In this document: positions 1 through 64,000 of the stretch, in pieces | Position numbering within the stretch: position 1 is the first letter of the stretch | How the letters are laid out: each line of letters starts with the position of its first letter | Source: a virus | Virus record (IMG/VR): IMGVR_UViG_3300027746_000697 | Span: 52,632 to 116,631 of that record | DNA length: 64,000 nt | Reading direction: 5' to 3' (one strand) | Position numbers and translations under genes: made by a program | Notes under the pieces: generated by a model | What the model was told of the DNA's origin: nothing | What the model saw: only the letters and a program-made list of their open reading frames with translations | The model's database searches: none

Positions 1-382
1 AGAAGCTGAAATCCAGCGCATGGTACGTGAAGCGGAAGACAACGCAGAGTCTGATAAGAAAATACGTGAGTTAATTGATGCACGTAACAGTGCAGAATCA
101 ACTACACACGGCATCAAGAAAGACTTTGAAGAATTCAAAGATCAGTTGACTGAGGAAGAAAAGACTGCATACGAAACTGCATTCAAAACTGTCGAAACAG
201 CAGTTTTAGGTGAAGACGTAGAAGCCATTACTACATCAGTTACTGCATTTTTTGAAGCGGCCGGTCCTGTAATTGCTAAAAAGCAAGCCGCAGAACAGGC
301 CAAAACTGCACCACAAACTCAAGGTGGTGAACAAACTGTGGATGCGGCCTTTACAGAGGTTGACCCCGCAGACAAAAAGTAA
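1..382 (+). CDS. dnaK: Hsp70/DnaK chaperone, C-terminal part (starts before window)
   Basis: EIQRMVREAEDNAESDKK..ARN..VDAAFTEV matches the DnaK lid and tail. Confidence 0.9.
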   Translation, partial: EAEIQRMVREAEDNAESDKKIRELIDARNSAESTTHGIKKDFEEFKDQLTEEEKTAYETAFKTVETAVLGEDVEAITTSVTAFFEAAGPVIAKKQAAEQAKTAPQTQGGEQTVDAAFTEVDPADKK

Positions 383-395
383 TATAATGTAACAT

Positions 396-448
396 GCAGG
401 ACGCCTTAGGGGTCCTGCGAGGTTCTTGCTTATTTAAAGGAGAAAATT
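396..448 (+). promoter_or_regulatory. ROSE-like RNA thermometer in the Hsp20 leader
   Basis: TTCTTGCT (423-430) pairs with SD AGGAGAA (438-444) with a bulged G; upstream hairpin at 396-418. Confidence 0.65.
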
Positions 449-871
449 ATGAACCAACTTAGAACTATTGACGCCGCTCACTTGGCTAATCTTAGCAGAG
501 CACTTGTGGGATTTGATCGTTATTTTAACGGACAATTTCCCAACACTAATGGTAACTATCCACCACACAACATTGTAAAGTATGATGAAACACATTACAG
601 TATTGAAGTGGCAGTTGCCGGCTTCACCAAAGAAGAAATCAATGTAACTGTTGATCAAGATCAATTAACTATCATCGGCAAACAACACATAACCGACGAC
701 AGTAAAGAGTACTTGCATCGAGGGTTAGCGGCTAGAGACTTTGAACAGACATTTACTCTTGCTGAGTATATGGAAGTCAAAGGTGCTGAAGTTAAAGATG
801 GTATGCTCAAAATTCAAATAGAGCGTATTATTCCAGAGGCACTCAGACCTCGGCATATTGAAATTAAATAA
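449..871 (+). CDS. Small heat shock protein Hsp20 (IbpA-like)
   Basis: NYPPHNI, AVAGF, YLHRGLAARDF, DGML motifs. Confidence 0.95.
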   Translation: MNQLRTIDAAHLANLSRALVGFDRYFNGQFPNTNGNYPPHNIVKYDETHYSIEVAVAGFTKEEINVTVDQDQLTIIGKQHITDDSKEYLHRGLAARDFEQTFTLAEYMEVKGAEVKDGMLKIQIERIIPEALRPRHIEIK

Positions 872-919
872 TTGTAAATAACAATGGGGGAGGAAACTCC
901 CCCAACATCGGAGAACTAA

Positions 920-1222
920 ATGGCAGGCACGGATATTCAACTAGAAGAGAAAATTAAAGTAGTAGTAAGCGAACCTAAAAGATGGAAGGTTATCCTGCTC
1001 AACGATGATTCAACTCCAATGGATTTTGTTGTTTCAGTATTAATTGAAATTTTTAAACATAACCCTGATACTGCTCACGCTGTCATGGCAGAAGTACATG
1101 AAACCGGAAGTGGAATTGCCGGAATTTATAGCTTTGAAATTGCCGAAGCCAAAGCCGTTGAAGCAACCAATCAAGCTCGTACTAGCAACCATCCTTTACA
1201 GATTAAATTGGAAGAAGAATGA
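920..1222 (+). CDS. clpS: Clp protease adaptor ClpS
   Basis: VILLNDDSTPMDFVV..VHETG..AEAK motif. Confidence 0.93.
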   Translation: MAGTDIQLEEKIKVVVSEPKRWKVILLNDDSTPMDFVVSVLIEIFKHNPDTAHAVMAEVHETGSGIAGIYSFEIAEAKAVEATNQARTSNHPLQIKLEEE

Positions 1223-1764
1223 GTCTGCGAGATATTACCAAAGACCTTCATCACAAGGCAGAGACAACAACATTTGCCAAGATGCTTCTTAGCGGCAAAA
1301 TTGAAAAATCACACTATAGAAACTATCTGTATAATCTATTAGCAATATACGATCCAATTGAATGGTATTGTAAGCGGCAAGGTTTTTTTACAAATTTACA
1401 CGAGTTGCCAAGATTGAAATCAATCCTTGCAGATTTTCTTGAACTGGATGAATGCGAATATTACTATTTAACTCCTGCTACTCTAGAGTATCAGGCATAC
1501 TTGCACAAGCTGGCCAACGATCCAGAGCGTAAACATCTTATTAAAGCACACTTGTATTGCAGACACATGGGCGATTTATTTGGTGGTCAGATTATTAAGA
1601 AACAAGTAGCACATATTTCAAGTGGCAAATTTTATGAATTTGAAAATGCTGACACTATGAAGACTGCTATTCGTTCAATGCTAACAGATGACCTTGGAGA
1701 CGAAGCTCGTGTGGCGTTTGAGTACGCTATCAAAATGATGCGGGATCTCTACCATGGAGAGTAA
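1219..1764 (+). CDS. Heme oxygenase (biliverdin-producing)
   Basis: TKDLHHKAE proximal His and HLYCRHMGDLFGGQ signature. Confidence 0.9.
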   Translation: MSLRDITKDLHHKAETTTFAKMLLSGKIEKSHYRNYLYNLLAIYDPIEWYCKRQGFFTNLHELPRLKSILADFLELDECEYYYLTPATLEYQAYLHKLANDPERKHLIKAHLYCRHMGDLFGGQIIKKQVAHISSGKFYEFENADTMKTAIRSMLTDDLGDEARVAFEYAIKMMRDLYHGE

Positions 1765-2437
1765 TGTCTGGGATACATTGATCAAGATTGAGCAGTATCT
1801 TGAGTCACAATTTTACGCAACTGGTAGCATTATACACGAACCGGGTATGGCTCGCTTCAATCAACCAGGCTGGGTAAACAAAGTATGGGCAAGTAGTCGT
1901 TATCGTCGTGCCCATATCGATGTGGTAGATGCACGTGAAACAAAAGGCTTGTGGATGATGCATTGTTGCATTTTCCCACATACCCACAATCCTGCTCCAA
2001 TTTTTGGCTTTGATGTCATAGCAGGTAAAAACAAAATTACTGGTTGTTTTATCGACTACAGTCCAGCTGGCGATGCAGAACATCCTATGATTGAATACTT
2101 TGGCAAAGAAGTTGGCCGCTACGAGTGGAATAAAAAACGCAAACTGCCTGAGTGGGCAGAGCGCATTTTCAGCGAGCACATGGTGGCCGCCGGCAACGTA
2201 AGCGATGAAACTGAACTTAACCAACTCACAAGTCTGGCACATATCCTAGTAAATCATTACTTAGACTCAGTATCTGAAACTAATAATACAACCAACAATA
2301 CTACAGAATCACAGAATTATTATTGTGAGAATCAAAAGCAAAACCCACATACTCCTAAAGTTATGGTTAGTTTAGGGCTTAGTGAGGAAGATGTACAGGT
2401 TTTTATTCAGGATTGCTTGTTCCCCGAAATACGATAA
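1754..2437 (+). CDS. Ferredoxin-dependent bilin reductase (PcyA/PcyX-like)
   Basis: RRAH, HCCIFP, PIFGFD, LPEWA..IFS, YCENQKQNPHT motifs; directly follows heme oxygenase. Confidence 0.85.
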   Translation: MESNVWDTLIKIEQYLESQFYATGSIIHEPGMARFNQPGWVNKVWASSRYRRAHIDVVDARETKGLWMMHCCIFPHTHNPAPIFGFDVIAGKNKITGCFIDYSPAGDAEHPMIEYFGKEVGRYEWNKKRKLPEWAERIFSEHMVAAGNVSDETELNQLTSLAHILVNHYLDSVSETNNTTNNTTESQNYYCENQKQNPHTPKVMVSLGLSEEDVQVFIQDCLFPEIR

Positions 2438-2447
2438 ATATTTTACT

Positions 2448-4064
2448 ATGAATATTCTCGATATAATCACCGAAACAGCCATGTCTGCTGGCGAACTTCA
2501 AAAACATAACTATCTCAGTAATTTTGCCCAATTAATAAAATTAGGAACCCCTATAAAAATTGTAGCAAGCAAGCAAGATAAATTTGGAGAAACTGTTATA
2601 ATCTCTAAAACTACAGCAATGCAAGCAATAAAAGACATCCTTATGGGCCGCGCAACAAGTTTACCGCTGAGTCGAGAAAGCATAAAAATTGTAAATGCAT
2701 TACCTTCTAATGCTACAGCTAAATCTAAAATACTGCTAGTACCTATTACTGCTATAGAAAAGTCTATGCAAATTAAAGGAAAAACTAGCGATTTTAACAT
2801 AGGCGGAATTGGAGAAATATGTTTAGGAGTTGCGGCAACTGCTAGATTTTTAAAATTAGCAGAATTAATTGATGTGATGGATTTTATAAATTTTGCTAAT
2901 GAGTTAAAAGTAACTCCATTTGTTGGAAAAACTGGAAAAATTGGAAACTCATTAAAATTAACATATTCCGGACCACTATATCATACTAACGGTAAAACAG
3001 ATAAATTATTTTGTGTAATTGTTGCGCCAGGCCGCGACGTTAAAACATTCCTGCAAATAATGAAAAATCCTGAGTCTGCGCCACAAGCAGTTCAATCAGT
3101 TATATCATCATCTGTGGTATACGCTAACGATGCTAAAAAAATATCTGTAGGTATTAAAAGAACTTCTGAAGATCCTAATATTAATAATATTGAAATTGTA
3201 GCAGACGGACAAAGCGATAATAAAGGAACAAAAGCAGATTTAGTAATGAATATCGACCAGTCTCGAATTACACTTATTAGTGCTAAAACAGGCCCAAGTC
3301 AACTTGGGCAAGCATCGGGCAAAGAATTTTCTAAACAAGTTGACTTCTTTCAAACTGTTTTCGGAGTTGACATAAGCGGATTAAAGAAAACTTGGATTCC
3401 AGACGGCAAAGCCGACAATACTCCTACACTTACTATTGCTTGGCAAAAACATGCAATTCCTAAAGTATTACGATTAACAGGCGGCGACAGTGTTCAAAAA
3501 GAAGCAAGTTTAGTACAATCGATAGCTAAAGGATTAATAAGATATGCTAACGACCAAACAGACACGGGTGAAGTAGAGACCGTAGATATTGTCAAATTAA
3601 TCACAGATGTTGGACAGCCTGGTTATACTTTAATGAGAATTGACTCAAGGTTGGAATCAGCATTATCAAAAGTTGACTTACACGGAAGCCATACAGAACG
3701 CGGTGTTGCTGTATCTGGTAATGTTAATGGAAAAATGATTAGTTTATTTAGGGCTTGGAGTTATTACAGTCCGGCAGGAAAAACTACCAGAACTGCCATT
3801 GCTGGAGGCCCGTTGTTAGATACGTTAGCTGTATTGACTCCTGAGCAATATAGACAAGAAACTCCAACTCTAGTAGTTAGACCATCAAAAGAAAAAACTG
3901 CGGTTAAAACTGTACCAGTTAAAAAAACTGCGGTTAAAACTGTACCAGTTAACAATGTTCCTGTTGACACAACTACAGATAACTCCGTTGTAGTGGAACC
4001 ATCATCTACACAAGACATCGATGACCCAATGCAAGCAGAATCTATAATACGTCTAAAGTTTTAA
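2448..4064 (+). CDS. Hypothetical protein, possible PD-(D/E)xK-like fold with low-complexity tail
   Basis: Long ORF; start MNILDIITE follows a TAAATA motif; KADL..ISAK motif. Confidence 0.6.
   Translation: MNILDIITETAMSAGELQKHNYLSNFAQLIKLGTPIKIVASKQDKFGETVIISKTTAMQAIKDILMGRATSLPLSRESIKIVNALPSNATAKSKILLVPITAIEKSMQIKGKTSDFNIGGIGEICLGVAATARFLKLAELIDVMDFINFANELKVTPFVGKTGKIGNSLKLTYSGPLYHTNGKTDKLFCVIVAPGRDVKTFLQIMKNPESAPQAVQSVISSSVVYANDAKKISVGIKRTSEDPNINNIEIVADGQSDNKGTKADLVMNIDQSRITLISAKTGPSQLGQASGKEFSKQVDFFQTVFGVDISGLKKTWIPDGKADNTPTLTIAWQKHAIPKVLRLTGGDSVQKEASLVQSIAKGLIRYANDQTDTGEVETVDIVKLITDVGQPGYTLMRIDSRLESALSKVDLHGSHTERGVAVSGNVNGKMISLFRAWSYYSPAGKTTRTAIAGGPLLDTLAVLTPEQYRQETPTLVVRPSKEKTAVKTVPVKKTAVKTVPVNNVPVDTTTDNSVVVEPSSTQDIDDPMQAESIIRLKF
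3892..3951 (+). repeat. 30-bp tandem duplication in coding sequence (KTAVKTVPV twice)
   Basis: AAAAAACTGCGGTTAAAACTGTACCAGTTA repeated directly. Confidence 0.85.
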
Positions 4065-4133
4065 TCTTGCAGTAACAATAAAAGTAGTAGTTATCGATAA
4101 ATACTGGTATAATAACTTAACCGGGAGCTAATT

Positions 4134-5303
4134 ATGACTATCGTGGATCAAATCAATATTAGAAATCAAGCAACCACAGAAGGTACTGTGGGTGCTGATG
4201 GCACATACAGTGCTGAGACAAGTCAAACTACCACTGCTGACGCAGGGTACGATGACACAAGTGTACATGCAGAATACGAAAACAGCGTCAAAGCAGAAGT
4301 TGCAGTTGGCGCAACAGCCGGTGACGAAACAGCCGGCGGCAGTGTAGAAGTAAGTGCCAGTGCAGAAATTACACAAAGCGCACACATTGAAGCAGGCCTA
4401 GACGGCAACAATGCATATGTTGATGTTGGAGCCAAAGACATGGCAGAAGCACATGTAACTGTGGATGCAGAAGCACATGCTGGTCCAGTCAGTGCAGAAG
4501 TTAGTGGCGATGCTTATGCTAAATCAGGCGTAAGTGCTGAAGCCAGTGCCCGTGCAGGTGACGGAGGTGTTCAAGCACAAGGCGAAGTATTTGCAGGTAA
4601 TGCAGTGGGTGTTGATGCCAGTGCTACTGGAGGAGTTAGTGGTGTATCAGGAACGGTTGGCAGTGGAGTCAGTATTGGTGAACAAGTTGGTGTAGGCGGC
4701 GGCGGCCAAGCTACATTTGCAGATGGCACAGCAACCGTTGGAATCAGCGGAGAAGTTGCAGTGTTGGTGGGTGTTGAAGTTGACTTGTCTGTTAGTGTAG
4801 ACACTAATCAAGTTGCAGATGATTCTGTTGCACTTGCGGCCGCAACAGAAGAACAATACCGAAGAATTGCACAAGAAGCTCAACGTCAATTTGATGAAGT
4901 GGCTCGTAATGCACAAATTGCTGCCGAAGAAGCACATCGTCAAGCAGAAGCCGCGGCCGTGGAAGCTCAACGTGTGGCTGACGAAGTGGCTCAAGCTCAA
5001 CGTGTGGCTGAACAACAAGCCGCAGAAGCTCAACGTGTAGCACAAGAGCAAGCTGAAATTGCTCGTCGCCAAGCAGAACAAGCTGCCGCAGAAGCTCAAC
5101 GTGTAGCACAAGAGCAAGCCGCCGCCGCGCAACGCTTTGCAGAACAACAAGCCGCTGACGCCAAACGAGTTGCAGATGCTGCCGCTGCCGAAAGCAAACG
5201 AATTGCAGATGCTGCCGCAGATGAAGCTCGTAGACAAGCAGATGCTGCCAAACGAGCATTAGAAAATGCTGGCAAAAAGATGGATCCAAGACGCTGGTTC
5301 TAA
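4134..5303 (+). CDS. Hypothetical protein: Gly/Ala/Val-rich N-terminal half plus AEAQRVA coiled-coil repeats
   Basis: ORF with GGGAG SD and a downstream terminator. Confidence 0.8.
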   Translation: MTIVDQINIRNQATTEGTVGADGTYSAETSQTTTADAGYDDTSVHAEYENSVKAEVAVGATAGDETAGGSVEVSASAEITQSAHIEAGLDGNNAYVDVGAKDMAEAHVTVDAEAHAGPVSAEVSGDAYAKSGVSAEASARAGDGGVQAQGEVFAGNAVGVDASATGGVSGVSGTVGSGVSIGEQVGVGGGGQATFADGTATVGISGEVAVLVGVEVDLSVSVDTNQVADDSVALAAATEEQYRRIAQEAQRQFDEVARNAQIAAEEAHRQAEAAAVEAQRVADEVAQAQRVAEQQAAEAQRVAQEQAEIARRQAEQAAAEAQRVAQEQAAAAQRFAEQQAADAKRVADAAAAESKRIADAAADEARRQADAAKRALENAGKKMDPRRWF

Positions 5304-5320
5304 ATTATATAACTGTATAG

Positions 5321-5346
5321 AAAATAGGACCTTTGGGTCCTATTTT
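5321..5346 (+). terminator. Intrinsic terminator (potentially bidirectional)
   Basis: AAAATAGGACC-TTTG-GGTCCTATTTT hairpin. Confidence 0.75.
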
Positions 5347-5469
5347 CACGACTAAGTGTTGAAAAATTAACACTGTTGAAAAATCAACATGTTGTAATAA
5401 TAACAGCAGAGTTTAATATTTGTAATTTCATGAATAAATAATTTTAATAACAAATAGGAACGAGATAAC

Positions 5470-5901
5470 ATGCTGGACGGAGTCAAACAAGCTACGACTG
5501 CACTTAAAACAGCACAAAGTGCAGGCAAAGAATTAGGAGCAGTTGTATCAAGCCAACAGGCTGATATGGAAGCTACCGTTCAGCGCGAGCATGAATCCCG
5601 TATAAAATCTAAACTAGCAGAGCAACATCGAAAATCAACTCTTGAGTATAGAGCTCTTGAAAAATTTGAGATTAAGATGAAGTACGAGCGAGATGTGGCT
5701 AGACTAAAGGCTGAAACTATTCAAAAATACGGCAAGGATGCGTGGATCAAAGTAGAAGCTGAAAAAGCTGTTATAGAAAAAGAATATAAAGCTGAATTAT
5801 CTGCAATGGATCGAGACCGACAAAAACAAATTGATGTGTTGTGCTGGTGTTTTGTAGCTGGCACATTAGTTACTTACTTTTTTAAACTATACAAAATATG
5901 A
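5470..5901 (+). CDS. Hypothetical coiled-coil protein with C-terminal TM helix
   Basis: ORF with hydrophobic C-terminus. Confidence 0.7.
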   Translation: MLDGVKQATTALKTAQSAGKELGAVVSSQQADMEATVQREHESRIKSKLAEQHRKSTLEYRALEKFEIKMKYERDVARLKAETIQKYGKDAWIKVEAEKAVIEKEYKAELSAMDRDRQKQIDVLCWCFVAGTLVTYFFKLYKI

Positions 5902-5978
5902 GATTACCACAAATTGTTCTGATATTAACATTATTAGTCACTGCGTTCTTGATATGGATGGAATGGCAATTAAAGTAA

Positions 5979-6680
5979 TTAACGTAGACGTGCCAGACCC
6001 ACTAATCTAAACAGGCCCAACCACATCCAACCTATATCAAATTCAAACCAGCGGCGACTGAGACGAGGATTTGCGGGTTCCAAATGATGATTATTGTGCA
6101 GACATTCACCGCCAATAAGAATGCCCCAAGGCATAATATTTTTACTTTTATCCTTAGTTTCGCCATTTCTATATCCTATCCAATGTCCAACACCGTTGAT
6201 AACACCTGCGGCCCAGAACGGAATCCATATCATTTGCACACCCCATATAACTAGGCCCCACGGTCCAAAGAACAGGCAGTCTATGACCAGCATTAGAAGA
6301 ATACCAAGGCGGCTATGGGGTGTGTAAATGACCCGTTCAATCCAATCCTCAGGTGTGCCTACACCATATTGTTGAATCATTTCTTTGTCTTTACTTGCTG
6401 AGTGATATAAAACTGCTCCCTTAAACAACACACGCCAAATACCGTATATGTGCGGAGTATGAGGGTCGCCTTCTTGATCACTAAATCTATGATGTTTTCT
6501 ATGGATAGCTACCCACTGCTTGGTAACCATTCCGGTTGTGAGCCACAGCCAGAATCGCATAAAATGCTCCAATACAGGGTGGAAAATAATTCCTTTGTGA
6601 GCTTGTCCTCTGTGTAAATACAGAGTAACGCATATTATAGTAATATGCGTCATAGCCAAAGTTGCTATAAGTTCTATCAT
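5979..6680 (-). CDS. Fatty acid (acyl-CoA delta-9-type) desaturase
   Basis: His boxes HRGQAH, HRKHH, HNNHH; WFEFDIGW. Confidence 0.92.
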   Translation of the reverse strand: MIELIATLAMTHITIICVTLYLHRGQAHKGIIFHPVLEHFMRFWLWLTTGMVTKQWVAIHRKHHRFSDQEGDPHTPHIYGIWRVLFKGAVLYHSASKDKEMIQQYGVGTPEDWIERVIYTPHSRLGILLMLVIDCLFFGPWGLVIWGVQMIWIPFWAAGVINGVGHWIGYRNGETKDKSKNIMPWGILIGGECLHNNHHLEPANPRLSRRWFEFDIGWMWLGLFRLVGLARLR

Positions 6681-6707
6681 GCAATATTTATCCTACTAAA
6701 GACCACT

Positions 6708-7343
6708 ATGAAAACCATAGCTTTGTTTGTACATGATCCAAAATGCTCTGTACAAAGTGCAAACGGCATTATGCGGGCACTGAGTCCACATTACAGATTT
6801 AAACTATTTGGGAAAAATCCCCTAGAAGATGTGTTCTTTGATGATGTTGATATGATAGCAATTCCTGGAGGAATTGGGGACTCGGAATCTTTTCATTATC
6901 TGCTTAGAAACAGTGGAGACTTGATCCGTCAATTTGTCAGCAAGGGTGGCAAATATCTAGGCATTTGTATGGGTGCATATTGGGCCGGCAGTTGTTATCT
7001 CAATGTGTTAGACAGTGTGGATGCTGTGCAATACATCAAGCAACCTGGAACAGACACACGTCGCCCACATGCCAAAGCCGTTGATGTAACGTGGAATGGT
7101 GTACAGGATAAGATGTTCTTCTATGACGGATGTGCGCTAGTCGGTGATGTTACTAAATTTACAACGGTTGCCACGTATGCCAACGGTGATGCCATGGCCA
7201 TTGTACAGAATAATATTGGGTTAATAGGATGCCATCCTGAGAGTGAACAATTTTGGTACGACGGATACAGTTGGTTAAAAGGAAAACATCAAGATCACCA
7301 TCATGCACTATTGCTTGAATTTGTTGATAACTTGATGAAATAA
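6708..7343 (+). CDS. Class I glutamine-amidotransferase-like (BPL_N-type) protein
   Basis: PGG, YLGICMGAY and HPE motifs. Confidence 0.8.
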   Translation: MKTIALFVHDPKCSVQSANGIMRALSPHYRFKLFGKNPLEDVFFDDVDMIAIPGGIGDSESFHYLLRNSGDLIRQFVSKGGKYLGICMGAYWAGSCYLNVLDSVDAVQYIKQPGTDTRRPHAKAVDVTWNGVQDKMFFYDGCALVGDVTKFTTVATYANGDAMAIVQNNIGLIGCHPESEQFWYDGYSWLKGKHQDHHHALLLEFVDNLMK

Positions 7344-7454
7344 AAATGCTCACTTTCGAAAGTCTAGGATTCCCGGCCCAGCCACTCGCGCCAGCAGCCG
7401 GCGCACACTCCGTTACGAATAACGGGTCCTAAGGTGTGTTCTTTAATAAAGTAT

Positions 7455-8237
7455 TTACCTTCCTATATATACTTTAGGCTCTGCTTCGGATTGTCGCTGT
7501 TTTTCAGACTTGGGAAATAGCTCGTTACCGTATTGAGGATATTTTTGCTGTCGATCGTAAGCTACCCACATAAAAACTCCACCCATGACAAATATTATAA
7601 ACACGATTGCAATGCCTATTATGAAATCTTCTCTAATTTGTTTCATTCGTGCCGCACGTCTACGATCTTGTATAGCTTGACGTTGCATCTGACGAGTAAT
7701 AAGAACACTTTGTTCCTTGCCCATCTGTTTCATCATTTCTTCTACTTCAGTGTATAAAGCTCCTAGTTCTTTGGGACTTTGATACACCATCAATTCACGC
7801 AACTCTACTTCCATTTGTTGTAATTGCTTTTTCATCAGGACACGCTGTAAAGCACGTTTGCCTAAACTTGCGTCACCTGTGTACACTTCAGTTTTTGCTC
7901 TGCGCTCTTCTTCTTCAAACACCGCTATGCATTTGTAAAAGTTATCGTAGTATGTGCCAAGGTGATTACCAATTTCTGTATAGATACCAGTGTGCTCGTC
8001 TGCATTGGCTTTTTTGTTTAATGTAATTACCCGATTTTTTTCTTCTATGAAAGCATTTTTCTGTGCCACCGTGGGAGGTTTTTCAGGTGGATGTAATTTT
8101 TGAAACTGTGCATCAAGATCTTTAATCACATCCTTTACATCACCAGCCGCGCCTTTGATGTCTTTGTAAAGTTTACACCCAGCCTTAACAGCGGAGACTG
8201 CTCCGTTGGCCAAAGCAAATAGTGTAATTGGATCCAT
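7455..8237 (-). CDS. Hypothetical coiled-coil membrane protein
   Basis: ORF with a TM helix near the C-terminus. Confidence 0.7.
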   Translation of the reverse strand: MDPITLFALANGAVSAVKAGCKLYKDIKGAAGDVKDVIKDLDAQFQKLHPPEKPPTVAQKNAFIEEKNRVITLNKKANADEHTGIYTEIGNHLGTYYDNFYKCIAVFEEEERRAKTEVYTGDASLGKRALQRVLMKKQLQQMEVELRELMVYQSPKELGALYTEVEEMMKQMGKEQSVLITRQMQRQAIQDRRRAARMKQIREDFIIGIAIVFIIFVMGGVFMWVAYDRQQKYPQYGNELFPKSEKQRQSEAEPKVYIGR

Positions 8238-8242
8238 ATTAA

Positions 8243-8476
8243 TTAAACGTAAAGGTCTATAGTGCCTACCTTGAATATTTCCATAAGCACATGATTTTCG
8301 TGCGATCTTTTCAAATACACATCATACAAGTAATCTCTAAAATGTATTTTTTCAGTTAGTTGTTTATTATATTCAGTCCAACGCTCTTCATTCTTTCTTG
8401 CATGAACATCGGCCAGTATGCCATCCACATTTGCATAACTTGGCTGCACAATTGGGAACCATGTGACAGCATCCAT
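8243..8476 (-). CDS. Hypothetical protein
   Basis: Coupled to neighbours in the minus-strand operon. Confidence 0.55.
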   Translation of the reverse strand: MDAVTWFPIVQPSYANVDGILADVHARKNEERWTEYNKQLTEKIHFRDYLYDVYLKRSHENHVLMEIFKVGTIDLYV

Positions 8477-8817
8477 TATGATTTTTCCTTGCGTTCCTTC
8501 TCTTCGGCTCTGGAATAATAATAAAGTATTTTGCCCCGCAATTCAGCTGAATCGGCTGCGCCTGTCCATTCTGCAAGACGATTCCAAATCAACACAAGTT
8601 GTTTACTGTCACACTTGTCTCCATTTTTTGTTAACCATATTGATAGTTGCTGATGTCGTAGGCTAGGATCATGTAATGTGTATGCAATGTTATAAAAATT
8701 AGATACTGAACATGTTTTAGTATCCGTGGCAACAACACCGCCTATGCAATCATCACAGGATTGACCTACACTAGACGCACCCAACAACGATAATAAAAAT
8801 ATTATTCGCCATTTCAT
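8476..8817 (-). CDS. Hypothetical exported Cys-containing protein
   Basis: Signal-peptide-like N-terminus; overlaps the upstream stop codon. Confidence 0.6.
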   Translation of the reverse strand: MKWRIIFLLSLLGASSVGQSCDDCIGGVVATDTKTCSVSNFYNIAYTLHDPSLRHQQLSIWLTKNGDKCDSKQLVLIWNRLAEWTGAADSAELRGKILYYYSRAEEKERKEKS

Positions 8818-9533
8818 TGCGACATCTCTGATGTGGCTAGATTAATTCTAGTTTTAACCACACTCAGTTCTGTTGGTTCTGTTTTGAATCCAACAGACAC
8901 ATATCCGTCAAAGTCTCCAATCTCTGGAGGAATACCACCACGACAGATAAACGTGGCGCCTTGCTTGACTTCCCATTCTGAAGTCTTGCCAGTAACTTCT
9001 AACTTATCGCATATAACTTCACCGTTGAGCATGCCAATGATTGCGGCATTACGTGCAGGATCTTTGCTGAACAAACTGGAAACTAATCCGTCTAATGTGT
9101 TATCTCTGCCTCTGGGGCCAAACGCCAACATAGTTACTCTGGTGTTGACAACTAGACTGGCTTTGTGTACTACAACTGATACTGCTTCTAGATCTTTTTG
9201 TAGACTCACAGCAACTGGTATGAGATGATTTACTTCTTTGAGGTTGGTGATCTTACTGCTTTGGGTTATGGCATTTAGGATAACTGTTCTGCTGTCCCAA
9301 GCAAAATAACCAAAGAAGAACACACTGGCCAACAGTATAACTTCAAACAGTTTAAATGGGCTATCAACCCATTTGATCAAATCTATTGCTTTGTCCAGCA
9401 TTGATGATGCTGATTTGGTAGTGCTACTAACATCAATCACAATAGGAGAATTAGCGGCCTTCTTAACAGGCGCTTTCTTAACAGGCGCTTTCTTAACAGG
9501 CGCTTTCTTAGCAGGTGTTTTTTTGATGACCAT
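8814..9533 (-). CDS. Single-TM protein with KKAPV repeats and GAF-like C-terminal domain (possible T4 T-type holin)
   Basis: Basic N-terminus, one TM helix, soluble C-terminal domain; function inferred from topology only. Confidence 0.45.
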   Translation of the reverse strand: MVIKKTPAKKAPVKKAPVKKAPVKKAANSPIVIDVSSTTKSASSMLDKAIDLIKWVDSPFKLFEVILLASVFFFGYFAWDSRTVILNAITQSSKITNLKEVNHLIPVAVSLQKDLEAVSVVVHKASLVVNTRVTMLAFGPRGRDNTLDGLVSSLFSKDPARNAAIIGMLNGEVICDKLEVTGKTSEWEVKQGATFICRGGIPPEIGDFDGYVSVGFKTEPTELSVVKTRINLATSEMSQ

Positions 9534-9571
9534 TGATTCGCTCCCAACTTATACTACTGTTTTGATAATGG

Positions 9572-9949
9572 TTACTTCTTCCCACCATTGTTACTTTGTT
9601 TCTCTTTGAACTTTTCCAACTCTTGCACACGCCATACTAGAGTGTCTAACACTGCTTTGTTGGCACCGCTTCTTGATAGTGCTTCTGTGTTAGCCTGCAT
9701 GAAGTCTTGGCGCAGTTTTTCACGAACCAGTTCAGCACCCATGTTCGGTGCTTGTTTGTTGTCTGATGTCACCACCAACTGCATCTTGCCTTCAAGAATG
9801 GTCAACTGTGTATGAACCGCACTCAGCGCATTCATCAAGTACACCACACAGGCAAACATGATGGGCAATACTGCAAATGTTACCTTTTCAATCAGCGCAC
9901 CTTTGGCTTCGCCAGCACTCATCTTTTCTTTGATTTGTTCCAATTCCAT
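9572..9949 (-). CDS. Hypothetical membrane-anchored coiled-coil protein
   Basis: N-terminal TM helix; AGGAG SD on the minus strand. Confidence 0.7.
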   Translation of the reverse strand: MELEQIKEKMSAGEAKGALIEKVTFAVLPIMFACVVYLMNALSAVHTQLTILEGKMQLVVTSDNKQAPNMGAELVREKLRQDFMQANTEALSRSGANKAVLDTLVWRVQELEKFKEKQSNNGGKK

Positions 9950-10110
9950 GGTTTTCGCTCCTTTTGGATTGTTTGTTCGCGGATTTGCTACTGAAAAATC
10001 GATTCGCTCCCGACTTGTTCCTTCAATAATATTTAGCTTTTAAAGCACCAATTCTCTTGCTATACTAAATACAAGGCACTATAATAGTGTTTTAATAGGA
10101 AAATAAGTAA

Positions 10111-10314
10111 ATGGCAACAGGTAAAGTAAAATGGTTTAATGAAACCAAAGGTTTTGGGTTTATTACTCCAGACAACGGCGGTGAGGATTTATTTGCTCAC
10201 TACTCAGCGATTCAGACATCAGGATTCAAAGTTCTGCAAGAGAATCAATCAGTAAGTTTTGACGTAGTACAGGGTCAAAAAGGCTTGCAAGCCGCAAATA
10301 TTCAACCGCAGTAA
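10111..10314 (+). CDS. cspA: Cold shock protein
   Basis: [25 protein letters not shown] motifs. Confidence 0.97.
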
Positions 10315-10336
10315 TTAGGATAATACGGAGAGCATC

Positions 10337-10402
10337 ATGGCCCAGAAGAAAAGAACACCAATGGAACGTGCGGCTCGCCGTGCTACCAAAAAGAAACGTT
10401 GA
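10337..10402 (+). CDS. 21-aa basic peptide MAQKKRTPMERAARRATKKKR
   Basis: GGAG SD; fills the gap between csp and tmRNA. Confidence 0.5.
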   Translation: MAQKKRTPMERAARRATKKKR

Positions 10403-10411
10403 TTTAAAAAT

Positions 10412-10805
10412 TGTTGTAATCCCTTCAAAACGAAGGCATGTTGGACGAGGGTTCGATTCCCTCCATCTCCACCAAAAAGGTTTTTAATGGATCAGTGGGA
10501 CGAGTACTTTCCTCCTTTGAATTTATGGAACTATAGCCTACATTGGCAATGGTTCAATGATCCAATAGAAGAAGAAAATCTTTCTGATGGGGATGACCAG
10601 GTTTCGACAGCGTGAGATAGTAGAGACGGCAACACGATAGGCGATGGACGTAATCCAAGCAAAAACCGTAAATGCAAACGCAAATACATTTGAGTATTTC
10701 AAAGTTCCAGCTTCAGTAGCTTTTTCAGCTAATGATGCAGACTTTGCAATGGTAGCCTAAGAAACTACAACTCCGGGGCTGGTTAGCCTTGTAAACCAAT
10801 AACCA
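10412..10805 (+). ncRNA. ssrA: Circularly permuted two-piece tmRNA
   Basis: T-arm plus CATCTCC-A-CCA ending at 10474 precedes GGGGATG..TTCGAC (10589); G3-U70 pair; tag 10674-10760 ANANTFEYFKVPASVAFSANDADFAMVA*; outer ends approximate. Confidence 0.9.
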
Positions 10806-10832
10806 AAAAAGGCACTTTCGAGTGCCTTTTTT
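10806..10832 (+). terminator. Intrinsic terminator after tmRNA
   Basis: AAAAAGGCACT-TTCG-AGTGCCTTTTTT. Confidence 0.85.
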
Positions 10833-10903
10833 CTTGACCTCATGCAATATAGAATATATACTAGTCTTAGTGACTGACGTCATTATATTAAAAGGAATTA
10901 ATT

Positions 10904-11356
10904 ATGAAAAAATTAGCAATCGCATCAATGTTGGCCTTGGCCGCATTTTCAGCAAGTGCTGTAGAAGTTGGCGTTAATGGTAGTTATGATTTTGGCGGTG
11001 CAAATGACCGTCCAGGCGCTGGTATTACCATTGGACAGAAATATAACAAATTTGGAATCACTGCTGGCTTTGATCGTTACACCAAAGGTACTGATCAAAA
11101 CAAGTGGAACCTAATGGGTTCATATGATGTTGCTACTGTGGCTGGTGCTACTGTTGCAGTCAAAGCTGGTGCAATGTATATTGACAACACTGGCAGAGTA
11201 GCAGACGGCTATGCCGCATTGGTTGGTGCTGGCGTAAGCTACCCACTTAGCAAAACTGTTGCCTTAACTGCTGATTATCGTTATCAAGCAGGTCAATCGC
11301 GTGTAAACACATTTGACGGTAGCACTGTTTTATTTGGTGGCAAGTACTCGTTCTAA
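10904..11356 (+). CDS. Outer-membrane beta-barrel protein (OmpA/OmpW-like)
   Basis: Signal peptide, amphipathic strands, C-terminal YSF. Confidence 0.85.
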   Translation: MKKLAIASMLALAAFSASAVEVGVNGSYDFGGANDRPGAGITIGQKYNKFGITAGFDRYTKGTDQNKWNLMGSYDVATVAGATVAVKAGAMYIDNTGRVADGYAALVGAGVSYPLSKTVALTADYRYQAGQSRVNTFDGSTVLFGGKYSF

Positions 11357-11371
11357 TTTAAAAATTAGATT

Positions 11372-11398
11372 AAAAAAGGACCTTCGGGTCCTTTTTTA
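11372..11398 (+). terminator. Intrinsic terminator
   Basis: AAAAAAGGACC-TTCG-GGTCCTTTTTT. Confidence 0.85.
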
Positions 11399-11502
11399 TT
11401 ATTAAAAAAATCAATAAGCATTATAGAAATAATTATTGCAAAAATCTATTGACCCACAGGTGTAATAGGCTATATACTAGTACAAACACACAAGGAGACA
11501 CT

Positions 11503-11952
11503 ATGTCAATAACATTGAAAAATTTGGAGTCAGCACTTGCTGGCGAGTCTATGGCTCACATCAAGTATCGTTACTTTGCAAAGATCGCTCGCGAAGAAGG
11601 CTTCGAGGATGTTGCAAAACATTTTGAGCACACAGCAGATCAAGAAATTCTACACGCATGGGGCCATTTGGAACTGCTAGTCGGTAAGCCAACAACCCGC
11701 GAGTGCTTGGAGAAAGCTATCGAAGGTGAAACATATGAGTTTACTACAATGTATCCAGAGTTTGAACGAAATGCCCGTGCCAGCCACAATCATCAAGTTG
11801 AACAAGAAATGCAAGGACAAATTGTCGAAAGCAAAGAACACGCAGAAGCATTTAAAGCTGTGTTGGCCAAGGCAGAAAAACGTTTTTCGGCTTTGAAGCG
11901 AGTTGAAGAGCGTCATGCCAATGCTTACAAACAAGTTTTGGAGACACTATAA
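11503..11952 (+). CDS. Rubrerythrin family protein
   Basis: NLESALAGES..Y..FA..A..EG, EILHA, EGETYE, ESKEHA; AGGAG SD. Confidence 0.92.
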   Translation: MSITLKNLESALAGESMAHIKYRYFAKIAREEGFEDVAKHFEHTADQEILHAWGHLELLVGKPTTRECLEKAIEGETYEFTTMYPEFERNARASHNHQVEQEMQGQIVESKEHAEAFKAVLAKAEKRFSALKRVEERHANAYKQVLETL

Positions 11953-12086
11953 TGGAACACGTATGTATTGTATGTGGACATGTCCACGATGAAGAGATAG
12001 AAGGCCAATGGGAAACATTGCCTAACGAATTCGTCTGTCCAGAATGCGGTGTAGGTAAAGAAGACTACATAGAAGTATTATTCTAA
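11952..12086 (+). CDS. Rubredoxin
   Basis: MEHVCIVCGHVHDEE..WETLP..FVCPECGVGKEDY; not in the ORF track. Confidence 0.9.
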   Translation: MEHVCIVCGHVHDEEIEGQWETLPNEFVCPECGVGKEDYIEVLF

Positions 12087-12124
12087 ATAAAATGTGTTAA
12101 AAAGGCCATATTACCAATATGGTC

Positions 12125-12153
12125 TTGACACAAAGACTAAATAACTATATAAT
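12125..12153 (+). promoter_or_regulatory. Consensus sigma70 promoter
   Basis: TTGACA-17 bp-TATAAT. Confidence 0.85.
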
Positions 12154-12218
12154 AAGAACATGCACAAGCAACTGCCTGTGTAAGGTGTTGTAGAAATACA
12201 ACAAAGAAAGATTTCAAA

Positions 12219-12299
12219 AGTGGTTGACTATGATGCTGAAAGGCATTATAATCAACCACTGAGTGGTTGACTATGATGCTGAAAGGCATTATAATCAAC
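12219..12299 (+). repeat. 38-bp direct repeat (two copies), each containing a sigma70 promoter
   Basis: AGTGGTTGACTATGATGCTGAAAGGCATTATAATCAAC at 12219 and 12262; TTGACT-17-TATAAT. Confidence 0.85.
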
Positions 12300-12353
12300 A
12301 CAAGACACTAGCATTCCGCTAGTAAATTTTAAGAGAGTAAACGAGAACACAAA

Positions 12354-12503
12354 ATGCAATCTTGCAATAGACATCAACAATTTAATACGATGCCCAAACA
12401 GGTAGGCGTTATAGCCTCTTATTGGTTGTCGATTAATGCGGGAAGTCTATCATCATTAGATCGCACACCAGAGATTCGCAGGGTCCGGGAGACCGTAGTG
12501 TAA
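12354..12503 (+). CDS. Putative attenuator leader peptide (49 aa, all 20 amino acids)
   Basis: MQSCNRHQQFNTMPKQVGVIASYWLSINAGSLSSLDRTPEIRRVRETVV*; 3' end overlaps the antiterminator strand. Confidence 0.65.
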   Translation: MQSCNRHQQFNTMPKQVGVIASYWLSINAGSLSSLDRTPEIRRVRETVV

Positions 12504-12567
12504 AGTAAAACATACACCGCAAACTTCAAGGACCCTAGGATTAAAAACCCTGGGGTTTTTTGTTTTT
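12480..12567 (+). terminator. Attenuator: intrinsic terminator with competing antiterminator
   Basis: Terminator GGACCCTAGG/CCTGGGGTTT plus U-tract; AGGGTCC (12480-86) is complementary to GGACCCT (12530-36). Confidence 0.75.
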
Positions 12568-12839
12568 AGACGCTGAGATTGCCAAGGCAGTCGTTGAAGC
12601 AAAGTGTGGAGATACCAGTAACGAGGACTGGGCTAGGCACTATAAACATCTAGCAAACGGGCGGCCTGTAGGATGAAGCACTTCTTCTAGTGTGAAAAAT
12701 TACAGCGTATTAAAGCATATTCCAAAACTAGAATGTTTAGGGGATAAGGCCACAAGCCGAGTATGCTTTAATACACACTCTTCACCTCCGCTTTGAACGC
12801 GGTTGACATCATAGAGGGAGAGTGTTACAATTAAAGTAT

Positions 12840-12925
12840 GGAGTAGAAGCATCAATGGTGATGCAGTGGACTGTAAATCCGCCGTCGTAATGGCACGCCT
12901 GGTTCGATCCCAGGATACTCCACCA
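12840..12925 (+). tRNA. tRNA-Tyr(GTA)
   Basis: Cloverleaf, loop CTGTAAA, long variable arm, CCA. Confidence 0.92.
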
Positions 12926-12931
12926 AGTTTA

Positions 12932-13006
12932 GGTCTGTTCGTATAGAGGTTATTACTGTGGATTGTCTATCCACTTACGGGGGTTCGATTCCCCCACAGA
13001 CCGCCA
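12932..13006 (+). tRNA. tRNA-Asp(GTC)
   Basis: Loop TTGTCTA, G73, CCA. Confidence 0.9.
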
Positions 13007-13013
13007 ATTTTAT

Positions 13014-13089
13014 TCCGCAGTAGCTCAGTTGGTAGAGTAGATGACTGTTAATCATTTGGTCCCTGGTTCGAGCCCAGGCTGTGGAGCCA
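13014..13089 (+). tRNA. tRNA-Asn(GTT)
   Basis: Loop CTGTTAA, CCA. Confidence 0.95.
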
Positions 13090-13148
13090 ATAAAGTAATC
13101 AAATATACTAGTTTGTCAATAAATATTGAAATATTTAAGGATTAGTGT

Positions 13149-13895
13149 ATGCTTGATTACGAATGGATGTTTTATTTTTATTTAATAATATGGTTTATAT
13201 CTTGCAGTGTTTATGCAATTTACATTCACAGAGCACATGCTCATGGATCAATTACTGTAAGTTCAAACTTTAGTTATTTTGCTAGAACGTGGTTATGGTA
13301 CATAGGATTTTGGTATCCTGGTGATTCTGTTCGTTCATTTGTAGCCGGACATAGAAAGCATCATGCTACTTCTGATACCGTTGATGACCCGCATAGTCCA
13401 TTGTATTATAGCAAACAAGAACTGTTCTTTACACAAAAACCGAGTCCAACTAGTCCAGCGTATTATTTAACACCTGATGAAATTGAAAAATGGGCATCGG
13501 ATGTGCCTATATACACGGATTGGTTAGAACACCAATTTGCAAAATATTCTAACTATAGATATCCAGTTGGCGGAATTTTAGTGTTAATAATGTTTGGAGT
13601 TTGGGGACCAGTTGTTGGGTGTTTCCTGTTATTTTTTATACAGATACTCCTTCGGTCACATAATTATCTAAGTCATACAATAGGTTATCGAAATAGACCA
13701 GCAAAAGGTGCTGATCGTTCTCGAAATATATTTCCAATAGGACTGTTGTTTTTTGGAGAAGAACTTGCGGCAAACCATCATGATGATACCACTAAAGCAA
13801 AATTTTCAGAAAAATGGTGGGAATTTGATCTTACATGGGGAATTATCGTGATTTTGAAATTTTTTGGTCTAGTTAAATTAAACTCTACCAAATAA
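13149..13895 (+). CDS. Fatty acid desaturase (second paralog)
   Basis: HRAHAH, HRKHH, NHH boxes; WWEFDLTW. Confidence 0.88.
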   Translation: MLDYEWMFYFYLIIWFISCSVYAIYIHRAHAHGSITVSSNFSYFARTWLWYIGFWYPGDSVRSFVAGHRKHHATSDTVDDPHSPLYYSKQELFFTQKPSPTSPAYYLTPDEIEKWASDVPIYTDWLEHQFAKYSNYRYPVGGILVLIMFGVWGPVVGCFLLFFIQILLRSHNYLSHTIGYRNRPAKGADRSRNIFPIGLLFFGEELAANHHDDTTKAKFSEKWWEFDLTWGIIVILKFFGLVKLNSTK

Positions 13896-13903
13896 TATAA
13901 TAC

Positions 13904-13979
13904 GGGGGTGTAGCTCATTTGGGAGAGCGCCTGCTTTGCAAGCAGGATGTAGCAAGTTCGATCCTTGTCACCTCCACCA
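13904..13979 (+). tRNA. tRNA-Ala(TGC)
   Basis: Loop TTTGCAA, G3-U70, CCA. Confidence 0.95.
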
Positions 13980-13984
13980 ATTTT

Positions 13985-14058
13985 CCTCTTGTAGTTAAAT
14001 GGTATAACAGTCGGCTGATAACCGGCCATTACAAGTTCGATTCTTGTCGAGAGGACCA
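13985..14058 (+). tRNA. tRNA-Ile(GAT)
   Basis: Loop CTGATAA, CCA. Confidence 0.92.
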
Positions 14059-14063
14059 AGTTT

Positions 14064-14124
14064 AGGATAGCAACAGCAAATTTAAAAACTCTTTTATTGA
14101 AAAAAAGCCAAAAATGCTATCCTG
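14064..14124 (+). ncRNA. CAGCA-stem small RNA, copy 1
   Basis: AGGATAGCA/TGCTATCCT terminal stem, ACAGCAAA, internal CTTTT-ATTGAAA-AAAAG hairpin. Confidence 0.7.
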
Positions 14125-14132
14125 TTTTATAC

Positions 14133-14207
14133 ACTGTCGTCGTCTAGTGGCTAGGACGCTACCCTTTCAAGGTGGAGAAGCGAGATCGATACTCGTCGAC
14201 AGTACCA
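14133..14207 (+). tRNA. tRNA-Glu(TTC)
   Basis: Loop CTTTCAA; atypical T-loop ATCGATA; CCA. Confidence 0.85.
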
Positions 14208-14214
14208 ATTTTAT

Positions 14215-14292
14215 CTCTGTGTAATGTCAATCTGGTAGACGGCCTGATCTGGAGTCATGAGGATGTACGTTCGAATCGTACCATGGAGACCA
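14215..14292 (+). tRNA. tRNA-Pro(TGG), atypical
   Basis: C1-G72, A73; loop TCTGGAG (C33, A37); mismatch in anticodon stem. Confidence 0.65.
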
Positions 14293-14297
14293 ATTTT

Positions 14298-14371
14298 GCC
14301 CTTTTAGTATAATGGTATTACACCTGTTTTGTAATCAGGTTACGGCAGTTCGATTCTGTCATAGGGCACCA
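14298..14371 (+). tRNA. tRNA-Thr(TGT)
   Basis: Loop TTTGTAA, CCA. Confidence 0.88.
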
Positions 14372-14376
14372 AGTTT

Positions 14377-14432
14377 AGGATGCGAACAGCAAATTCAAAA
14401 ATTCAACTTTTAATTGAAAAATAAGCATCCTG
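14377..14432 (+). ncRNA. CAGCA-stem small RNA, copy 2
   Basis: AGGATGC/GCATCCT stem, ACAGCAAA, internal TTCAA-CTTTTAA-TTGAA hairpin. Confidence 0.7.
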
Positions 14433-14451
14433 TTTTATAAAAGGAAATCTA

Positions 14452-14580
14452 ATGGCACACAAGCAACAAGGTATTCTAACACGCAGTCCCCAATGGTGGA
14501 AACATCTTAAGGATTGGAAACGAGTGTTCTGGAAATCAGAACGCCAAGCACAAAAACGAAATATCAACAAAGGAGAATGA
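14452..14580 (+). CDS. 42-aa basic Trp-rich hypothetical peptide
   Basis: AAGGA SD; MAHKQQGILTRSPQWWKHLKDWKRVFWKSERQ.. Confidence 0.6.
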   Translation: MAHKQQGILTRSPQWWKHLKDWKRVFWKSERQAQKRNINKGE

Positions 14581-14662
14581 CATGAAACGTGCTAAACGTT
14601 AGTGTCATCTTTGACCCCGTATGGTCTTAGATGGCACGTAAAAGAAAATATTTACGATCCAT

Positions 14663-14737
14663 CCACGCTAAACTTTAGTGGCGAAGTACCCGGCTCTTAA
14701 CCGGACTAACTGAGTTCGATTCTCAGAGCGTGGACCA
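14663..14737 (+). tRNA. tRNA-Lys(CTT)
   Basis: Loop CTCTTAA, CCA. Confidence 0.85.
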
Positions 14738-14740
14738 TAT

Positions 14741-14815
14741 GGGGGTATAATTCAAAGGCTAGAATAGCCGGCTTTTAACCGGTCTATCAGGGTTCGAGTC
14801 CCTGTGCCCCTACCA
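14741..14815 (+). tRNA. tRNA-Lys(TTT)
   Basis: Loop CTTTTAA, CCA. Confidence 0.92.
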
Positions 14816-14916
14816 TATAAAAACACATTACGGCGTAGGTCCAGAGATAACTTCATACTCGGCCGTAGCAGGATACAGAAGCAGACCTAAACCTGTTGTA
14901 TAGTGTGGTTCTATAT

Positions 14917-14991
14917 GGTAACGTAGCATAACGGTCGTGCACCTCCTTCATACGGAGCAAGGTGTGAGTTCAAATCTCACCGTTACCACCA
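14917..14991 (+). tRNA. tRNA-Met or Ile2 (CAT), elongator type
   Basis: Loop TTCATAC, G1-C72, CCA. Confidence 0.85.
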
Positions 14992-15029
14992 AACACAAAA
15001 ATAAATATTCCACAACAGAGGATATGTGT

Positions 15030-15641
15030 ATGGGTGTACATGGATATTTTTCAACACCAATTTATGATAGTATGCTTGTGGGCGATGAATTAATTGCTGT
15101 ACAAGCGGAGTTGGATCAAGTGGTTGCAGATTTGAAAGCAAAAGATTCATTTCAACATAATGAGTCTTGGTTACCAAACACACATAAATTATCCGACACA
15201 ACTTTTGCGCAGAATTTATTATTAGATTACAACACTAAACATTTTGTAGATGCTTTGAAATTTCATGTTTTTGAATATGTAAAAATTTTAGATGTGCCTA
15301 AAAATAAAGTTGAGCAATTCAGCATTAGACAGTCTTGGATGACCAACACCGGAAAACACGAGTTTGCACATACACACAATCATGGAAGTGTTGATATTGC
15401 AGGCGTGTATTACTACAAAACAAGTGGTAAAGATGGTAATATAAATTTCATGACTCCAGTTTCACAGTTTTCAACATATCTATTAGAACATCTCCCAAAC
15501 AACATATCTTACGAGCCTAAAGTTGGCAAGTTCATTTTGTTTCCAGGTTGGATAGATCACGGCGTTCCTGCAAATTACACAGATGATGAACGCATTAGTA
15601 TTTCGTTTAATATAAATTTTAAACGTCCAGAATTTTCATAA
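15030..15641 (+). CDS. Putative Fe(II)/2OG oxygenase
   Basis: HTHNH..GVYY..LFPGWIDHGV..RISISFN; start reassigned downstream of the tRNA. Confidence 0.85.
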   Translation: MGVHGYFSTPIYDSMLVGDELIAVQAELDQVVADLKAKDSFQHNESWLPNTHKLSDTTFAQNLLLDYNTKHFVDALKFHVFEYVKILDVPKNKVEQFSIRQSWMTNTGKHEFAHTHNHGSVDIAGVYYYKTSGKDGNINFMTPVSQFSTYLLEHLPNNISYEPKVGKFILFPGWIDHGVPANYTDDERISISFNINFKRPEFS

Positions 15642-15643
15642 GA

Positions 15644-15888
15644 TGTTAGTAAAAGACTCAAGGTGTTCGGAAGTTTCGAAAGAGAAGATATAAAAGGTCG
15701 GAAGCCTTTAATATTTGGCAGTTATAAATTGCACTTCAGCCGGGCGGTGGATCAGGGCATACAGTCTGGGAGATCCTCAAAGGCAAATGACGCTCCATGT
15801 TTGCTAGACAAGTAGAGCGCGACTGTATGCCGCGGGTAGCCAAGTTTTCCTTGACAGGGACCAAAACTCTCAGAGTCTTTTACTAACA
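15644..15888 (+). ncRNA. Unclassified structured RNA, about 245 nt
   Basis: 16-bp perfect closing stem TGTTAGTAAAAGACTC/GAGTCTTTTACTAACA; internal GCATACAGTC/GACTGTATGC helix. Confidence 0.6.
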
Positions 15889-15895
15889 CTTTTAT

Positions 15896-15970
15896 GCAGG
15901 ATTAATTCAGTGGTAGAATGTCTCGTTGCCAACGAGAATGTCAGGAGTTCGACCCTCCTATCCTGCTCCA
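15896..15970 (+). tRNA. tRNA-Gly(GCC)
   Basis: Loop TTGCCAA, U73, CCA. Confidence 0.9.
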
Positions 15971-16022
15971 TAATATGGCTCCCAGACTTGTTCACATAGT
16001 GTCCTCTGGGAGTTTTCTTTTT

Positions 16023-16084
16023 AGGATAGCAACAGCAAACATTAAAAATCTTTTCTTGAAAAAAAGCCAAAAAATGCTATCCTG
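16023..16084 (+). ncRNA. CAGCA-stem small RNA, copy 3
   Basis: Near-identical to copy 1; internal CTTTT-CTTGAAA-AAAAG hairpin. Confidence 0.7.
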
Positions 16085-16093
16085 TTTTATTGT

Positions 16094-16169
16094 TGGGGTG
16101 TCGCCTAGTGGCCTAAGGCAACGGTCTTTGAAATCGTCATCATGAGTTCGAATCTCATCTCCCCTGCCA
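16094..16169 (+). tRNA. tRNA-Gln(TTG)
   Basis: Loop CTTTGAA, G73, CCA. Confidence 0.88.
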
Positions 16170-16175
16170 AATTAT

Positions 16176-16251
16176 ATCCCTGTGGTGAAATAGGAAATCA
16201 TCAAACCCTGCGAAGGTTTAGTCTCAGGTTCAACTCCTGATGGGGATGCCA
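16176..16251 (+). tRNA. tRNA-Arg(GCG)
   Basis: Stem AAACC/GGTTT, loop CTGCGAA, CCA. Confidence 0.85.
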
Positions 16252-16257
16252 ATCTAT

Positions 16258-16333
16258 GGTGTCTTTAGTGTAGTGGCCTGCACCCTGCTCTGTGAAAGCG
16301 GTAGTACCGGATCGATACCGGTAAGGCACCCCA
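16258..16333 (+). tRNA. tRNA-His(GTG)
   Basis: G-1/C73, loop CTGTGAA. Confidence 0.9.
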
Positions 16334-16342
16334 ATTTTTAAT

Positions 16343-16434
16343 GCCAGCGAGACTTGACAGTCAGAGAGGTTTTATAAACCTTTTAGCGCCAGATTAGCGT
16401 TCTTGAGAGGGTTTGATTCCCTCCGCTGGTACCA
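16343..16434 (+). tRNA. tRNA-Ile(TAT)-like, atypical (mini D-arm, long variable region)
   Basis: Acceptor GCCAGCG/CGCTGGT-A-CCA, loop TTTATAA. Confidence 0.65.
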
Positions 16435-16436
16435 AT

Positions 16437-16510
16437 GCTCTTATAGTTAAATGGAAGAACGCCTCTTTGGTATGGAGGTAATGAAAGTTCGATTCTTTCT
16501 GAGAGCACCA
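16437..16510 (+). tRNA. tRNA-Thr(GGT)
   Basis: Loop TTGGTAT, CCA. Confidence 0.88.
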
Positions 16511-16515
16511 AACAT

Positions 16516-16591
16516 GCTACTTTAGCTGATGTGGTCATAGCGGCGGTCTGAAGAACCGTTGAAAGAGGTTCGATTCCTCTAGGTAGCACCA
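16516..16591 (+). tRNA. tRNA-Phe(GAA)
   Basis: Loop CTGAAGA, CCA. Confidence 0.9.
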
Positions 16592-16597
16592 CTCAAT

Positions 16598-16674
16598 GCC
16601 CCAGTGGCGCAATTGGTAGACGCGGCTCTCTCAAAAGGAGTGTGTTCCCCGTTCGAGTCGGGGCTGGGGTACCA
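16598..16674 (+). tRNA. tRNA-Leu(CAA), short variable loop
   Basis: Loop CTCAAAA, Leu-type D-loop, A73. Confidence 0.87.
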
Positions 16675-16692
16675 TATTATTAGGAGATTGAT

Positions 16693-16899
16693 ATGAAAGC
16701 AGTTACATTTAAAAATCGTATGAACAATGAACAATTTCTATGTGATGACGTTCGAACTGTTCAGCATATTGATGGAGTAGAATATTTACTTGTGCATAAG
16801 TTAGCACAAGATAGAAAATTTCTAATGCGTAAAGATGCATTAGAGAAAGTTAATACCGCTGTCGTTCAACGGAGAGGACAACACTCTTCTAAAGTGTGA
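16693..16899 (+). CDS. Hypothetical protein (3' end runs into tRNA-Arg)
   Basis: Strong AGGAG SD. Confidence 0.65.
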   Translation: MKAVTFKNRMNNEQFLCDDVRTVQHIDGVEYLLVHKLAQDRKFLMRKDALEKVNTAVVQRRGQHSSKV

Positions 16900-16929
16900 A
16901 TGAGGGTTCGACTCCTTCCAGCGGTGCCA
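16855..16929 (+). tRNA. tRNA-Arg(TCT)
   Basis: Loop CTTCTAA, CCA. Confidence 0.9.
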
Positions 16930-16936
16930 AGAATTA

Positions 16937-17011
16937 CGGCCATTGGTGAAATGGATATCATCTCTGTCTTCGAAACAGAGGGTGTGGGTTCGATTCCTGC
17001 ATGGCCGGCCA
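16937..17011 (+). tRNA. tRNA-Arg(TCG)
   Basis: Loop CTTCGAA, CCA. Confidence 0.9.
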
Positions 17012-17078
17012 TTTAACGGTTGACAACTATAGTAATTGGCAATACAATTAAGTCATGTTTAACCAATGAAAGAAAAAC

Positions 17079-17633
17079 ATGAATCATTTACGTACTAGAT
17101 ATAAAGCTGATTGGTACGATAAAAAGATCGAACAGAATAAGGTAATTCAGGACGATCTTATTAGTATTATTAACAAGTATAAGGAACCTAATTTTCCTTG
17201 GTCAGAAGATATGCTGAGATATCTCGAGAATGAAAACTTACTCGAAATTGCCATACCTACAGTTAACAAAGGTATTAGTGTAGTGTTAGGGGAAGGTATG
17301 GATTTTGATAATCATGGGGATGCTAAACTATCAATCGCAAGATTTCATTCAGGCGGTTCTAGTTACGCATCTGGCATTAAATGTAAGTATAAGGAATTTA
17401 TATTAGCATACGTATATGAACCTATACAAAAGAAATCGTATTATTTTGCCTTTCCAAAAAAGTATAACGAACATACTATTCCGTTTGATAAAAACACAGG
17501 TGCACCAAAGCGTAATAATTATATGTGGGACTACGAATGTTCCACGTTTGAAGAAATGGCAAACTACAATATAGGATTAGGACTAGTTGAACAAATACCT
17601 AAAAATACATTTGACAATTTCTTTTTTGCATAG
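17079..17633 (+). CDS. Hypothetical protein
   Basis: ORF with its own TTGACA-17-TACAAT promoter at about 17019. Confidence 0.7.
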   Translation: MNHLRTRYKADWYDKKIEQNKVIQDDLISIINKYKEPNFPWSEDMLRYLENENLLEIAIPTVNKGISVVLGEGMDFDNHGDAKLSIARFHSGGSSYASGIKCKYKEFILAYVYEPIQKKSYYFAFPKKYNEHTIPFDKNTGAPKRNNYMWDYECSTFEEMANYNIGLGLVEQIPKNTFDNFFFA

Positions 17634-17679
17634 TATAATAGTCATATACTAAGCAATTAGTGTTGTTCTTTAAAAATTT
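17611..17679 (+). promoter_or_regulatory. Sigma70 promoter followed by an rrn-type boxA
   Basis: TTGACA-17-TATAAT (17611-39) and TGTTCTTTAAAAATTT (17664-79). Confidence 0.7.
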
Positions 17680-17690
17680 AAATCAAATAT

Positions 17691-17765
17691 GGAGCCATCG
17701 TCTATCGGTTAGGACATCTGGTTTTCATCCAGGCAAGCGGGGTTCGATTCCCCGTGGCTCTTCCA
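17691..17765 (+). tRNA. tRNA-Glu(TTC), second copy
   Basis: Loop TTTTCAT, Glu-type D-arm. Confidence 0.85.
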
Positions 17766-17967
17766 TATACGTGCTCTTTGAGTAGCTACAGTGGAACACC
17801 GAGAAACTTGCCAATGTCGACCAAAGCAAGGACCGGCCATGAAGAGAAGGGCTACCGTGGATTCAAGCGCCGCAGAGAGCACCTATATGGAATATATAAA
17901 AGCACACTAAGCAACACCCAACTGACTGGGATAGTAAGATGGCATTGCCCTTAGTGTGTTTTTATAT

Positions 17968-18044
17968 GCCCCGGTGGTGAAATTGGTAAACACAGCGGTC
18001 TTAGAAGCCGTAAGCTGAGAGTTCGAGTCTCTCCCAGGGCACCA
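17968..18044 (+). tRNA. tRNA-Leu(TAG), short variable loop
   Basis: Loop CTTAGAA, A73. Confidence 0.88.
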
Positions 18045-18049
18045 AATTA

Positions 18050-18139
18050 GGAAGCGTGGCAGAGTCCGGCTTATTGCAACAGTCTTGAAAACTGTCGGCT
18101 CGAAAGGGTCCGTGAGTTCAAATCTCACCGCTTCCGCCA
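18050..18139 (+). tRNA. tRNA-Ser(TGA)
   Basis: Loop CTTGAAA, long variable arm, G73. Confidence 0.95.
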
Positions 18140-18152
18140 TAATAAATAGTGT

Positions 18153-18704
18153 ATGAAAAATACGTTCCATCATAGATTAAATATCCCAGTTAAATTTACA
18201 CCAGTGTTTTTAGAAGATGCTCCTGTAATTTCTAATTACGATACAAATTTAATTAATAAAGAATTTTTAAATTGGATAGAATCTCTAAATTTAGAAATTA
18301 GCGGTTCGGAGTTATTCCATTTAAAACCAAATAATGATAAGAATCCAGATAGTTTACCAATTCATCTAGATACTGGTGGATTTGATAATCATATTAAATT
18401 AAATTTTGTATACTGTAACACGACATCTAAAATGAATTGGTTTACTTGCAACGATATAAGTAAATTACAAGTTTTAAAAACGCCCACTGATACAGAATAT
18501 ACTTTAGCAAACGCAGAAGATTGCGAGTTAGTGTACTCAGCACAAATAGGACAACCAAGTTTAGTTAATGCTGGCATGTTACATAGTGTATCGCCTGTAG
18601 AGTCTGAAAGGTATTGTTTTTCGTTTACTTTAATAAAAGACGGCAATATAATTACTTGGGAACAAGCAGAAGAAATTTTTAAAGAATATGTATCCTTAGT
18701 GTAA
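18153..18704 (+). CDS. Hypothetical cupin/2OG-oxygenase-like protein
   Basis: IHLD..LVNAGMLHSV..RYCFS. Confidence 0.7.
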   Translation: MKNTFHHRLNIPVKFTPVFLEDAPVISNYDTNLINKEFLNWIESLNLEISGSELFHLKPNNDKNPDSLPIHLDTGGFDNHIKLNFVYCNTTSKMNWFTCNDISKLQVLKTPTDTEYTLANAEDCELVYSAQIGQPSLVNAGMLHSVSPVESERYCFSFTLIKDGNIITWEQAEEIFKEYVSLV

Positions 18705-18763
18705 TGGCAGCATTACAGTCTCCAAAACTGTCGGTCGGGGTTCGAGTCCCTGAGGGTACGCCA
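18690..18763 (+). tRNA. tRNA-Trp(CCA)
   Basis: Loop CTCCAAA, G73. Confidence 0.92.
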
Positions 18764-18769
18764 AATATT

Positions 18770-18854
18770 GCGACTGTGGTGAAATAGGTAGACACAAGAG
18801 ACTTAAAATCTCTCGCTTTCGGGCGTGCCGGTTCGATTCCGGCCAGTCGCACCA
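18770..18854 (+). tRNA. tRNA-Leu(TAA)
   Basis: Loop CTTAAAA, long variable arm. Confidence 0.95.
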
Positions 18855-18880
18855 AGATATAGTAATAAGTAAAAGAACAA

Positions 18881-18970
18881 GGAATGGTCCCATAATGGTA
18901 TTGGAGCGGATTGCTAATCCGTCGAGTGGTGAAAGCCGCTTTCTGAGTTCGAGTCTCAGTCATTCCGCCA
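18881..18970 (+). tRNA. tRNA-Ser(GCT)
   Basis: Loop TTGCTAA, long variable arm. Confidence 0.9.
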
Positions 18971-18990
18971 AGTTATATAAAAAGGAAAAT

Positions 18991-19221
18991 ATGTTAAAAC
19001 CAAATAAGACATTCAAATTAAGTAAGACAACCAAACGTATGCTGTGTAGTATTACTAACACAGAACAACGTAATCAGTACAAGCGAATGATGATCGATGC
19101 AGAACTTTGTGCGGCCATTGTTCCAAAGAGTATTAAATCGGATCGTGGTGCTCCACGTGGCAATGGTCCGACTGGATATCAAACTAACGATACTGGAACT
19201 GCCAGTACCAGCACCGCTTGA
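18991..19221 (+). CDS. Hypothetical basic protein
   Basis: AAGGA SD; start reassigned to MLKPNK. Confidence 0.65.
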   Translation: MLKPNKTFKLSKTTKRMLCSITNTEQRNQYKRMMIDAELCAAIVPKSIKSDRGAPRGNGPTGYQTNDTGTASTSTA

Positions 19222-19239
19222 AATAAGTAATACAGTTTT

Positions 19240-19315
19240 GCCGCTTTAGCTCATTTGGTAGAGCAGCCGCCTTGTAAGCGGCAGGTGGTCAGTTCGAATC
19301 CGACAAGCGGCACCA
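19240..19315 (+). tRNA. tRNA-Thr(TGT), second copy
   Basis: Loop CTTGTAA, canonical. Confidence 0.93.
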
Positions 19316-19709
19316 ACCCCCGGCTACACTTCTACGTTAAGGAAGTGCGTGATTGCAAATACGATAATTGCACGGTGCATTGGATCTACCGCAAGGCTCT
19401 CTTTAAGGGCGACTTGAGAAATCACAAAGGCAGGGACGTTTCCCGTCTAAATAGAAAAGAACGTGGACAGAGTAACCGCTCAGTCTAGGGCTCATGTGGT
19501 GTGAGTAGCTAGACACTTTATTAAAGCATACTTGAATCCCACATAGTGAACAGATCAGGTTTGGCATCCCGGGCAGTTGAACAATAGTTTGACAACGCCA
19601 AATACGCCATAGTATGTTTTAATAAAGTACATTTAACTGGTCTATAAGATCAGTAGTAAGGACAGGGCACCAGCAGTAGCGAAAGCCATAAATGTGCTTT
19701 ACTCAACAT

Positions 19710-19783
19710 GCGGGATTAGTTTAATGGTAAAACAGCAGATTTCCAATCTTCGGTCGGGGGTTCGATTCCCCCATCCCGCTCCA
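19710..19783 (+). tRNA. tRNA-Gly(TCC)
   Basis: Loop TTTCCAA, U73. Confidence 0.92.
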
Positions 19784-19797
19784 AACTAAGGAATAGT

Positions 19798-20391
19798 ATG
19801 AAGGTATATCACGAAGATTATCTTTACGGATTTGACTTAGAATCTATCAACAATGATAAACTAGTTGAATTTTGTCTTGAAGTCGAGCAATTTTTATTAC
19901 AACAGTTACCTCCAGTTGATCCTGGTTGGTACGGAAGTGTATCAAGTGCTCACAACATGTCATACAATCTTCTTACATTTCCAAACAAAGAATTAAACAA
20001 GTTATATCATTCTATAAAAGAAAACGTAATCCCGTTATTAGATGCGGATACTACTTATGTGATAAAAAGCTGGTTAAATGTTTATCGTGCAGGACAAAAA
20101 ATTGATTGGCACGGCCACTGGGCTGAAGAAAGCAAAGTATGGCATGGATTTTATTGTGCCCAAGTTGGGGACAGTGCAACCTATTATAAGATTCCAGAAG
20201 TTAAAGAAGTCATAACTGTTACTAGTAATGAAGGTTTATTAGTAATTGGCAAGAGTGCAGGAGATAAACATCGTAGCTCTGATTGGCATGATAATGCAAT
20301 GCCCAGAATCACACTAGCATTTGATATTATTCCTATAGAGTCTATCGATAATAAACTATCTGTAAATCATTATTTGCCGTTTAAATTATGA
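19798..20391 (+). CDS. Putative Fe(II)/2OG oxygenase
   Basis: SWLN..WHGH..GFY..H..RITLAFD. Confidence 0.75.
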   Translation: MKVYHEDYLYGFDLESINNDKLVEFCLEVEQFLLQQLPPVDPGWYGSVSSAHNMSYNLLTFPNKELNKLYHSIKENVIPLLDADTTYVIKSWLNVYRAGQKIDWHGHWAEESKVWHGFYCAQVGDSATYYKIPEVKEVITVTSNEGLLVIGKSAGDKHRSSDWHDNAMPRITLAFDIIPIESIDNKLSVNHYLPFKL

Positions 20392-20636
20392 TCGATTATA
20401 TAACAACATTTTTTGCAATTTTTTTACTCGATATTGTTTACACATACTACTTAAGATGTGTACAATACAATCAAGTATTAAAAGCCAGTGGATGGAGTGT
20501 AGCCTGTTATGTACTAGGTAGTATAGCAGTTATAAATTATACCACTAACCATTGGCTAATTATTCCTGCAATGGCAGGTGCCTTTTGCGGTACGTTTGTT
20601 GGAATGAAAATTAAAAAGAAACAATTCGGAGTGTAG
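20388..20636 (+). CDS. Small multi-TM membrane protein
   Basis: Three hydrophobic segments. Confidence 0.7.
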   Translation: MIDYITTFFAIFLLDIVYTYYLRCVQYNQVLKASGWSVACYVLGSIAVINYTTNHWLIIPAMAGAFCGTFVGMKIKKKQFGV

Positions 20637-20703
20637 CACAGCCTGGTAGTGCGCCTGGTTTGGGACCAGGAGGTCCAAGGTTCGAATCCTTGTACTCCGA
20701 CCA
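20627..20703 (+). tRNA. tRNA-Pro(TGG)
   Basis: Canonical loop TTTGGGA. Confidence 0.95.
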
Positions 20704-20710
20704 TAGTTAT

Positions 20711-20786
20711 CGCGGGGAGGGTCCGGTCACCAGCGTGGTCTCATAAGCCATTGCCATCCTTGGTTCAAATCCAAGCCCCGCAACCA
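20711..20786 (+). tRNA. tRNA-fMet(CAT)-like, atypical
   Basis: CGCGGGG/CCCCGCA-A-CCA with C1:A72 mismatch, loop CTCATAA, reduced D-arm. Confidence 0.75.
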
Positions 20787-20791
20787 ATTAA

Positions 20792-20866
20792 CTCGCTATA
20801 GTACAATGGATAGTATAGGGGTTTCCTAAACCTTTGATCCAAGTTCGATTCTTGGTGGCGGGACCA
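20792..20866 (+). tRNA. tRNA-Arg(CCT)
   Basis: Loop TTCCTAA, CCA. Confidence 0.9.
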
Positions 20867-20867
20867 A

Positions 20868-21449
20868 TTATAATAAATTGTTAATTTTGTTGAATACAAG
20901 CACATTGTCAATTGGATCTAGATGATTTAAAGACCCTTGCTTGTTTTTAAATAGATGAGAAAATTTAAGCATATTGGGAAACTCGTATAACCCTTCCCAA
21001 TCGATAACAGACACATGTATTACTTTATCATTCACCGGTGCTAGCGTATGCATCACCTTTTCGCAAAGTAAATGATGAATATATTTTGCATGTTCAAAGT
21101 CAAAATACTTTTCAAAATACTCAATCATAGGTTTTAAACTGCTATCCGCAAGAGAGTGTTTTTTGATATCAGTATAGATTAAATCGCAATTTTTATGTAA
21201 CGGATCGCTATAATGTATAGGATGATGTTCTATATGTATTCTATACGGGCTAGTATGTGCTACTACAATCTTGTCAAAAGATAATAAGTCTACTGATTCT
21301 AATTGTTTTAACACTTTATATTCGCCACAGCCAGCTTGTGCTAAATTAGTAACATTGTGTATTTTAGACAACATATTAGGCCAACCTTCTCCTTGATATT
21401 TTACAGTCCAGTCAGCCGCAAAACTATCACCACAAATTAACAAGTTCAT
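20868..21449 (-). CDS. SGNH/GDSL-like hypothetical protein
   Basis: ICGDSF..WP..NLAQAG..NH. Confidence 0.65.
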   Translation of the reverse strand: MNLLICGDSFAADWTVKYQGEGWPNMLSKIHNVTNLAQAGCGEYKVLKQLESVDLLSFDKIVVAHTSPYRIHIEHHPIHYSDPLHKNCDLIYTDIKKHSLADSSLKPMIEYFEKYFDFEHAKYIHHLLCEKVMHTLAPVNDKVIHVSVIDWEGLYEFPNMLKFSHLFKNKQGSLNHLDPIDNVLVFNKINNLL

Positions 21450-22117
21450 ACTATATCCAAGTTAACAACGCCGGTGGCATCATTAGCAATAAATTTATTA
21501 ATAGATTCATATATTGCATTGTGAACAGATTCACTGCCTATATGATTTGGCCTTGGATCATCGATTAACATTTGTTTCAATTCGTTGCCTTTAAGATTCA
21601 TTTCTTTTATTTCTCGTTTTGAAAAATAAACTAGTCCAGGTCTAATTTCGTTTTCGAAGGTAGTAGCAAACGTATGTTTTTTATAATTAAGATGGAAATC
21701 TTGTTCCCAAGGCCATGTAAAAGTTGATGACTGATTGCTAGGAGAACTCCAAAGCACTATCAACTTAGATTGTGAACATAGTTCTTTAAATCGTTTTAAC
21801 GTGTATAGATAGTGTTCAAATGCCAACTCATTATTATAAAAATATTCAAAATAATCGGCTAATAATTTTTCTTGTTTTTCTAAAGGCAGATTTCGAATAG
21901 ATCCGGTATAAGGAAACATATAATCGTTCCATACTACTATCACAATGTCTTTACTGGTTAATTTTTCATGTACTGCCAATAACGCTAACAACATGTCAGA
22001 GTTGGATGTATTAGATTTGGCAAGATTTGTCACTTGATAGTTTTGATTAAGTTGGGTCACCCAACTAATTGGGTTGTTCTCATTAACTGCATAGCTTCCG
22101 CCAAATATATAAATCAT
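21446..22117 (-). CDS. SGNH/GDSL-like hypothetical protein
   Basis: IFGGSY..W..NLA..SN..NH. Confidence 0.6.
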   Translation of the reverse strand: MIYIFGGSYAVNENNPISWVTQLNQNYQVTNLAKSNTSNSDMLLALLAVHEKLTSKDIVIVVWNDYMFPYTGSIRNLPLEKQEKLLADYFEYFYNNELAFEHYLYTLKRFKELCSQSKLIVLWSSPSNQSSTFTWPWEQDFHLNYKKHTFATTFENEIRPGLVYFSKREIKEMNLKGNELKQMLIDDPRPNHIGSESVHNAIYESINKFIANDATGVVNLDIV

Positions 22118-22159
22118 GAAATATTTATGGCAGGCTTATTTTAAAGGATAAGTATTTGA

Positions 22160-24058
22160 ATGAAAACTATACAACTTTTATCGCTCACCGGCTGGAACGA
22201 TTTTATCCCAGTTCTTTGGCCAAGTGCAAAAACATTTTATGAATTGTATGGTAAATATCCTGAAAATTATAACTGGATATTGCCTACAACCGAAATTCAT
22301 AGAGATATAGAAGAAAATCAACGTGAATTGTCATTGAATCCTCCAGATGTGCTAGGCGTAAGTTTGTATGTATGGAATTATGACAGAACCATGTCATTAT
22401 TAAAATGGGCAAAAGAACAATGGCCAAATTGTCTAATTATTACGGGCGGCCCACACCAATACTTTAAACATCACCCCGACTGGTTTCGAAAAAATTGGTT
22501 TATTGATGCAAGTTTGCCCAGCGAAGTATACGGAGAGATTGCCATCACTGACATATTAAACAATTTGAAGGATGATAATACCATCAGCTGGAATACCGTT
22601 GAACAAATGGTTTATCCTAGTAAGGATCGTTCAATGATGTTGAAGAGTCCAAAAGCATCTTACAAACGAGATTTTAAATGGAATTATTCTGCTTTTGAAG
22701 CACAGCAAGAACATATACAACAGTATATTGATTACTACTATGCAAATTCAGAAAATCCAGCGTTGCATAGTAAACTTGAAACAACTAGAGGTTGCCCGTA
22801 TGAATGTACGTTTTGTGATTGGGGCGGCGGCATTGGCACCAAAGTAATTCTGAAAGACTTAGATTGTGTCAAAAAAGATTTAGACGTATTGTTAAGTTAT
22901 GATATTAGCAGTGTGTATGTATGCGATGCTAATTTTGGAATCAACGGAGAACGAGATGTTGGCATAGTTCAATACATTGCAGATAAGAAAAACGCTTCTC
23001 TGAAAGATCGATTTCCAAATGTACAATATGGCGGATATGCTAAAACTAACAAACACTTTCATTTTTTAAAAAGAATCTTTACTATTGAGGCTATTAATAA
23101 AATGTCGTATGTGTACAAGATGTCCCAACAGTCATTTAACACTAACATATTAGCTAATATCAAACGTACAGATTTACGGGTGAACGAACATTTTGAATTA
23201 GCGGATTATCTTCGAACAGAATTTGGTTACGAAGCCACTATTGAAATTATTATAGGACTACCGGGTACTACATTAGATACTTGGTATAACGAATTTAACA
23301 TACCATACGAAAAACAAATACTAGTTCGAGCATATGAATGGTACTTGTTACCCGAAGCCGAAAGTTTTGAAAAAGAGTACAGAGATAAATGGGGTATTAA
23401 AACAGCTCTCAAACGTGCGGATCAGCTTATTGATGGCATTCCCAGTGAGATTGTTGTTGAAGGTGGTACATTTTCAAGAAATGATTACAAAGAATTTACA
23501 ACTGCGTATGCACTATATATTTTCTTTAATCAGAGTGGAGTCTATAAGAAATCTATCAAAGAGTTATTGAAAATAAAAAATATAAAATTTGGAGATTTCT
23601 TAAGACAATTTTATAATGAATGTTATCCGTTGTTAAAATTGGCCAGTTTAGAATCATTCACACATTTTGAAAAACATCTAGACGAAGTGGTTTCGGACGA
23701 GATAAACGAAACATTTCATAATTTAACATGGTTAAACAACCACGGCCCGCAGGTACATAGATTCATTTATTTTATTATAGAATATTTCAAGCACTATGAA
23801 ATGCTTGGTCCTATTGTTGAAAAATGGTTTATTGAAAATGGTGTAAACCCATCGTTAGTGCAAGGTGAAGCCGAGACAATATATAGCGCAAAGCGATTAA
23901 ATACCACTAGAGGGTTTATTAAAAAAATATCTTTTGATTTTTATAAAGACGAAAGAGAATTTTATGAGGATGTTATGCGGTCAAGCCAATATACTTATGG
24001 AAATTTGTTAGTAGCCGAAAAACGTGTCCTGAGTGCTAATATAACTTGGGGATTTTAA
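22160..24058 (+). CDS. Cobalamin-binding radical SAM enzyme
   Basis: GVSLYVWN..GGPH B12-binding domain; ETTRGCPYECTFCDW. Confidence 0.9.
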   Translation: MKTIQLLSLTGWNDFIPVLWPSAKTFYELYGKYPENYNWILPTTEIHRDIEENQRELSLNPPDVLGVSLYVWNYDRTMSLLKWAKEQWPNCLIITGGPHQYFKHHPDWFRKNWFIDASLPSEVYGEIAITDILNNLKDDNTISWNTVEQMVYPSKDRSMMLKSPKASYKRDFKWNYSAFEAQQEHIQQYIDYYYANSENPALHSKLETTRGCPYECTFCDWGGGIGTKVILKDLDCVKKDLDVLLSYDISSVYVCDANFGINGERDVGIVQYIADKKNASLKDRFPNVQYGGYAKTNKHFHFLKRIFTIEAINKMSYVYKMSQQSFNTNILANIKRTDLRVNEHFELADYLRTEFGYEATIEIIIGLPGTTLDTWYNEFNIPYEKQILVRAYEWYLLPEAESFEKEYRDKWGIKTALKRADQLIDGIPSEIVVEGGTFSRNDYKEFTTAYALYIFFNQSGVYKKSIKELLKIKNIKFGDFLRQFYNECYPLLKLASLESFTHFEKHLDEVVSDEINETFHNLTWLNNHGPQVHRFIYFIIEYFKHYEMLGPIVEKWFIENGVNPSLVQGEAETIYSAKRLNTTRGFIKKISFDFYKDEREFYEDVMRSSQYTYGNLLVAEKRVLSANITWGF

Positions 24059-24061
24059 ATT

Positions 24062-24706
24062 ATGAAAAATGCTGTTGAATGTTTAAACTTCAAAGTTGAT
24101 TTGAATCAACTACGTTCTTACTACAACGAACTTAAAGCATCGTATCAAGAATACAATTGGTCTTATATGGATAATCCTGAAGATATCCGGGACGACATTT
24201 ATAATTTTAATAATCAATATAACAAAAAACGCAATGCATTTGGGTGGGCTATCACTGTGCCTGAAATACTGAGCGATAATAAAAAAGTTGTACCGTGGAC
24301 TAATATACATAAAGATTTTGTATATGGTGCTGAACATTTGGCAACTGAAAAACAAACACCTATGGTTTTTGGTATAGTTAAAAAAATACTAGAAATATTT
24401 CCGTATGCAAAACAAGTTAGTTTAACTGTGTTTGTACCGGGTGCGCATATTGTTCCACACAAAGACGAAGATTACTTAATTAGAGTACATATTCCAATTT
24501 ACACAAGCAAGGATGCCAAGTGGTTAACATGGAACGGTTACCAACCTCTTGACAAGGTTGGGCAAGCCTATCTGTGCGACACTAGAGATATTCATAGTGT
24601 ATACAACGATGGCGATTCTGATAGAGTTCACTTGTTATTTGCCATAGAATCACAGTATGAAGAACATATTAAAAGCATAACTGGTATACTAAAGACAGAT
24701 GAATGA
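24062..24706 (+). CDS. Asp/Asn beta-hydroxylase-like Fe(II)/2OG oxygenase
   Basis: PHKD..RVHIPI..HSVYN..DRVHL. Confidence 0.85.
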   Translation: MKNAVECLNFKVDLNQLRSYYNELKASYQEYNWSYMDNPEDIRDDIYNFNNQYNKKRNAFGWAITVPEILSDNKKVVPWTNIHKDFVYGAEHLATEKQTPMVFGIVKKILEIFPYAKQVSLTVFVPGAHIVPHKDEDYLIRVHIPIYTSKDAKWLTWNGYQPLDKVGQAYLCDTRDIHSVYNDGDSDRVHLLFAIESQYEEHIKSITGILKTDE

Positions 24707-25379
24707 AATTAAAGAATTTTATTCTCGACTACAATTTCCAGGTACTTATACTATTGTAGATTTAGAATTTTATGACAGCATAGTATGTAATGACTATCTA
24801 AAAATATTTGATGATGCAGTATCCGGAGCAAGTTCAGTTTTAGATATTGGGTGTGGAAGTGGTTTCATTATTAATTTTCTAGCACGAAGATATCCCAACA
24901 TATCATTTGATGCTGTTGATTTTAGTGACAGTATTGATATTGCCAAACGGTTTAGTAAAGATCATGGCATCTATAATATTAATTATTATAAAGAAGATTT
25001 TTTAACTTGGAATACTGATAAAACTTACGATTTAATTTTGTCTAACGGTGTACTGCATCATATTCCAGAATATAAACAGGCCATAAGTAAAATACATACT
25101 TTAGCAACTGATAAAGTTGTGATTGGTATTTACAACAAGTACGGAAAAGTATTAAAACGTATTGCAAAAGTACAATACGTATCAAATATATTATACATAG
25201 ATCAAGAGCAGTGTCCGTTTGAAATGGCATTTACTGATAAAGAATTTAAAAGTTTATTTGATATATTTGATATCCACACAGCGTATCCAAGTTTCCAAAA
25301 TAAATTAATCGATTTTATAAACTTGTTTAATGCCAAAAACGGCGGACTAACCATTTATTCCATGAGCTTGCCAAAGTAA
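24699..25379 (+). CDS. Class I SAM-dependent methyltransferase
   Basis: VLDIGCGSG; GVLHH. Confidence 0.9.
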   Translation: MNEIKEFYSRLQFPGTYTIVDLEFYDSIVCNDYLKIFDDAVSGASSVLDIGCGSGFIINFLARRYPNISFDAVDFSDSIDIAKRFSKDHGIYNINYYKEDFLTWNTDKTYDLILSNGVLHHIPEYKQAISKIHTLATDKVVIGIYNKYGKVLKRIAKVQYVSNILYIDQEQCPFEMAFTDKEFKSLFDIFDIHTAYPSFQNKLIDFINLFNAKNGGLTIYSMSLPK

Positions 25380-25428
25380 TTGACATTACGACAACTTGCC
25401 TATATAATACAACTTTAACGGAGCATAT

Positions 25429-25689
25429 ATGAAACAACGCATATTCAATCAAGTACGTAAACCGCTTGACCTTAGTCGCGGCCCTGGAATTGATACAGAA
25501 ATTTGTACCGTTCAAGCTGGCGGAAATAGATTCAATCTGGTGCTGATTGCCAGCGAACGTGCAAGAGAAATCCGCCGTCAAAATAAAGAAAGTGACAAGC
25601 GTGAACATGTTCACAGCATTGTGACAGCACTGGAAGAAATTCAACGTGGTGAAATCGAACCCCGTAAGTATCTCAACAAAGTGAGATAA
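25429..25689 (+). CDS. rpoZ: RNA polymerase omega subunit homolog
   Basis: NRFNLVLIASERAREI..ALEEI..G; sigma70 promoter at 25380-25408. Confidence 0.8.
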   Translation: MKQRIFNQVRKPLDLSRGPGIDTEICTVQAGGNRFNLVLIASERAREIRRQNKESDKREHVHSIVTALEEIQRGEIEPRKYLNKVR

Positions 25690-25696
25690 TAACTTT

Positions 25697-25771
25697 GCCT
25701 GGTTAGCTCAGGGGTAGAGCAACGCCTTTACACGGCGAAGGTCCGCGGTTCGAAACCGTGACCAGGTACCA
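25697..25771 (+). tRNA. tRNA-Val(TAC)
   Basis: Loop TTTACAC, CCA. Confidence 0.92.
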
Positions 25772-25777
25772 AATAAT

Positions 25778-25854
25778 GTGGGTGTGCCGCTGAATGGTTA
25801 GGCCCCGGATTGCAAATCCGTATTATGCAGGTTCGAGTCCTGTCACCCACTCCA
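25778..25854 (+). tRNA. tRNA-Cys(GCA)
   Basis: Loop TTGCAAA, U73. Confidence 0.88.
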
Positions 25855-25858
25855 AATT

Positions 25859-25987
25859 AGGATACTAACAGCATATTTTACATTCCAAACTTTGAGTTGT
25901 AGGTTCGAATCCTACCTTCCAATCAAGCCTAAACAGCAGTTGGTTGTAGATCAATGGTAGATCAAAAGTCGTAAAAAATGTATCCTG
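25859..25987 (+). ncRNA. CAGCA-stem RNA copy 4, with circularly permuted tRNA domain (YrlA/Y-RNA-like)
   Basis: AGGATAC/GTATCCT ends; T-arm GTAGG-TTCGAAT-CCTAC precedes D-arm GATC-AATGGTA-GATC; ACTTT/AAAGT stem. Confidence 0.75.
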
Positions 25988-26002
25988 TTTAACCAAAATA
26001 TA

Positions 26003-26031
26003 GTGACAAGAGACAGTAGAGATACTATAAT
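26003..26031 (+). promoter_or_regulatory. Sigma70-like promoter for the ncRNA-DUF2828 operon
   Basis: GTGACA-17-TATAAT. Confidence 0.65.
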
Positions 26032-26065
26032 AGTCGTATAGCAAGTAACACTGCTAAGAAGTTTT

Positions 26066-26216
26066 AGGATCGGTTCAGCAACATCAATTAAACTGATGGT
26101 CGGCTTAATCGGCAGGTACTGGTGGAGGGGCTTGTCCCCATTGAAACTGGTGCTGAGCCGCGTCGACGAGGTGAGTTAGTTTTCTCACTTGAAACAAAAA
26201 GGCAAAAACGATCCTG
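26066..26216 (+). ncRNA. CAGCA-stem RNA copy 5
   Basis: AGGATCG/CGATCCT ends, TTCAGCAA, GC-rich structured insert. Confidence 0.65.
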
Positions 26217-26224
26217 TTAGTTTT

Positions 26225-26454
26225 GGATGACTACAGCAATTTAAACTACTAACGTAACTGCTATAGAAGGTGGTCGAAGGACACAGTAGAAATACTGTTC
26301 TAGAAATAGACGCTCAAGAAATAGATAGACTGGCAAAGCACCAGATATGATTCGCATACAGAAAAACATGCGATAGGCAACATGAATGTTGCTAGGGTCT
26401 GGGTGCCGTAATTGGCCAGACCAGAATACTAAACAAATTGGCACGATCATCCTG
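26225..26454 (+). ncRNA. CAGCA-stem RNA copy 6
   Basis: GGATGA/TCATCC ends, ACAGCAA, several hairpins including GAAA tetraloops. Confidence 0.65.
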
Positions 26455-26464
26455 TTAAAGTTTT

Positions 26465-26519
26465 AGAATGTTAACAGCAACTTTAAATTTCACTATAATC
26501 GAAAATAAAATACATTCTG
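26465..26519 (+). ncRNA. CAGCA-stem RNA copy 7 (in the 5' leader of the DUF2828 gene)
   Basis: AGAATGT/ACATTCT ends (compensatory change), ACAGCAA. Confidence 0.65.
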
Positions 26520-26533
26520 TAAAGGTAATCAAA

Positions 26534-27943
26534 ATGAACGCATTTGTAAACGCAGTAGCAAACCAAGAAGCCCGTACTGAAAACGGTATGAAGGCACGTA
26601 AGTCAACAGCTTCGGCTTGTGTTGACTTGTTCTACAAGATCGGCGCAAGCCGTGGCAAGGACATCACAGGCGACTTCACAGCCGCTTATGTGGAAAACTC
26701 TGATGTAGCACTACGCATCGCACAATGGGCACGTGATGTCCGTGGTGGTGCAGGTGAACGTCAACTGTTCCGCGATATTCTAGTTCATCTAGAAAAGCGT
26801 GACCCAGACGCCGCTTTGGCTCTTCTAAAGAAGGTTCCAGAAGTTGGTCGTTGGGATGACATCTTTGTCTTCCAGGGCCCAGTCCTGAAGTCAGCCGCTT
26901 ATACCATGTTGGGTGATGCCCTACGTGCTAAGAACGGTTTGGCTGCAAAGTGGACTCCTCGTAAGGGGCAAATTGCCGCTGAAGTTCGTGCCTTCTTTGG
27001 CATGACTCCAAAGCAATACCGTAAGTCATTGGTAACAATGACCACAGTTGTTGAAACCCAAATGTGTGCAGGAGATTGGGACAACATCAACTTCAGTCAC
27101 GTGCCAAGTGTTGCGTCACGCAACTACAAGAAGGCATTCAACCGTCACACAACTCTGTTCGCAGAGTATGTGGCCCGGTTGGTAAGTGGTGATAAGACTG
27201 TTAAGGTTAACGCCAACGCAATCTTCCCACATGACGTGCTGAAGGGAATCGCTCACAGCTACACCAAGCTGGACAAGACAGAAACCGACCATGTGATCGC
27301 ACAATGGGATGCTCTGCCAAACTATGTAGGTGACGCAAGTATCCTGCCTCTAGTTGACGTAAGTGGTAGTATGACCTGCGCCGCAGGTAAGAACACACAA
27401 GTACGTTGTTTGGACGTTGCAGTTAGCCTTGGTTTGTACTTGGCAGATAAGAACAAGGGAGTGTTCAAGGACACATTCTTGACTTTCTCAAGCAAGCCAC
27501 AACTGGTTACTCTAAAGGGTAACATTGTTGACAAGGTAACCCAAATGTCTAAGAGCGACTGGGAAATGAGCACTAACCTAAATGCGGCTATGAACAAGAT
27601 TCTAGACGTAGCAGTTAAGGGCGCAGTACCAGCAAGCGATATGCCAGCCATGTTGCTGATCTTGTCAGACATGCAGTTCAACCAATGCGCCAAGTTTGAC
27701 GACAGCGCAATGCAAATGATCGAACGCAAGTTTGCAGATGCAGGTTACACTGTGCCACAGATTGTTTTCTGGAACCTAAACAGTTCAGACAACGTGCCTG
27801 TGGCGTCAGACAAGAGTGGTGCCGCATTGGTAAGTGGATTTAGTCCAAGTATCATGACTAGCTTGCTAGCCGCTGATATGGATCAATTCACTCCAGAAGG
27901 CATCATGCTTAAGACTGTAATGAGTGATCGTTACGCTCTGTAA
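26534..27943 (+). CDS. DUF2828-type helical plus vWA protein (Ro60/TROVE-like architecture)
   Basis: TENG, RDVRGGAGER, GRWDD, AAKWTPR, DVSGSM MIDAS, SDMQF, VFWNL, VSGFSP; start at MNAF after AAAGG. Confidence 0.85.
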   Translation: MNAFVNAVANQEARTENGMKARKSTASACVDLFYKIGASRGKDITGDFTAAYVENSDVALRIAQWARDVRGGAGERQLFRDILVHLEKRDPDAALALLKKVPEVGRWDDIFVFQGPVLKSAAYTMLGDALRAKNGLAAKWTPRKGQIAAEVRAFFGMTPKQYRKSLVTMTTVVETQMCAGDWDNINFSHVPSVASRNYKKAFNRHTTLFAEYVARLVSGDKTVKVNANAIFPHDVLKGIAHSYTKLDKTETDHVIAQWDALPNYVGDASILPLVDVSGSMTCAAGKNTQVRCLDVAVSLGLYLADKNKGVFKDTFLTFSSKPQLVTLKGNIVDKVTQMSKSDWEMSTNLNAAMNKILDVAVKGAVPASDMPAMLLILSDMQFNQCAKFDDSAMQMIERKFADAGYTVPQIVFWNLNSSDNVPVASDKSGAALVSGFSPSIMTSLLAADMDQFTPEGIMLKTVMSDRYAL

Positions 27944-28160
27944 GAACTGCTGGCCCACCTTAGCCTAGGCTGAGAACCCAGCATCCGCGATACACGAAAT
28001 GTGGGATGGGCTGTGTATCCGGGGTTTGTTACTCTTCCTGACACAAAAAAGAGTAACACTAATTCGTTGTTTTATTACAACACCAATCCAGTTAACTTGA
28101 GGTTGACTGGATTTCTTTTTGATGCTATAATATACACATACTAGCAAACAGGAGCGATAA

Positions 28161-28352
28161 ATGGGTTTCAAAATTTTGGGCAGAACACAAGACATCATGC
28201 AAGGCTACGGACCTATCCCAAAAATGGAGGGCCCTTTTTACTTTAACGGACGTATCTTGTATTATGATCCAAAAGAAGGTAAGTACTGGGATCCCAAGAC
28301 GGATTTTTATGTTCCGCATGATGAATATTTTCGAATAGTAGGATTGATGTAA
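28161..28352 (+). CDS. Hypothetical protein
   Basis: AGGAG SD; sigma70 promoter at about 28103. Confidence 0.7.
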   Translation: MGFKILGRTQDIMQGYGPIPKMEGPFYFNGRILYYDPKEGKYWDPKTDFYVPHDEYFRIVGLM

Positions 28353-28819
28353 TGCCAAAATGCTATCAATTAATTGGAGTTCCTGCCGCTGGTAAAAGTA
28401 CTTGGGTTAATAGTCAAGAATGGACTGTGGGTATGGAGTATGTAAGTACAGATCATCATGTGGAAGTTTATGCCAAGGAGCAAGGTAAGACTTATTCCGA
28501 AGTATTCACAGAATACATGCCCACAGCAGTTGAACTAATGGCACAAGAAGTTGTAGAAGCACGAGAAGCAGGTCGAGATATAATTTGGGATCAAACCAGC
28601 ACCACTGTTAAAAGTCGTGCTCGTAAGTTTAACATGTTGCCGGACTACTATCATATTGCGGTAGTGTTTCGAACACCCGAGCATAAAGAACTAGTTCGCA
28701 GATTAACTAGTCGTTGGGAGTCTGGAAAAATCGTGCCTGAACATGTTGTTGCTAGCATGATTGCCAGTTGGGAAGAACCTACTGAAGAAGAAGGCTTCAA
28801 AGAAATTTGGAGAGTTTAA
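28352..28819 (+). CDS. P-loop kinase (AAA_33/polynucleotide-kinase-like)
   Basis: GVPAAGKST, STD, DQT..R motifs. Confidence 0.85.
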   Translation: MPKCYQLIGVPAAGKSTWVNSQEWTVGMEYVSTDHHVEVYAKEQGKTYSEVFTEYMPTAVELMAQEVVEAREAGRDIIWDQTSTTVKSRARKFNMLPDYYHIAVVFRTPEHKELVRRLTSRWESGKIVPEHVVASMIASWEEPTEEEGFKEIWRV

Positions 28820-28828
28820 GGAAAAATT

Positions 28829-29074
28829 ATGACTATTAGAGAGTATGAAAGTATACAAGGCGATAACTTAGAAGAATCTGATATGGCTCAACTGTTGTCG
28901 ACCACCGCAAACGCAGACGCGGTAGCTCGAATAAGAGCACAACTGCCAACAGGTCCTAGTTTAAGTCATTGCGATGAATGTGGGGAAGAAATCCCCAAAG
29001 CAAGACAACTAGCAGTTAAAGGCTGTAAAATGTGTATTGATTGTCAAATCGTAAGTGAACGTATGAAACGTTAA
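28829..29074 (+). CDS. DksA/TraR C4 zinc-finger protein
   Basis: CDECGEEIPKAR..CKMCIDCQ. Confidence 0.88.
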   Translation: MTIREYESIQGDNLEESDMAQLLSTTANADAVARIRAQLPTGPSLSHCDECGEEIPKARQLAVKGCKMCIDCQIVSERMKR

Positions 29075-29083
29075 GGAGGCAGT

Positions 29084-29596
29084 ATGCCGTGGATTGAAAA
29101 TATTCCGTTGGAAAATGTAGCAAAAGGACAGCATCACGATTGCGGCGCCAACAGTATGCTGATACAGATTTCAGATCATGACATGGCGTTTCCCTCACCT
29201 AAACATCAGTTCAAAGAAGTACATCAATTTACTTTTTTGGATATTGAAGAAGATGGTATGACCAATACCGGTGGAGGAATGATTGATCTAAGTGAGTTTG
29301 CTATTACAGATGAACAAGCAGAACAACTTGTCCGTTTGTTGCAACACGCATGGGAAAATCGTATGAATGTTGTGGTTCACTGTCACGCTGGCATTTGCAG
29401 ATCGGGTGCGGTTTGTGAGGTTGGAGTCATGATGGGATTCAATGATTGCGAGCGTTTCCGTAGTCCTAATCTTTTGGTCAAACACAAAATGATGCGACTA
29501 TTGGGTTGGACGTATGACAGCGAAGAAAAGCCATATGATGTAAATGGCACTACCAACGAATGGGGGTTTATTACCCCAAATAAAGTAGTTGACTAA
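29084..29596 (+). CDS. Cys-based (tyrosine/dual-specificity-like) phosphatase
   Basis: HCHAGICRS CX5R motif. Confidence 0.85.
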   Translation: MPWIENIPLENVAKGQHHDCGANSMLIQISDHDMAFPSPKHQFKEVHQFTFLDIEEDGMTNTGGGMIDLSEFAITDEQAEQLVRLLQHAWENRMNVVVHCHAGICRSGAVCEVGVMMGFNDCERFRSPNLLVKHKMMRLLGWTYDSEEKPYDVNGTTNEWGFITPNKVVD

Positions 29597-29644
29597 TTAC
29601 TGTGTAGATGCTATAATACTACATTAAACAGTGAAAGGCATCAA

Positions 29645-29815
29645 ATGGCTGGCAAAGCAAAATCGGTTTACTTGACGGTGACTACCATGCAACACAAATC
29701 CGTGTTTCATCGTGTGTTTTTTAATGCTAAAGACTTTAACGAGTATGTTAATTCCGAAGAGTTCAAAGCAAAATATCCAACAACTGAATTTAAAATTGTA
29801 AAAGAAACTTACTAA
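29645..29815 (+). CDS. Hypothetical protein (56 aa)
   Basis: MAGKAKSVYL..; sigma70 promoter at about 29589; not in the ORF track. Confidence 0.6.
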   Translation: MAGKAKSVYLTVTTMQHKSVFHRVFFNAKDFNEYVNSEEFKAKYPTTEFKIVKETY

Positions 29816-29830
29816 CAAAAGGAGCATAAT

Positions 29831-30436
29831 ATGCCAAGTGTATTCTTAGTAAGCGACACGCACTTTGGACACATGGGTGTATGCCGCTTCACACGTAACG
29901 ATGGTGTTACAAAACTTCGCCCATGGGACTCAGCAGAGGAAATGGACGAAGCAATGGTTAAAGCGTGGAACGAACGGGTAAAACCCACTGACAAAGTTTA
30001 CCATTTAGGTGACGTTGTTATCAATCGTAAAGCGTTAAAAATCTTATCCAGGCTTAACGGTGATAAAGTGTTAATTCGTGGTAACCACGATATCTTTAGG
30101 GACGACGAGTATCGCTTGTACTTTAGAGAACTTAGGGCTTATCACGTTATGAATGGCATGATTCTTAGCCATATTCCGTTACATTCGGATTCCTTGGGTC
30201 GTTTTGGAACCAACATTCACGGACATACTCACGCAAATCGTGTGAAACGAGCCCGTGGAGTTGATGCTAGAACTGGAGCTGTTCTGTACAGCGAAGAGAA
30301 CGATGTGCGCTACCATTGTGTATGCGTGGAACAAACTCCGGACTTTGCTCCAATTCTGTTTGAAGATGTCATAAAGAACATCGAAGCAGAAGGTGGATCA
30401 ATAGGATTCAAGAGTGGCAACGGACCTACTATGTAA
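29831..30436 (+). CDS. Calcineurin-like metallophosphoesterase
   Basis: DTHFGH, GD, GNHD, H, HGHTH. Confidence 0.92.
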   Translation: MPSVFLVSDTHFGHMGVCRFTRNDGVTKLRPWDSAEEMDEAMVKAWNERVKPTDKVYHLGDVVINRKALKILSRLNGDKVLIRGNHDIFRDDEYRLYFRELRAYHVMNGMILSHIPLHSDSLGRFGTNIHGHTHANRVKRARGVDARTGAVLYSEENDVRYHCVCVEQTPDFAPILFEDVIKNIEAEGGSIGFKSGNGPTM

Positions 30437-30450
30437 TATAGTAGTGTTTA

Positions 30451-30478
30451 AAATAGGCTCTTCGGAGCCTATTTTTTT
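30451..30478 (+). terminator. Intrinsic terminator
   Basis: AAATAGGCTC-TTCG-GAGCCTATTTTTTT. Confidence 0.85.
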
Positions 30479-30506
30479 GATTAGAATTTTGCGCTATAAA
30501 TATATC

Positions 30507-31097
30507 ATGGATTTAAAAAATATTTTTGTGTTTGATACTGATTTTTCCACAATCATTGAGGATCTCCCGTGGATGGTGTTGGAGAATCTTGACTGGAAAA
30601 CTAGCGTACCATATTTTCTGCCCAACGGTGATGCTTGGGCCAATTGGACTCCTAATTGGTGTAGAGAATTAAAATCAATAGTAGACAGCAAGTTTTTCAA
30701 AATAAACCCGGTAGCTAGTATAGAGTTATATCAAATGTTCATCCACAACATGCCAAAGGGCATAGATCCGTCCAACACAATACACAGGGATTGGCCAATG
30801 TTCAACACTTGGGCCGCTGTTGTAATGCTCAAAGGCAACGGAGGTTTAAATTTTTACGAAGAATATGACAATAAGTCATTGTTGCATACGGTCAAGTTCA
30901 AAGTGGGGAGAATTTTGATTTTTCCTAGCATATATTGGCATCGAGTTGACTTGGTTACAGAAGATCGCATCAGCGTGGGTATGCTGTATAACAGCAATAA
31001 TCTAGTACCCAATATGGCAGATGTGTTGCCATTATGTACGTGCAAATTGCGTACAACCCAGTTAATTTGCGACGGAAGCCATTCACATTTGAATTAA
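30507..31097 (+). CDS. Fe(II)/2OG oxygenase with C-terminal CDGSH Fe-S motif
   Basis: HRD..FPSIYWHRV..RIS; LCTCK..ICDGSH. Confidence 0.75.
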   Translation: MDLKNIFVFDTDFSTIIEDLPWMVLENLDWKTSVPYFLPNGDAWANWTPNWCRELKSIVDSKFFKINPVASIELYQMFIHNMPKGIDPSNTIHRDWPMFNTWAAVVMLKGNGGLNFYEEYDNKSLLHTVKFKVGRILIFPSIYWHRVDLVTEDRISVGMLYNSNNLVPNMADVLPLCTCKLRTTQLICDGSHSHLN

Positions 31098-31190
31098 AAT
31101 AGCAGTTTAAACTCATAAGCGTTTAGCTCAAATGAATAAATATACTATAATGATCAATCAATTTGATTAAAGAATATTGGAGATAAACGC

Positions 31191-32429
31191 ATGTCGCTAC
31201 GTATTAGACGAGGAACAGAAGCTCAGAGACCAAGTGCCGCCTTTGACTTAGGTGAAATAGTATGGACTACGGATACCAATAAATTATACGTTGGAGACGG
31301 GGTTAATCTTGGCGGCAAGAACATTTTAGCGACTAGTGCAGGAACTGGACTAATATGGAACGCTGTTACACAACGATTGGATTTTAACGGATCGGGCACA
31401 GGAATTGTAAATATACAAGCAGATACTAACCCATCGTTAGGCGGCAATTTAAATTTAAATAGTAGAAATATCACTGGGATCGGCAGTATTACAATATCTG
31501 GTACGTTATCTGTTACTGGATTAGGTTCAAATTTAAACTTAAATACGCGAAACATTACTGGTTCCGGTAATATTAACACAACAGGCACTGCCACATTTAC
31601 TGGTAATCTTACGTCAAATAACGTTACCACTACCGGCTCGCAAATCAATACATTCAACGGCCCAAGTATTTTTTCACTAAACGGTGCCGACAACAAGATT
31701 GTAACAATTGCCCCGCAAACTACTGGACAACCGTCGTTGGACATTATACAGATAATGCCGTTCACACAAGGCGTAGCATTCAGCGGAATGCGTGGAACAT
31801 TAGCATCTCCACAAATTTCTCAAGTAGGTGACGGGCTAGGTTCTGTACAATTCCGTGTCAAATATACAACTACTCCAGTTGCTCCGTCTGACGGATTTGC
31901 AGGAGTTGCTGGAATAGTTGGTAATGTCACTGACATGGGTAACGGCAGTACAATTTCACCTTCGGGAAAACTACAATTTATGTTAGTTAATCCTATTACA
32001 CCAAATGACTTTGCAACTGTTTATCTAAGCGAGTTTACTGCTCCAGGTGTATGGACAGCTCCTGGATTTATTTCTAAATCTAAAATTAGCCAAGCTGGTA
32101 TTGGATATGGCACAGGGGCTGGCAGCACTGCGGTACAAGGCACTAGCAGAACAACTTCAGTCACTATCAATGCACCATGCGGGACTATCACATTGTTTAA
32201 TACAACGGCTACTGCTGGACAGTTGACTACATTTACTGTTAATAACACTATAGTCGATCCAACCGACGTGGTAACTGTGAGCATAAAAACATCCGCAGGA
32301 TTCCATATGGTTGGAGTTACAAGTACAACTACTGATGCATTTACAGTTAGTGTTTATACTCCAAATGCTGTTGCAGTAGCTGAAGCTCCTGTATTAAATT
32401 TTGCAGTTGTAAAATCAGTAGCTGCCTAA
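31191..32429 (+). CDS. Tail-fibre/virion appendage-like protein (Mtd_N-type N-terminus)
   Basis: LRIRRGT..GEIVWTTDTNKLYVGDG; G/T/N-rich repeats. Confidence 0.75.
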   Translation: MSLRIRRGTEAQRPSAAFDLGEIVWTTDTNKLYVGDGVNLGGKNILATSAGTGLIWNAVTQRLDFNGSGTGIVNIQADTNPSLGGNLNLNSRNITGIGSITISGTLSVTGLGSNLNLNTRNITGSGNINTTGTATFTGNLTSNNVTTTGSQINTFNGPSIFSLNGADNKIVTIAPQTTGQPSLDIIQIMPFTQGVAFSGMRGTLASPQISQVGDGLGSVQFRVKYTTTPVAPSDGFAGVAGIVGNVTDMGNGSTISPSGKLQFMLVNPITPNDFATVYLSEFTAPGVWTAPGFISKSKISQAGIGYGTGAGSTAVQGTSRTTSVTINAPCGTITLFNTTATAGQLTTFTVNNTIVDPTDVVTVSIKTSAGFHMVGVTSTTTDAFTVSVYTPNAVAVAEAPVLNFAVVKSVAA

Positions 32430-32490
32430 TATCATAATTAAAAGCCCTTGCACGTTAGGATACTAAATATCCTACAACAAGGGCTTTCTA

Positions 32491-33222
32491 ATGAATAGAT
32501 TTATTACAGATCCAGAAAATTATACGTTTGCCAATCTTCAAAATTACGACTGGGATGTAATACAAACTAATATTACCGTGGATTCTTCTAAAATGATGGA
32601 ATGGTTTAATTCCATAGAAGACCAATTTACCGATTGTTGTTATAGTCCACTTGGCGATATGGATTTAACAGACCCAGCTAAGAAAGAATTTGCACTGTCA
32701 TTTATCCCAAACAATTTAGTTTGGGGATTACCGTTACAATGGACACTTCAATGGTCTTACGACAGACCGGGTAAACTTCCATTTTTACAACTTGCAGACC
32801 CTGCACAATTTCCAGAAATTTCAGATCCAGACTTTCAAAAAAAGTTTAATAAAAATCTTCCAAAGTACTTGTTTGGTATGTATAAAACATACTATAATAC
32901 GTTTGGTCCAGAATGTTTTGAAGTAACACGTTTAGTAAAAATGAATCAAGACGTGGGATTACGGACTCATGTGGATATACAGAATCCAGAATTTTTAATC
33001 AGAATGCATTTGCAAATTCAGGTAGATGAAAATGCGTGGTGGAAATTTGGCGACAACATGGAAAGAAAATATACATTTGAACAAGGAAGAGTTTATTTGT
33101 ATAATACCGCAGTTAAACACGCGGCACGGAACGAAAGCTCTGCCCCTTGGATTATGTTGCACAATAATCCAATTGCAAGCTCAATTGATAAACTTTTAAA
33201 AACTTCTATGCACATAGGATAA
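32491..33222 (+). CDS. Asp/Asn beta-hydroxylase-like oxygenase
   Basis: HVD..RMH..YNTAVKHAARN. Confidence 0.75.
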   Translation: MNRFITDPENYTFANLQNYDWDVIQTNITVDSSKMMEWFNSIEDQFTDCCYSPLGDMDLTDPAKKEFALSFIPNNLVWGLPLQWTLQWSYDRPGKLPFLQLADPAQFPEISDPDFQKKFNKNLPKYLFGMYKTYYNTFGPECFEVTRLVKMNQDVGLRTHVDIQNPEFLIRMHLQIQVDENAWWKFGDNMERKYTFEQGRVYLYNTAVKHAARNESSAPWIMLHNNPIASSIDKLLKTSMHIG

Positions 33223-33223
33223 T

Positions 33224-34102
33224 ATGACAGTTACTGGCAAAACACTTAGAGAAGCCCTTCAACTTAATGCAGTAGTTCCTCACCCTTTAGACTTGTGGCC
33301 GTATCGACACACAACTATGATTCCAAATCAAAGTTTTGATTGGTCTGGCACTGATCATGAAACATTGTATAAACGTAATCTTAGAAATTTGCCAGACAAC
33401 TGGATTTATAGAACCAAGAAAATTACCTATAACTATAACGAGCAGGGACTTAGGATGCCTAAAAGTGTCTATGCTGTCGATAAAGATTATATTTTATTTT
33501 CAGGTACTAGCTATACACAAGGTTTAGGAGTAGCAGAAGAAGATAGATTTTGTAATCGTGTAAGTGCAGAATTGGGGTTAGATTTTATCCCGCATGGTGG
33601 GCCAACATTCACTATTAAAACAAATGCTATTTCTTTTTTTAATTTTTTAGACACTAACATGCCTCTGCCTAAAATATTTGTTATGGAATATCACAAAACC
33701 AATTGTTGGACATATTACTCTGAAAATAATTTTGTTCATATACATAACTCGCACGGTACACTAAAACATTTACCCGAAGGTAAACAATTTACTAGTCACA
33801 TCGAGTCTTATAAAAAAATAGCAGAGACTGACCATTTTTTACACGAATCGAATTTATATCGCAATATGATGAAAGCAACTTGTAAACGTTTAGGAATAAA
33901 ATTTGTAGAAGTTAGTTTTGACGAACCTACTGAACCCTTTATCACTGAGAACGGAATTAAACGTGTAGATATGAGTTCGCATAGTGACGATATAAACTAT
34001 TGTTTTGGTAGAGATGTACGGGTGCGGCCAGAAGGATATTATTCTCATCCAGGTATCGGTTTACACGGAGAAGCGGCCGAGCTAATTTTATCTCAAGTAT
34101 GA
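33224..34102 (+). CDS. SGNH-like hypothetical protein
   Basis: YNEQGLR..GTSYTQGLGV..RD..HPG..H. Confidence 0.6.
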   Translation: MTVTGKTLREALQLNAVVPHPLDLWPYRHTTMIPNQSFDWSGTDHETLYKRNLRNLPDNWIYRTKKITYNYNEQGLRMPKSVYAVDKDYILFSGTSYTQGLGVAEEDRFCNRVSAELGLDFIPHGGPTFTIKTNAISFFNFLDTNMPLPKIFVMEYHKTNCWTYYSENNFVHIHNSHGTLKHLPEGKQFTSHIESYKKIAETDHFLHESNLYRNMMKATCKRLGIKFVEVSFDEPTEPFITENGIKRVDMSSHSDDINYCFGRDVRVRPEGYYSHPGIGLHGEAAELILSQV

Positions 34103-34746
34103 GTAACTTAATTTTATTCACTTCGGGTAGCACTACTGATCCAAAGGAAATATCTCATCCTTGGGAATTTATTAACAGTTGTGCAGAGCAATCAGTAGAC
34201 GAAATTAAACTAACGTCAACTGACATTGTACTAGATGTGTTTCCTGGAAATACAATAGCACATTATACTGTTACAGCATTACCTGCAAGAATAGCAGGAG
34301 CAACTCTAATTTCCGCTAATTTCAATCCTTACTCATATATCGAACTGTTTAACAAATATAGACCTACGTATATTAGTTTAATTCCAAAACACTGGGATTT
34401 ACTTTCTAAAACCAAGGGCTGGGATAATTTTGATATGAACTGTGTTAGATATATGGTAACTGGTAGCGGAACATGTTCACAAACTATGATTGATTCATTC
34501 CTAAGCAGAGGCGTACAGCTAGTTGCCAATTGGTATGGCATGACTGAAATGCCTCCGCCGGTATTCATAGGCTACAACTCCGAAACCTTTGACTTCGATA
34601 CTGCAAAGAATTATAACGTTGAGTTTGATAACGGTGAATGTATTATTAACGGTTGGCGCACAGGCGATATATTTGATGTGAATGAAAAAAAGTTTATATC
34701 ACGAAAAGATACAGCAAATGGAAAAACTTGGAAATCTAACATTTAG
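34099..34746 (+). CDS. Truncated AMP-binding (adenylate-forming) enzyme
   Basis: FTSGSTTDPK, YGMTE, TGD. Confidence 0.8.
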   Translation: MSNLILFTSGSTTDPKEISHPWEFINSCAEQSVDEIKLTSTDIVLDVFPGNTIAHYTVTALPARIAGATLISANFNPYSYIELFNKYRPTYISLIPKHWDLLSKTKGWDNFDMNCVRYMVTGSGTCSQTMIDSFLSRGVQLVANWYGMTEMPPPVFIGYNSETFDFDTAKNYNVEFDNGECIINGWRTGDIFDVNEKKFISRKDTANGKTWKSNI

Positions 34747-35296
34747 ACCTTTAGTTGATTCCGATCGTTTAGCATTGGCAACTTTTTGTGTAGAGTGCGA
34801 AAAACTTGGATACGAAAACAATAAATCGTTTGAGTCAATTAAACTTGATAAAATGAAAATGCCTTACGGACAATTCTTTGTTGGGTTGGATCAAGATAAA
34901 ATTGTTACGTTTGCTGGAGTGCATCATCTGCCAGAGCTAGGTAATAATGCATGGAGATGTTTATTTCGTGGAGCACAACTTCCGGGGTATACTCCAACAT
35001 GGAGTATTAACATTTTTAAAAGTTGGATACATTTATCTCACTTACTGTATTATCAAATTAAGCTAGTTCAACAATTAGATCCAACTGCTGAATTTTACAT
35101 TAGCACAAATGTAGACAACAAAAAAGCGGGAGTAAGTTCCCGCTTGGATAAAACTATAATGCCTAGACTAGTTAAGCAAGGTATGTTTACCTTACATAAC
35201 AAAGACATTATACTATATAATACTCTTCAAAATGTTTGGAAATTAAACACAGAAACGTATCTCAGTGAACGCAATCTTTATATTGAAAATTCATGA
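34718..35296 (+). CDS. Putative GNAT-like acyltransferase
   Basis: FFVG..IVTFAGVH pattern; adjacent to the adenylation enzyme. Confidence 0.5.
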   Translation: MEKLGNLTFRPLVDSDRLALATFCVECEKLGYENNKSFESIKLDKMKMPYGQFFVGLDQDKIVTFAGVHHLPELGNNAWRCLFRGAQLPGYTPTWSINIFKSWIHLSHLLYYQIKLVQQLDPTAEFYISTNVDNKKAGVSSRLDKTIMPRLVKQGMFTLHNKDIILYNTLQNVWKLNTETYLSERNLYIENS

Positions 35297-35916
35297 GTTT
35301 CTAAATAACTAGTAAATTCTTCAGGAACTCTAAAAATCAAATGAACACGGTCCGTATCGCCACCATTTATTGTTGCATGTGGAATAGATACGTTTGTTAA
35401 GTACGCGAATCCTGGCTCCATCAGGAACTTTTCATCTTCGTACTCAAAGAAACTTTGAGAATTTGACTTAACAGGAAAATGTATTTTTACATAGTCGCCA
35501 GTATCTACATGGAATCCCAATCTTGTCTCTGGAGGATGCACTACCATCAATGCCTGAGTAGCTTGTATATTTGCAAAGTAATCAACAATTTTCTTCCCAA
35601 ACCCAAATAGCAACTCAGTTGGCACATCGTAATTTCCGCTCATCTGCTCACGGGCCATTTCATCCGTCACACCTTCTTTATACGCCGGGCATGGTTTAGT
35701 AGGATCTTTCAAATCGCTTTGTATGGCCCAATTATAAAATCCGTCCACGTGATGAATACTTTTATCAATAGGATTAGTATCTGGCGTATAAACATCGGCA
35801 ACTGCCCACTTCATGTGCTGGTACTTTTCTTCTAAAGTGTTATAATAATCGAGTAGTTCTTGGAAATCAAATTTAAGATTATCCATTCTTTTTATTTTAA
35901 AATCAAATTGATACAT
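35278..35916 (-). CDS. Asp/Asn beta-hydroxylase-like oxygenase
   Basis: HVD..KIHFP..HATIN..RVHL. Confidence 0.85.
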   Translation of the reverse strand: MYQFDFKIKRMDNLKFDFQELLDYYNTLEEKYQHMKWAVADVYTPDTNPIDKSIHHVDGFYNWAIQSDLKDPTKPCPAYKEGVTDEMAREQMSGNYDVPTELLFGFGKKIVDYFANIQATQALMVVHPPETRLGFHVDTGDYVKIHFPVKSNSQSFFEYEDEKFLMEPGFAYLTNVSIPHATINGGDTDRVHLIFRVPEEFTSYLETHEFSI

Positions 35917-36367
35917 GGGTAGTATTCCTTAATAAATTGTATACGTGTTGGTTATATTTATAATCATGGAATTTGCTATGATTATTAGTGTTCCTGTATT
36001 CTTCTATAAATGCCGCTATAGCCGGCGATCGTGATTGACCTTTTGCACAGTATACGTGAACCGTGCTATTATCTTCTATATTGTCTATAAACGATTTCAT
36101 AGTAGCGGCTTGTTCTTTAGTACAAGCAATAGCATTATAGGGTATAGGAACATATTCGTGTATCCATTTTCTTCTATCTTTTTCAACATCGTCAAACACC
36201 AAATTTAATACATTACCATGTGGCTGTTTAAAATATGGTATAGCATGAATCCAGCCCGTAGCATGAATACAAATAAAATATTCGTTAGGAAACTCATCTA
36301 CATTTTGATCTGTAAATGTAGTAACTTCTTCAAAACCATATCTAGAATAAACTTGAATTGTTAACAA
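35903..36367 (-). CDS. Cys-based phosphatase
   Basis: YCAKGQSRS. Confidence 0.8.
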   Translation of the reverse strand: MLTIQVYSRYGFEEVTTFTDQNVDEFPNEYFICIHATGWIHAIPYFKQPHGNVLNLVFDDVEKDRRKWIHEYVPIPYNAIACTKEQAATMKSFIDNIEDNSTVHVYCAKGQSRSPAIAAFIEEYRNTNNHSKFHDYKYNQHVYNLLRNTTHVSI

Positions 36368-36938
36368 TTTCTTTCACCTTGTCTATTGGAACTTTGAAGA
36401 ATAAATGTACTCGCGTAGTATTACCTTCGTTACTTGTACTATGAGGGACTGAAGTATTTACAAGATACATTTTTCCTGCTTTCATAGCAAACTTCTCATT
36501 GTTAAAAATAAAATAACTAGAGTCATTAGCAATTAAAGGAATATGTATTTTAAAATAATTATCGCTATCAATGTGTGTTCGGATTTTTGTTCCTGGAGGA
36601 TGCGCCGCAATACTAATTTGTCTAGCGTAAGGAAACACATCAAGTATCCATTCAGCAAATCCAAAAACTAATTGAGTATTACGATAAACTTCGCCGCCTT
36701 GTTTGTGTATATTATAAGGGGGACACGGTATAGATAAATCTTCTAGATTACTTTGTACTCCCCACCCGTATACACCTTTAATATTATCTTGCAAATCAGC
36801 ATCGTTTACACTAGACAAGTTTTCGTCTGCGGTCCATTTCAAGTGCGAGTACTTATACTCTACAGTATCTAAATACTCTAAAGCCCAATCCATATTAACA
36901 GGATTATTAAGTTGTTTAACTAAAAAGTCGTTGTACAT
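36342..36938 (-). CDS. Asp/Asn beta-hydroxylase-like oxygenase
   Basis: HID..KIHIPL..HSTSN..RVHL. Confidence 0.85.
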   Translation of the reverse strand: MYNDFLVKQLNNPVNMDWALEYLDTVEYKYSHLKWTADENLSSVNDADLQDNIKGVYGWGVQSNLEDLSIPCPPYNIHKQGGEVYRNTQLVFGFAEWILDVFPYARQISIAAHPPGTKIRTHIDSDNYFKIHIPLIANDSSYFIFNNEKFAMKAGKMYLVNTSVPHSTSNEGNTTRVHLFFKVPIDKVKEIVNNSSLF

Positions 36939-37566
36939 CTTCTGTCCATACCTTTCCATACAAATGAACTCTATTGCCTGTGCCTTTATTTTCTATGCTA
37001 TGAGGCAACGTTGTATTAACAATATAAACCCAACCCGGCTCCATAAACATCTCTTGTCCGTCAATAATCCAATTACTAGAATTATCAACATATATAGGAA
37101 TATGTATACGTATTTTATCAGGACTATCCTGATGTGTAATTAATTTAGTTCCAGGTGTGTGATCAGTTACTACCCATTTTTTACTGCGCAGTGGTAAGTT
37201 ACTAACAATGTCGTATGCATATCCATTAAAACACTTACGTGGATTAAGCATGTCGTCATCGTTATGATCTCTATATTCAATTTTTGCTTGCCCTTGCTCA
37301 AACGGCAATGGCCCGTCTACATCGCTACCCCAACACAGCGTATAGTATCCAGCATCATCCGGAATAATATGTCCGGTCTCTCCAGTCATATCTACAATAG
37401 GTTCCTGCCATACGTGTTGATGCTCGCCCATTATAAACTTCCAACTGCCGTAATTATTTTCAAGTTCTGTATACCAAGATCTAAGTTTATCAATATCTAT
37501 TTTAAACCAAGGCTTTATTTTGAATCCAAGGTCGACAGATTCATGTTTTTCTATGTAACGTTTCAT
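36916..37566 (-). CDS. Asp/Asn beta-hydroxylase-like oxygenase
   Basis: HQD..RIHIPI..HSIEN..RVHL. Confidence 0.85.
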   Translation of the reverse strand: MKRYIEKHESVDLGFKIKPWFKIDIDKLRSWYTELENNYGSWKFIMGEHQHVWQEPIVDMTGETGHIIPDDAGYYTLCWGSDVDGPLPFEQGQAKIEYRDHNDDDMLNPRKCFNGYAYDIVSNLPLRSKKWVVTDHTPGTKLITHQDSPDKIRIHIPIYVDNSSNWIIDGQEMFMEPGWVYIVNTTLPHSIENKGTGNRVHLYGKVWTEDVQRLFS

Positions 37567-38288
37567 TCATTAGTCATATTGATTACATCTAAAATATGCC
37601 AATCAGCTATACGTGTAATAATATGGGCTCGCCTAAATTCCGAGTCATTGCTCGTGCCGTGCCAATCACCTGTATTAAGGATATAAATTTTACCTAATTT
37701 AAAATGATATGAAGTAGCAGTCTCTCTATTTTCCCCAAATGTAAAACAAGCATTTTCATTTGTTTCAATTGGTATATGCAATTTTAAAACTTTACTGTCA
37801 ATGTGCTGTTTAATATACATACCAGGATAGTGCAAGGTTATAATCGCCTGACGAAACGCATCTCGGCCAAGTGTTTCAACTATCTCTTTAAAATATCCGT
37901 ATTCGAATTTTTCCATTATTTTAGCATCGTGGAAAAATGTATCTTTATTAACTTCAGGGAACAGCTCTAAATTTGCTTGGGTCGGCGGAGGAAGTGGCTC
38001 ATCTCTATCCACAGGCCATGCTAGTGTTAGTCCTTCAATTGGACCGCAGTAATATCCACAGTAACCTTTCTCTACTAGCTCTTTACTTTTTTCCAAATCC
38101 AGTTTATGAGTGTTATCATTAAACCCAAAAAATAAATGTGGGAATTTAGACTGTACATCAGTCCACCATTCAGTTAACTTAACTGGATCTAAATCATAGT
38201 TGAGTTCTATAAGATCCCAGTCATTTGTATTGTATAGCAAATCAAGTGTTATGTCTTTTGGATCATAATTTTTAATAAATCTTTCCAT
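37563..38288 (-). CDS. Asp/Asn beta-hydroxylase-like oxygenase
   Basis: HID..KLHIPI..HGTSN..RAHI. Confidence 0.82.
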   Translation of the reverse strand: MERFIKNYDPKDITLDLLYNTNDWDLIELNYDLDPVKLTEWWTDVQSKFPHLFFGFNDNTHKLDLEKSKELVEKGYCGYYCGPIEGLTLAWPVDRDEPLPPPTQANLELFPEVNKDTFFHDAKIMEKFEYGYFKEIVETLGRDAFRQAIITLHYPGMYIKQHIDSKVLKLHIPIETNENACFTFGENRETATSYHFKLGKIYILNTGDWHGTSNDSEFRRAHIITRIADWHILDVINMTNE

Positions 38289-38289
38289 C

Positions 38290-39786
38290 TTATATCCCCA
38301 TGTTAACATATTTATTGGTACTTGCATACCGGGGATGTGTTAAATTTAGATTGTTTTCAACTCTGTATTTCAAATCTTGTGCAAGATAATCTTGCCCGTA
38401 CAATACAAGATCTTTAGGAATTAATGTTTCAAATTTTAGATATTTCTGTTCAACAATTTCAGGCTCTACATTCCAATGCAACATCATGCTGGCCCATATG
38501 TTAGTAGTCCATAGTACTTTGACTCCGGACTGTTTGTTAATTTCTTCAAATAATTTTTCAGGATCGTTAACAAGATCTATGACAAAGTAATTGTGCTTTA
38601 ATATTCGATACCTATCCCATAGTTCTTTAAACTCTTCTGCACTGCCAAATTCTTTTTTGATTTCACTAAGCCAAAAATCTTTGTAGTTGCCCCGATACGT
38701 ACTTGAGAAATTATATTCTAAATCATGTTCTAACAACCACTCGTCAAAGTTTAATCCATCCCAAGTTTCTAATAAATGTTTTTTAAAATTTAAACTAGAT
38801 TCGCACCAATCATAATAATTTACAATAGTATTTTCGTGGAATTTATTATTGCGTAGTAATGCAATAGTTTTAAACCCTGCTGCCGCTGAGAAAATACTAT
38901 CGACAGCCGCCGGTGCCCTTACTCCTTCACCACTAAGACGTTCTGTGTTATATGCGTATACGCGATTCTTTTCAATAAATTCCTGATAGGCTAGTTTACG
39001 TATCCATGCTCTCTGAGTATAATTTTCTATTTTGTCTACAGACTCTTCGTCTTGTAGATTTTTCCATACAGTTTCTAATAAGTCTGGGTTATCGTAAGGA
39101 TACAAGAATGCCTTACACTCACGCATTTCAAAATCAAAATTATCAATTTGTATGTTATTTGTCAATGCTAATGCAATCCAATTAGCACCTTCCTCAACTA
39201 CTGTTGGCCTTACAGTTCCTTCGGAAGATTTAATCCACGCTGGCGTATAGTCAGAACTCATAGTTTGCTCGCTAAGACTATACTGAGGGTACTCGGGTTT
39301 TCTATCCCAAAAGTAACCTTGTTCCAGATATTCAGGACTGCCCAGGCGTTTCCAAGTTTTGATGTTAACCACTAACAACTGGCGATGCAATCCTGGATAC
39401 CTATCTTCTCTGGCCATAATATGACCCATGACAAAAAATTCAGGATTGTTTTTAAAATAATCTACAGCTTTAGTAATAAACTTATACAGTTTTGGAAACA
39501 TCATGCCTTGTGCGACAATGATACAAATGTCATCACCTGCTGTGTCGCTGTCGTCTAATATTTTTTTAACACTATCATTAAAACCTCTGTACTTGCACAA
39601 ATTAATTTGTAGGCTCTGATTAAGCATCCAATAAGTCATATCGAATGTTCTTTTGCGTACAAACTCATTGGGGATATCTCGGCTGAGATCTAACATGCCT
39701 ATTCCAACTTTGGGGATACTACCTGGAGAAACCGCAAAGTATCGTTCTCCAGTAGAAACAGAATTCCAATCTCGTATTTGTGTCAT
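38290..39786 (-). CDS. Hypothetical protein
   Basis: 498-aa ORF within the operon. Confidence 0.75.
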   Translation of the reverse strand: MTQIRDWNSVSTGERYFAVSPGSIPKVGIGMLDLSRDIPNEFVRKRTFDMTYWMLNQSLQINLCKYRGFNDSVKKILDDSDTAGDDICIIVAQGMMFPKLYKFITKAVDYFKNNPEFFVMGHIMAREDRYPGLHRQLLVVNIKTWKRLGSPEYLEQGYFWDRKPEYPQYSLSEQTMSSDYTPAWIKSSEGTVRPTVVEEGANWIALALTNNIQIDNFDFEMRECKAFLYPYDNPDLLETVWKNLQDEESVDKIENYTQRAWIRKLAYQEFIEKNRVYAYNTERLSGEGVRAPAAVDSIFSAAAGFKTIALLRNNKFHENTIVNYYDWCESSLNFKKHLLETWDGLNFDEWLLEHDLEYNFSSTYRGNYKDFWLSEIKKEFGSAEEFKELWDRYRILKHNYFVIDLVNDPEKLFEEINKQSGVKVLWTTNIWASMMLHWNVEPEIVEQKYLKFETLIPKDLVLYGQDYLAQDLKYRVENNLNLTHPRYASTNKYVNMGI

Positions 39787-40499
39787 TGTCTATTAGTATA
39801 ATAACTACTTCTTAATACGTAAAAGAAATCTCTTATACGTCTACCTAATTCATAATGAATAATCATATGTATTCGTGGCTTATCGCTGTTGTTGACTACT
39901 GCATGAACATTACTAATATCCATTAGGAATGCACTACCGTTATCATCAAACGGTACACGACCAAAATCTTTCATAACCATTTCACATCCGTCTGGCATGT
40001 TAAGACTAATGTTACATACGCTTAGTCTTTTTTGATCATTGGGTCTATCTTGATGCGGCAATATATATCCGCCAGGCTCTAATAACATGAATCTCACACG
40101 ATTTAAATATTCAGCCGGCCAAACATCTGTCAAGAATTTTTTAGTTACAGGACATTGATCTGCCACCCAAGTCCATTCTAGTTGTTTTAGCGTGTCTTCT
40201 CTACGATCTCCGTATTGCCCTAAACTTTGTGTATCTTCATTAAGTCCGTGCAATGTAAGGCTTCCCCAACCATTGCCATAGTCTTCTCTATGTGGGTGAA
40301 ACTTATCTAGCAAGGCTTCTGCTTCGGCATGCATTTCTTTCCATGGCTGGTTATCTAATGCACTGAGTCTAAACCAAGGCCACCCAGATTCCATTATGAT
40401 CCATTTTGGATCAAACATATCATGGTATTGTATGTTGTAATTGCCAGAATTTTCTTGCCAAAATTCTTCTAGTTGTTTAGTATGTGGTTTCATGATCAT
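39783..40499 (-). CDS. Asp/Asn beta-hydroxylase-like oxygenase
   Basis: RVRFMLLEPGGYILPHQD..HAVVN..RIH. Confidence 0.85.
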   Translation of the reverse strand: MIMKPHTKQLEEFWQENSGNYNIQYHDMFDPKWIIMESGWPWFRLSALDNQPWKEMHAEAEALLDKFHPHREDYGNGWGSLTLHGLNEDTQSLGQYGDRREDTLKQLEWTWVADQCPVTKKFLTDVWPAEYLNRVRFMLLEPGGYILPHQDRPNDQKRLSVCNISLNMPDGCEMVMKDFGRVPFDDNGSAFLMDISNVHAVVNNSDKPRIHMIIHYELGRRIRDFFYVLRSSYYTNRQ

Positions 40500-40531
40500 A
40501 TAGTTTGCTACACTACTTATGTAAATATCTC

Positions 40532-41530
40532 ATGCTCTGTAAATTATTAGAAAATCAAATATGTATAAGATCCGACGGCCAGTTCAGACTTTGCTGTATT
40601 AGTACAGAAGAGTCAAATGTTGAATCAATTACTACACATACCATTGAAGATTGGGTTTCTAGTAAAACTGTTACAAATGCTCGCAACCAGTTTGCAAATA
40701 ATGAATGGCCTGATGCTTGTGTTAAATGTCGATTGCAAGAAGCGTCTGGGCAATACAGCAAACGATTAACAGCAATGGAGTATGGTCCAGGAATAACGCA
40801 TTTGGATATTCGTTTTGGCAATAGTTGTAATTTAAGTTGCAGTATGTGCTGGCCAGCTTCTTCTTCGTCATTGGTATACGAGCATCAAAAGTTGTTAGAT
40901 AACAATATTGAATCGCCGTGGGGTACTGGTCAGTTTACCGTTTTGAATTGGTATGAAGACAAGTATGCAGAATTATTTGCAAACATACCTACATTAAAAG
41001 AAGTATACTTAACAGGTGGCGAACCTATGATGGTAAAAGGACTAATACATTTTATTCGACTACTTAATAGTGATGTCATTTTACGATTCAATACTAATGG
41101 AACTATATTAAATCCAGAATTACTTAATGAGATAAAACGATTTAAAGAAGTTAACATGAGTTTTTCTGTTGACGGAGTTGGAGTTGTAAACAATTATATT
41201 CGTTGGGGCAGTGATTGGAATACTATCTGCAACAATATAAAAACATGCCAGGATGCAGGGTTTGATGTGAGCATATCTCCAACTGTACAGATTCTGAATG
41301 AAATATATATGGTTCAATTACACAATTGGGCTATGCATCAAAGTATTCCAGTTTTTAAAAATAAACTGATAAACCCTGCGCATTTTAATACCGACAATGC
41401 AATATGGCATGGCGGCAGTCAAGAGATGCAAGAAACATTTAAAAAATATATAAGAATTTTAGACTCTTCACGTGGGTGTAATATAAAAGATTACTTACCG
41501 GAGATTGCACAATCATATGGAATTAATTAA
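40532..41530 (+). CDS. Radical SAM enzyme with N-terminal twitch/SPASM-like domain
   Basis: CNLSCSMC, TGGEP, NTNGT. Confidence 0.9.
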   Translation: MLCKLLENQICIRSDGQFRLCCISTEESNVESITTHTIEDWVSSKTVTNARNQFANNEWPDACVKCRLQEASGQYSKRLTAMEYGPGITHLDIRFGNSCNLSCSMCWPASSSSLVYEHQKLLDNNIESPWGTGQFTVLNWYEDKYAELFANIPTLKEVYLTGGEPMMVKGLIHFIRLLNSDVILRFNTNGTILNPELLNEIKRFKEVNMSFSVDGVGVVNNYIRWGSDWNTICNNIKTCQDAGFDVSISPTVQILNEIYMVQLHNWAMHQSIPVFKNKLINPAHFNTDNAIWHGGSQEMQETFKKYIRILDSSRGCNIKDYLPEIAQSYGIN

Positions 41531-41975
41531 AGAAAATAAAGAAAAACATCGATCTACTTATTTTTGTGGAGACCGTTATCGTAAAGTATGGACCAATACT
41601 ACCTCTAAGTGGATTAGAGATCATGTGCAATTGCTCAAAGAACATATACCCGGTTATGTGTTAGATTTTGGAGAGAATTGGATTGAATATAGTGTTATCC
41701 CAGGAACCCCTGTAAATACTATTCCACATACAGATGATTTCATATTACGAATACATGAATTTTGTTTAGAAAACATCCAACAAACAAAACCATATGTTCA
41801 TGGCGATTGGGTACTAAGTAATATGCTAATACACGACAATGTTATTCGATTATGCGACTGGGATAATTTTGGCATATACTCCGAAGAAGAGATAACGCAA
41901 AAATTATACTCAGACTTGTTATCAGCATTTGGTGAAAGATATTTAAAGGTTATACATGACTCCGCAAGCGTTTAG
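41517..41975 (+). CDS. Kinase-like (APH/RIO-type) protein
   Basis: HGDWVLSN..DWD. Confidence 0.7.
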   Translation: MELIKENKEKHRSTYFCGDRYRKVWTNTTSKWIRDHVQLLKEHIPGYVLDFGENWIEYSVIPGTPVNTIPHTDDFILRIHEFCLENIQQTKPYVHGDWVLSNMLIHDNVIRLCDWDNFGIYSEEEITQKLYSDLLSAFGERYLKVIHDSASV

Positions 41976-43179
41976 TTATCCAACTATTGGTCCTAACAAC
42001 ATGATATACGTGCCTCCTTATGGGCTTACAGAAAGCATTGATTACATGTTAAAGATAAATCCAATTACGTTTGAAGTCACAAAAATACCATTGCAAGTTA
42101 ATGATAGTACAGAAAAATGGCAGTATGGGGTTGTTGTTGGGGACAAAATTATATTTCTTCCATACAACGAACAAAACATTCTAATTGTTAACTGTGTTGA
42201 CGATTCGATAGAGTATGTTAATTTTTCATTAGAAGGTCGTGGAAAATATATCAAGGCACATGTACACAACAATAAAGTAATTGCACTTCCTTACGGAGAA
42301 TATGAACCATTCAATTATATTTGTTCTTTTGATGTTGATACAAAATCGTTACTGTTGAAGAACATAGTATGTGACGTTGATGACGAAAAGAAATGGCACA
42401 CTAGTCAATATTTAAATGGCAAGATATATGCTGTGCCAAGGGGTGAAAGATGGCTGGGCAATTATTTTCCTTATATGATAGAACTAGACTGTGATACATT
42501 AAGATATAAATTAACCAACTTATCTAGCCTATGGGAAGATTATGACCAAGAAGAGTACACAAATAAAAAATATACAACACTTGCTAAAGTAGGTGATAAA
42601 TTGTATGCTCCACCGTACAGTGAAAATCCTAATTTTGATATCATGTTAAAATTTGATAAACAATGGACTCATGAGCGTACCGGGTTAAAAGGAACTTCTC
42701 GAAAGTACTATACCCATAGTGTAACTAGTAATGGTAAAATTTATTGCCCGCCTGCCGGGCATGAAGAAGACTGGAGTGATATGCTAGTTATTGATGCAAC
42801 TACTGATACCTGGAAAACTATCCCGCTTAACGTAGGCAAAGAAAGTAAAAAATACTTTACAGGTTGGGAAAACAGTAAAGGCAAACTATACTATATCCCA
42901 CGTGGCGGCTGCGTGTGTATGCCAACTGAATCGTGGAAAGAGCTTGGCGACTTGGCCGAGGTATTAGTTGTTGATTCCAAAGACGATTCATTTTATACTG
43001 TAGACATTAGTGAATATTTTAAAGACAACACAACTATTGAAAAGTTCAACTCATCTGTTATAGTCGATGATAAAATATTTGCATTTCCTTACGGACAAAG
43101 CGAAACTTTTCATACGGTGTTAGTCTTCGATACAATTAGCGAAACTGTAATTAAAGAGATTAACTTAAATGAAGTATAA
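41956..43179 (+). CDS. Beta-propeller (Kelch-like) protein
   Basis: Repeated K(I/L)YxxP blades. Confidence 0.7.
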   Translation: MTPQAFSYPTIGPNNMIYVPPYGLTESIDYMLKINPITFEVTKIPLQVNDSTEKWQYGVVVGDKIIFLPYNEQNILIVNCVDDSIEYVNFSLEGRGKYIKAHVHNNKVIALPYGEYEPFNYICSFDVDTKSLLLKNIVCDVDDEKKWHTSQYLNGKIYAVPRGERWLGNYFPYMIELDCDTLRYKLTNLSSLWEDYDQEEYTNKKYTTLAKVGDKLYAPPYSENPNFDIMLKFDKQWTHERTGLKGTSRKYYTHSVTSNGKIYCPPAGHEEDWSDMLVIDATTDTWKTIPLNVGKESKKYFTGWENSKGKLYYIPRGGCVCMPTESWKELGDLAEVLVVDSKDDSFYTVDISEYFKDNTTIEKFNSSVIVDDKIFAFPYGQSETFHTVLVFDTISETVIKEINLNEV

Positions 43180-44293
43180 AGCGTTCGAAGACTTTTACAA
43201 AGAAGAACCAATTAAACATTTGGTCTTACACAATCACAACAACGTGTTAGTTAGTCCTCCGTTTGCTACAGAACAATGTAAAGACTATAGTAAAGTAATG
43301 TGTAAAGACGGGGACAAGACTTGGTTTATAGAATTAGACTTGCCTCCAGCTACTAGTAAATTTAATGCCATCTCAAGTATAGGCGATAGTGTTTGGTTTA
43401 TTCCCTATGGTATATGGGATGATTTCAATGTAGTTGTACAATTAAAAGATTTTAAACCAATATACCATTATATCGACAAGCCGGGCAAAGGACAATTCTA
43501 TAGTTCAGCAACTGACGGCAAAACAGCATTTAGTTTTCCTTTAGGTTACGAAGAAACTAGCTATGGTATACATATCAAAGATGATGTCGTACATACTGTA
43601 GAATTTGATAGACAAGAACACACTAAAACTCACATGGGCACTGTACATGCCAATGGCAGATACTGGAGTGCGCCACGCGGCGATACTGCTGGTTATATTA
43701 ACATGACTAGTTTTGATGGTGTTAACATAGAGACATTTCCAATCAATGTTAAAAATCCTAGCGTAACTAGAAAGTATTCGGACATAATTGTAAATGGTAA
43801 TACACTTTACATTTTACCATTTGGGGAGACTTGTGGGGTATCGGAGTTAATAGAATTTGATACGGTTACAAACACATATAAACTTCATGAGTTAGACATT
43901 CCTGATTTTGCTAAGAAATATAATGCTGGGGTGCTAGTAGAAGATACAATCATAGCTTTGCCTTATGGAGATGAACATGCAGACGACAGTCAATGGGGAT
44001 TAACTTACAACATTGTTACTGGCAAGTATTCTACCTTTGACATAGGATTATCATTTGGTGGCAAGTATAGATTTAGGTCGGGTGTTGCATACGGTGGCAA
44101 TGCTATGTTTTTACCTACCGGAACTCCCAGCTGTCCTATTTTAACTATTAACAAGCATGGAAAAATATTAGCAAGGGATATGCTTGCTGATCATTTACTA
44201 GGAAGACCTATTATACATAAGAACAGCGTAGTGACTATAGGTCACAATTTTAATGACAAAGAAAGTTATATAGTAACTTTGGATTCTTTTTGA
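43169..44293 (+). CDS. Beta-propeller protein, paralog of the upstream gene
   Basis: Repeated xxLPYG blades. Confidence 0.65.
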   Translation: MKYKAFEDFYKEEPIKHLVLHNHNNVLVSPPFATEQCKDYSKVMCKDGDKTWFIELDLPPATSKFNAISSIGDSVWFIPYGIWDDFNVVVQLKDFKPIYHYIDKPGKGQFYSSATDGKTAFSFPLGYEETSYGIHIKDDVVHTVEFDRQEHTKTHMGTVHANGRYWSAPRGDTAGYINMTSFDGVNIETFPINVKNPSVTRKYSDIIVNGNTLYILPFGETCGVSELIEFDTVTNTYKLHELDIPDFAKKYNAGVLVEDTIIALPYGDEHADDSQWGLTYNIVTGKYSTFDIGLSFGGKYRFRSGVAYGGNAMFLPTGTPSCPILTINKHGKILARDMLADHLLGRPIIHKNSVVTIGHNFNDKESYIVTLDSF

Positions 44294-45180
44294 AGATAAA
44301 TATCGCTAAGACAACTACATTTGTTAGCAGGGCACGTTATAGGATCAGTTGGTAAGGTATAATTTTCCAAGTTGCCTAACTTGCCGCCTTGCTTACACTC
44401 AGATCTATATATGTCGCCCCACATGTCAATACTAAGCATATCTAAGCCTGCCCAGCAATTCCAACCTTTGTAATTGTTTAAACCTTTTACAATAATATCG
44501 TTTCCTGTGACAGGCAAGTTATCAAGCAATAGAGATCCCCTGTGTATTTTTGAATCATCTATTTTTCTAAAATACGGCCAAGATTTAATAATAGCTTTTT
44601 GTTCGTCAGTGTAGTCACTTACATTGTTAGTTACAAATTCGCCGCTAGTTTTGTCTAAAACTACTTTAGGCCAAATAGCCAACTTGTTAGTTCCGTTGTA
44701 CAATTGCTGGCCTATTTGAACTATACGATCAAATTTGTCTTGCACCATCATTAAATTAACAACAACTACACATTCCACTGCGTTGGCAATATTGATGATA
44801 TGATCAATATCGGCATATTCGTCGTGGAAACTAATCATGATACCATCTGCAAATTTGCTAATTTCTTTATAGTATTCAACTGTTTGACTTCCATTAGTTA
44901 AGAAAGTAAATTGATGACCTTTGGATTTAACTAGTTTAGCCAAGTCTAAAAAATGTTTCCAATATGTAGGTTCGCCGCCACTAATTCTATAACAAATATT
45001 TTTACCAAGGATATCAAATTTGGTTACAAATTGTTCAACTACCTCCCAGTTAGGTTGGCCAGTACTACCGTCATTGAGGTAGTCAGGACAATAGCTACAA
45101 CGATAATTGCATTTATTTGATAAGGTCCATGCAACTAGGAACCAATTCTTTTTACTAGGATCAGCGTAAGTTAGCTTCAT
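44266..45180 (-). CDS. Radical SAM enzyme with C-terminal Cys cluster
   Basis: CNYRCSYC, SGGEPT, TNGS. Confidence 0.9.
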   Translation of the reverse strand: MKLTYADPSKKNWFLVAWTLSNKCNYRCSYCPDYLNDGSTGQPNWEVVEQFVTKFDILGKNICYRISGGEPTYWKHFLDLAKLVKSKGHQFTFLTNGSQTVEYYKEISKFADGIMISFHDEYADIDHIINIANAVECVVVVNLMMVQDKFDRIVQIGQQLYNGTNKLAIWPKVVLDKTSGEFVTNNVSDYTDEQKAIIKSWPYFRKIDDSKIHRGSLLLDNLPVTGNDIIVKGLNNYKGWNCWAGLDMLSIDMWGDIYRSECKQGGKLGNLENYTLPTDPITCPANKCSCLSDIYLQKESKVTI

Positions 45181-45833
45181 TGTGACATTGAATGTTTAAT
45201 GATTAAATCGTGTGTTCTACGATTTAACTTCACTGTTAAGATTAAGTTGTATAAGTTATCTGAAAAGCTAAAGACACTATGATTTAATTGAAAATTAACA
45301 AAATACAAATGAGCACGTTCAGGCTTAAATATTTGATCGTGTAATATTTGTACGTAATTAAAATCAGAACAGCTACCAAACACACACGACAATCGAAAGT
45401 ACTGTGGCGCAACTCCTGCAAAATCTCTATGGGGAGGAAAATACCCTCCTTGATTTACCTTCAATATATGTACTCGACCAATGTCAGGATAAAATACATC
45501 AACTAAGTCTTTGATTTCTGGAACTGAATAATATACATCTGTGGGAGTTGTAAAATTTTCTTCTTTCATTTCCACATTGTGGTATTTTTGCATATATCCA
45601 AAACTATTAAGATGGTAGTTATCCATAACATCGCCAGTATGGCTAGTTACGGGTAATCCCCAGCGATTGTTATGCACGTCTTTCTTTTCATTATACGGAC
45701 ACCAGTTTTTAGAAAACTTTGCAAGCCCGGTTAACGTTGCAGTTTCGGGTAGTCTTAGATTTAATTTGGAATAACTTCCTAAGTTTGTTAAACTGTTCCA
45801 CAGCATTGCTCTTTCGAATTCTTCGTTAGTCAT
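45177..45833 (-). CDS. Fe(II)/2OG oxygenase-like protein
   Basis: GGYFPPHRD..HSVF. Confidence 0.75.
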   Translation of the reverse strand: MTNEEFERAMLWNSLTNLGSYSKLNLRLPETATLTGLAKFSKNWCPYNEKKDVHNNRWGLPVTSHTGDVMDNYHLNSFGYMQKYHNVEMKEENFTTPTDVYYSVPEIKDLVDVFYPDIGRVHILKVNQGGYFPPHRDFAGVAPQYFRLSCVFGSCSDFNYVQILHDQIFKPERAHLYFVNFQLNHSVFSFSDNLYNLILTVKLNRRTHDLIIKHSMSQ

Positions 45834-46578
45834 ACATCATCCCGTGCGTCATCGAGTAACTTTTACAGGCTAATTTCATTGCTTCTTTATTCCATGTTTT
45901 TCCTAAGGGAGATGCAATAATATGAATACGTGGAACATTGCTAAGATTTCTAACTCCGTGATATCTTGCAACATCTATAATTCTAACATCTCCAGGAACC
46001 CAAGGTACCAATCCTCCGTCTTCCAAACCAAATTCAACTCCGCTTGGGTTAATCATAGCAATGTTAATGCCGCCACCTAACATCTGTCCTTCCCAATCTC
46101 TGTGTGGATTAATATAACCGCCAGCATCTAAAACCATTATTCTAATTCTACTATAACTTGTAAAAGGTATATTGTCTTTAATCCATTGCACAGTCTTTGG
46201 AAAAATGTGGCAAGAATCTGTCCATGTTTCAACGGCATCATTAGAAACTATGCCTTCTTCTTTATAGTAACCGGAGTAATCAGACATTAAAGAAGAATAG
46301 CCATGCAACGTTACGGTGCGCCATCCTTTGCTATCTCCGGCTCTGTGAGGAATTGCAAGTTTGCTTGCTTTGTGTTGCAGTTCTTCTACAACTTCATCTA
46401 TTGATACATTAACATCTAAGCGTAAACAAGCACATTTACTACTTTCTCGTATCCAGTTAAAATAATTTGTTAAAATAGAATCGTCAGTTTGCCAGCCAAT
46501 GAATTCTTTAGGAGCAACTAGCGCATCCTTATTAAATGGGCGAACTCGTTCGTTGTCAAAAAACTGATCTATATCCAT
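45826..46578 (-). CDS. Asp/Asn beta-hydroxylase-like oxygenase
   Basis: GGYINPHRD..HGVRN..RIH. Confidence 0.85.
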   Translation of the reverse strand: MDIDQFFDNERVRPFNKDALVAPKEFIGWQTDDSILTNYFNWIRESSKCACLRLDVNVSIDEVVEELQHKASKLAIPHRAGDSKGWRTVTLHGYSSLMSDYSGYYKEEGIVSNDAVETWTDSCHIFPKTVQWIKDNIPFTSYSRIRIMVLDAGGYINPHRDWEGQMLGGGINIAMINPSGVEFGLEDGGLVPWVPGDVRIIDVARYHGVRNLSNVPRIHIIASPLGKTWNKEAMKLACKSYSMTHGMMYD

Positions 46579-47321
46579 GGCAAGGCTTCAAATCTTTTAT
46601 CTAATTTTTTATTTTGGATATCTTTGGCTCGCACACAGTCAAAAAATTCGCCGTCGGCGGAATCCATTTCGACATACCAGTCAATTTTATCATTTGCAAG
46701 TATTTCAATAAATTGATTTTGCATTTGTAATCGTAACTTTACATCATAAATTAATGCGCTTACGCTATATAAGAAACAATTACTTACAACAAAAAATCCC
46801 TTAGTTCCATTACACGTTGATAAAAACTTTTTAAGTTCATCGGAATTAAAAATATCAAGTTGACTATAAGAAGATACTTCTTTATAAATCCCCATGGATT
46901 TGTGGATAGCTGTTGGACTTATATCGATAACATAATGATTATTACCCAGTAAACCAATGTCTATTGGATTTTTATCTACTTTATCGCCAGCGGCTAGTGA
47001 TATTAGACAATCAAAAGTTTTAAAATGTTCGCTAGGTATACGAATTCTATCTTCTGTATTATTTGTAAAGTATACATTAAAATTAAAAATGTCGTTTACA
47101 ACGTGGGTGTCTTTAACAGTATATGTTAATTCACTAGTAGGAAACAATGAACCAACTTCTGCTTGCTCTAAATGAGGCTCGGCACCGTTGGCACAATAAA
47201 ATACTTCGTACCCTTTGTTTAATAGGAATGCTGTATTGTATTCAGTAATAGATTTTGCCATTTCATTAAGGCTTCGATTGTGGTAATCTTTGTGTAACCA
47301 AAAAAATTCTTTTTGACTCAT
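46569..47321 (-). CDS. Hypothetical protein
   Basis: ORF in operon. Confidence 0.7.
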   Translation of the reverse strand: MSQKEFFWLHKDYHNRSLNEMAKSITEYNTAFLLNKGYEVFYCANGAEPHLEQAEVGSLFPTSELTYTVKDTHVVNDIFNFNVYFTNNTEDRIRIPSEHFKTFDCLISLAAGDKVDKNPIDIGLLGNNHYVIDISPTAIHKSMGIYKEVSSYSQLDIFNSDELKKFLSTCNGTKGFFVVSNCFLYSVSALIYDVKLRLQMQNQFIEILANDKIDWYVEMDSADGEFFDCVRAKDIQNKKLDKRFEALPWI

Positions 47322-47366
47322 ATCATCCCTATAAATAGTCGGTGAACATATTTATAGGTACCGTTA

Positions 47367-47954
47367 ATGAATTATAATATTTCTGACAAAGTAATACCAG
47401 ATATTATCAACCCATCGGAGTTTGATAAACAACAAGTATTTGGTGATAATACTAGTAGCGGCCACGTAATTATACGTACATCAAAAAACGAACAATTACT
47501 TTATTTAGATTATGCAGGAATTGGCGGAGCACCGTTGTACATAGGATTAACTAAATCAAGAGGGGACCAGATTAACAAGTTACCAATTGGTGCAGACGAT
47601 ATGATAGGTGGCTTACAGGTATACGCACGAACTACGCCTGGTAATAGTTTAGGCTACTGCCAGGAAGAAACACCACTGGCGGGTGGTTTGCATTTTAAAG
47701 TGTCCAGTGATTATTGTGGAACCGGGTCAGTACCAACAGAATTTTTGTTAGCATTAACCAACACTGATGGCATGTCAATCAAATTAAAAGTTGATGCAGA
47801 AGGCAACTTACAAACAGCCGGTAATATTACATCTGGGAATTTAACTATAACTGATCAAGAAGTTATCGGCATGCATCTGCCAACCAAATTTGTAAAAGCA
47901 ATACTCGCTGGTGTTGAGTATGCTATAGCACTGCACCCAATTCTGGAAAAATAG
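47367..47954 (+). CDS. Hypothetical tail-fibre-domain-like protein
   Basis: KSRG..DMIGGLQV segment resembles MRGT..DGLGSVQF of 31191-32429. Confidence 0.5.
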   Translation: MNYNISDKVIPDIINPSEFDKQQVFGDNTSSGHVIIRTSKNEQLLYLDYAGIGGAPLYIGLTKSRGDQINKLPIGADDMIGGLQVYARTTPGNSLGYCQEETPLAGGLHFKVSSDYCGTGSVPTEFLLALTNTDGMSIKLKVDAEGNLQTAGNITSGNLTITDQEVIGMHLPTKFVKAILAGVEYAIALHPILEK

Positions 47955-49227
47955 TTCTAAAATCAATTCCACGCTGTTGATCGCACTGTTCTAAATATTC
48001 AATAGTTATTGGTAACTTGCTTGACCAATCTTCTGCCATCATGTACTGCACTAACCCAAGCCATCGTTGTTGCCCATATGGATTGTTTATAAATTCAGGA
48101 TCAGACATTCTACGAGAACAAAAATACTCTATTCTTTTTTGCACAGTCTTTTTCAATGCTGGTGGCAATACTCTTATATTTAAATAACTAGGAAGATAAA
48201 CCAAATGGGTTCCAATTAATCCTGCGCCATAAGGAGGCAAATTAATTTTCTTAAAATTCATGCTTTCTTTCCAATGCACTAGTTCAGTTATGTTCAATAT
48301 ATTTAATAGCTGAACTGCACAGGCAATGTTTACTGTGATGTTGTTAGGAGTATCGTCCAATCGTATTATGTTAGCAACAACATCATTCCATTTACTAGGG
48401 TAACGAATATAGTCGTTACGTGCTTCGATAGAATCAACACTAAAATTAAACTTAACTTCTTTAAAGTGTTTCCACAACTCAAACAATTTTTCAGGCAGTT
48501 CTAATCCATTAGAATTATAACGCACAACACATAATTTTGCGGCACCAGTTTCTACCATAAACTCTAAAATCTTATAGTGTTCGGGTATTAACAACGGTTC
48601 TCCTCCTGCAAAATACAGCTCCCTGATGTTATATGCGTTTGAACGCATATCTTTTAAAAACGTGCCTTTTTGATACCATGTGTAATCAAAGTCTACATTC
48701 CAACTTTGATCTTGTTTTAATTCCTGTATTTTATATTTTGGATATTGTACTTTCCAATCCTTAATCCAACTACTGCTATCGTGTGGACTGCACATGATAC
48801 ATTTTAATTGGCAAAGATTTCCTAATCGTAAATCAAAGTAAGGAATAGAAACTGGTAACGATCCGTCTCCAGCTGTTTGATCTACGATTGATTTTAAATC
48901 TAAACGCTCTGACCATACTTGAGTTTCCCAATTGCGTTTGCTTTTAATACCTTGTGCTTCTTCTTTAAAACACTTTTCACAACTAGTTGGAATTTTATTA
49001 GACAACATGGCTAATCGTATATTTTTCATATACTGGCTATTCCATATTTCACCAATAGTGTGTGTTTTAAGATTGAGATTTTCAGTACCTTCTTTAACTA
49101 GCCCGGCATCCTTAATATCTATAATGCCAGCTCCGCTAGCATTTGCTGTACAGCAAACACGCACATCGCCATTGGGACGAGTGGCAAGATGTATAAATGG
49201 TAACGGGCATAGTGTAGAAGAGGTCAT
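47923..49227 (-). CDS. Twitch-domain radical SAM enzyme
   Basis: CPLPF..CC, CQLKCIMC, AGGEP. Confidence 0.92.
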   Translation of the reverse strand: MTSSTLCPLPFIHLATRPNGDVRVCCTANASGAGIIDIKDAGLVKEGTENLNLKTHTIGEIWNSQYMKNIRLAMLSNKIPTSCEKCFKEEAQGIKSKRNWETQVWSERLDLKSIVDQTAGDGSLPVSIPYFDLRLGNLCQLKCIMCSPHDSSSWIKDWKVQYPKYKIQELKQDQSWNVDFDYTWYQKGTFLKDMRSNAYNIRELYFAGGEPLLIPEHYKILEFMVETGAAKLCVVRYNSNGLELPEKLFELWKHFKEVKFNFSVDSIEARNDYIRYPSKWNDVVANIIRLDDTPNNITVNIACAVQLLNILNITELVHWKESMNFKKINLPPYGAGLIGTHLVYLPSYLNIRVLPPALKKTVQKRIEYFCSRRMSDPEFINNPYGQQRWLGLVQYMMAEDWSSKLPITIEYLEQCDQQRGIDFRTIFPELGAVL

Positions 49228-50210
49228 GTTATAAACTGTGCTCCCTGTTTGTCAAAGGACCCGCATTGTTTAGAACATTCTTTAAGCCCTGATGAATTCC
49301 AACATTTTTCAATTTTGTTAAAGTATCCTGACTGGAAAATTTCAGCAAGTGTTTGTGTTTTTAAATTTGGCATGTCAAATATCTTGTCCATATAATCGTT
49401 TCTAGATGTAGACATGGGTGGCATCCATTCCATGTCTAGCCAACAACATGGCGACACCACTCCTGTCGCACTGATGTATAATTGAGAATCTCGTTTAGCT
49501 TTACAAGTAATTGTTGGCAACTCTTCTTTCTGCGCAGTCTTAACCATCTCTACCATAGCTTCGCTTCTGTTGGTAGGATATAATATATGGGTAGTTCTTC
49601 CAAGCTCATCTAGAACATTAAATTTGCCGTCTTTGAATCGGCTAGTATGTTTTGTAAAGAAATCTTTGAAACCTAGTTCAACACTTAGTTGTTTACATTC
49701 TTCAACTTGATGCATGTTGTGTTCAAATACTAACATATCCCATCTAGCATCGCCTCCTGCGGCTATAAATGCTTTAGCATTTGTTATAATAACATGCCAG
49801 TCTGTAGATATTCTGTACAAGTGATGTGTGTCTGCTAATCCGTCAATGCCAAATATAACTCTCACATTTTGCTTTGCAATATCTTCCCACCATTTTAATG
49901 ATCTAGCACTTCCGTTAGTGTGCATTTGTAACGACATGGTTGGATTATTCAATCTTAGATATTTAAAAACTTCCAATGTATCTTTTGCAACTACAGGATC
50001 TCCTAAGTTGCCACACATGGTAAGATGATTTAACTGCTTGATAAAATCAATATCAAACCAAGAAGTAAATTGTTCTAACGTAATTTCATCCAGTGTAATA
50101 AATGGATCCAATACGCCGCCTGCGATTCGTCTAGGACACATAGGGCATTTAGCTTGACATTTGCTAGTAATCTCAAGGTGTATATTTTTAATATCATTAT
50201 AATTGTACAT
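49224..50210 (-). CDS. Radical SAM/SPASM enzyme
   Basis: CQAKCPMC; C-terminal PCC..CSKQC. Confidence 0.9.
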   Translation of the reverse strand: MYNYNDIKNIHLEITSKCQAKCPMCPRRIAGGVLDPFITLDEITLEQFTSWFDIDFIKQLNHLTMCGNLGDPVVAKDTLEVFKYLRLNNPTMSLQMHTNGSARSLKWWEDIAKQNVRVIFGIDGLADTHHLYRISTDWHVIITNAKAFIAAGGDARWDMLVFEHNMHQVEECKQLSVELGFKDFFTKHTSRFKDGKFNVLDELGRTTHILYPTNRSEAMVEMVKTAQKEELPTITCKAKRDSQLYISATGVVSPCCWLDMEWMPPMSTSRNDYMDKIFDMPNLKTQTLAEIFQSGYFNKIEKCWNSSGLKECSKQCGSFDKQGAQFIT

Positions 50211-51213
50211 TGTTATTCCTCTTTGTCACCCGTATATCTGATGTACAATCACACCATATCTTCTTACATTTAATAGGAGCAACTAACTCGGGTTTGAATT
50301 TAGAAATAAAATCAGGATCGTTTATATTTAAACTTGTATTAAAAATCTGTTCGCCGCAGTTACCTTCTACTTCACCTGCATAATTAATTCCAAGCCTGTC
50401 AAGGCCTACATTGCAATCCCAACCATAAAATTTATTCCACCCGTTTTCCATTAGTCGAAAAGAATCATAAGGTTCTTCAGTGCCATTTGAAAATATTACT
50501 TTTGCTTCTTTTTTATCAGTCTCGTCTATCTTACCAGCATTTTTCATGCGCATTACATATTCATCAGACGGGCGTTTTTTAACAGTATCTCTCATAAAAT
50601 CAAAATGTTCATTTTGATAATTTGTCATTACTTCTCCAGTTAACGGATCTGTGAGCAACACAGTTTTAACAAGCCACGGAGTTGGATGATTGACTAATTG
50701 ATTTAACATACCCATACTAACGTCCCACGCTAGTGGATCCATTAATACTCGGCCTGCACAGAACGCATCTGTTTCTTTGTATATCAAATCTAATAATTCT
50801 ATAATATGAGCAACATCACATTGTTCTCGGTGTACACTAATCTGTATATCGTCAAAATATTTGGCATACTCTTTCCACCAACGTATAGTCCGTGAACCGT
50901 TAGTATTAAGTGTAACACGGCAATCAGTAGATTCGTGTATGCGTTTAACAAACTCTCCTAATTCGGGCCACAAAGTCGGCTCGCCGCCCGATAAGGACAA
51001 TCGTATATTTGTTTTATTAAAATGAATTTTATAAGTTGATATTAGATGTTCTATATTCTTACAAATTAATTCTAAATTTGGAGGAAATCTATGTTTCCCG
51101 TCGTGAGAACCAGGCCAACAATAATTACATTCATAATTACAAGTGGAAGTTAACGACCATGTGATATACAAATAGTCGTTATGATTAAAATTAACAATAG
51201 CAATTGGTTTCAT
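50197..51213 (-). CDS. Radical SAM enzyme
   Basis: CNYECNYC, SGGEPT. Confidence 0.9.
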   Translation of the reverse strand: MKPIAIVNFNHNDYLYITWSLTSTCNYECNYCWPGSHDGKHRFPPNLELICKNIEHLISTYKIHFNKTNIRLSLSGGEPTLWPELGEFVKRIHESTDCRVTLNTNGSRTIRWWKEYAKYFDDIQISVHREQCDVAHIIELLDLIYKETDAFCAGRVLMDPLAWDVSMGMLNQLVNHPTPWLVKTVLLTDPLTGEVMTNYQNEHFDFMRDTVKKRPSDEYVMRMKNAGKIDETDKKEAKVIFSNGTEEPYDSFRLMENGWNKFYGWDCNVGLDRLGINYAGEVEGNCGEQIFNTSLNINDPDFISKFKPELVAPIKCKKIWCDCTSDIRVTKRNNNVQL

Positions 51214-52100
51214 ATTATCCTAGATTTTTTTAATAACGACGGCACATCATTGATTATAAGTAAGTTTATACCTATAATGGTTTTATAATTGCATAACATC
51301 CTAACCCAGTCAGATCTTTCTGGAACGTAGAAGCTATTCCAAGATTGCGGCATCACCATCTTACCTAGTAACAAATATCCAATAGCCATATCGGGTGTTA
51401 TAGATTTTCCCGGACATGTATCAGTAAACCATTGTATAAATTTGTTTAATCGGTAAAACGGAGATGGGCTCGGTGGACGGAATACAAGATACCCACCTGC
51501 TTCTAAATGCGTTTCTGCTTGTAACTGGCCATCAGTTAAACTATTAGGATCGTTATCAGATTGTAATTCTAACCAATGTTTTCCTTTATGGGTATAGTTC
51601 ATGCATAAGTCTCCAAATTCCCTGTCAGCTTTAAAAAATAAAAAATCTTCACTTGTTAACGGAATTAGGTTCCTAGGTTCAAATCTAAAATATGCATTAA
51701 CACGGGGCTCACTATTAATTTGAATCTTATATTGTTCATACGAATGTATGCTGTCGTTAATGATTTTCCACAACTCGCAATTAACAGGAACCGTTGCTCT
51801 ATGTAACAAATTTAAATCTGAGTCTGATGTAATTACAGGAATATTGATTTCGTATTTTTTGTTTATTTTATCAACTGTATTGTTTATAGTTTTTAATAGT
51901 ACAACTTCATCGTCCTTGGATACATTGAAACTGGTATCGCTTATAAATAAATTTTTATTATTAATAGCATCGGTTAACAACTTGTAAAACTTATTGGCTG
52001 CTGGCCAATCGTACATTGCATAAAACAAACTAATATTTTCAGAGCCATTAGAAAATACAATTTCAATTCCTGGCCGGTTGTTGTAAATGTCATACTCCAT
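51210..52100 (-). CDS. Hypothetical protein
   Basis: ORF; start reassigned to MEYDIY. Confidence 0.7.
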   Translation of the reverse strand: MEYDIYNNRPGIEIVFSNGSENISLFYAMYDWPAANKFYKLLTDAINNKNLFISDTSFNVSKDDEVVLLKTINNTVDKINKKYEINIPVITSDSDLNLLHRATVPVNCELWKIINDSIHSYEQYKIQINSEPRVNAYFRFEPRNLIPLTSEDFLFFKADREFGDLCMNYTHKGKHWLELQSDNDPNSLTDGQLQAETHLEAGGYLVFRPPSPSPFYRLNKFIQWFTDTCPGKSITPDMAIGYLLLGKMVMPQSWNSFYVPERSDWVRMLCNYKTIIGINLLIINDVPSLLKKSRII

Positions 52101-52714
52101 TATACTTTTCCTATAATCATCCATCGTTTGTATAATGGTAATTCTAGTTCGCCAGCCCATAGTACATTGATATCACATTGTTTCTTAAACTCTTCTAAAC
52201 TGCTAGCTGTACGAACATGCTCTGGAATATTATAATTATTACTTTGTAATACAAGTAACGAGTTGTGAGGAACTCCAGACTTCCATAAGTCATATTGATC
52301 TTGCGTAATATGTTCGCAACTGGTATTGATTATGATATTTGCATCGCTTCTTATAGCACACATATCCAAAGTAACTGCTTTAAACTGCCCTTGCATTTCT
52401 TCTTGCTTATTCATCATAGTAGCAATTGGTTCGCATACTGGATCTATATCAATGCTACGAATGTTGGCAACAGGAATTCTACTTTGAAATAACATACTGG
52501 CCAGCACTCCAACCCACCCGCCATGAATATCAATGGAAAACGGCTTGGGCATTGTACAATCAACTTTTGGATGTACTGCTAGTTCCAATGCATCTATCAA
52601 CCATTCTTTGCTTTTAAGTTGTCCACTCCAAAACGCATCCATGGTCCGCATAGGATCAGGGCTTTGTCGGATAGCTTGCATCCAATAGTGTAAGTGTTCT
52701 GTATCAATTTTCAT
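52100..52714 (-). CDS. Class I methyltransferase-like protein
   Basis: GGWVG..SIDID..INTSCEH. Confidence 0.7.
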   Translation of the reverse strand: MKIDTEHLHYWMQAIRQSPDPMRTMDAFWSGQLKSKEWLIDALELAVHPKVDCTMPKPFSIDIHGGWVGVLASMLFQSRIPVANIRSIDIDPVCEPIATMMNKQEEMQGQFKAVTLDMCAIRSDANIIINTSCEHITQDQYDLWKSGVPHNSLLVLQSNNYNIPEHVRTASSLEEFKKQCDINVLWAGELELPLYKRWMIIGKV

Positions 52715-53996
52715 AACAATACTCTAACCAAGATATCATCTCGGGGAAAATTTCTCTAGCATTTAAATTCCGTTGCGTTATTATATTAGTTTCCCAACAA
52801 GCAAACTGTTGTAAATCTGCTGTAGTATGTTTTCCAAAACTATTACCAATGCCTTTTAAAAAGGCAATATAGTGATTCCATTCCGGCGCATCAGTTTCAA
52901 TCCACAAACACACTTCATCTATGTATATATTAAAATCCGGAGTTAGCATCCACGGCGCAAGTTGCCCTGGGGAAACAATACTAGTTCGAATTAGATCTAC
53001 GTCAATGTTATGTTTATCCGATAATCTTTTAATCCATTTTAATAAATCTAAACAACTGGTAATACTCATAGCTGAATGAGTGATACTAAATCTAATTTCA
53101 CTTGCACCTGATTTAGAAAATTCTAAAATTTTATCTACGTTACTGGAAAATCTATCCCAGTTTAAATTAGTTCTTATGTACTCTGCTTTATTTCCGTATC
53201 CTTCTATGCTAATATGAAATTGTATAGATACTACGTCATTCAATTCTTTTATTTTTTCAAACCACTTAGTTAAATATTTTTCAGGAGTGTTACCATTTGT
53301 AAGAATAACCAACTCAGGTTTAACATTAAATTTATTTGGATTAGATTTTATTAACGGAATAAACTTGTCTATAAAATTATAAAATTCTGGTTGTATAAGA
53401 GGTTCCCCTCCTAAAATATAATATTGTAATAGCGTATTGGTACCATCTTCCTCAAGCCATTTCCAAAAAGCATCTTCAAACCCTGCAGGCGCAGTGTTTT
53501 GTTTTTTAGATGTAACATTAAATTTTTTATCTTCAGCTTCCCATTGAGAACTAAATGCACTACTACAATATATACATTTTAAATCACACGTATTATTAAA
53601 TGCAATTTCTATCATAGTTGGCATGGGTGTCAAATTGTTGGTAATTTCAGGAAACCGATCCTTGTGCATTTTATAATACGGTTCGGGCAATCTGCAACTG
53701 CGAACATTTTTAGATTCGCTATTCCAACAATTTTGGCATTCTGGATTTTTTATGTTGTTTAATTTGTCTTGCCTGGTATTGATTTCATATTCGCTGTTAG
53801 TGAATACATCTTTACCATATTTAGAAATATCATCACTGGTAATATACCTATGGGGAACATTGTGACACCCTTTAACAACTCCTTCTCCCAAGTGAACATA
53901 CAGGTAAATCCACTTCATAGCACACATAGCGGCATTATCAAACTCTTTTTCAAGTTTGGGAAATGTTTTTATGTAATCTCTAAAAGTTATTTGCAT
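52704..53996 (-). CDS. Twitch-domain radical SAM enzyme
   Basis: CDLKCIYC, LGGEP. Confidence 0.9.
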   Translation of the reverse strand: MQITFRDYIKTFPKLEKEFDNAAMCAMKWIYLYVHLGEGVVKGCHNVPHRYITSDDISKYGKDVFTNSEYEINTRQDKLNNIKNPECQNCWNSESKNVRSCRLPEPYYKMHKDRFPEITNNLTPMPTMIEIAFNNTCDLKCIYCSSAFSSQWEAEDKKFNVTSKKQNTAPAGFEDAFWKWLEEDGTNTLLQYYILGGEPLIQPEFYNFIDKFIPLIKSNPNKFNVKPELVILTNGNTPEKYLTKWFEKIKELNDVVSIQFHISIEGYGNKAEYIRTNLNWDRFSSNVDKILEFSKSGASEIRFSITHSAMSITSCLDLLKWIKRLSDKHNIDVDLIRTSIVSPGQLAPWMLTPDFNIYIDEVCLWIETDAPEWNHYIAFLKGIGNSFGKHTTADLQQFACWETNIITQRNLNAREIFPEMISWLEYCYEN

Positions 53997-54958
53997 TTTG
54001 GTATCTTTGAATCTGCACTACTAACACAACTAGGTGTAGTACAGCGTTTAGGTTCTGTAAATAAATCAAAGCTGTCTAGCGTACCTAATGGCACATCGTG
54101 ACAACTGTAACTTCTTTTAACCTCATTACCTCTTATTATAACACTTTGATAGCCAGCATTGCAAGACCAGTTGGTGAATTTATTGAAACCAAACGCATTG
54201 AATCTTTCGGCTTGATCAAACAAATATTCGTTATTGTCTGCATCGTATAATGCTATTTGATAAGCGTCTTCTCCGTTTGCACGTTGTGGAAACCCTGTTT
54301 GCATTTTGTATATCATATCCTCAGTGTAGCCCGCTACTACCGCACTCGCTGTAGGATCGCTTTGGGGCTTTAATGTGACATTAATGCCGCGTTTATGGAA
54401 TCGTTCCATGCGAGCATACAACTCGTCAAACTTTTCAGGAACCATTACTTGATTGATTGTAACATGTACAAGTTCGTATTGTAACTGTAAACATTTGTCG
54501 CCAAACTCTTGCTCCTTGGCAAACTCATCGTGAAAGCTGGCTGTAATGCTTCTACGCTGTAATAATGCAGTATTGGCACACCAGGTATTCCACCATTTTG
54601 ATCCGGGACTCAAATTAGTGGTCATATGTATACTTTGATAAGGGCTTTCAGTTTCGTCTAAGTGTTTTATTAATTCTGGAAATTGTTTGTATGCTGTGGG
54701 CTCGCCCCCGCTGAAGCTCCAGTGGAACTGATCAAATCCATTGGCTCGTGCTTGACGCTTGATTTCGTCTACTGTAGATTTATATACTTCAAGTGGTTGG
54801 TGGTCCAACTTGTCACTGCGGGCATATGGCCAACAGTAACTACAATTATAATTGCAAAATCTACCCAAAATCCAACTGGTGGAAAATAATGGTTTGGTTA
54901 ACATTGTGCGTTGTCCAAACCGCACAATATGTTCGAATGGAATATCTGTAAAGTTCAT
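53987..54958 (-). CDS. Radical SAM enzyme
   Basis: CNYNCSYC, SGGEPT. Confidence 0.9.
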   Translation of the reverse strand: MNFTDIPFEHIVRFGQRTMLTKPLFSTSWILGRFCNYNCSYCWPYARSDKLDHQPLEVYKSTVDEIKRQARANGFDQFHWSFSGGEPTAYKQFPELIKHLDETESPYQSIHMTTNLSPGSKWWNTWCANTALLQRRSITASFHDEFAKEQEFGDKCLQLQYELVHVTINQVMVPEKFDELYARMERFHKRGINVTLKPQSDPTASAVVAGYTEDMIYKMQTGFPQRANGEDAYQIALYDADNNEYLFDQAERFNAFGFNKFTNWSCNAGYQSVIIRGNEVKRSYSCHDVPLGTLDSFDLFTEPKRCTTPSCVSSADSKIPKCK

Positions 54959-55050
54959 TGCGTATATTTAACCGCTATATCGTTAGCCAAAAAATTATAA
55001 GGTCACCAAAAGCATTTGACTTTGATACAGAATGACTATATAATTACATT

Positions 55051-55146
55051 GTGGATGTGAGTGGAATATGGTAGACCTCCAGCTTGCTGGGAACAGGGCT
55101 AGGCTATTAGCTGCCTTTGTAGGTTCGAATCCTACCATCCGCACCA
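55051..55146 (+). ncRNA. tRNA-like RNA (Leu-type scaffold) with a 24-nt insert replacing the anticodon loop
   Basis: GTGGATG/CATCCGC-A-CCA, intact T-arm, CAGCT/AGCTG stem; promoter TTGACT-17-TATAAT at 55016-44. Confidence 0.7.
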
Positions 55147-55177
55147 TTTTTAATTACACACACAGAAAGAGGCAAGT

Positions 55178-55516
55178 ATGAAAAAGGCACTGGTAATATT
55201 GTTAATGTTTGCAGGAACAGTTCATGCCACCGAACGGTTCTCAACAGATGCTAATTTTGTTAGTACTAGTACCATCAAGTGGGTACAAGTTAGTAATGTT
55301 TTTGAAGCATGTGACACTGAAAGTAAGAAACGTGGTAATGGTGGGTTCGCCAGACTAGGTGCGGGTCAAAAAATGGACGGCTGTTCTTTTTGGTCAAGAA
55401 CTGATGCATCCAATCCAAACGCAAATATTTGCACTATAATTACTGCAAGAACAACAGATCACGAAACTGTAGGTCACGAAGTACGTCATTGTTTTCAAGG
55501 CAATTTTCATAAATGA
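55178..55516 (+). CDS. Exported protein with HEXXH motif
   Basis: Signal peptide; GHEVRHC. Confidence 0.7.
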   Translation: MKKALVILLMFAGTVHATERFSTDANFVSTSTIKWVQVSNVFEACDTESKKRGNGGFARLGAGQKMDGCSFWSRTDASNPNANICTIITARTTDHETVGHEVRHCFQGNFHK

Positions 55517-56067
55517 AAAAAGTAAACAGTAGTCCAGAACGGAATACCTTTCAAAAGGAAGGGTATATCAAGCGCCAGGAAGAGCAAGGGTTAGAACCTC
55601 TTGAAGAATATATTGCAATGTTCGAAACCTGGAAGCAACAAGATGAAGCGAATCTTGTTGATACAAAATGGCAAAAGAACAACATGGAGTACGATCTCCG
55701 TTGCAGTAAAGAGTTATGCGATAAAGTTAAAGAAAGTGACAACTATGCACAAAACTTGTATGCCGCAATGTGTAACATGGATTGGCAAAGTAGAGAGTTT
55801 TGGCAGGAAATGAAAGGCGAAACTTGGAGTTGCAGTTGGCGCCATGCTGGTGGTATAATTGCTGACATGCGAGAAGAAGGCGACTACATTGATTGGTATT
55901 GTAGTGGCATTGGTAATGAAGAATACGGAAACGGATTGGACGGTACAGTGCCGGACGTTACTGATGGCCGTGATTATGTGCCAGAAGGTGTAGTAACTGA
56001 AGAAATTGAATTGGACTTAAACCAGTTGGGTTGGCGGCCAGTTCCTTATACTGATGAAAAACTATAA
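55513..56067 (+). CDS. Hypothetical acidic protein
   Basis: Coupled ORF. Confidence 0.7.
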   Translation: MKKVNSSPERNTFQKEGYIKRQEEQGLEPLEEYIAMFETWKQQDEANLVDTKWQKNNMEYDLRCSKELCDKVKESDNYAQNLYAAMCNMDWQSREFWQEMKGETWSCSWRHAGGIIADMREEGDYIDWYCSGIGNEEYGNGLDGTVPDVTDGRDYVPEGVVTEEIELDLNQLGWRPVPYTDEKL

Positions 56068-56080
56068 AGTAAATACTGTT

Positions 56081-56251
56081 ATGGAAAAACTAACATTTTT
56101 AGCAGAAGAGATTTTTGAAGACATCCCTGGAGATCCGGACAATGTCATGATGAAGATCCCTCCAGAGATTCTTGAACGTAATGGATGGAAGGAAGGAGAT
56201 ACTTTGAATATTAAAGTTGAGGACGGCGCCATTGTAATTTCTAAAGTATGA
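56081..56251 (+). CDS. AbrB/MazE-like DNA-binding protein
   Basis: [15 protein letters not shown]. Confidence 0.7.
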
Positions 56252-56466
56252 GTAAAGAAGACATTATTGAATTAACTGGAGTAGTTGAGGAAGTATTGCC
56301 TGCAAGCATGTTTAGAGTCAAGGTAGACAACATGCCTCATATTTTACTTTGCTACATGGGTGGCAAGCTGAAACAGCATAAGATTAGGATCATTTTAGGC
56401 GACAAAGTGAAACTTGAAGTTAGCCCATATGACTTAACCAAAGGAAGAATTATATTTAGGTTATAG
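56248..56466 (+). CDS. infA: Translation initiation factor IF-1
   Basis: [32 protein letters not shown]. Confidence 0.95.
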
Positions 56467-56467
56467 T

Positions 56468-57136
56468 ATGAACACAGTGATGGAAACGGTTGGTGCTGTT
56501 TGCAATCAAGTTAGAAGTAAAAGTAAACACGGCTCCAGTTTCCAAAACTTGTTAGTGTTAGTTCGAAGAGAATTTCGTCTTGCAGATTTTAATTTAAAAA
56601 TTAAATCCACCAGAGATAAAACACTGGGCCCAGAAGAATTCTACGTCAATGCATATTATGATGCTGAAGACGACCAAAACAAAGAAACCCCCATAGAAGT
56701 TGTGGTGCATCATAATTTTGATAATACTGTGTTGTGGGATCCATTACACACTACAGATTTTTTGATTCAGATATTTGATGCCACTGTACACGAATTCAAA
56801 CATCAAAGACAAAGCGTCAAACGTAAGTATCGCATCTATTCAGATTACATCAAACAACCCTACAAAGACTATTTAGAAGAAGACGACGAGATTGATGCCT
56901 ATGCATTTAGCATTGCTGTTGAACTGTGTCGTACTTTGGGCAAGTATCGTGCGTTGCGTTATATGCACAAAATGTCAGCACTGGCCAAATTAAAATTCAA
57001 TGGCAAATATGTTAGCCCCTGTTTGGCTTCTTATTTTGGACAGTTTGGAGATTTAACCAATCCAATAATTAGGCGTTTAACCAAAAAAGTATATGTGCGA
57101 TTACAAAAGATTGACACGGATGCGGTTTTCGTGTAG
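56468..57136 (+). CDS. HEXXH metallopeptidase-like hypothetical protein
   Basis: HEFKHQRQ..EIDAYA. Confidence 0.6.
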   Translation: MNTVMETVGAVCNQVRSKSKHGSSFQNLLVLVRREFRLADFNLKIKSTRDKTLGPEEFYVNAYYDAEDDQNKETPIEVVVHHNFDNTVLWDPLHTTDFLIQIFDATVHEFKHQRQSVKRKYRIYSDYIKQPYKDYLEEDDEIDAYAFSIAVELCRTLGKYRALRYMHKMSALAKLKFNGKYVSPCLASYFGQFGDLTNPIIRRLTKKVYVRLQKIDTDAVFV

Positions 57137-57172
57137 AATACAAAGTATATTAACTCACACACAGAGAGCGAA

Positions 57173-57862
57173 ATGTCCAAAAAAGAGTTTCCAACCCAAC
57201 AAGTTCTAGAGCTGGCTTGTGCGGCACAACGAGTAAATGGTGCTTACATCAAAGAAACCGAATCTGTTTATGCAGACGGAGTGTACATGTACACCAAAGA
57301 AACCAACAAGATGCTGATGCTTTGCACCTTAGATCCAGCTATTTGGACAGCTGATCCAACAGCCGCTCCAATGCCACTTCGAGTCATGCCTGAGGATACT
57401 GCACAAGCAGAAGAAATCCGCAAGCACTTTCGAAAATTCTTGTTCAGTGCTATCGAAGGCGAAAATGATTTCCAGACCAGCATCAACACTATCCTTAGCG
57501 GAGAAACAGTCAAACAAAACCAATTTGGTTATGTGGCCTGCTTGCCCAGTGTTTATGGAAGAGACGTTGCACAAACCAAAGTCAAACGAGCCGCAAGGTC
57601 AGTTGAAGAAGGATACTTGGCGGACATTGGCAGTAACGTTAAAGACTTAGATGCAGAAATAATTTCATCAGTTAAGTCAAAAAACTTTGAAGGCTGGAAT
57701 ATAGATGCTATAATTAACAATAGGATGGCGTCTTGGCTTAACAAAACTAACCTTAACACGGGAGCATGTGTTGTAGTCAAGGCCAAAGTTAAAGATCATT
57801 CTAAGCATTGGAAGCACGGTAACGACGTAACTAGACTTAATTATGTAAAGGCGGCACAATGA
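57173..57862 (+). CDS. Hypothetical protein with possible C-terminal OB fold
   Basis: Sigma70 promoter at about 57111. Confidence 0.7.
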   Translation: MSKKEFPTQQVLELACAAQRVNGAYIKETESVYADGVYMYTKETNKMLMLCTLDPAIWTADPTAAPMPLRVMPEDTAQAEEIRKHFRKFLFSAIEGENDFQTSINTILSGETVKQNQFGYVACLPSVYGRDVAQTKVKRAARSVEEGYLADIGSNVKDLDAEIISSVKSKNFEGWNIDAIINNRMASWLNKTNLNTGACVVVKAKVKDHSKHWKHGNDVTRLNYVKAAQ

Positions 57863-58077
57863 CATATTCTTGGATTTTAATCATAGCAATGTATAGCCCT
57901 GCTGGAGACTTCATGGGGAAGAATACTGTGGGTTTCAATAGTCAAAAAGAATGCGAAGCAGTAAAAGTACAATTGGCTAATTTAGATCATCCTATGAAAG
58001 TAAGTCATAAGGGATTATGTGTAACTCGGGACCACTGGGAAGGTAAAAAGAAAATGCCTGGTGTACATTTGGATTAA
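57859..58077 (+). CDS. Hypothetical protein
   Basis: Coupled ORF. Confidence 0.6.
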   Translation: MTYSWILIIAMYSPAGDFMGKNTVGFNSQKECEAVKVQLANLDHPMKVSHKGLCVTRDHWEGKKKMPGVHLD

Positions 58078-58079
58078 TT

Positions 58080-58247
58080 ATGAAAATTAAATTTGATAAA
58101 AATACCATGCCAGACGAACTGTACAATTCATTGCTACAACATTTTGTAAATGAAGCAGTTGGACTTGGTGTAGAGGTTGATAAATTTACTCAGTTTAACA
58201 ACTGGGTAGTCGAATGTGAGTGCGACTCCAAAGAAGCAGTTCATTAG
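58080..58247 (+). CDS. Hypothetical protein (55 aa)
   Basis: Fills the gap; not in the ORF track. Confidence 0.55.
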   Translation: MKIKFDKNTMPDELYNSLLQHFVNEAVGLGVEVDKFTQFNNWVVECECDSKEAVH

Positions 58248-58255
58248 GAAAATAT

Positions 58256-58870
58256 ATGAAACAAGAACTAGATAAATTGTTGTGCGAAAAGTATCCCAAG
58301 ATGATGATTAACCGTCACAAGCCCATGATGGAAACTTGTATGTGTTGGGGGTTTGAATGTGGAGATGGGTGGTTCAATATCCTTGACCAACTTATGGGCA
58401 ATATTCAACATCACATCGACTGGAAAGAAAAACAGCGCAAGTGGACTATGGAATATAACGAAATGGCCGCACAGGCCAAGGCTGGAAACTTTGAACTGTT
58501 TGAAGAAACTATGAAAGCTCAGCCTGATGACGAGTACAAAGAAAAACGACTAGGAGAAATTGTTGCTGGAGATTTTAGAGAAGTTCCAGAATCGATTCCC
58601 CAAGTGACCTTGGACCAAATCAAAGAAAAATTTGGTACACTGAGATTTTATTACTCGGGTGGTGATGATGTAATTGACGGCATGGTACGTATGGCAGAAA
58701 GCATGACTGAAGTTACCTGTGAAGAATGTGGTAACGTTGGTGAACGTCGAGGTGGTGGATGGGTGCATACATATTGTACACCATGTGAAGAAGCACGTGA
58801 ACTAGCACGGCAAAAGGCAAACGAAGAATACGAATTTAAAAAAATACTCAAAGAAGGAAACGAACAATGA
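58256..58870 (+). CDS. Phage hypothetical protein with C-terminal Zn ribbon
   Basis: QIKEKFGTLRFY..CEECG..C..C. Confidence 0.75.
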   Translation: MKQELDKLLCEKYPKMMINRHKPMMETCMCWGFECGDGWFNILDQLMGNIQHHIDWKEKQRKWTMEYNEMAAQAKAGNFELFEETMKAQPDDEYKEKRLGEIVAGDFREVPESIPQVTLDQIKEKFGTLRFYYSGGDDVIDGMVRMAESMTEVTCEECGNVGERRGGGWVHTYCTPCEEARELARQKANEEYEFKKILKEGNEQ

Positions 58871-59043
58871 TGGAAAAGTTTTTTGAATGGTTTGGTCGGC
58901 ACCGTGAGCCGATTGGTTATACTGTGGGCGGCATCAATCTACTTAATGGCTTTGTTGGCATTATTTCAGGTAATGTGGTCAACGGTATTTGTTGGATACT
59001 GCTGGGTTCAGCTATTATTTTTGATACAAGGATGTTCAAATGA
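58867..59043 (+). CDS. Small membrane protein
   Basis: MMEKFFEWF..; ATGA overlaps at both ends. Confidence 0.55.
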   Translation: MMEKFFEWFGRHREPIGYTVGGINLLNGFVGIISGNVVNGICWILLGSAIIFDTRMFK

Positions 59044-59654
59044 TTACGATGAAAGAATGGATGGAATTGGTTGACTACAAAATCACCGAAGGCGGCGATT
59101 ATGGTTGGGGTTGTTATGGACCAAATAGCTATACACTGGATAGCTGGAACGGTGTTCACGGCAAGGGAGGATACAGTTTTAGTATTGTGTTCAGTACCAA
59201 GAGCCAAAAGGTCTACGAAGTCAGCATGTGTGACTATACCAATGACCGTGCCTACCGAATGATCAATCCTAAAAATGTTGAAAAGCATCGTAAGGAAGCT
59301 GAACATAGAAGTGTACTAGAAAATCAAGCATGGGATGATGTGGACTATGTGGATTTGGATGTGGTAGACGACTTTATCCAAAAGGCACTGGCCATTCGGG
59401 CGGGCGAGTCTTACGATACCCGTGTACAAGTTCCGGTTGACTTTTCGGACGAAGAACTGTTACAATATATGAAAATAGCACACGAGCGTGATATAACCTT
59501 TAACGAACTTGTTGAAGATGCATTGCGTCATGCTATTGGTGAATACGAGGCGGGCCGTCTTACTAAAGATGATGCTCAAAAATTTAAACTAGAAAGAGAA
59601 ACGGCATGGCCGTTTGAGAAAGAAGAAAGCGATGAAGATAAAGCTGGTCAGTGA
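59040..59654 (+). CDS. Hypothetical protein
   Basis: Coupled ORF. Confidence 0.7.
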   Translation: MITMKEWMELVDYKITEGGDYGWGCYGPNSYTLDSWNGVHGKGGYSFSIVFSTKSQKVYEVSMCDYTNDRAYRMINPKNVEKHRKEAEHRSVLENQAWDDVDYVDLDVVDDFIQKALAIRAGESYDTRVQVPVDFSDEELLQYMKIAHERDITFNELVEDALRHAIGEYEAGRLTKDDAQKFKLERETAWPFEKEESDEDKAGQ

Positions 59655-60513
59655 CCTCCACTTAGAGTTCAGTGACGTCAATATTGTTAATGATCAGAAC
59701 TATGATGTTTTGATCCTAGGTGGTGATATTTGTATTGCCCAGGATCTCCACGACCATATGGAACTGCCCAGCTACAATATGTACGGAGTCATTCCGGATC
59801 TGAGTCGTAAGCAAGAGCGTGTTCAACGGTTCCGTGATTTCTTCAAGCGTTGTAGTTTTCAGTTTCCACATGTAATTTACATTATGGGCAATCACGAATT
59901 CTATCACGGTAAGTTTTATGCTGGTATTGATTACATGCGTGACGAGTGTGCCAAGTACCCTAACTTTCATATGTTAGAACAAGATACTGTAATCATTCAA
60001 GACCGTAACAAAGAAACTGGTGAAGTGTCTGATGTGGTATTTGTGGGTGGAACACTTTGGACTGATATGAACCGTCGTGATCCATTGACCATGCATGCCA
60101 TTGAAGGTATGATGAACGACTTCCGTATCATTCGTAACGACAAGCGTAACTATGCGCCAATGAGTGCGTTGGATGTTGCCATCAGACACGACAAGACCCT
60201 GGGCTACATCAAGCATATTGTTCAGGAACACAAGGACAAGAAGTGTGTGGTGGTTGGACATCACAGTCCAAGTTTCCAAAGTGTGAATCCAATGTATGCA
60301 CATGAAACACTAATGAATGGTGGATACCACAGTGACTTGAGTGAATTTATTTTGGATCATCCACAAATTGTGTTGTGGACACACGGGCACACACATCATC
60401 CGTTTGATTATGTAATTGGTGAGACACGTATTGTATGCAACCCACGTGGCTACCAAAACGATGGTTACAGCGAAGACACTGGCTGGAACCCCGACATAGT
60501 ATTGGAAGTGTAA
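59632..60513 (+). CDS. Metallophosphoesterase
   Basis: SDLHLE, GGD, GNHE, HH, HGHTH. Confidence 0.92.
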   Translation: MKIKLVSDLHLEFSDVNIVNDQNYDVLILGGDICIAQDLHDHMELPSYNMYGVIPDLSRKQERVQRFRDFFKRCSFQFPHVIYIMGNHEFYHGKFYAGIDYMRDECAKYPNFHMLEQDTVIIQDRNKETGEVSDVVFVGGTLWTDMNRRDPLTMHAIEGMMNDFRIIRNDKRNYAPMSALDVAIRHDKTLGYIKHIVQEHKDKKCVVVGHHSPSFQSVNPMYAHETLMNGGYHSDLSEFILDHPQIVLWTHGHTHHPFDYVIGETRIVCNPRGYQNDGYSEDTGWNPDIVLEV

Positions 60514-61124
60514 TGCTTACAATAACAGAAATGATTCCGTTTAAAGATGCGGTATGGCTTGGAGAGCTCGACGGTGTTGATCTTGGAAAACTACTTGCAT
60601 TAGCCGAGGAGATAAAACAGGATCAACCCGTTGGAGTTTCTGTATCCAATCGGGGTGGATGGCAAAGCAATTCGTTCTGGTCGCACGACGTTGACAAATA
60701 TAAAAACTCAGATGAATTTCAAAATCTACTTAAGGTGTTATCTGGATTGATTCAAAGTGGTGTAGATCACAGTTATAAACCAGATGAACTATTTGAAATT
60801 GAGCCTGGCAACTCCTGGTTCAATTTTAATTTGATAAACAATTATAATGTAATGCACAATCATCCAGGATCGGTTTTTTCATCAGTGGTATATTTGACCG
60901 ATGATAATAGTCCATTAGTATTATCCGATGTGGGCTCTTCAAGAAATACATCAGCAGCCATAACCAAAACTGCCAATATATTCCAAACAGAATTTAAATA
61001 TAAACCAAAAAAAGGCGACTATATTATTTTTCCCAGTTGGTTTTTACACCATGTAGAACCAAACAACAACGACAATTTACGTATTAGCCTTGCAACTAAC
61101 TTCAAAATTCATACGGAGAATTAA
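60513..61124 (+). CDS. Putative Fe(II)/2OG oxygenase
   Basis: SNRGGWQS, HNHP, FPSWFLHHVEPN..RISLA. Confidence 0.85.
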   Translation: MLTITEMIPFKDAVWLGELDGVDLGKLLALAEEIKQDQPVGVSVSNRGGWQSNSFWSHDVDKYKNSDEFQNLLKVLSGLIQSGVDHSYKPDELFEIEPGNSWFNFNLINNYNVMHNHPGSVFSSVVYLTDDNSPLVLSDVGSSRNTSAAITKTANIFQTEFKYKPKKGDYIIFPSWFLHHVEPNNNDNLRISLATNFKIHTEN

Positions 61125-61290
61125 ATGACAACTGAAACTAAACAAGAACCAATCAAAGTAAGCGACATGATTCGAACCACTGCGGAGAATCAAGCAAACT
61201 TCTTATCGCAAATTGCCAATCATATTGACGAACTAGAGCAATCTGTAGTACAATTAACGAATCGCATAGCCGAATTGGAAAGTAAAAGCA

Positions 61291-61605
61291 ATGACGTTGA
61301 ATGAAGCAGATTTGAAGCTATTTAAAAAATGGCTTAGATCTCATTTAAAATATGGACCTGTTACGGTGACCTTTACCAAAAAGGACGGTTCCGAACGGAT
61401 TATGAAATGCACAACCAATCCCACATATATTATGTTCAAGGAACCTGCTTCAGTTGAATCTAAACGAGAAAAGAAAATAAACGAAGATGTGATGCCTGTT
61501 TTTGATATGGAAGCAGGACATTGGAAAAGTTTTCGTTGGGATTCAATTAAATCAGTTTCATTTACCCTAGGCGAAGAATATGAACACAGTAACGAGACAC
61601 AGTGA
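61291..61605 (+). CDS. WYL_2/SH3-like domain protein
   Basis: VTFTKKDGSERIM..VFD..WKSFRWD. Confidence 0.7.
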   Translation: MTLNEADLKLFKKWLRSHLKYGPVTVTFTKKDGSERIMKCTTNPTYIMFKEPASVESKREKKINEDVMPVFDMEAGHWKSFRWDSIKSVSFTLGEEYEHSNETQ

Positions 61606-61819
61606 CAACTGCACTGTTAAGCAGGCAGCAACTGGCAGGGAAGTAGACGGTGTGGTTATGGCTTTCAATGAAGGTCGTAACTTGACTGTGGTAATGAACA
61701 AATCAGTCAAACTGCTGATGAATTGGAATGGCCGAGTGTACGAAGGTCGCGCCGCTGGTATGGACTTTGTCAGCGACGGACCAACTATTAGTAAAACTAA
61801 AACAAGTAGCAGAGGCTAG
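61580..61819 (+). CDS. Hypothetical protein
   Basis: ORF in operon. Confidence 0.6.
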   Translation: MNTVTRHSDNCTVKQAATGREVDGVVMAFNEGRNLTVVMNKSVKLLMNWNGRVYEGRAAGMDFVSDGPTISKTKTSSRG

Positions 61820-61820
61820 C

Positions 61821-62135
61821 ATGAACGCATACATGGCATATTTTGACACATTGGGTTTTGAATGGATCTTCAACATATCTGAATACGAAAAGAAAAAGTT
61901 TTGGGCTGTGCTAAAAGGTGACGAGAAGGTTGACTTCCCCGTACCCAGACATGCTATACTAAGAGCAAGATCCAACCCGCAGAGGTTTCCTGAAATTTGG
62001 GCTTTTGAAAGTGAAATGACGCAAGTTGAGTTAGACGAAATTGCAGAAGAATCTCCGCAAGTGTTAGTAGATGCCATTAGGCGTTGCGGACAAAATGTTT
62101 TTAAAACTTATAAACCTGAAAGCGTGATTGTATGA
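61821..62135 (+). CDS. Hypothetical protein
   Basis: GAGG SD; start MNAY. Confidence 0.6.
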   Translation: MNAYMAYFDTLGFEWIFNISEYEKKKFWAVLKGDEKVDFPVPRHAILRARSNPQRFPEIWAFESEMTQVELDEIAEESPQVLVDAIRRCGQNVFKTYKPESVIV

Positions 62136-62557
62136 AAATTGGACTAAGCTACAGCCGTTGCGTCTTGGACATTGTGGAAGGCCGTGTGGACATGGACGAT
62201 GTGCTGGTGTTGATCACTCGTACAGACTTTGATCCACGTGATGACGAACAATGGACAGGTATTTGGCAAGGATACACGCTAGGCGGCCTGAGCAATCCTG
62301 AATGGGCCAACTATGATTTGAACAATACAGATCACGAGGCCAAATTCCGCAGTGTCAGCTGTATGCTGTACGAAGATGGTAAAATGCATCAACCCAGACA
62401 GTTTGGAGCACACCCACGCCGCAGACCAGAGATTTGGCTAGAAGCAGTTTTGCCCAACAGCGAATTAGAGACTAATCCCACAGCCAAAAAGGCTTGGGAA
62501 AAGTTTCAAATGGTGGCCAGCCTGTCTGGTGTTGACTTAGATGACAAATATCAATGA
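62132..62557 (+). CDS. Hypothetical protein
   Basis: Coupled ORF. Confidence 0.7.
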   Translation: MKIGLSYSRCVLDIVEGRVDMDDVLVLITRTDFDPRDDEQWTGIWQGYTLGGLSNPEWANYDLNNTDHEAKFRSVSCMLYEDGKMHQPRQFGAHPRRRPEIWLEAVLPNSELETNPTAKKAWEKFQMVASLSGVDLDDKYQ

Positions 62558-62823
62558 AGCTGGTAACTATCGCAATTGCGCTGGCCTTAGCAGGGTTATA
62601 TCCTGCCATGGCCGTTGCTGAAACAAAAATTCCATCTTTGGAAGAATTGCGTAGTTACCCAGTAGATTGCAAGTTAAAAGAAAAACAACTTGCCCATTTG
62701 CGCCAAATACAACAGATCAAAAATTTCAACAGTGATCCAGATTTGTTATCCACTTTGGACAAAGCCTATAACAGTAGATTGAAAGCTACCATTTGGTGGT
62801 TCTATTTTGGATGCGAAAAATGA
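62554..62823 (+). CDS. Hypothetical exported protein
   Basis: Signal peptide. Confidence 0.6.
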   Translation: MKLVTIAIALALAGLYPAMAVAETKIPSLEELRSYPVDCKLKEKQLAHLRQIQQIKNFNSDPDLLSTLDKAYNSRLKATIWWFYFGCEK

Positions 62824-63389
62824 TTAAACAATCAATTTTATTGGTGTTATTGGCTACTAGCCAAATTGCGGTTGCCAATTGCAATGTTAGATCCGCAAGT
62901 GTACTTAACGGACAAAATCAAGTTGGGGAAGTTACCGATTTCAAACAAACTATTGTTCCGGGAAAATGCACAGTTCAATTCAGACTCAACGTAAATGGAC
63001 AATGGCACACCGTTGAAGAAACACAGGAAGATCGATGGACCAAAGAAACTGCACTGTGCAGAGATGCTATTCGTTATGCCAAAGAAAAATTATTGGCTAG
63101 CATTGGTGGGAAGTTTACAACGGAAGCAATAACGGTTTGCAGAGAAGGCAATGCCAACACTGAAAGATTATCAAAAGGCTTTGAACCAGTCAAACTTAGA
63201 ATTGGTGATAAGATTTTGGAAAGCGAAGTTGGTAAGAGTAAAATTGAAAACTACTTTACCTACAAGAACCAAACTTGTAGAATGTTTACCGAACGTTATA
63301 CATTCAAAGGTAACCAAGAAATCTACAATGGTGTAATTTGCCAAAATGATAGGATTGATACAAATTGGACCGTGGTGGATAGATGGTAA
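62820..63389 (+). CDS. Hypothetical exported Cys-rich protein
   Basis: Signal peptide, six Cys. Confidence 0.65.
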   Translation: MIKQSILLVLLATSQIAVANCNVRSASVLNGQNQVGEVTDFKQTIVPGKCTVQFRLNVNGQWHTVEETQEDRWTKETALCRDAIRYAKEKLLASIGGKFTTEAITVCREGNANTERLSKGFEPVKLRIGDKILESEVGKSKIENYFTYKNQTCRMFTERYTFKGNQEIYNGVICQNDRIDTNWTVVDRW

Positions 63390-63462
63390 CCAAATGCTTT
63401 GACATTTGACTATAGGTGCGCTATAATACTAACATGTTCAACAAACATAGAAGGCAAACATT

Positions 63463-63591
63463 ATGAAGGCATTTATTTTAGGCACAGTCTTTGGATTGAT
63501 ATTGGCAACTGTTGGATTTTCCGGCATTGCTCGTATGCTTGATAGAGGCGTAGACACAGTTAAAACACACAGTCAGGAGATGGCAAAATGA
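63463..63591 (+). CDS. Small membrane peptide
   Basis: Follows TTGACA-17-TATAAT at about 63399. Confidence 0.55.
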   Translation: MKAFILGTVFGLILATVGFSGIARMLDRGVDTVKTHSQEMAK

Positions 63592-63704
63592 AGATTTTTG
63601 TAGCACTAATTTTGGCTAGTACACTAGCCGCATGTTCAACCGTTTCGGGTATAGGTAAAGACATTTCGTCATCCGCCGAATGGACTAAGGAAAAAATGAA
63701 ATGA
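63588..63704 (+). CDS. Entericidin EcnA/B-like lipoprotein
   Basis: LAAC lipobox followed by STVSGIGKDI; AGGAG SD. Confidence 0.7.
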   Translation: MKIFVALILASTLAACSTVSGIGKDISSSAEWTKEKMK

Positions 63705-64000
63705 AAAATATTTTTATTGTATTGCCAATCGTGGCCGCATTGACTGCTTGCGGTACTACTGACGTTTATCAAAAACGTGCAGACAACGAACGTGAGCGTC
63801 AAGAACGCTATGTTGAAAAAGCCATTGACAAAGCACCCAAGTGGTTTAAAGAGCCTCCTATCAGCAACAGCGCCGTTTTTGAAGCAGGCACTAGTGTCAG
63901 TGCAGATTGGAGTATGGCTGATCACAAAGCCAAGGCAGACGCCTACGGTAAAATCTGTATGGCGGCTGGCGGAACTGCAAGTCAGCAAACTAAAATCTAT
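63701..64000 (+). CDS. Lipoprotein (truncated at window end)
   Basis: LTAC lipobox; frame open to the end of the window. Confidence 0.65.
   Translation, partial: MKNIFIVLPIVAALTACGTTDVYQKRADNERERQERYVEKAIDKAPKWFKEPPISNSAVFEAGTSVSADWSMADHKAKADAYGKICMAAGGTASQQTKIY

What the first reader, a model, noticed from the sequence alone, without database searches (positions are those of the whole stretch)
12354..12567. Candidate pan-codon leader-peptide attenuator gating the phage tRNA array
Seen: between three sigma70 promoters and the first tRNA lies a 49-codon ORF that contains all 20 amino acids and 38 distinct codons. These include AGA, AGG, CGG, CGC, ATA, CTA, TTA, TTG, CCC, GGA, all four Val codons, four Ser codons and three Thr codons. 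Its last codons form an alternative helix: AGGGTCC (12480-86) pairs with GGACCCT (12530-36), extended by GGAG/CTTC and by GTGTA/TACAC, which covers the stop codon. This helix would sequester the 5' arm of an intrinsic terminator (12528-12567). Established: amino-acid operon attenuators (trp, his, ilv) use ribosome position on a leader to choose between such helices, but they sense one or a few amino acids through runs of a codon. Inference: here a ribosome reaching the stop codon would melt the antiterminator and allow termination. A stall at almost any earlier codon, or no translation, would give read-through into about 34 tRNAs covering all 20 amino acids. The phage could then switch on a replacement tRNA set when any host tRNA is depleted or cleaved, for example by anticodon-nuclease defences. 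Caveats: the SD is weak (GAGA), 38 of 49 distinct codons is only modestly above a uniform random expectation, and an internal promoter at 17611 bypasses the switch.
Basis: partly seen in the sequence, partly recalled or inferred. Interest (0 to 1): 0.93.

Follow-up and report, generated by a model that had tools for sequence, protein, structure and literature searches.

The report
Phage tRNA switch sensing every amino-acid
A giant lake-water phage and well over a hundred relatives begin their tRNA gene block with a tiny translated reading frame that selection keeps stocked with all 20 amino acids and that is wired to a switchable transcription stop, so transcription probably runs on towards the tRNA genes whenever ribosomes cannot read some codon fast enough.

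Summary
The ORF at 12354-12503, the antiterminator and the terminator are all present. Relatives exist only in uncultured viral contigs.

- ORF kept: in 78 of 78 relatives found by the terminator motif alone, a 40-51-codon ORF ends just before the terminator.
- Amino-acid content: 92 of 104 distinct leader peptides hold all 20 amino acids (chance 2-4%). The sequence itself drifts (pN/pS 0.69), and the single Cys, Tyr and His move between positions.
- RNA switch: the GGGTCC arm is kept in three reading frames. It covaries with its partner, which is also the terminator's 5' stem.
- Default state: untranslated RNA favours the antiterminator (101 of 102), so termination needs a ribosome near the ORF's end.
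- Output: a same-strand tRNA array follows in 59 of 59 loci, and 42 of these have no strong promoter in between.

Nothing has been tested at the bench, and a defence-related purpose remains conjecture. The closest known system is the mycobacterial whiB7 uORF attenuator. This scan had already flagged the same element on related genomes.

The parts
12125..12153 (+). Upstream sigma70-type promoter P1 (TTGACA-17-TATAAT).
   Evidence: 12 of 12 matches. Also present in relative L021.
12224..12252 (+). Promoter P2, the extra copy made by a 38-nt tandem duplication.
   Evidence: The duplication is absent from the 59 relatives aligned.
12267..12295 (+). Promoter P3, the family's conserved leader promoter (TTGAC-N17-TAYAAT).
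   Evidence: Found 47-66 nt before the ATG in 59 of 60 distinct relatives; the 60th is cut by its contig end.
12307..12323 (+). 5' hairpin right after the predicted transcript start.
   Evidence: On 59 sequences, 5 of its 6 pairs show compensatory changes in 1-28 sequences.
12343..12346 (+). Weak Shine-Dalgarno-like GAGA, 7 nt before the ATG, in an A-rich context.
   Evidence: The AAAATG context is invariant in 59 of 59.
12354..12503 (+). Leader ORF: 49 codons, all 20 amino acids, 38 distinct codons, TAA stop.
12394..12425 (+). Conserved hairpin inside the ORF (CCA...AGGC/GCCT...TGG). A role as an RNA polymerase pause hairpin is inference.
   Evidence: One pair reads A-U in 53, U-G in 3, G-U in 2 and C-G in 1. 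The amino acids change while the pairing is kept.
12459..12476 (+). Motif encoding DRTPEI, conserved at the amino-acid level and at synonymous sites. Role unexplained.
12480..12491 (+). 5' arm of the antiterminator (AGGGTCC, GGAG), inside codons 43-46.
   Evidence: GGGTCC is present in 104 of 104 distinct leaders, in three reading frames (60, 42 and 2).
12498..12517 (+). Small hairpin that holds the stop codon in its 5' strand.
   Evidence: compensatory G-C to A-U changes. A different sequence forms a hairpin at the same place in relatives.
12524..12536 (+). 3' arm of the antiterminator (CTTC, GGACCCT). It overlaps the terminator's 5' stem.
12533..12567 (+). Intrinsic terminator: CCCTAGG / CCTGGGG stem, 10-nt loop, T-run.
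   Evidence: -10.2 kcal/mol; single copy in the window.
12604..12778 (+). Conserved structured RNA of unknown family, with no promoter of its own. It is the first thing reached by read-through in this window.
   Evidence: 13 of 16 predicted pairs have compensatory changes. No Rfam match.
12803..12831 (+). Internal promoter (TTGACA-17-TACAAT with TG) that bypasses the switch for the tRNAs.
   Evidence: A strong promoter in this interval occurs in 17 of 59 loci.
12840..12922 (+). tRNA-Tyr(GTA), the first gene of the tRNA array.
   Evidence: 33.4 bits, gathering score 29. The anticodon loop was read. ARAGORN missed it.

Best explanation
This is a ribosome-mediated transcription attenuator at the head of the phage's tRNA gene block. 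Its leader reading frame is kept by selection to contain every one of the 20 amino acids, most of the rare ones exactly once.

Proposed sequence of events:
1. Host RNA polymerase starts at the consensus promoter(s), and a ribosome loads on the leader.
2. If the ribosome keeps pace, it sits on the last ~10 codons (12468-12503) while the polymerase makes 12524-12567. That covers the 5' arm (12480-12491).
3. The 3' arm is then free to form the terminator hairpin, and the transcript ends at the T-run.
4. If the ribosome is held up at any earlier codon, or never loads, the much more stable antiterminator forms first. The polymerase then reads on into the structured RNA (in most relatives a small gene as well) and the tRNA genes.

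Because all 20 amino acids lie upstream of the arm, shortage of any aminoacyl-tRNA class could open the switch. The result would be a feedback that raises phage tRNA output when decoding falters.

Shown by comparison of sequences: translation of the frame is under selection, the amino-acid set is under selection, both helices are under selection and exclude each other, and the element always heads a tRNA array.

Inferred: the timing of ribosome and polymerase, the direction of the response, and the physiological trigger.
For: Frame under selection.
- The ORF is open with 46-51 codons in 75 of 76 relatives found by peptide. The 76th runs off its contig.
- It is present in 78 of 78 relatives found by the terminator motif alone.
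- Shuffled ORF interiors stay open in 6% of trials. The other two frames carry 1-5 or more stops in 102 and 104 of the 104 leaders.
- All 6 indel events between the ATG and the arm are multiples of 3.

Amino-acid sequence itself only weakly constrained.
- pN/pS is 0.69, against 0.97 and 1.01 in the shifted frames. Variability is nearly equal at the three codon positions.

All-20 set under selection.
- 92 of 104 distinct peptides are complete, 10 have 19 and 2 have 18.
- Only 1.7-4.0% of equally long windows of phage proteins are complete.
- 1 of the other 141 small ORFs in this window is complete.
- The column-shuffle control gives 23.1 +/- 3.7 complete, with a maximum of 35 in 2000 shuffles.
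- Cys sits in 22 alignment columns, changes place at least 43 times on the tree, and is missing in 2 of 102 tips. Tyr and His behave alike.
- 79 of 104 have all 20 amino acids upstream of the arm.
- Leaders average 35.9 distinct codons, against 28.3 +/- 3.1.

Switch.
- 89.4% of antiterminator cells are paired, against 21-53% when the partner is slid.
- One pair reads A-U 40, G-C 16, G-U 3 and is never broken.
- GGGTCC is kept in three reading frames.
- The antiterminator core forms in 101 of 102 co-transcriptional intermediates, at a mean of -25.9 kcal/mol. The terminator alone averages -11.5.
- It forms in 84 of 102 full-length leaders.
- Geometry is kept: arm to stop 14-27 nt, stop to 3' arm 25-35 nt.

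Output.
- A same-strand tRNA array starts 165-961 nt after the terminator in 59 of 59 loci.
- 42 of 59 have no promoter of 10 or more of 12 matches in between.
- In 41 of 59, a small ORF with a good Shine-Dalgarno site starts 10-20 nt after the T-run.

Weak expression hint. RNA-library contigs from 4 lake studies cover the leader. In one run, contigs run from the terminator on into a relative's small ORF. DNA in those libraries cannot be excluded.

Precedent. In the whiB7 uORF attenuator, a single Trp codon is enough for the response to Trp shortage (PMC10274678, section 7 read).
Against: - No experiment exists. The phage is uncultured and its host is unknown.
- The Shine-Dalgarno site is weak (GAGA).
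- One codon per amino acid should give low sensitivity to mild starvation. [quoted passage not shown]
- The all-20 rule is not absolute. 12 of 104 leaders, and 12 of 44 protein-database relatives, lack one or two amino acids, mostly Cys.
- Among 15 clusters at 50% identity, only 8 hold a complete member. The rest have 18-19.
- The leader's codons engage 30 of 31 of this phage's anticodons. But leaders fit their own phage's tRNA set no better than other family members' sets: 0.896 against 0.898, and 11393 of 20000 permutations do as well.
- AAG is absent from the leaders of 13 of 13 phages that carry tRNA-Lys(CTT).
- In this window, and in 17 of 59 loci overall, a strong promoter sits between the switch and the tRNAs. 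Phage-specific promoters of unknown type could exist in the others.
- The DRTPE motif and the internal hairpins are conserved at the nucleotide level for reasons the model does not explain.
- The loci are related by descent, so counts of sequences are not counts of independent events.
Confidence: 0.7

Rival explanations
1. An ordinary small-protein gene. The 49-residue product has a job of its own, the terminator is simply leaky, and the all-20 content is a side effect.
For: - The frame is kept everywhere.
- The motif W...(I/A)N...S(Y/N)DRTPE recurs even in distant members.
- 44 database clusters are called as genes, labelled 'hypothetical protein' or left unnamed.
Against: - pN/pS is 0.69, and variability is equal at the three codon positions.
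- Some members cannot be aligned yet keep the length and the full amino-acid set.
- The single Cys, Tyr and His change place dozens of times without being lost.
- The C-terminal residues change by frame shifts around a fixed GGGTCC.
- There is no Pfam or PHROG match.
- The motif's synonymous sites are frozen too, which points to RNA-level constraint.
Confidence: 0.08
2. A sensor of overall translation or coupling, for example ribosome supply, host shut-off or ribosome-targeting toxins, and not of individual aminoacyl-tRNAs. This would resemble the antibiotic-responsive leaders bmrB and vmlR. The amino-acid set would matter little.
For: - The anatomy is the same as in the main reading.
- The default is read-through without ribosomes.
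- A long leader with embedded stem-loops is known from bmrB (abstract of PMC4191407).
- Leaders do not track their own phage's tRNA set.
Against: It leaves unexplained why 92 of 104 leaders keep all 20 amino acids against a 2-4% expectation. It also does not explain why rare residues are kept as single copies that move about, or why codon diversity is 2.5 sd above ordinary genes.
Confidence: 0.12
3. The terminated transcript of about 265 nt is itself the product: a trans-acting or dual-function small RNA, as described for attenuator-derived rnTrpL. The switch would be secondary.
For: - Up to three strong consensus promoters drive a short, structured, terminated RNA (z -3.3).
- The internal hairpins and an 18-nt stretch are conserved at the nucleotide level.
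- Attenuator-derived sRNAs exist (PMC6614838 and PMC7968998; I saw only the search listing and the start of each abstract).
Against: - No target is known.
- It does not explain the frame, the in-frame indels or the amino-acid set.
- It does not explain why an Shine-Dalgarno site and ATG follow the T-run at 10-20 nt in 41 of 59 loci.
- It can coexist with the main reading.
Confidence: 0.07
4. A ligand- or protein-binding riboswitch whose reading frame is irrelevant.
For: The RNA has conserved structure and a terminator/antiterminator expression platform.
Against: - The frame is retained in 78 of 78 relatives, against 6% for shuffles.
- Every indel keeps the frame.
- There is no Rfam match at E up to 10.
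Confidence: 0.03

Closest known systems
whiB7 (wblC) uORF transcription attenuator of mycobacteria (PMC10274678; abstract and section 7 read)
   Same: - An upstream ORF is followed by an antiterminator/terminator choice.
- Stalling in the uORF gives read-through.
- Shortage of many different amino acids (18 of 20 in their screen) activates it.
- The M. smegmatis uORF encodes 19 of the 20 amino acids.
- Removing its single Trp codon greatly weakens the response to Trp shortage, and removing its three His codons abolishes the response to His shortage.
   Different: - There the composition is not kept. The M. tuberculosis uORF lacks several amino acids, and the uORF is enriched for Ala.
- Here the complete set is itself conserved (92 of 104), with no Ala excess (2.4 per 47 codons).
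- The output there is a transcription factor for drug resistance in a cell. Here it is a structured RNA, a small gene and tRNA genes in a phage.
- There is no sequence relationship.
Leader-peptide attenuators of enterobacterial amino-acid operons (trpL, hisL, multivalent ilv and thr leaders). Textbook knowledge, recalled; abstract of PMC1183508 read.
   Same: - A promoter-proximal leader ORF.
- The ribosome's position decides between an antiterminator and an intrinsic terminator.
- Fast translation leads to termination and slow translation to read-through.
   Different: - There are no runs of regulatory codons; each amino acid occurs about one to three times.
- The leader is long (40-51 codons).
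- No upstream helix competes with the antiterminator, so untranslated RNA defaults to read-through (84 of 102), unlike trp.
- The controlled genes are tRNAs, not biosynthetic enzymes.
bmrB-bmrCD of Bacillus subtilis and similar antibiotic-responsive leaders (PMC4191407, abstract read)
   Same: - A rather long leader ORF carries alternative stem-loops and an intrinsic terminator.
- Translation of the leader is required.
- It reports general trouble in translation.
   Different: - The terminator lies inside the coding region.
- The trigger is ribosome-targeting drugs.
- The output is an ABC transporter.
- No claim is made about the amino-acid content of the leader.
T-box riboswitches (recalled)
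   Same: They work alike in purpose. A terminator/antiterminator choice reports tRNA status and controls genes of the translation apparatus.
   Different: A T-box binds one uncharged tRNA directly and needs no translation. No T-box or other Rfam family matches here, and here a translated frame is conserved.

Membership tests
Ribosome-mediated (leader-peptide) transcription attenuators | A short ORF with a start signal close behind the promoter, whose translation is under selection. | tested here: met
   - The promoter lies 47-66 nt before the ATG in 59 of 60 relatives.
- The ORF is kept in 78 of 78 relatives found by the terminator motif.
- All 6 indel events keep the frame.
- Shuffled interiors stay open in only 6%.
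- The Shine-Dalgarno site is weak.
Ribosome-mediated (leader-peptide) transcription attenuators | An intrinsic terminator between the leader ORF and the controlled genes. | tested here: met
   The stem plus T-run is predicted on 59 sequences at a mean of -11.5 kcal/mol. Genes follow without a strong promoter in 42 of 59 loci.
Ribosome-mediated (leader-peptide) transcription attenuators | A mutually exclusive antiterminator whose 5' arm a translating ribosome can cover. | tested here: met
   - The arm lies in codons 43-46.
- There is covariation, and 89.4% of cells are paired against 21-53% for slid controls.
- The two helices share GGACCCY.
- The spacing is conserved.
Ribosome-mediated (leader-peptide) transcription attenuators | Regulatory codons: an excess or run of codons for the sensed amino acid. 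| tested here: not met
   There are no runs. Cys, Trp, His and Tyr occur exactly once in 80-89% of leaders. The feature that is kept is the complete set, not enrichment.
Ribosome-mediated (leader-peptide) transcription attenuators | Read-through rises when the ribosome stalls and falls when the leader is translated quickly. | not testable with these tools
   This needs reporter, in vitro or 3'-end data. The RNA contigs laid cannot show ends or levels.
whiB7/wblC uORF attenuator | A uORF attenuator upstream of a WhiB-like transcription factor in Actinobacteria, with an Ala-enriched uORF. | tested here: not met
   - What lies downstream is a structured RNA, a small ORF without a Pfam or PHROG family and tRNAs.
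- Ala averages 2.4 of 47 residues.
- The element is viral and occurs in lake metagenomes.
- It works like whiB7 but is not a member.
T-box riboswitch and other curated RNA families | A match to the family's covariance model. | tested here: not met
   No Rfam family reaches E of 1 or better in 12300-12800 within the 17-kb search. With laxer filters on 551 bases, the best hits are 17-19 bits against gathering scores of 37-59.

The most novel reading that the evidence does not exclude
The leader is a dedicated watch on the whole aminoacyl-tRNA pool. Loss of any one tRNA class stalls the test ribosome. Such loss could come from host anticodon nucleases, from other tRNA-cleaving defences, or from the phage's own breakdown of host tRNAs. 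The stall opens transcription of the phage's replacement tRNA set, the adjoining structured RNA and the small protein. That would make it a self-adjusting counter-defence circuit, and the first known attenuator that controls tRNA genes by reading all 20 amino acids.
Probability: 0.35. Interest if true: 0.92.

Novelty: new variant of a known kind. Interest (0 to 1): 0.86.

Why it matters
How phages regulate the tRNA genes they carry is essentially unknown. Recent work ties these tRNAs to escape from tRNA-cleaving host defences (PMC10264068, PMC11555353, PMC11464382; I saw only the search listing and the start of each abstract).

If the reading is right, this element is a compact, portable sensor built only from a promoter, about 47 codons and two competing hairpins. 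It would report whether every amino acid can be decoded, and it would feed back on tRNA supply.

It would also be a natural case in which selection acts on the amino-acid inventory of a reading frame, not on its sequence. That is a new kind of constraint to look for in small ORFs.

The element is easy to test, because its promoters are E. coli-type consensus promoters. It could serve as a reporter of tRNA depletion.

The same transcript also carries an unclassified, strongly covarying structured RNA and a conserved small protein. Their functions are open.

Tried and rejected
Known RNA families. Rfam gave nothing at 12300-12800 (E up to 1 on 17 kb). A second search on 551 bases at E up to 10 gave only chance-level hits of 17-19 bits.

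Known protein families. The leader has no Pfam or PHROG match. The relatives' downstream small ORF has only sub-threshold hits: GUN4 at 17.7 bits against a cut-off of 29.2, and PHROGs at E 0.04 or worse.

Cultured phages. The element has no match in 50,697 GenBank phage records. This held by blastn on 11900-13100 (only tRNA-Asp/Asn matched), by blastn on 12296-12800 and by tblastn with the peptide.

Neighbouring genes as anchors. Only 3 contigs among the 80 best rubrerythrin loci and the 2 desaturase loci carried the leader. So I searched by the peptide and by the terminator motif instead.

Leader tuned to its own phage's tRNA set. Rejected. In 19 phages the fit to the phage's own array was 0.896 and the fit to other phages' arrays was 0.898. 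The arrays were only partly captured.
- Given the peptide, the choice of synonymous codons engages more anticodons than the phage's codon usage predicts. In the window this was 30 of 31, against 26.2 +/- 1.5, P 0.0098.
- In 16 of 18 further loci the observed value is above the mean, but single P values run from 0.06 to 0.78 and the loci are related.
- I therefore claim high codon diversity, not matching.

An upstream helix that would give termination without translation, as in trp. Not seen. Full-length folds keep the antiterminator in 84 of 102, form the terminator in 14, and form neither in 4.

RNA runs. All four runs are assemblies, so they give no ends, strand or level. Stretches without cover (12088-12181 in X1, X2 and X4; 13122-13300 in all four) prove nothing. 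The depth peak at 12511-12557 sums contigs of many relatives over the most conserved stretch and is not a measure of termination.

The simple terminator scanner did not list the terminator because its loop limit is 8.

Literature. Four full-text searches found no account of a leader ORF or attenuator ahead of phage tRNA genes, nor of a leader kept complete for all amino acids. Supplementary files were not consulted and might bear on the whiB7 comparison.

Not used: structure prediction, complex prediction, the ESM Atlas, and the metagenome contigs and genome-contig scans.
Full report
WHAT IS THERE

The window is part of a 116,631-base viral contig. CheckV rates it 32% complete, which implies a genome of roughly 360 kb. 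Relatives include contigs of 341-383 kb.

Going downstream from a rubrerythrin and a rubredoxin gene, the region holds the following.
- Three sigma70-type promoters at 12125, 12224 and 12267. The last two come from an exact 38-nt tandem duplication that none of the 59 aligned relatives has.
- A 5' hairpin at 12307-12323.
- An A-rich stretch with a weak GAGA.
- The 49-codon ORF at 12354-12503.
- A helix joining 12480-12491 to 12524-12536, around a small hairpin that holds the stop codon.
- A terminator hairpin at 12533-12556 with a T-run to 12567.

The first tRNA is tRNA-Tyr(GTA) at 12840-12922, found by Rfam at 33.4 bits and missed by ARAGORN. It has its own strong promoter at 12803-12831.

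RELATIVES

Nothing similar exists in 50,697 GenBank phage records. IMG/VR holds many relatives.
- Peptide search: a scan with patterns from an alignment of four leader peptides gave 76 loci.
- Protein collection: 44 further clusters, all from metagenomes, unnamed or 'hypothetical protein', without Pfam domains.

IS THE FRAME TRANSLATED?

- In the peptide-found set, 75 of 76 loci have an ATG-to-stop frame of 46-51 codons. The 76th runs off its contig.
- In the terminator-found set, 78 of the 78 loci with at least 230 nt upstream have a frame of 40 or more codons ending less than 60 nt before the terminator.
- Shuffled ORF interiors stay open in 6% of trials. The two other frames of the real leaders carry stops in 102 and 104 of 104.
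- All six distinct indel events between the ATG and the antiterminator arm have lengths of 3, 3, 3, 3, 6 or 12.

The protein sequence itself is only weakly constrained.
- pN/pS is 0.69, against 0.97 and 1.01 when the same nucleotides are read in the other frames.
- The three codon positions vary almost equally: 0.56, 0.55 and 0.64 bits.
- Distant members can hardly be aligned.

So the act of translation is selected, and the product much less so.

THE AMINO-ACID INVENTORY

Of 104 distinct leader peptides (40-51 residues, mean 47), 92 contain all 20 amino acids, 10 contain 19 and 2 contain 18. Where the start was ambiguous I took the most downstream ATG, which counts against completeness.

Controls:
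- Windows of 43, 47 and 49 residues from 784 long phage ORFs are complete in 1.7%, 3.1% and 4.0% of draws.
- Of the other 141 ATG-ORFs of 35-60 codons in this window, 1 is complete.
- Shuffling residues within alignment columns keeps every conserved position but breaks links between columns. It leaves 23.1 +/- 3.7 complete leaders, with a maximum of 35 in 2000 shuffles.

The rare residues behave as single tokens.
- Cys, Trp, His and Tyr occur exactly once in 87.5%, 89%, 80% and 82% of leaders.
- Cys is found in 22 different alignment columns. It is absent from 1.9% of leaders, against 31% expected under the shuffle.
- His is absent from 1% against 21% expected, and Tyr from 1% against 22%.
- I built a tree of 102 elements from the element itself. 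Alignment noise inflates the following counts. The place of Cys changes at least 43 times, Tyr 33 and His 40, yet 2, 1 and 1 tips lack them.
- 79 of 104 leaders already hold all 20 amino acids in the 32-43 codons that lie wholly upstream of the antiterminator arm.

Codon diversity is also high: 35.9 distinct codons per leader, against 28.3 +/- 3.1 in ordinary genes. The window's value of 38 was never reached in 50,000 draws.

Against a strict rule:
- 12 of the 44 database relatives lack one or two amino acids, mostly Cys.
- At 50% identity the 104 peptides form 15 clusters. Only 8 of them contain a complete member, and the others have 18-19.

THE SWITCH

On 59 full elements (alignment A2), RNAalifold predicts three things.
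- The 5' hairpin, in which 5 of 6 pairs have compensatory changes.
- An internal hairpin.
- The terminator, in which one pair reads U-G in 43 and C-G in 16 sequences, and another switches G-C to U-A once.

- 89.4% of cells are paired, against 21-53% when the partner is slid by 1-3 columns.
- 0 of 500 shuffles reach the observed covariation score.
- The outermost core pair reads A-U in 40, G-C in 16 and G-U in 3 sequences, and is never broken.
- The 17 'unpaired' cells at two inner pairs come from a one-base register shift in the alignment of the GGGGTCCC variants.

The core GGGTCC is present in all 104 distinct leaders. It sits in reading frame 1 in 60, frame 0 in 42 and frame 2 in 2. The C-terminal residues therefore change (RVRE, GSxE, GVQE) while the RNA stays.

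Energetically the antiterminator wins.
- Its core forms in the minimum-energy fold of the co-transcriptional intermediate in 101 of 102 elements, at a mean of -25.9 kcal/mol. The terminator hairpin alone averages -11.5.
- It persists in 95 of 102 when the terminator's 3' half is added.
- It forms in 84 of 102 full-length leaders.

Hence naked RNA reads through, and termination needs something that holds the 5' arm. A ribosome on the last ten codons is the obvious candidate.

The geometry fits and is conserved.
- The stop codon starts 14-27 nt after the arm.
- It lies 25-35 nt before the 3' arm.
- A ribosome near or at the stop would therefore cover the arm and the stop hairpin but leave the terminator free. 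This rests on the usual footprint of about 12-15 nt on either side, which is established knowledge.

WHAT IT CONTROLS

- In 59 of 59 loci with at least 1500 nt downstream, a tRNA array on the same strand begins 165-961 nt after the terminator.
- In 41 of 59, a conserved small ORF of 49-61 residues with a good Shine-Dalgarno site starts 10-20 nt after the T-run. That leaves no room for a promoter. It has no Pfam or PHROG family.
- Only 17 of 59 loci have a promoter with 10.5 or more of 12 matches between the terminator and the first tRNA. The other 42 have 9.5 or less, whereas the leader promoters score 11-12.
- The window belongs to the minority. The small ORF is missing and the promoter at 12803 feeds the tRNAs directly.

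In the window, read-through alone must supply the stretch at 12604-12778. This is a structured RNA in which 13 of 16 predicted pairs show compensatory changes across 27 relatives. It has no Rfam match.

Non-sigma70, phage-specific promoters cannot be excluded in any locus.

DOES THE LEADER MIRROR THE PHAGE'S tRNAs?

- In the window the 49 codons engage 30 of the 31 anticodon species under simple wobble rules. The exception is Lys-CTT.
- Gene windows give 21.5 +/- 2.7, with a maximum of 28 in 50,000 draws.
- The same peptide recoded by the phage's own codon usage gives 26.2 +/- 1.5 (P 0.0098).
- In 18 further phages with at least 24 tRNAs captured, leaders engage 89% on average. 16 of 18 lie above the recoded expectation, but single P values run from 0.06 to 0.78.
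- Leaders fit their own array no better than other family members' arrays: 0.896 against 0.898.

I conclude that the leader samples amino acids and many codon classes broadly. I cannot say that it is tuned to its own tRNA set.

EXPRESSION

- Contigs from four lake metatranscriptome runs of four studies cover the leader at 90% identity or more. Examples are 12270-12398 and 12369-12535 in X1, and 12308-12488 in X4.
- In X4, two contigs continue past 12566 into what reads like a relative's small ORF. In X2, a 707-base contig runs from 12527 across the terminator to 12776.
- These are assemblies. They show presence in RNA libraries, not ends, levels or even transcription with certainty.

COMPARISON WITH WHAT IS KNOWN

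The machine is a leader-peptide attenuator, a known kind. It meets three structural criteria: a translated leader, an intrinsic terminator, and an exclusive antiterminator within reach of the ribosome. It fails the fourth criterion of the classical family, because it has no run of regulatory codons.

The closest system is the mycobacterial whiB7 uORF (PMC10274678).
- Shortage of most amino acids activates it.
- The M. smegmatis uORF holds 19 of 20 amino acids.
- A single Trp codon suffices for the Trp response. That answers the sensitivity objection raised by modelling of classical attenuators (abstract of PMC1183508).

The differences are these.
- Here the complete inventory is itself conserved over a large, diverged family.
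- There is no Ala enrichment.
- The default state is read-through.
- The owner is a virus.
- The output is tRNA genes.

Four literature searches found no description of such an element. Earlier follow-ups of this scan reached the same reading on related contigs. I saw those notes only after my own tests, and took from them the lead to the whiB7 paper.

VERDICT

I put 0.7 on an attenuator that couples read-through to the decoding of a frame holding all amino acids. I put about 0.35 on the further claim that it is a tRNA-pool watch serving counter-defence. It is a new variant of a known kind, of high interest, and readily testable.

Noticed in passing
window 12604-12778: A conserved structured RNA of unknown family lies between the switch's terminator and the tRNA-Tyr promoter. 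It has a closing GTGTG/CACAC stem, a hairpin with an AACG(A/C)G loop, invariant GGGCGG and GGATG, and a long AT-rich stem around a variable insert. Across 27 relatives, 13 of 16 predicted pairs have compensatory changes. There is no Rfam match. It has no promoter of its own in the window.
   Followed up: partly
window 12708-12773 and 19519-19624: The 12-nt arm of that RNA's long stem recurs as an inverted pair at 19519/19613 inside the tRNA array. A first-reader note on this genome reported this as a class of stem-bracketed inserts.
   Followed up: partly
L021:5037-5213 and 40 other loci (absent from the window): A conserved small ORF of 49-61 residues (motif LTxEQxxKLIQDKFERAR) starts 10-20 nt after the terminator in 41 of 59 relatives. 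It has no Pfam or PHROG family. The window and a few relatives have lost it.
   Followed up: partly
window 12840-12922 and 25778-25851: tRNA-Tyr(GTA) and tRNA-Cys(GCA) are missed by ARAGORN but found by Rfam. Their anticodon loops were read. With them, the phage carries tRNAs for all 20 amino acids.
   Followed up: yes
window 12219-12299: An exact 38-nt tandem duplication (spacing 43) doubles the leader promoter. It is seen only in this contig among the 60 distinct relatives compared.
   Followed up: yes
window 10349-10832: A phage-borne tmRNA matches both the permuted (two-piece) model at 134 bits and the betaproteobacterial model at 120 bits. ARAGORN also calls it permuted.
   Followed up: no
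window 12459-12476: The stretch that encodes DRTPEI is frozen at synonymous sites too (Thr always ACA, Glu always GAG), even in leaders that are otherwise unalignable. It may be a pause or arrest signal, or an RNA contact. It is unexplained.
   Followed up: partly
window 13149-13895, 11500-12086: A fatty-acid desaturase gene sits inside the tRNA array. A rubrerythrin plus rubredoxin pair and a small beta-barrel outer-membrane-like protein (10904-11356) lie just upstream. Rubrerythrin relatives occur in 593 viral stretches.
   Followed up: no
window 25868-25991 and 9967-10277: Two sub-threshold Rfam hits: Y RNA-like YrlA (26.9 bits, gathering score 69) beside tRNA-Cys, and the cspA thermoregulator (41.6 bits, gathering score 78).
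   Followed up: no

Follow-up and report, generated by a model that had tools for sequence, protein, structure and literature searches.

A phage Y-RNA-like family whose smallest members resemble tRNA anticodon arms

The stretch of viral DNA analysed here (64,000 nucleotides, referred to as the window) carries seven members of a small RNA family on one strand, and the three members embedded in its tRNA array, copies 1-3, hold a single interior hairpin built like a tRNA anticodon arm. We consider it probable that this hairpin is a selected anticodon-arm mimic carried on a scaffold for a Ro-like partner protein. Copies 1-3 thus represent a real, undescribed variant of the tRNA-mimicking Y RNAs, for which we infer a plausible role as nuclease bait. 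The family is absent from Rfam, full-text literature searches did not find it, and existing annotations at the RNAs are blank or read "hypothetical protein".

Minimal RNAs within the tRNA array

A preliminary description of this DNA had placed three copies here, each with a 5-bp stem and a 7-nt loop. Their coordinates were confirmed; the range 14064-16084 runs from copy 1 through copy 3.

14061..14131, + strand: copy 1, minimal family member (R1 model, 78.9 bits); terminal stem 14064-14071/14116-14123, motif AACAGCAA at 14072-14079, anticodon-arm-like hairpin 14091-14107 (stem/loop/stem CTTTT / ATTGAAA / AAAAG), tail TGTTTTA
14374..14439, + strand: copy 2, minimal family member (R1 model, 75.5 bits); terminal stem 14377-14383/14426-14432, motif GAACAGCAA at 14384-14392, hairpin 14402-14418 (TTCAA / CTTTTAA / TTGAA) with a Lys(UUU)-type loop
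16020..16091, + strand: copy 3, minimal family member (R1 model, 79.9 bits); terminal stem 16023-16030/16076-16083, motif at 16031-16038, hairpin 16050-16066 (CTTTT / CTTGAAA / AAAAG) with a Ser(UGA)-type loop
12803..12831, + strand: sigma-70-like promoter match (TTGACA, 17-nt spacer, TACAAT), a consensus match only, just 5' of the tRNA array containing copies 1-3

From stem to stem the copies measure 60, 56 and 61 nt, or one more if the flanking U.G pair is counted. Copy 1 is framed by a tRNA-Ile ending at 14058 and a tRNA-Glu starting at 14133; copy 2 follows a tRNA-Thr that ends at 14371, and copy 3 precedes a tRNA-Gln that starts at 16094. The 5-bp stem with its 7-nt loop is the sole hairpin in the interior of each copy. 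A minimal RNA could be likened to an armless tRNA: the terminal stem would serve as a 7-bp "acceptor", and some 18 nt and 6-12 nt would replace the D arm and the T arm, respectively. CCA and a discriminator-like end are both missing, and neither ARAGORN nor Rfam RF00005 called a tRNA at copies 1-3.

All three loops have U33, A37 and A38, with A32 in copy 1. As had been reported, the loop of copy 2 is identical to that of the tRNA-Lys(ttt) at 14741-14815 (CTTTTAA) and the loop of copy 3 to that of the tRNA-Ser(tga) at 18050-18139 (CTTGAAA). These identities do not amount to specific copying. The tRNAs of the window already use 18 of the 64 possible CU-NNN-AA loops, so that a match to one particular tRNA loop is weak evidence and is best seen as a by-product of this format; the mimic stems, rich in AU, bear no relation to the anticodon stems of the phage tRNAs, which are GC-rich.

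The earlier warning that the stems are weak and AU-rich was borne out. In RNAfold minimum-energy folds the terminal stem forms in all three copies (z-scores -1.4, -2.2 and -1.7 for copies 1, 2 and 3), and the inner stem is absent in copies 1 and 3 and paired differently in copy 2. The inner hairpins are therefore a matter of comparative evidence, not of energy.

Contigs from RNA libraries span 13919-14314 (copy 1) as well as 16020-16172 and 16058-16170 (copy 3), all with zero differences. They are compatible with transcription without proving it, as RNA ends, strand and level cannot be read from contigs. The ORF part at 15028-15500 has zero contig cover in four RNA-library runs, which was not counted as evidence. 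A search of 12700-17100 for terminator-like sites on the + strand gave none, and a weak promoter-like match (TTGAAA, 16-nt spacer, TATCCT; 9/12) overlies copy 3. A role of the elements as terminators or promoters was rejected on these grounds.

The seven-member family and its Ro60-like neighbour

The remaining four copies are found next to a gene for a Ro60-like protein, which is followed by candidate RNA end-healing genes.

25856..25994, + strand: copy 4, mid-size member (R1 model, 34.6 bits), same scaffold plus T arm and D arm (YrlA-like tRNA-elbow mimic)
26063..26221, + strand: copy 5, larger member of about 156 nt, family scaffold plus GGATCGG arm, in a slot kept in relatives
26221..26459, + strand: copy 6, largest member, about 236 nt, family scaffold plus GGATGAC arm
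26462..26523, + strand: copy 7, gene-proximal minimal member (R1 model, 53.7 bits) with a GAATGT/ACATTC arm
26534..27943, + strand: gene for the Ro60-like protein, 469 aa (Pfam DUF2828 and DUF7788; phrog_850 "RNA-binding protein")
28352..30436, + strand: candidate RNA end-healing genes downstream of the Ro-like gene, namely a P-loop kinase (AAA_33, 28352-28819), a dual-specificity-phosphatase-like protein (29084-29596) and a metallophosphoesterase (29831-30436)

Copies 4-7 lie at most 680 nt upstream of the Ro-like gene and copies 1-3 10.4-12.5 kb upstream on the same strand. A tRNA ending near 25854 precedes copy 4, and copy 7 ends 11 nt 5' of the Ro-like ORF; depending on the relative, the slot before this gene holds a minimal or a mid-size member.

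The family copies are not a product of chance. A looser form of the 5' motif occurs seven times in the window, always on the + strand (0.27 expected), and the 20-nt 5' end with up to three mismatches occurs three times (0.02 expected). Over the whole record of 116,631 bases the looser motif has 7 forward and 0 reverse matches, and a reversed control pattern has 0. The shared scaffold consists of a terminal stem of 8-10 bp with covarying sequence, inside which an asymmetric internal loop carries CAGCAA on the 5' strand opposite an A-rich 3' strand, and of a CUGUU tail. Across all loci, a census counted 250 distinct members, among which 28 different 5' arms occur, all of them accompanied by a matching 3' arm; the CAGCAA core is present in 248 of the members, and the 5' motif reads AACAGCAA in 136, TACAGCAA in 82 and TTCAGCAA in 14. 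Pairing of the AACAG sequence with the CUGUU tail as a pseudoknot or switch was ruled out, as two of its A's are U's in Ralstonia phage RSP15 and in copy 5 with the tail unchanged, and as zero linker bases would be left.

Strand preference was equally pronounced. With the R1 model at E ≤ 1, 143 of 144 matches in the window and 80 related loci fell on the strand of the Ro-like gene, and motif matches favoured the strand of the tRNAs and this gene by 273 to 14. The true 3' arm was found at 253/273 motif matches, compared with 90/273 for the reversed, uncomplemented arm, a control of limited value because the TAGG of the next tandem copy confounds it. A pattern scan of viral contigs yielded 134 matches, 23 with a complementary 3' arm, 19 of which read as true members; with the same pattern, the arm was seen in 0/120 among the matches listed for bacterial and archaeal genomes. 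When five large related records were searched with a covariance model, 150 of the 200-511 candidates per record were scored, giving at least 2-5 matches per genome.

Members in named phages were detectable by the covariance model only. Megablast of 13900-16700 against named phages returned just a 59-nt, tRNA-sized match, and blastn of copy 3 gave nothing convincing (best E 0.6-2, inside annotated ORFs). The model placed the family in RSP15, Stenotrophomonas phage DLP_6, Cronobacter phage S13 and E. coli phage Bas63, in each case beside or near a Ro-like gene.

The neighbouring protein had been called Ro-like, a designation that its predicted fold supports. In the AlphaFold2 model (pLDDT 92.3, pTM 0.91) the protein is predicted to have the Ro60 fold, a helical-repeat ring with a von Willebrand A domain. 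Foldseek ranks 1-13 among PDB structures were all Ro60/TROVE entries (E 8e-8 to 3e-5, query TM 0.38-0.66), from Xenopus, human, D. radiodurans and Thermus phage phiLo, and vWA domains followed. At the sequence level, Pfam at E ≤ 10 listed DUF2828, DUF7788 and a weak VWA_2 (E 0.15) and no TROVE, and phmmer against PDB sequences had 0 matches at E ≤ 1. Residues D275, S277 and S279, which we take to be the DxSxS motif of a metal site, are invariant across 75 sequences. The closest-homolog search gave only relatives 88-94% identical, and representatives were searched for the deep alignment. The protein family extends to 706 phage records and 6,215 protein clusters at 50% identity.

In DLP_6, too, a kinase and a metallophosphoesterase lie downstream of the Ro-like homolog. 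The tRNA array of the window is interleaved with putative modifying enzymes, which comprise 2OG-Fe(II) oxygenases, a radical-SAM/B12 protein and a methyltransferase with weak matches to "tRNA methyltransferase" PHROGs.

Anticodon-arm format among homologs

The preliminary description had suggested surveying homologous copies for 7-nt loops of the form YU-NNN-RA with varying anticodons, and the survey turned out in favour of this format. Distinct minimal members with a GGAT arm, the type found in tRNA arrays, numbered 77; a tRNA ends 3-6 nt upstream in 48 of these and starts within 7 nt past the tail in 44, with tRNAs on both sides in 33. Hairpins closing a 7-nt loop with 4 bp or more were present in 70 of 72 distinct interiors (shuffles: mean 21.7, maximum 33), and in 51 of the 72 the stem reached at least 5 bp. 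YU-NNN-RA was fitted by 42/72 (shuffles: mean 0.9, maximum 5) and the combination of U33 and R37 by 59/72 (mean 4.3, maximum 13), although these shuffle controls overstate significance, the homolog sequences being related. For comparison, YU-NNN-RA is matched by 27 of the 32 loops of real tRNAs in the window.

When 39 distinct loops were chosen without regard to the pattern, U33 was seen in 28, R37 in 29, both in 22 and C32 in 17, against a background composition of T 0.32, A+G 0.55 and C 0.14; positions 34 and 35 were the most variable. The U33/R37 bias is strong and not universal. Strict YU-NNN-RA was missed by 30/72 interiors, among them loops with C33 or A32 and the 5-nt loop of a conserved cargo (TTTCA / ATTGG / TGAAA) that is present in RSP15 too.

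Eight orthologs of otherwise near-invariant sequence bear on the stem. One of its pairs appears as AU, UA, CG or GC and another as GC or AU, with no one-sided changes; 96.6% of cells are paired, compared with 27-43% with a slid partner. The loop is CTTTTAA in 6/8 and CTTGTAA in 2/8. Lys(UUU)-type loops are also the commonest overall (8 of 26 distinct YU-NNN-RA cargos), and Ser, Tyr, Asn, Thr, Arg and Cys types occur besides. On one scaffold the "anticodon" differs between close relatives (TGA, GTA, CGA), a change that could be drift. The caveat that the recurring TTGAAA might instead be a protein-binding motif fails, because homologs differ in their loop and stem sequences and yet retain the hairpin format.

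The view that minimal members display a hairpin built like an anticodon arm held for copies 1-3 and among their homologs, but not for the gene-proximal type: copy 7 has a 9-nt loop that is not anticodon-like, and its 38 distinct relatives have loops of 9-10 nt, 2 of which fit YU-NNN-RA. Larger members add a further variant. A T-loop hairpin is found in 37 of the 47 distinct members of 100-140 nt, and in 17 of those a YU-NNN-RA hairpin precedes the T arm on its 5' side; judged by their sequences, members with both hairpins are permuted whole-tRNA mimics that include the anticodon arm. The distant homologs appear mixed, and several do not look anticodon-like: the cargo loops are CTTAAAC in S13, CCTTAAC and CCGTTAA in RSP15, CACGAAA and a 5-nt loop in Bas63, and 12 nt long in DLP_6.

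Relation to known Y RNAs and possible function

As far as the accessible text of the sources goes (RF02553; PMC4201824; 10.1101/312249), the closest known counterparts are the YrlA-type Y RNAs of bacteria and mycobacteriophages. They too are small RNAs near a Ro60-type gene on the same strand, which is one mark of a Y RNA in the functional sense and where the present family lies. In both, a terminal stem carries a short 5' motif that is conserved, one module mimics tRNA and each locus holds several RNAs, those of M. smegmatis being described as processed from a common precursor (PMC4201824). At the position of the YrlA motif, given as GNCGAAN0-1G in that paper, the family has NNCAGCAA. Copy 4 scored 26.9 bits (E 0.002) with the Rfam YrlA model, whose gathering score of 69 was not reached, and copies 1-3 had zero matches at E ≤ 1. 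The T and D arms of the YrlA tRNA-like domain are present in copy 4 and in 37/47 mid-size members and absent in copies 1-3. YrlA is described, in the portions available, as a mimic that "lacks the anticodon loop", whereas members here show an anticodon-arm look-alike and the minimal ones nothing else. Unlike in YrlA systems, the partner is a DUF2828/DUF7788 protein without a Pfam TROVE match, and copies 1-3 sit within a tRNA array 10.4-12.5 kb from its gene. The short second Y RNAs (YrlB of S. Typhimurium and M. smegmatis, Yrn2 of D. radiodurans; PMC4201824) are Ro-bound RNAs that are likewise small, devoid of a full tRNA-like domain and found beside a larger tRNA-like Y RNA. They differ in that the available text of this source describes no anticodon-format hairpin for them and does not place them between tRNA genes.

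We propose that copies 1-3, as the smallest RNAs of a phage family akin to the Y RNAs, would be co-transcribed with the tRNA array. Since the RNAs lie 3-6 nt past the CCA of one tRNA and a few nucleotides before the next, the tRNA-maturing enzymes acting on either side would release them. The Ro60-like DUF2828 protein may bind the conserved stem and CAGCAA platform and present the far end outward, where comparison shows a 5-bp stem and a 7-nt loop, usually C32, U33, three variable bases, A37 and A38, in anticodon-arm format. The presented arm might engage proteins that read anticodon loops, most likely host anticodon nucleases of the PrrC, PARIS or retron-PtuAB type. It could serve as a decoy, or else tether the nuclease or a damaged tRNA and so bring it to the Ro-like particle and to the end-healing enzymes encoded nearby. 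Taken as a whole, a phage Y-RNA-like family with a Ro-held anticodon-arm mimic aimed at anticodon nucleases is a tentative proposal to which we give slightly less than an even chance; the function as nuclease bait, considered separately, is possible but doubtful. Unlikelier still would be a modular, RNA-programmed counter-defence particle, in which the Ro60-like protein takes up interchangeable array-derived RNAs with one bait each, swaps of three loop bases retarget it against the anticodon nucleases of different hosts, and the nuclease is soaked up or, like damaged tRNA, delivered to end-healing enzymes.

RNA-based answers to such nucleases are known. According to two studies (PMC11464382; PMC11555353), PrrC, PARIS and retron Eco7 attack tRNA-Lys and tRNA-Tyr, and phages respond with tRNAs of their own: the T5 tRNA-Lys, encoded in a phage tRNA array, counters the anticodon-arm-directed PARIS (PMC11464382), and the T5 tRNA-Tyr and a tRNA-Lys do the same for Eco7 and PrrC (PMC11555353). 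Recognition of the anticodon stem-loop is named as the decisive feature for the nucleases (PMC11464382). These replacement tRNAs are working whole tRNAs that restore translation. The minimal RNAs differ in this respect; because the acceptor end and elbow are absent, they can be neither charged nor used for decoding, and any action would therefore be through binding or being cleaved. Nucleases that read modified wobble bases may cleave an unmodified mimic poorly, which weighs against the bait reading.

The one experimental datum on the protein family comes from Felixounavirus Bas63, whose Ro60-like gp130 (bas63_0130) is 39% identical to the window protein (E 1e-83). As related in the accessible portion of PMC11482910, gp130 counters the ppl defence and suffices alone, from a plasmid or in T7; ppl is an ATPase plus PHP-domain system for which the authors propose DNA degradation. 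The only tested function of the family thus needs no phage RNA and involves no known tRNA nuclease. The gp130 gene is immediately upstream of a tRNA array, and the same authors guessed that Y RNAs are hidden among the tRNA genes, pointing to annotated tRNA genes (PMC11482910). We find family-like RNAs in the spacers between those genes, with a less anticodon-like cargo (A33, or a 5-nt loop).

Two other explanations share much of the evidence, and we regard both as improbable. The minimal copies might be deletion derivatives of permuted tRNA mimics, in which only the scaffold matters (for instance by keeping the Ro-like protein occupied, gated or stable) and the hairpin is a leftover without a target of its own. 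CTTGAAA, CTGTAAA and CTTCTAA loops do occur inside the whole-tRNA mimics of mid-size members, and the interchange of mid-size and minimal members before the Ro-like gene, the differing triplets of close relatives and the cargos without anticodon likeness agree with such an origin. However, orthologs keep the hairpin by compensatory changes with a conserved loop, the 7-nt loop and U33/R37 bias extend over 39 distinct loops on several unrelated stems, and a neutral leftover in sequence of 79% A+T should decay fast, so that the persistence of the format speaks against relics. To a similar degree, the mimics could instead recruit or titrate other readers of the anticodon arm, such as tRNA-modifying enzymes, aminoacyl-tRNA synthetases or the ribosome, and so tune modification or translation in host or phage. 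The format evidence is the same, putative modifying enzymes are interleaved in the array, and the U33-G34-U35 or A36-A37-A38 found in several loops, which known modification enzymes use as determinants, favours this possibility. But no particular enzyme is tied to the RNAs, seryl-tRNA synthetase ignores the anticodon and yet Ser-type loops are common, and the sole experimental result on the protein family is one of counter-defence (PMC11482910, in its accessible part).

Two further roles fare worse. It is quite improbable that the elements are spacers that aid folding or cutting of a long array transcript, for instance as RNase E or RNase III entry sites or insulators, and have no later role. 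The tight tRNA flanking (48, 44 and 33 of 77 upstream, downstream and on both sides) and the lack of + strand terminator-like sites in 12700-17100, which fits one long transcript, would suit it; against it, the same scaffold starts RNAs clustered at the Ro-like gene outside tRNA junctions, most tRNA junctions of the array are without an element, and neither the CAGCAA motif nor the anticodon-like format would be necessary. Hardly credible is a signal at the DNA level, be it that TTGAAA binds a protein or is a -35-like motif, or that the elements are promoters, terminators or miniature inverted-repeat mobile elements. The inverted terminal arms and the one weak promoter-like match (9/12) over copy 3 are outweighed by the loss of TTGAAA among homologs, the same lack of terminator-like sites, the strand bias towards tRNAs and Ro-like gene (143/144 model matches, 273 vs 14 motif matches), the covariation of the arms as RNA pairs, G.U-compatible positions included, and the fact that no target-site duplications were seen.

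That Y RNAs mimic tRNAs and that phages carry Ro60-like genes was known, as was, from the available part of a preprint that leaves the mechanism unexplained (PMC11482910), that gp130 of Bas63 defeats a bacterial defence. What is new is a concrete, conserved RNA family that accompanies the DUF2828-type Ro protein, with members in tRNA arrays pared down to an anticodon-arm look-alike. As Bas63 carries the family and grows on E. coli K-12, the bait hypothesis is directly testable. If it is true, some of the "extra" sequence that phage tRNA arrays contain would be explained, Ro-like phage proteins would gain a mechanism, and an RNA-decoy arm would join the known strategy of replacement tRNAs against anticodon nucleases.

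Copies in the window and their viral relatives

The virus record that contains the window comprises 116,631 bases. ARAGORN predicts 32 tRNA genes in the window along with a permuted tmRNA, nearly all of them on the + strand and between 10.3 and 25.9 kb, and an Rfam search agrees with this picture. The three small elements of the preliminary description were recovered at the positions it gives by direct reading of the sequence. Each of these minimal members (copies 1 to 3) has a 5' end of the form TTTAGGAT-NNN-AACAGCAA and a 3' end of the form NNN'-ATCCTGTTTTA, in which NNN' is complementary to NNN, with one small hairpin between the paired ends:

14091-14107, + strand: hairpin of copy 1, CTTTT/ATTGAAA/AAAAG
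14402-14418, + strand: hairpin of copy 2, TTCAA/CTTTTAA/TTGAA
16050-16066, + strand: hairpin of copy 3, CTTTT/CTTGAAA/AAAAG

The loops of copies 2 and 3 are, as had been claimed, identical to the anticodon loops of the phage tRNA-Lys(ttt) and tRNA-Ser(tga), respectively. The 5' end of the copies matches three times in the window, where 0.02 matches are expected, and a looser form of the motif seven times, always on the + strand, where 0.27 are expected. Four further copies (copies 4 to 7) occupy 25856-26523, immediately upstream of ORF 26534-27943, which encodes the Ro-like protein. The terminal arms vary among copies yet remain complementary (GGATAGC/GCTATCC, GGATGC/GCATCC, GGATAC/GTATCC, GGATCG/CGATCC, GGATGA/TCATCC and GAATGT/ACATTC), and the terminal stem is present in the RNAfold structure of each of copies 1 to 3. 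The inner hairpin is not formed by RNAfold in copies 1 and 3, whose interior stays open, and copy 2 is paired otherwise; the z-scores of the three are modest (-1.4 to -2.2). Since folding energy gives no support to the inner hairpin, its reality has to be judged by comparison.

A pattern scan of viral contigs gave at least 134 matches in at least 127 stretches. A matching 3' arm accompanied 23 among the matches listed, of which 19 read as true members (14 distinct sequences after collapsing) and four were discarded as chance matches with coding-like long inserts or overlapping arms. The same pattern, run against one genome per bacterial or archaeal species, had a matching arm in 0 of the at least 120 matches listed; by these scans, the family with this scaffold is viral. 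With the Ro-like protein as query, 257 candidate stretches of viral contigs yielded 256 confirmed relatives, and the best 80 of these (87-94% identity) were studied with flanks of up to 10 kb. A covariance model built from 17 minimal members produced 144 matches at E<=1 in the 80 loci and the window; all but one of these, 143, lie on the strand of the Ro-like gene. A census by regular expression collected 250 distinct members, which fall into four size classes (<=85 nt, n=118; 100-140 nt, n=47; 150-190 nt, n=41; >=200 nt, n=44) and have 28 distinct 5' arms, with the core CAGCAA in 248. The census demanded complementary arms, which by itself guarantees part of the arm pairing; independent evidence comes from the model search and from the strand bias, with 273 motif matches on the gene strand versus 14 on the opposite one. 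Comparison thus shows a conserved, strand-specific family of predicted RNAs with a covarying terminal stem and an invariant CAGCAA.

Hairpins of anticodon format in the family

Minimal members are of two kinds. The gene-proximal kind has GAATGTT or GGTTATT arms, like copy 7 in the window, lies immediately 5' of the ORF and bears loops of 9-10 nt, e.g. AAGCATATC; the other kind has the GGAT terminal arm of copies 1 to 3. The preliminary description had called for a survey of homologous copies for loops in the 7-nt anticodon format YU-NNN-RA (positions 32-38), and such loops are indeed enriched in the GGAT-arm type but not in the gene-proximal one, where only 2 of 38 distinct interiors have such a hairpin. 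Among 72 distinct GGAT-arm interiors, a 7-nt loop sits on a stem of at least 4 bp in 70 (mean of 500 shuffles 21.7, maximum 33) and on one of at least 5 bp in 51 (shuffle mean 7.6), U33 and R37 occur together in 59 (4.3, maximum 13) and the full YU-NNN-RA format in 42 (0.9, maximum 5); these shuffle controls overstate independence, because the sequences counted for both types are related.

Choosing the GGAT-arm hairpins by longest stem, blind to the loop, gave 53 distinct cargos with 39 distinct loops. Of these loops, 28 have U33 and 29 have R37 (22 have both), and 17 have C32, at an interior base composition of T 0.32, A 0.47, C 0.14 and G 0.08. Loop entropy is maximal at positions 34 and 35 and minimal at 33 and 37. 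For comparison, 27 of the 32 tRNA loops in the window fit YU-NNN-RA. The 30 interiors that fail the strict format include near misses (ATTGAAA of copy 1, ATGCAAA, ACGTTAA, CCGTTAA) as well as clearly unlike hairpins, such as TTTCA/ATTGG/TGAAA with its 5-nt loop and GG-containing loops of 5-8 nt.

Eight orthologous copies with a common GGATGTT arm and nearly invariant flanks could be aligned. Six of them have the loop CTTTTAA and the other two CTTGTAA, on 5-bp stems that read TTAGA/TCTAA, TTGAA/TTCAA, TTTGA/TCAAA, CTAGA/TCTAA and CTCAA/TTGAA. One stem pair appears as AU, UA, CG and GC and its neighbour as GC and AU, with no one-sided changes; 96.6% of stem cells are paired, versus 27-43% when the partners are slid, and four of the eight copies leave the outermost pair of the inner stem open. 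In the census as a whole, the Lys-type loop occurs on at least eight different stems and within five different terminal arms, and the CTTTT/AAAAG stem carries CTTGAAA, CTGTAAA, CTCGAAA or ATTGAAA. The hairpin format is therefore kept while the triplet changes, which fits retargeting and fits drift too. In the tRNA-array members of this clade, these comparisons show a predicted hairpin of anticodon-arm format to be under selection.

Larger members mimic tRNA more extensively. Copy 4 combines a T arm with a D arm and matches YrlA weakly (26.9 bits, gathering score 69), and a T-loop hairpin is present in 37 of the 47 distinct members of 100-140 nt. In 17 of these 47, a YU-NNN-RA hairpin additionally precedes the T arm, and next come a closed acceptor-like hairpin and a D arm; such members are circularly permuted mimics of a whole tRNA, with the opening between D arm and anticodon arm. 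Published YrlA, in contrast, is stated to lack the anticodon loop (10.1101/312249). Because the 17 permuted mimics carry the same loops as minimal members (CTTGAAA, n=5; CTTCTAA, n=5; CTGTAAA, n=2), the latter look like a mimic of this kind reduced to its anticodon arm.

The Ro-like protein, named phages and the tRNA array

The Ro-like protein matches DUF2828 and DUF7788 in Pfam and phrog_850 ("RNA-binding protein") in PHROGs. There was no match to Pfam TROVE even at E<=10, and none to the sequences of solved structures. Relatives occur in 706 phage records (tblastn) and in 6,215 clusters at 50% identity (E<=0.001). An AlphaFold2 model from a 75-sequence alignment (pLDDT 92.3, pTM 0.91) was compared with the PDB by Foldseek; the 13 best matches were all Ro60/TROVE entries (E 8e-8 to 3e-5, query TM 0.38-0.66), followed by von Willebrand A domains. 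The earlier designation of the protein as Ro-like is thus supported by its predicted fold, not by its sequence. Its closest named relative is in a Synechococcus phage, and the matching DNA comes from freshwater metagenomes.

Three genes downstream encode a P-loop kinase (AAA_33; PHROGs adds a weak match to polynucleotide kinase), a dual-specificity-phosphatase-like protein and a metallophosphoesterase; in phage DLP_6, a kinase and a metallophosphoesterase likewise follow the Ro-like homolog. Going by their family names, these enzymes could heal cleaved RNA ends. Just 5' of the tRNA-Val/tRNA-Cys pair and the Y-like RNA cluster, an 86-aa ORF (25429-25689, +) contains an RNA polymerase Rpb6/omega domain (E 4.6e-10). 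Elsewhere in the window, 1219-2437 and 10349-10851 hold heme oxygenase and ferredoxin-dependent bilin reductase genes, Hsp20, an Hsp70 fragment and the permuted tmRNA. A dense two-strand cluster at 32491-54958, with at least seven radical-SAM genes (some SPASM), at least eight Asp/Arg-hydroxylase-like paralogs and an AMP-binding enzyme, looks like a peptide- or macromolecule-modification island.

By model search and direct reading, the scaffold was found in four cultured phages that have the protein: RSP15, DLP_6, S13 and Bas63. The elements are unannotated there or lie under "hypothetical protein". Ralstonia phage RSP15 has three minimal members in its tRNA array, together with two or more larger ones (best model E 9.7e-6), the minimal cargos being a 7-nt loop CCTTAAC, an ATTGG hairpin with 5-nt loop and a 7-nt loop CCGTTAA. 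Stenotrophomonas phage DLP_6 shows covarying arms, the motif TTGCAGC, 12-nt loops and, in one member, a T arm, and Cronobacter phage S13 has a cargo CAAAT/CTTAAAC/ATTTG. Immediately after the Ro-like gene of S13 (NC_028773, 5896-6138), a 121-nt "tRNA-Ser" and a 113-nt "tRNA-OTHER" are annotated, whose sizes suggest tRNA-like Y RNAs instead of tRNAs.

In E. coli phage Bas63 (MZ501086, the accession given in PMC11482910), bas63_0130, which is gp130, is homologous to the Ro-like protein of the window (39% identity, E 1e-83). After this gene, unannotated family-like RNAs occupy the tRNA-Glu/tRNA-Met and tRNA-Met/tRNA-Asn spacers (about 2262-2345 and 2430-2505). Their arms covary (AGACCAA/TTGGTCT and AGACCGT/ACGGTCT), both contain CAGCAA, and one cargo is a 5-bp hairpin with the 7-nt loop CACGAAA, the other having a 5-nt loop. 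As the covariance model scores only 17.3 bits here (E 0.75), the assignment rests on our reading of motif and arms. According to the PhageMaP preprint, gp130 is structurally like Ro60, with tRNA genes downstream, and counters the ppl defence, including alone from a plasmid or inside T7; its authors speculate that Y RNAs are among the annotated Bas63 tRNAs (PMC11482910). Bas63 therefore links the RNA family to an experimentally supported counter-defence protein, and it also shows that gp130 can act without the phage RNAs, against a system without known tRNA cutting.

ARAGORN was applied to the loci of 77 distinct GGAT-arm minimal members. The upstream tRNA ends 3-6 nt away in 48, the next tRNA begins within 7 nt of the 6-nt tail in 44, and both hold in 33; the corresponding figure for the gene-proximal type is 1 of 41. 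In the window, a strong promoter-like site is present at 12803-12831, and no terminator-like site was found on the + strand between 12700 and 17100. Given this adjacency, the promoter-like site and the lack of terminator-like sites, it is reasonable to suppose that the minimal RNAs are transcribed within the tRNA precursor, from which 3' maturation of the upstream tRNA and the RNase P cut of the downstream tRNA would release them. Contigs of four metatranscriptome runs cover the array and match copy 1 (13919-14314) and copy 3 (16020-16172 and 16058-16170) exactly; RNA libraries can contain DNA, and the ends of an RNA cannot be read from contigs, so that this cover agrees with expression without proving it.

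Several other elements of this region deserve mention. A 38-nt unit with TTGAC ... TATAAT occurs twice, exactly and 43 nt apart, before the array (12219-12299, +) and in one diverged copy after tRNA-Arg(tcg) (17015-17052, +); they probably serve as phage promoters at the borders of the array's transcription units. A non-coding stretch of about 245 nt between a 2OG-Fe(II) oxygenase ORF and tRNA-Gly (15650-15895, +) has long complementary ends (TTAGTAAAAGACTC ... GAGTCTTTTACTAA), a GC-rich interior and the deepest RNA-library contig cover of the region examined (X22: 263-569). It has no Rfam match below E 1 and is possibly another structured phage RNA. Between tRNA-Glu and tRNA-Thr, a tRNA-shaped sequence with a CCA end (14216-14288, +) scores 25.7 bits with the Rfam tRNA model (gathering score 29) and has no ARAGORN call; this is a decayed tRNA or else an unusual one. 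An odd tRNA-like gene of 92 nt at 16343-16434 (+) is called tRNA-Ile(tat) by ARAGORN, which places its anticodon at position 31, and it is absent from the Rfam tRNA-model matches at the gathering score. Copy 7 (26462-26523) ends 11 nt before the Ro-like start codon, and the 9-10-nt loop motif of gene-proximal members (e.g. AAGCATATC or ACTATAATC) is kept in 38 distinct relatives; the protein could use this member as a leader to autoregulate its mRNA.

Possible function and relation to known Y RNAs

Comparison shows tRNA mimicry elsewhere in the family and tight physical linkage to the gene with the predicted Ro60 fold. We consider it probable that the minimal RNAs are anticodon-arm mimics, kept by selection, on the scaffold of a Ro partner. 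Ro60 reads mainly the 5' strand of the Y RNA stem (PMC4201824); by analogy, the Ro-like protein would bind the scaffold, and the anticodon-type arm would be displayed to readers of anticodon loops.

Colicins E5 and D have Tyr/His/Asn/Asp and Arg tRNAs as targets. The commonest putative bait loop in the family is of the Lys(UUU) type. Anticodon nucleases are our candidate readers, a choice made from context: tRNA-Lys(UUU) is a target of PrrC (according to PrrC abstracts) and of PARIS (PMC11464382, PMC11555353), tRNA-Tyr is one of retron Eco7 PtuAB (PMC11555353), PARIS AriB is reported to recognise the anticodon stem-loop (PMC11464382), the neighbouring genes could heal RNA ends, and gp130 acts in counter-defence. 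That the minimal RNAs serve as nuclease bait is plausible, though in our judgement less likely than not, and the combined explanation stands at slightly less than an even chance.

None of the families in Rfam 15 covers these RNAs. In the literature searched, mostly outside subscription journals, we found neither RNAs partnered with this protein family nor Y RNAs that consist of an anticodon arm only, and the terms YrlA, tRNA-like and DUF2828 are all absent from the Thermus phage Ro60 paper. Since tRNA-mimicking Y RNAs adjoining Ro60 genes are already known, the novelty of the minimal RNAs is that of a variant within this group.
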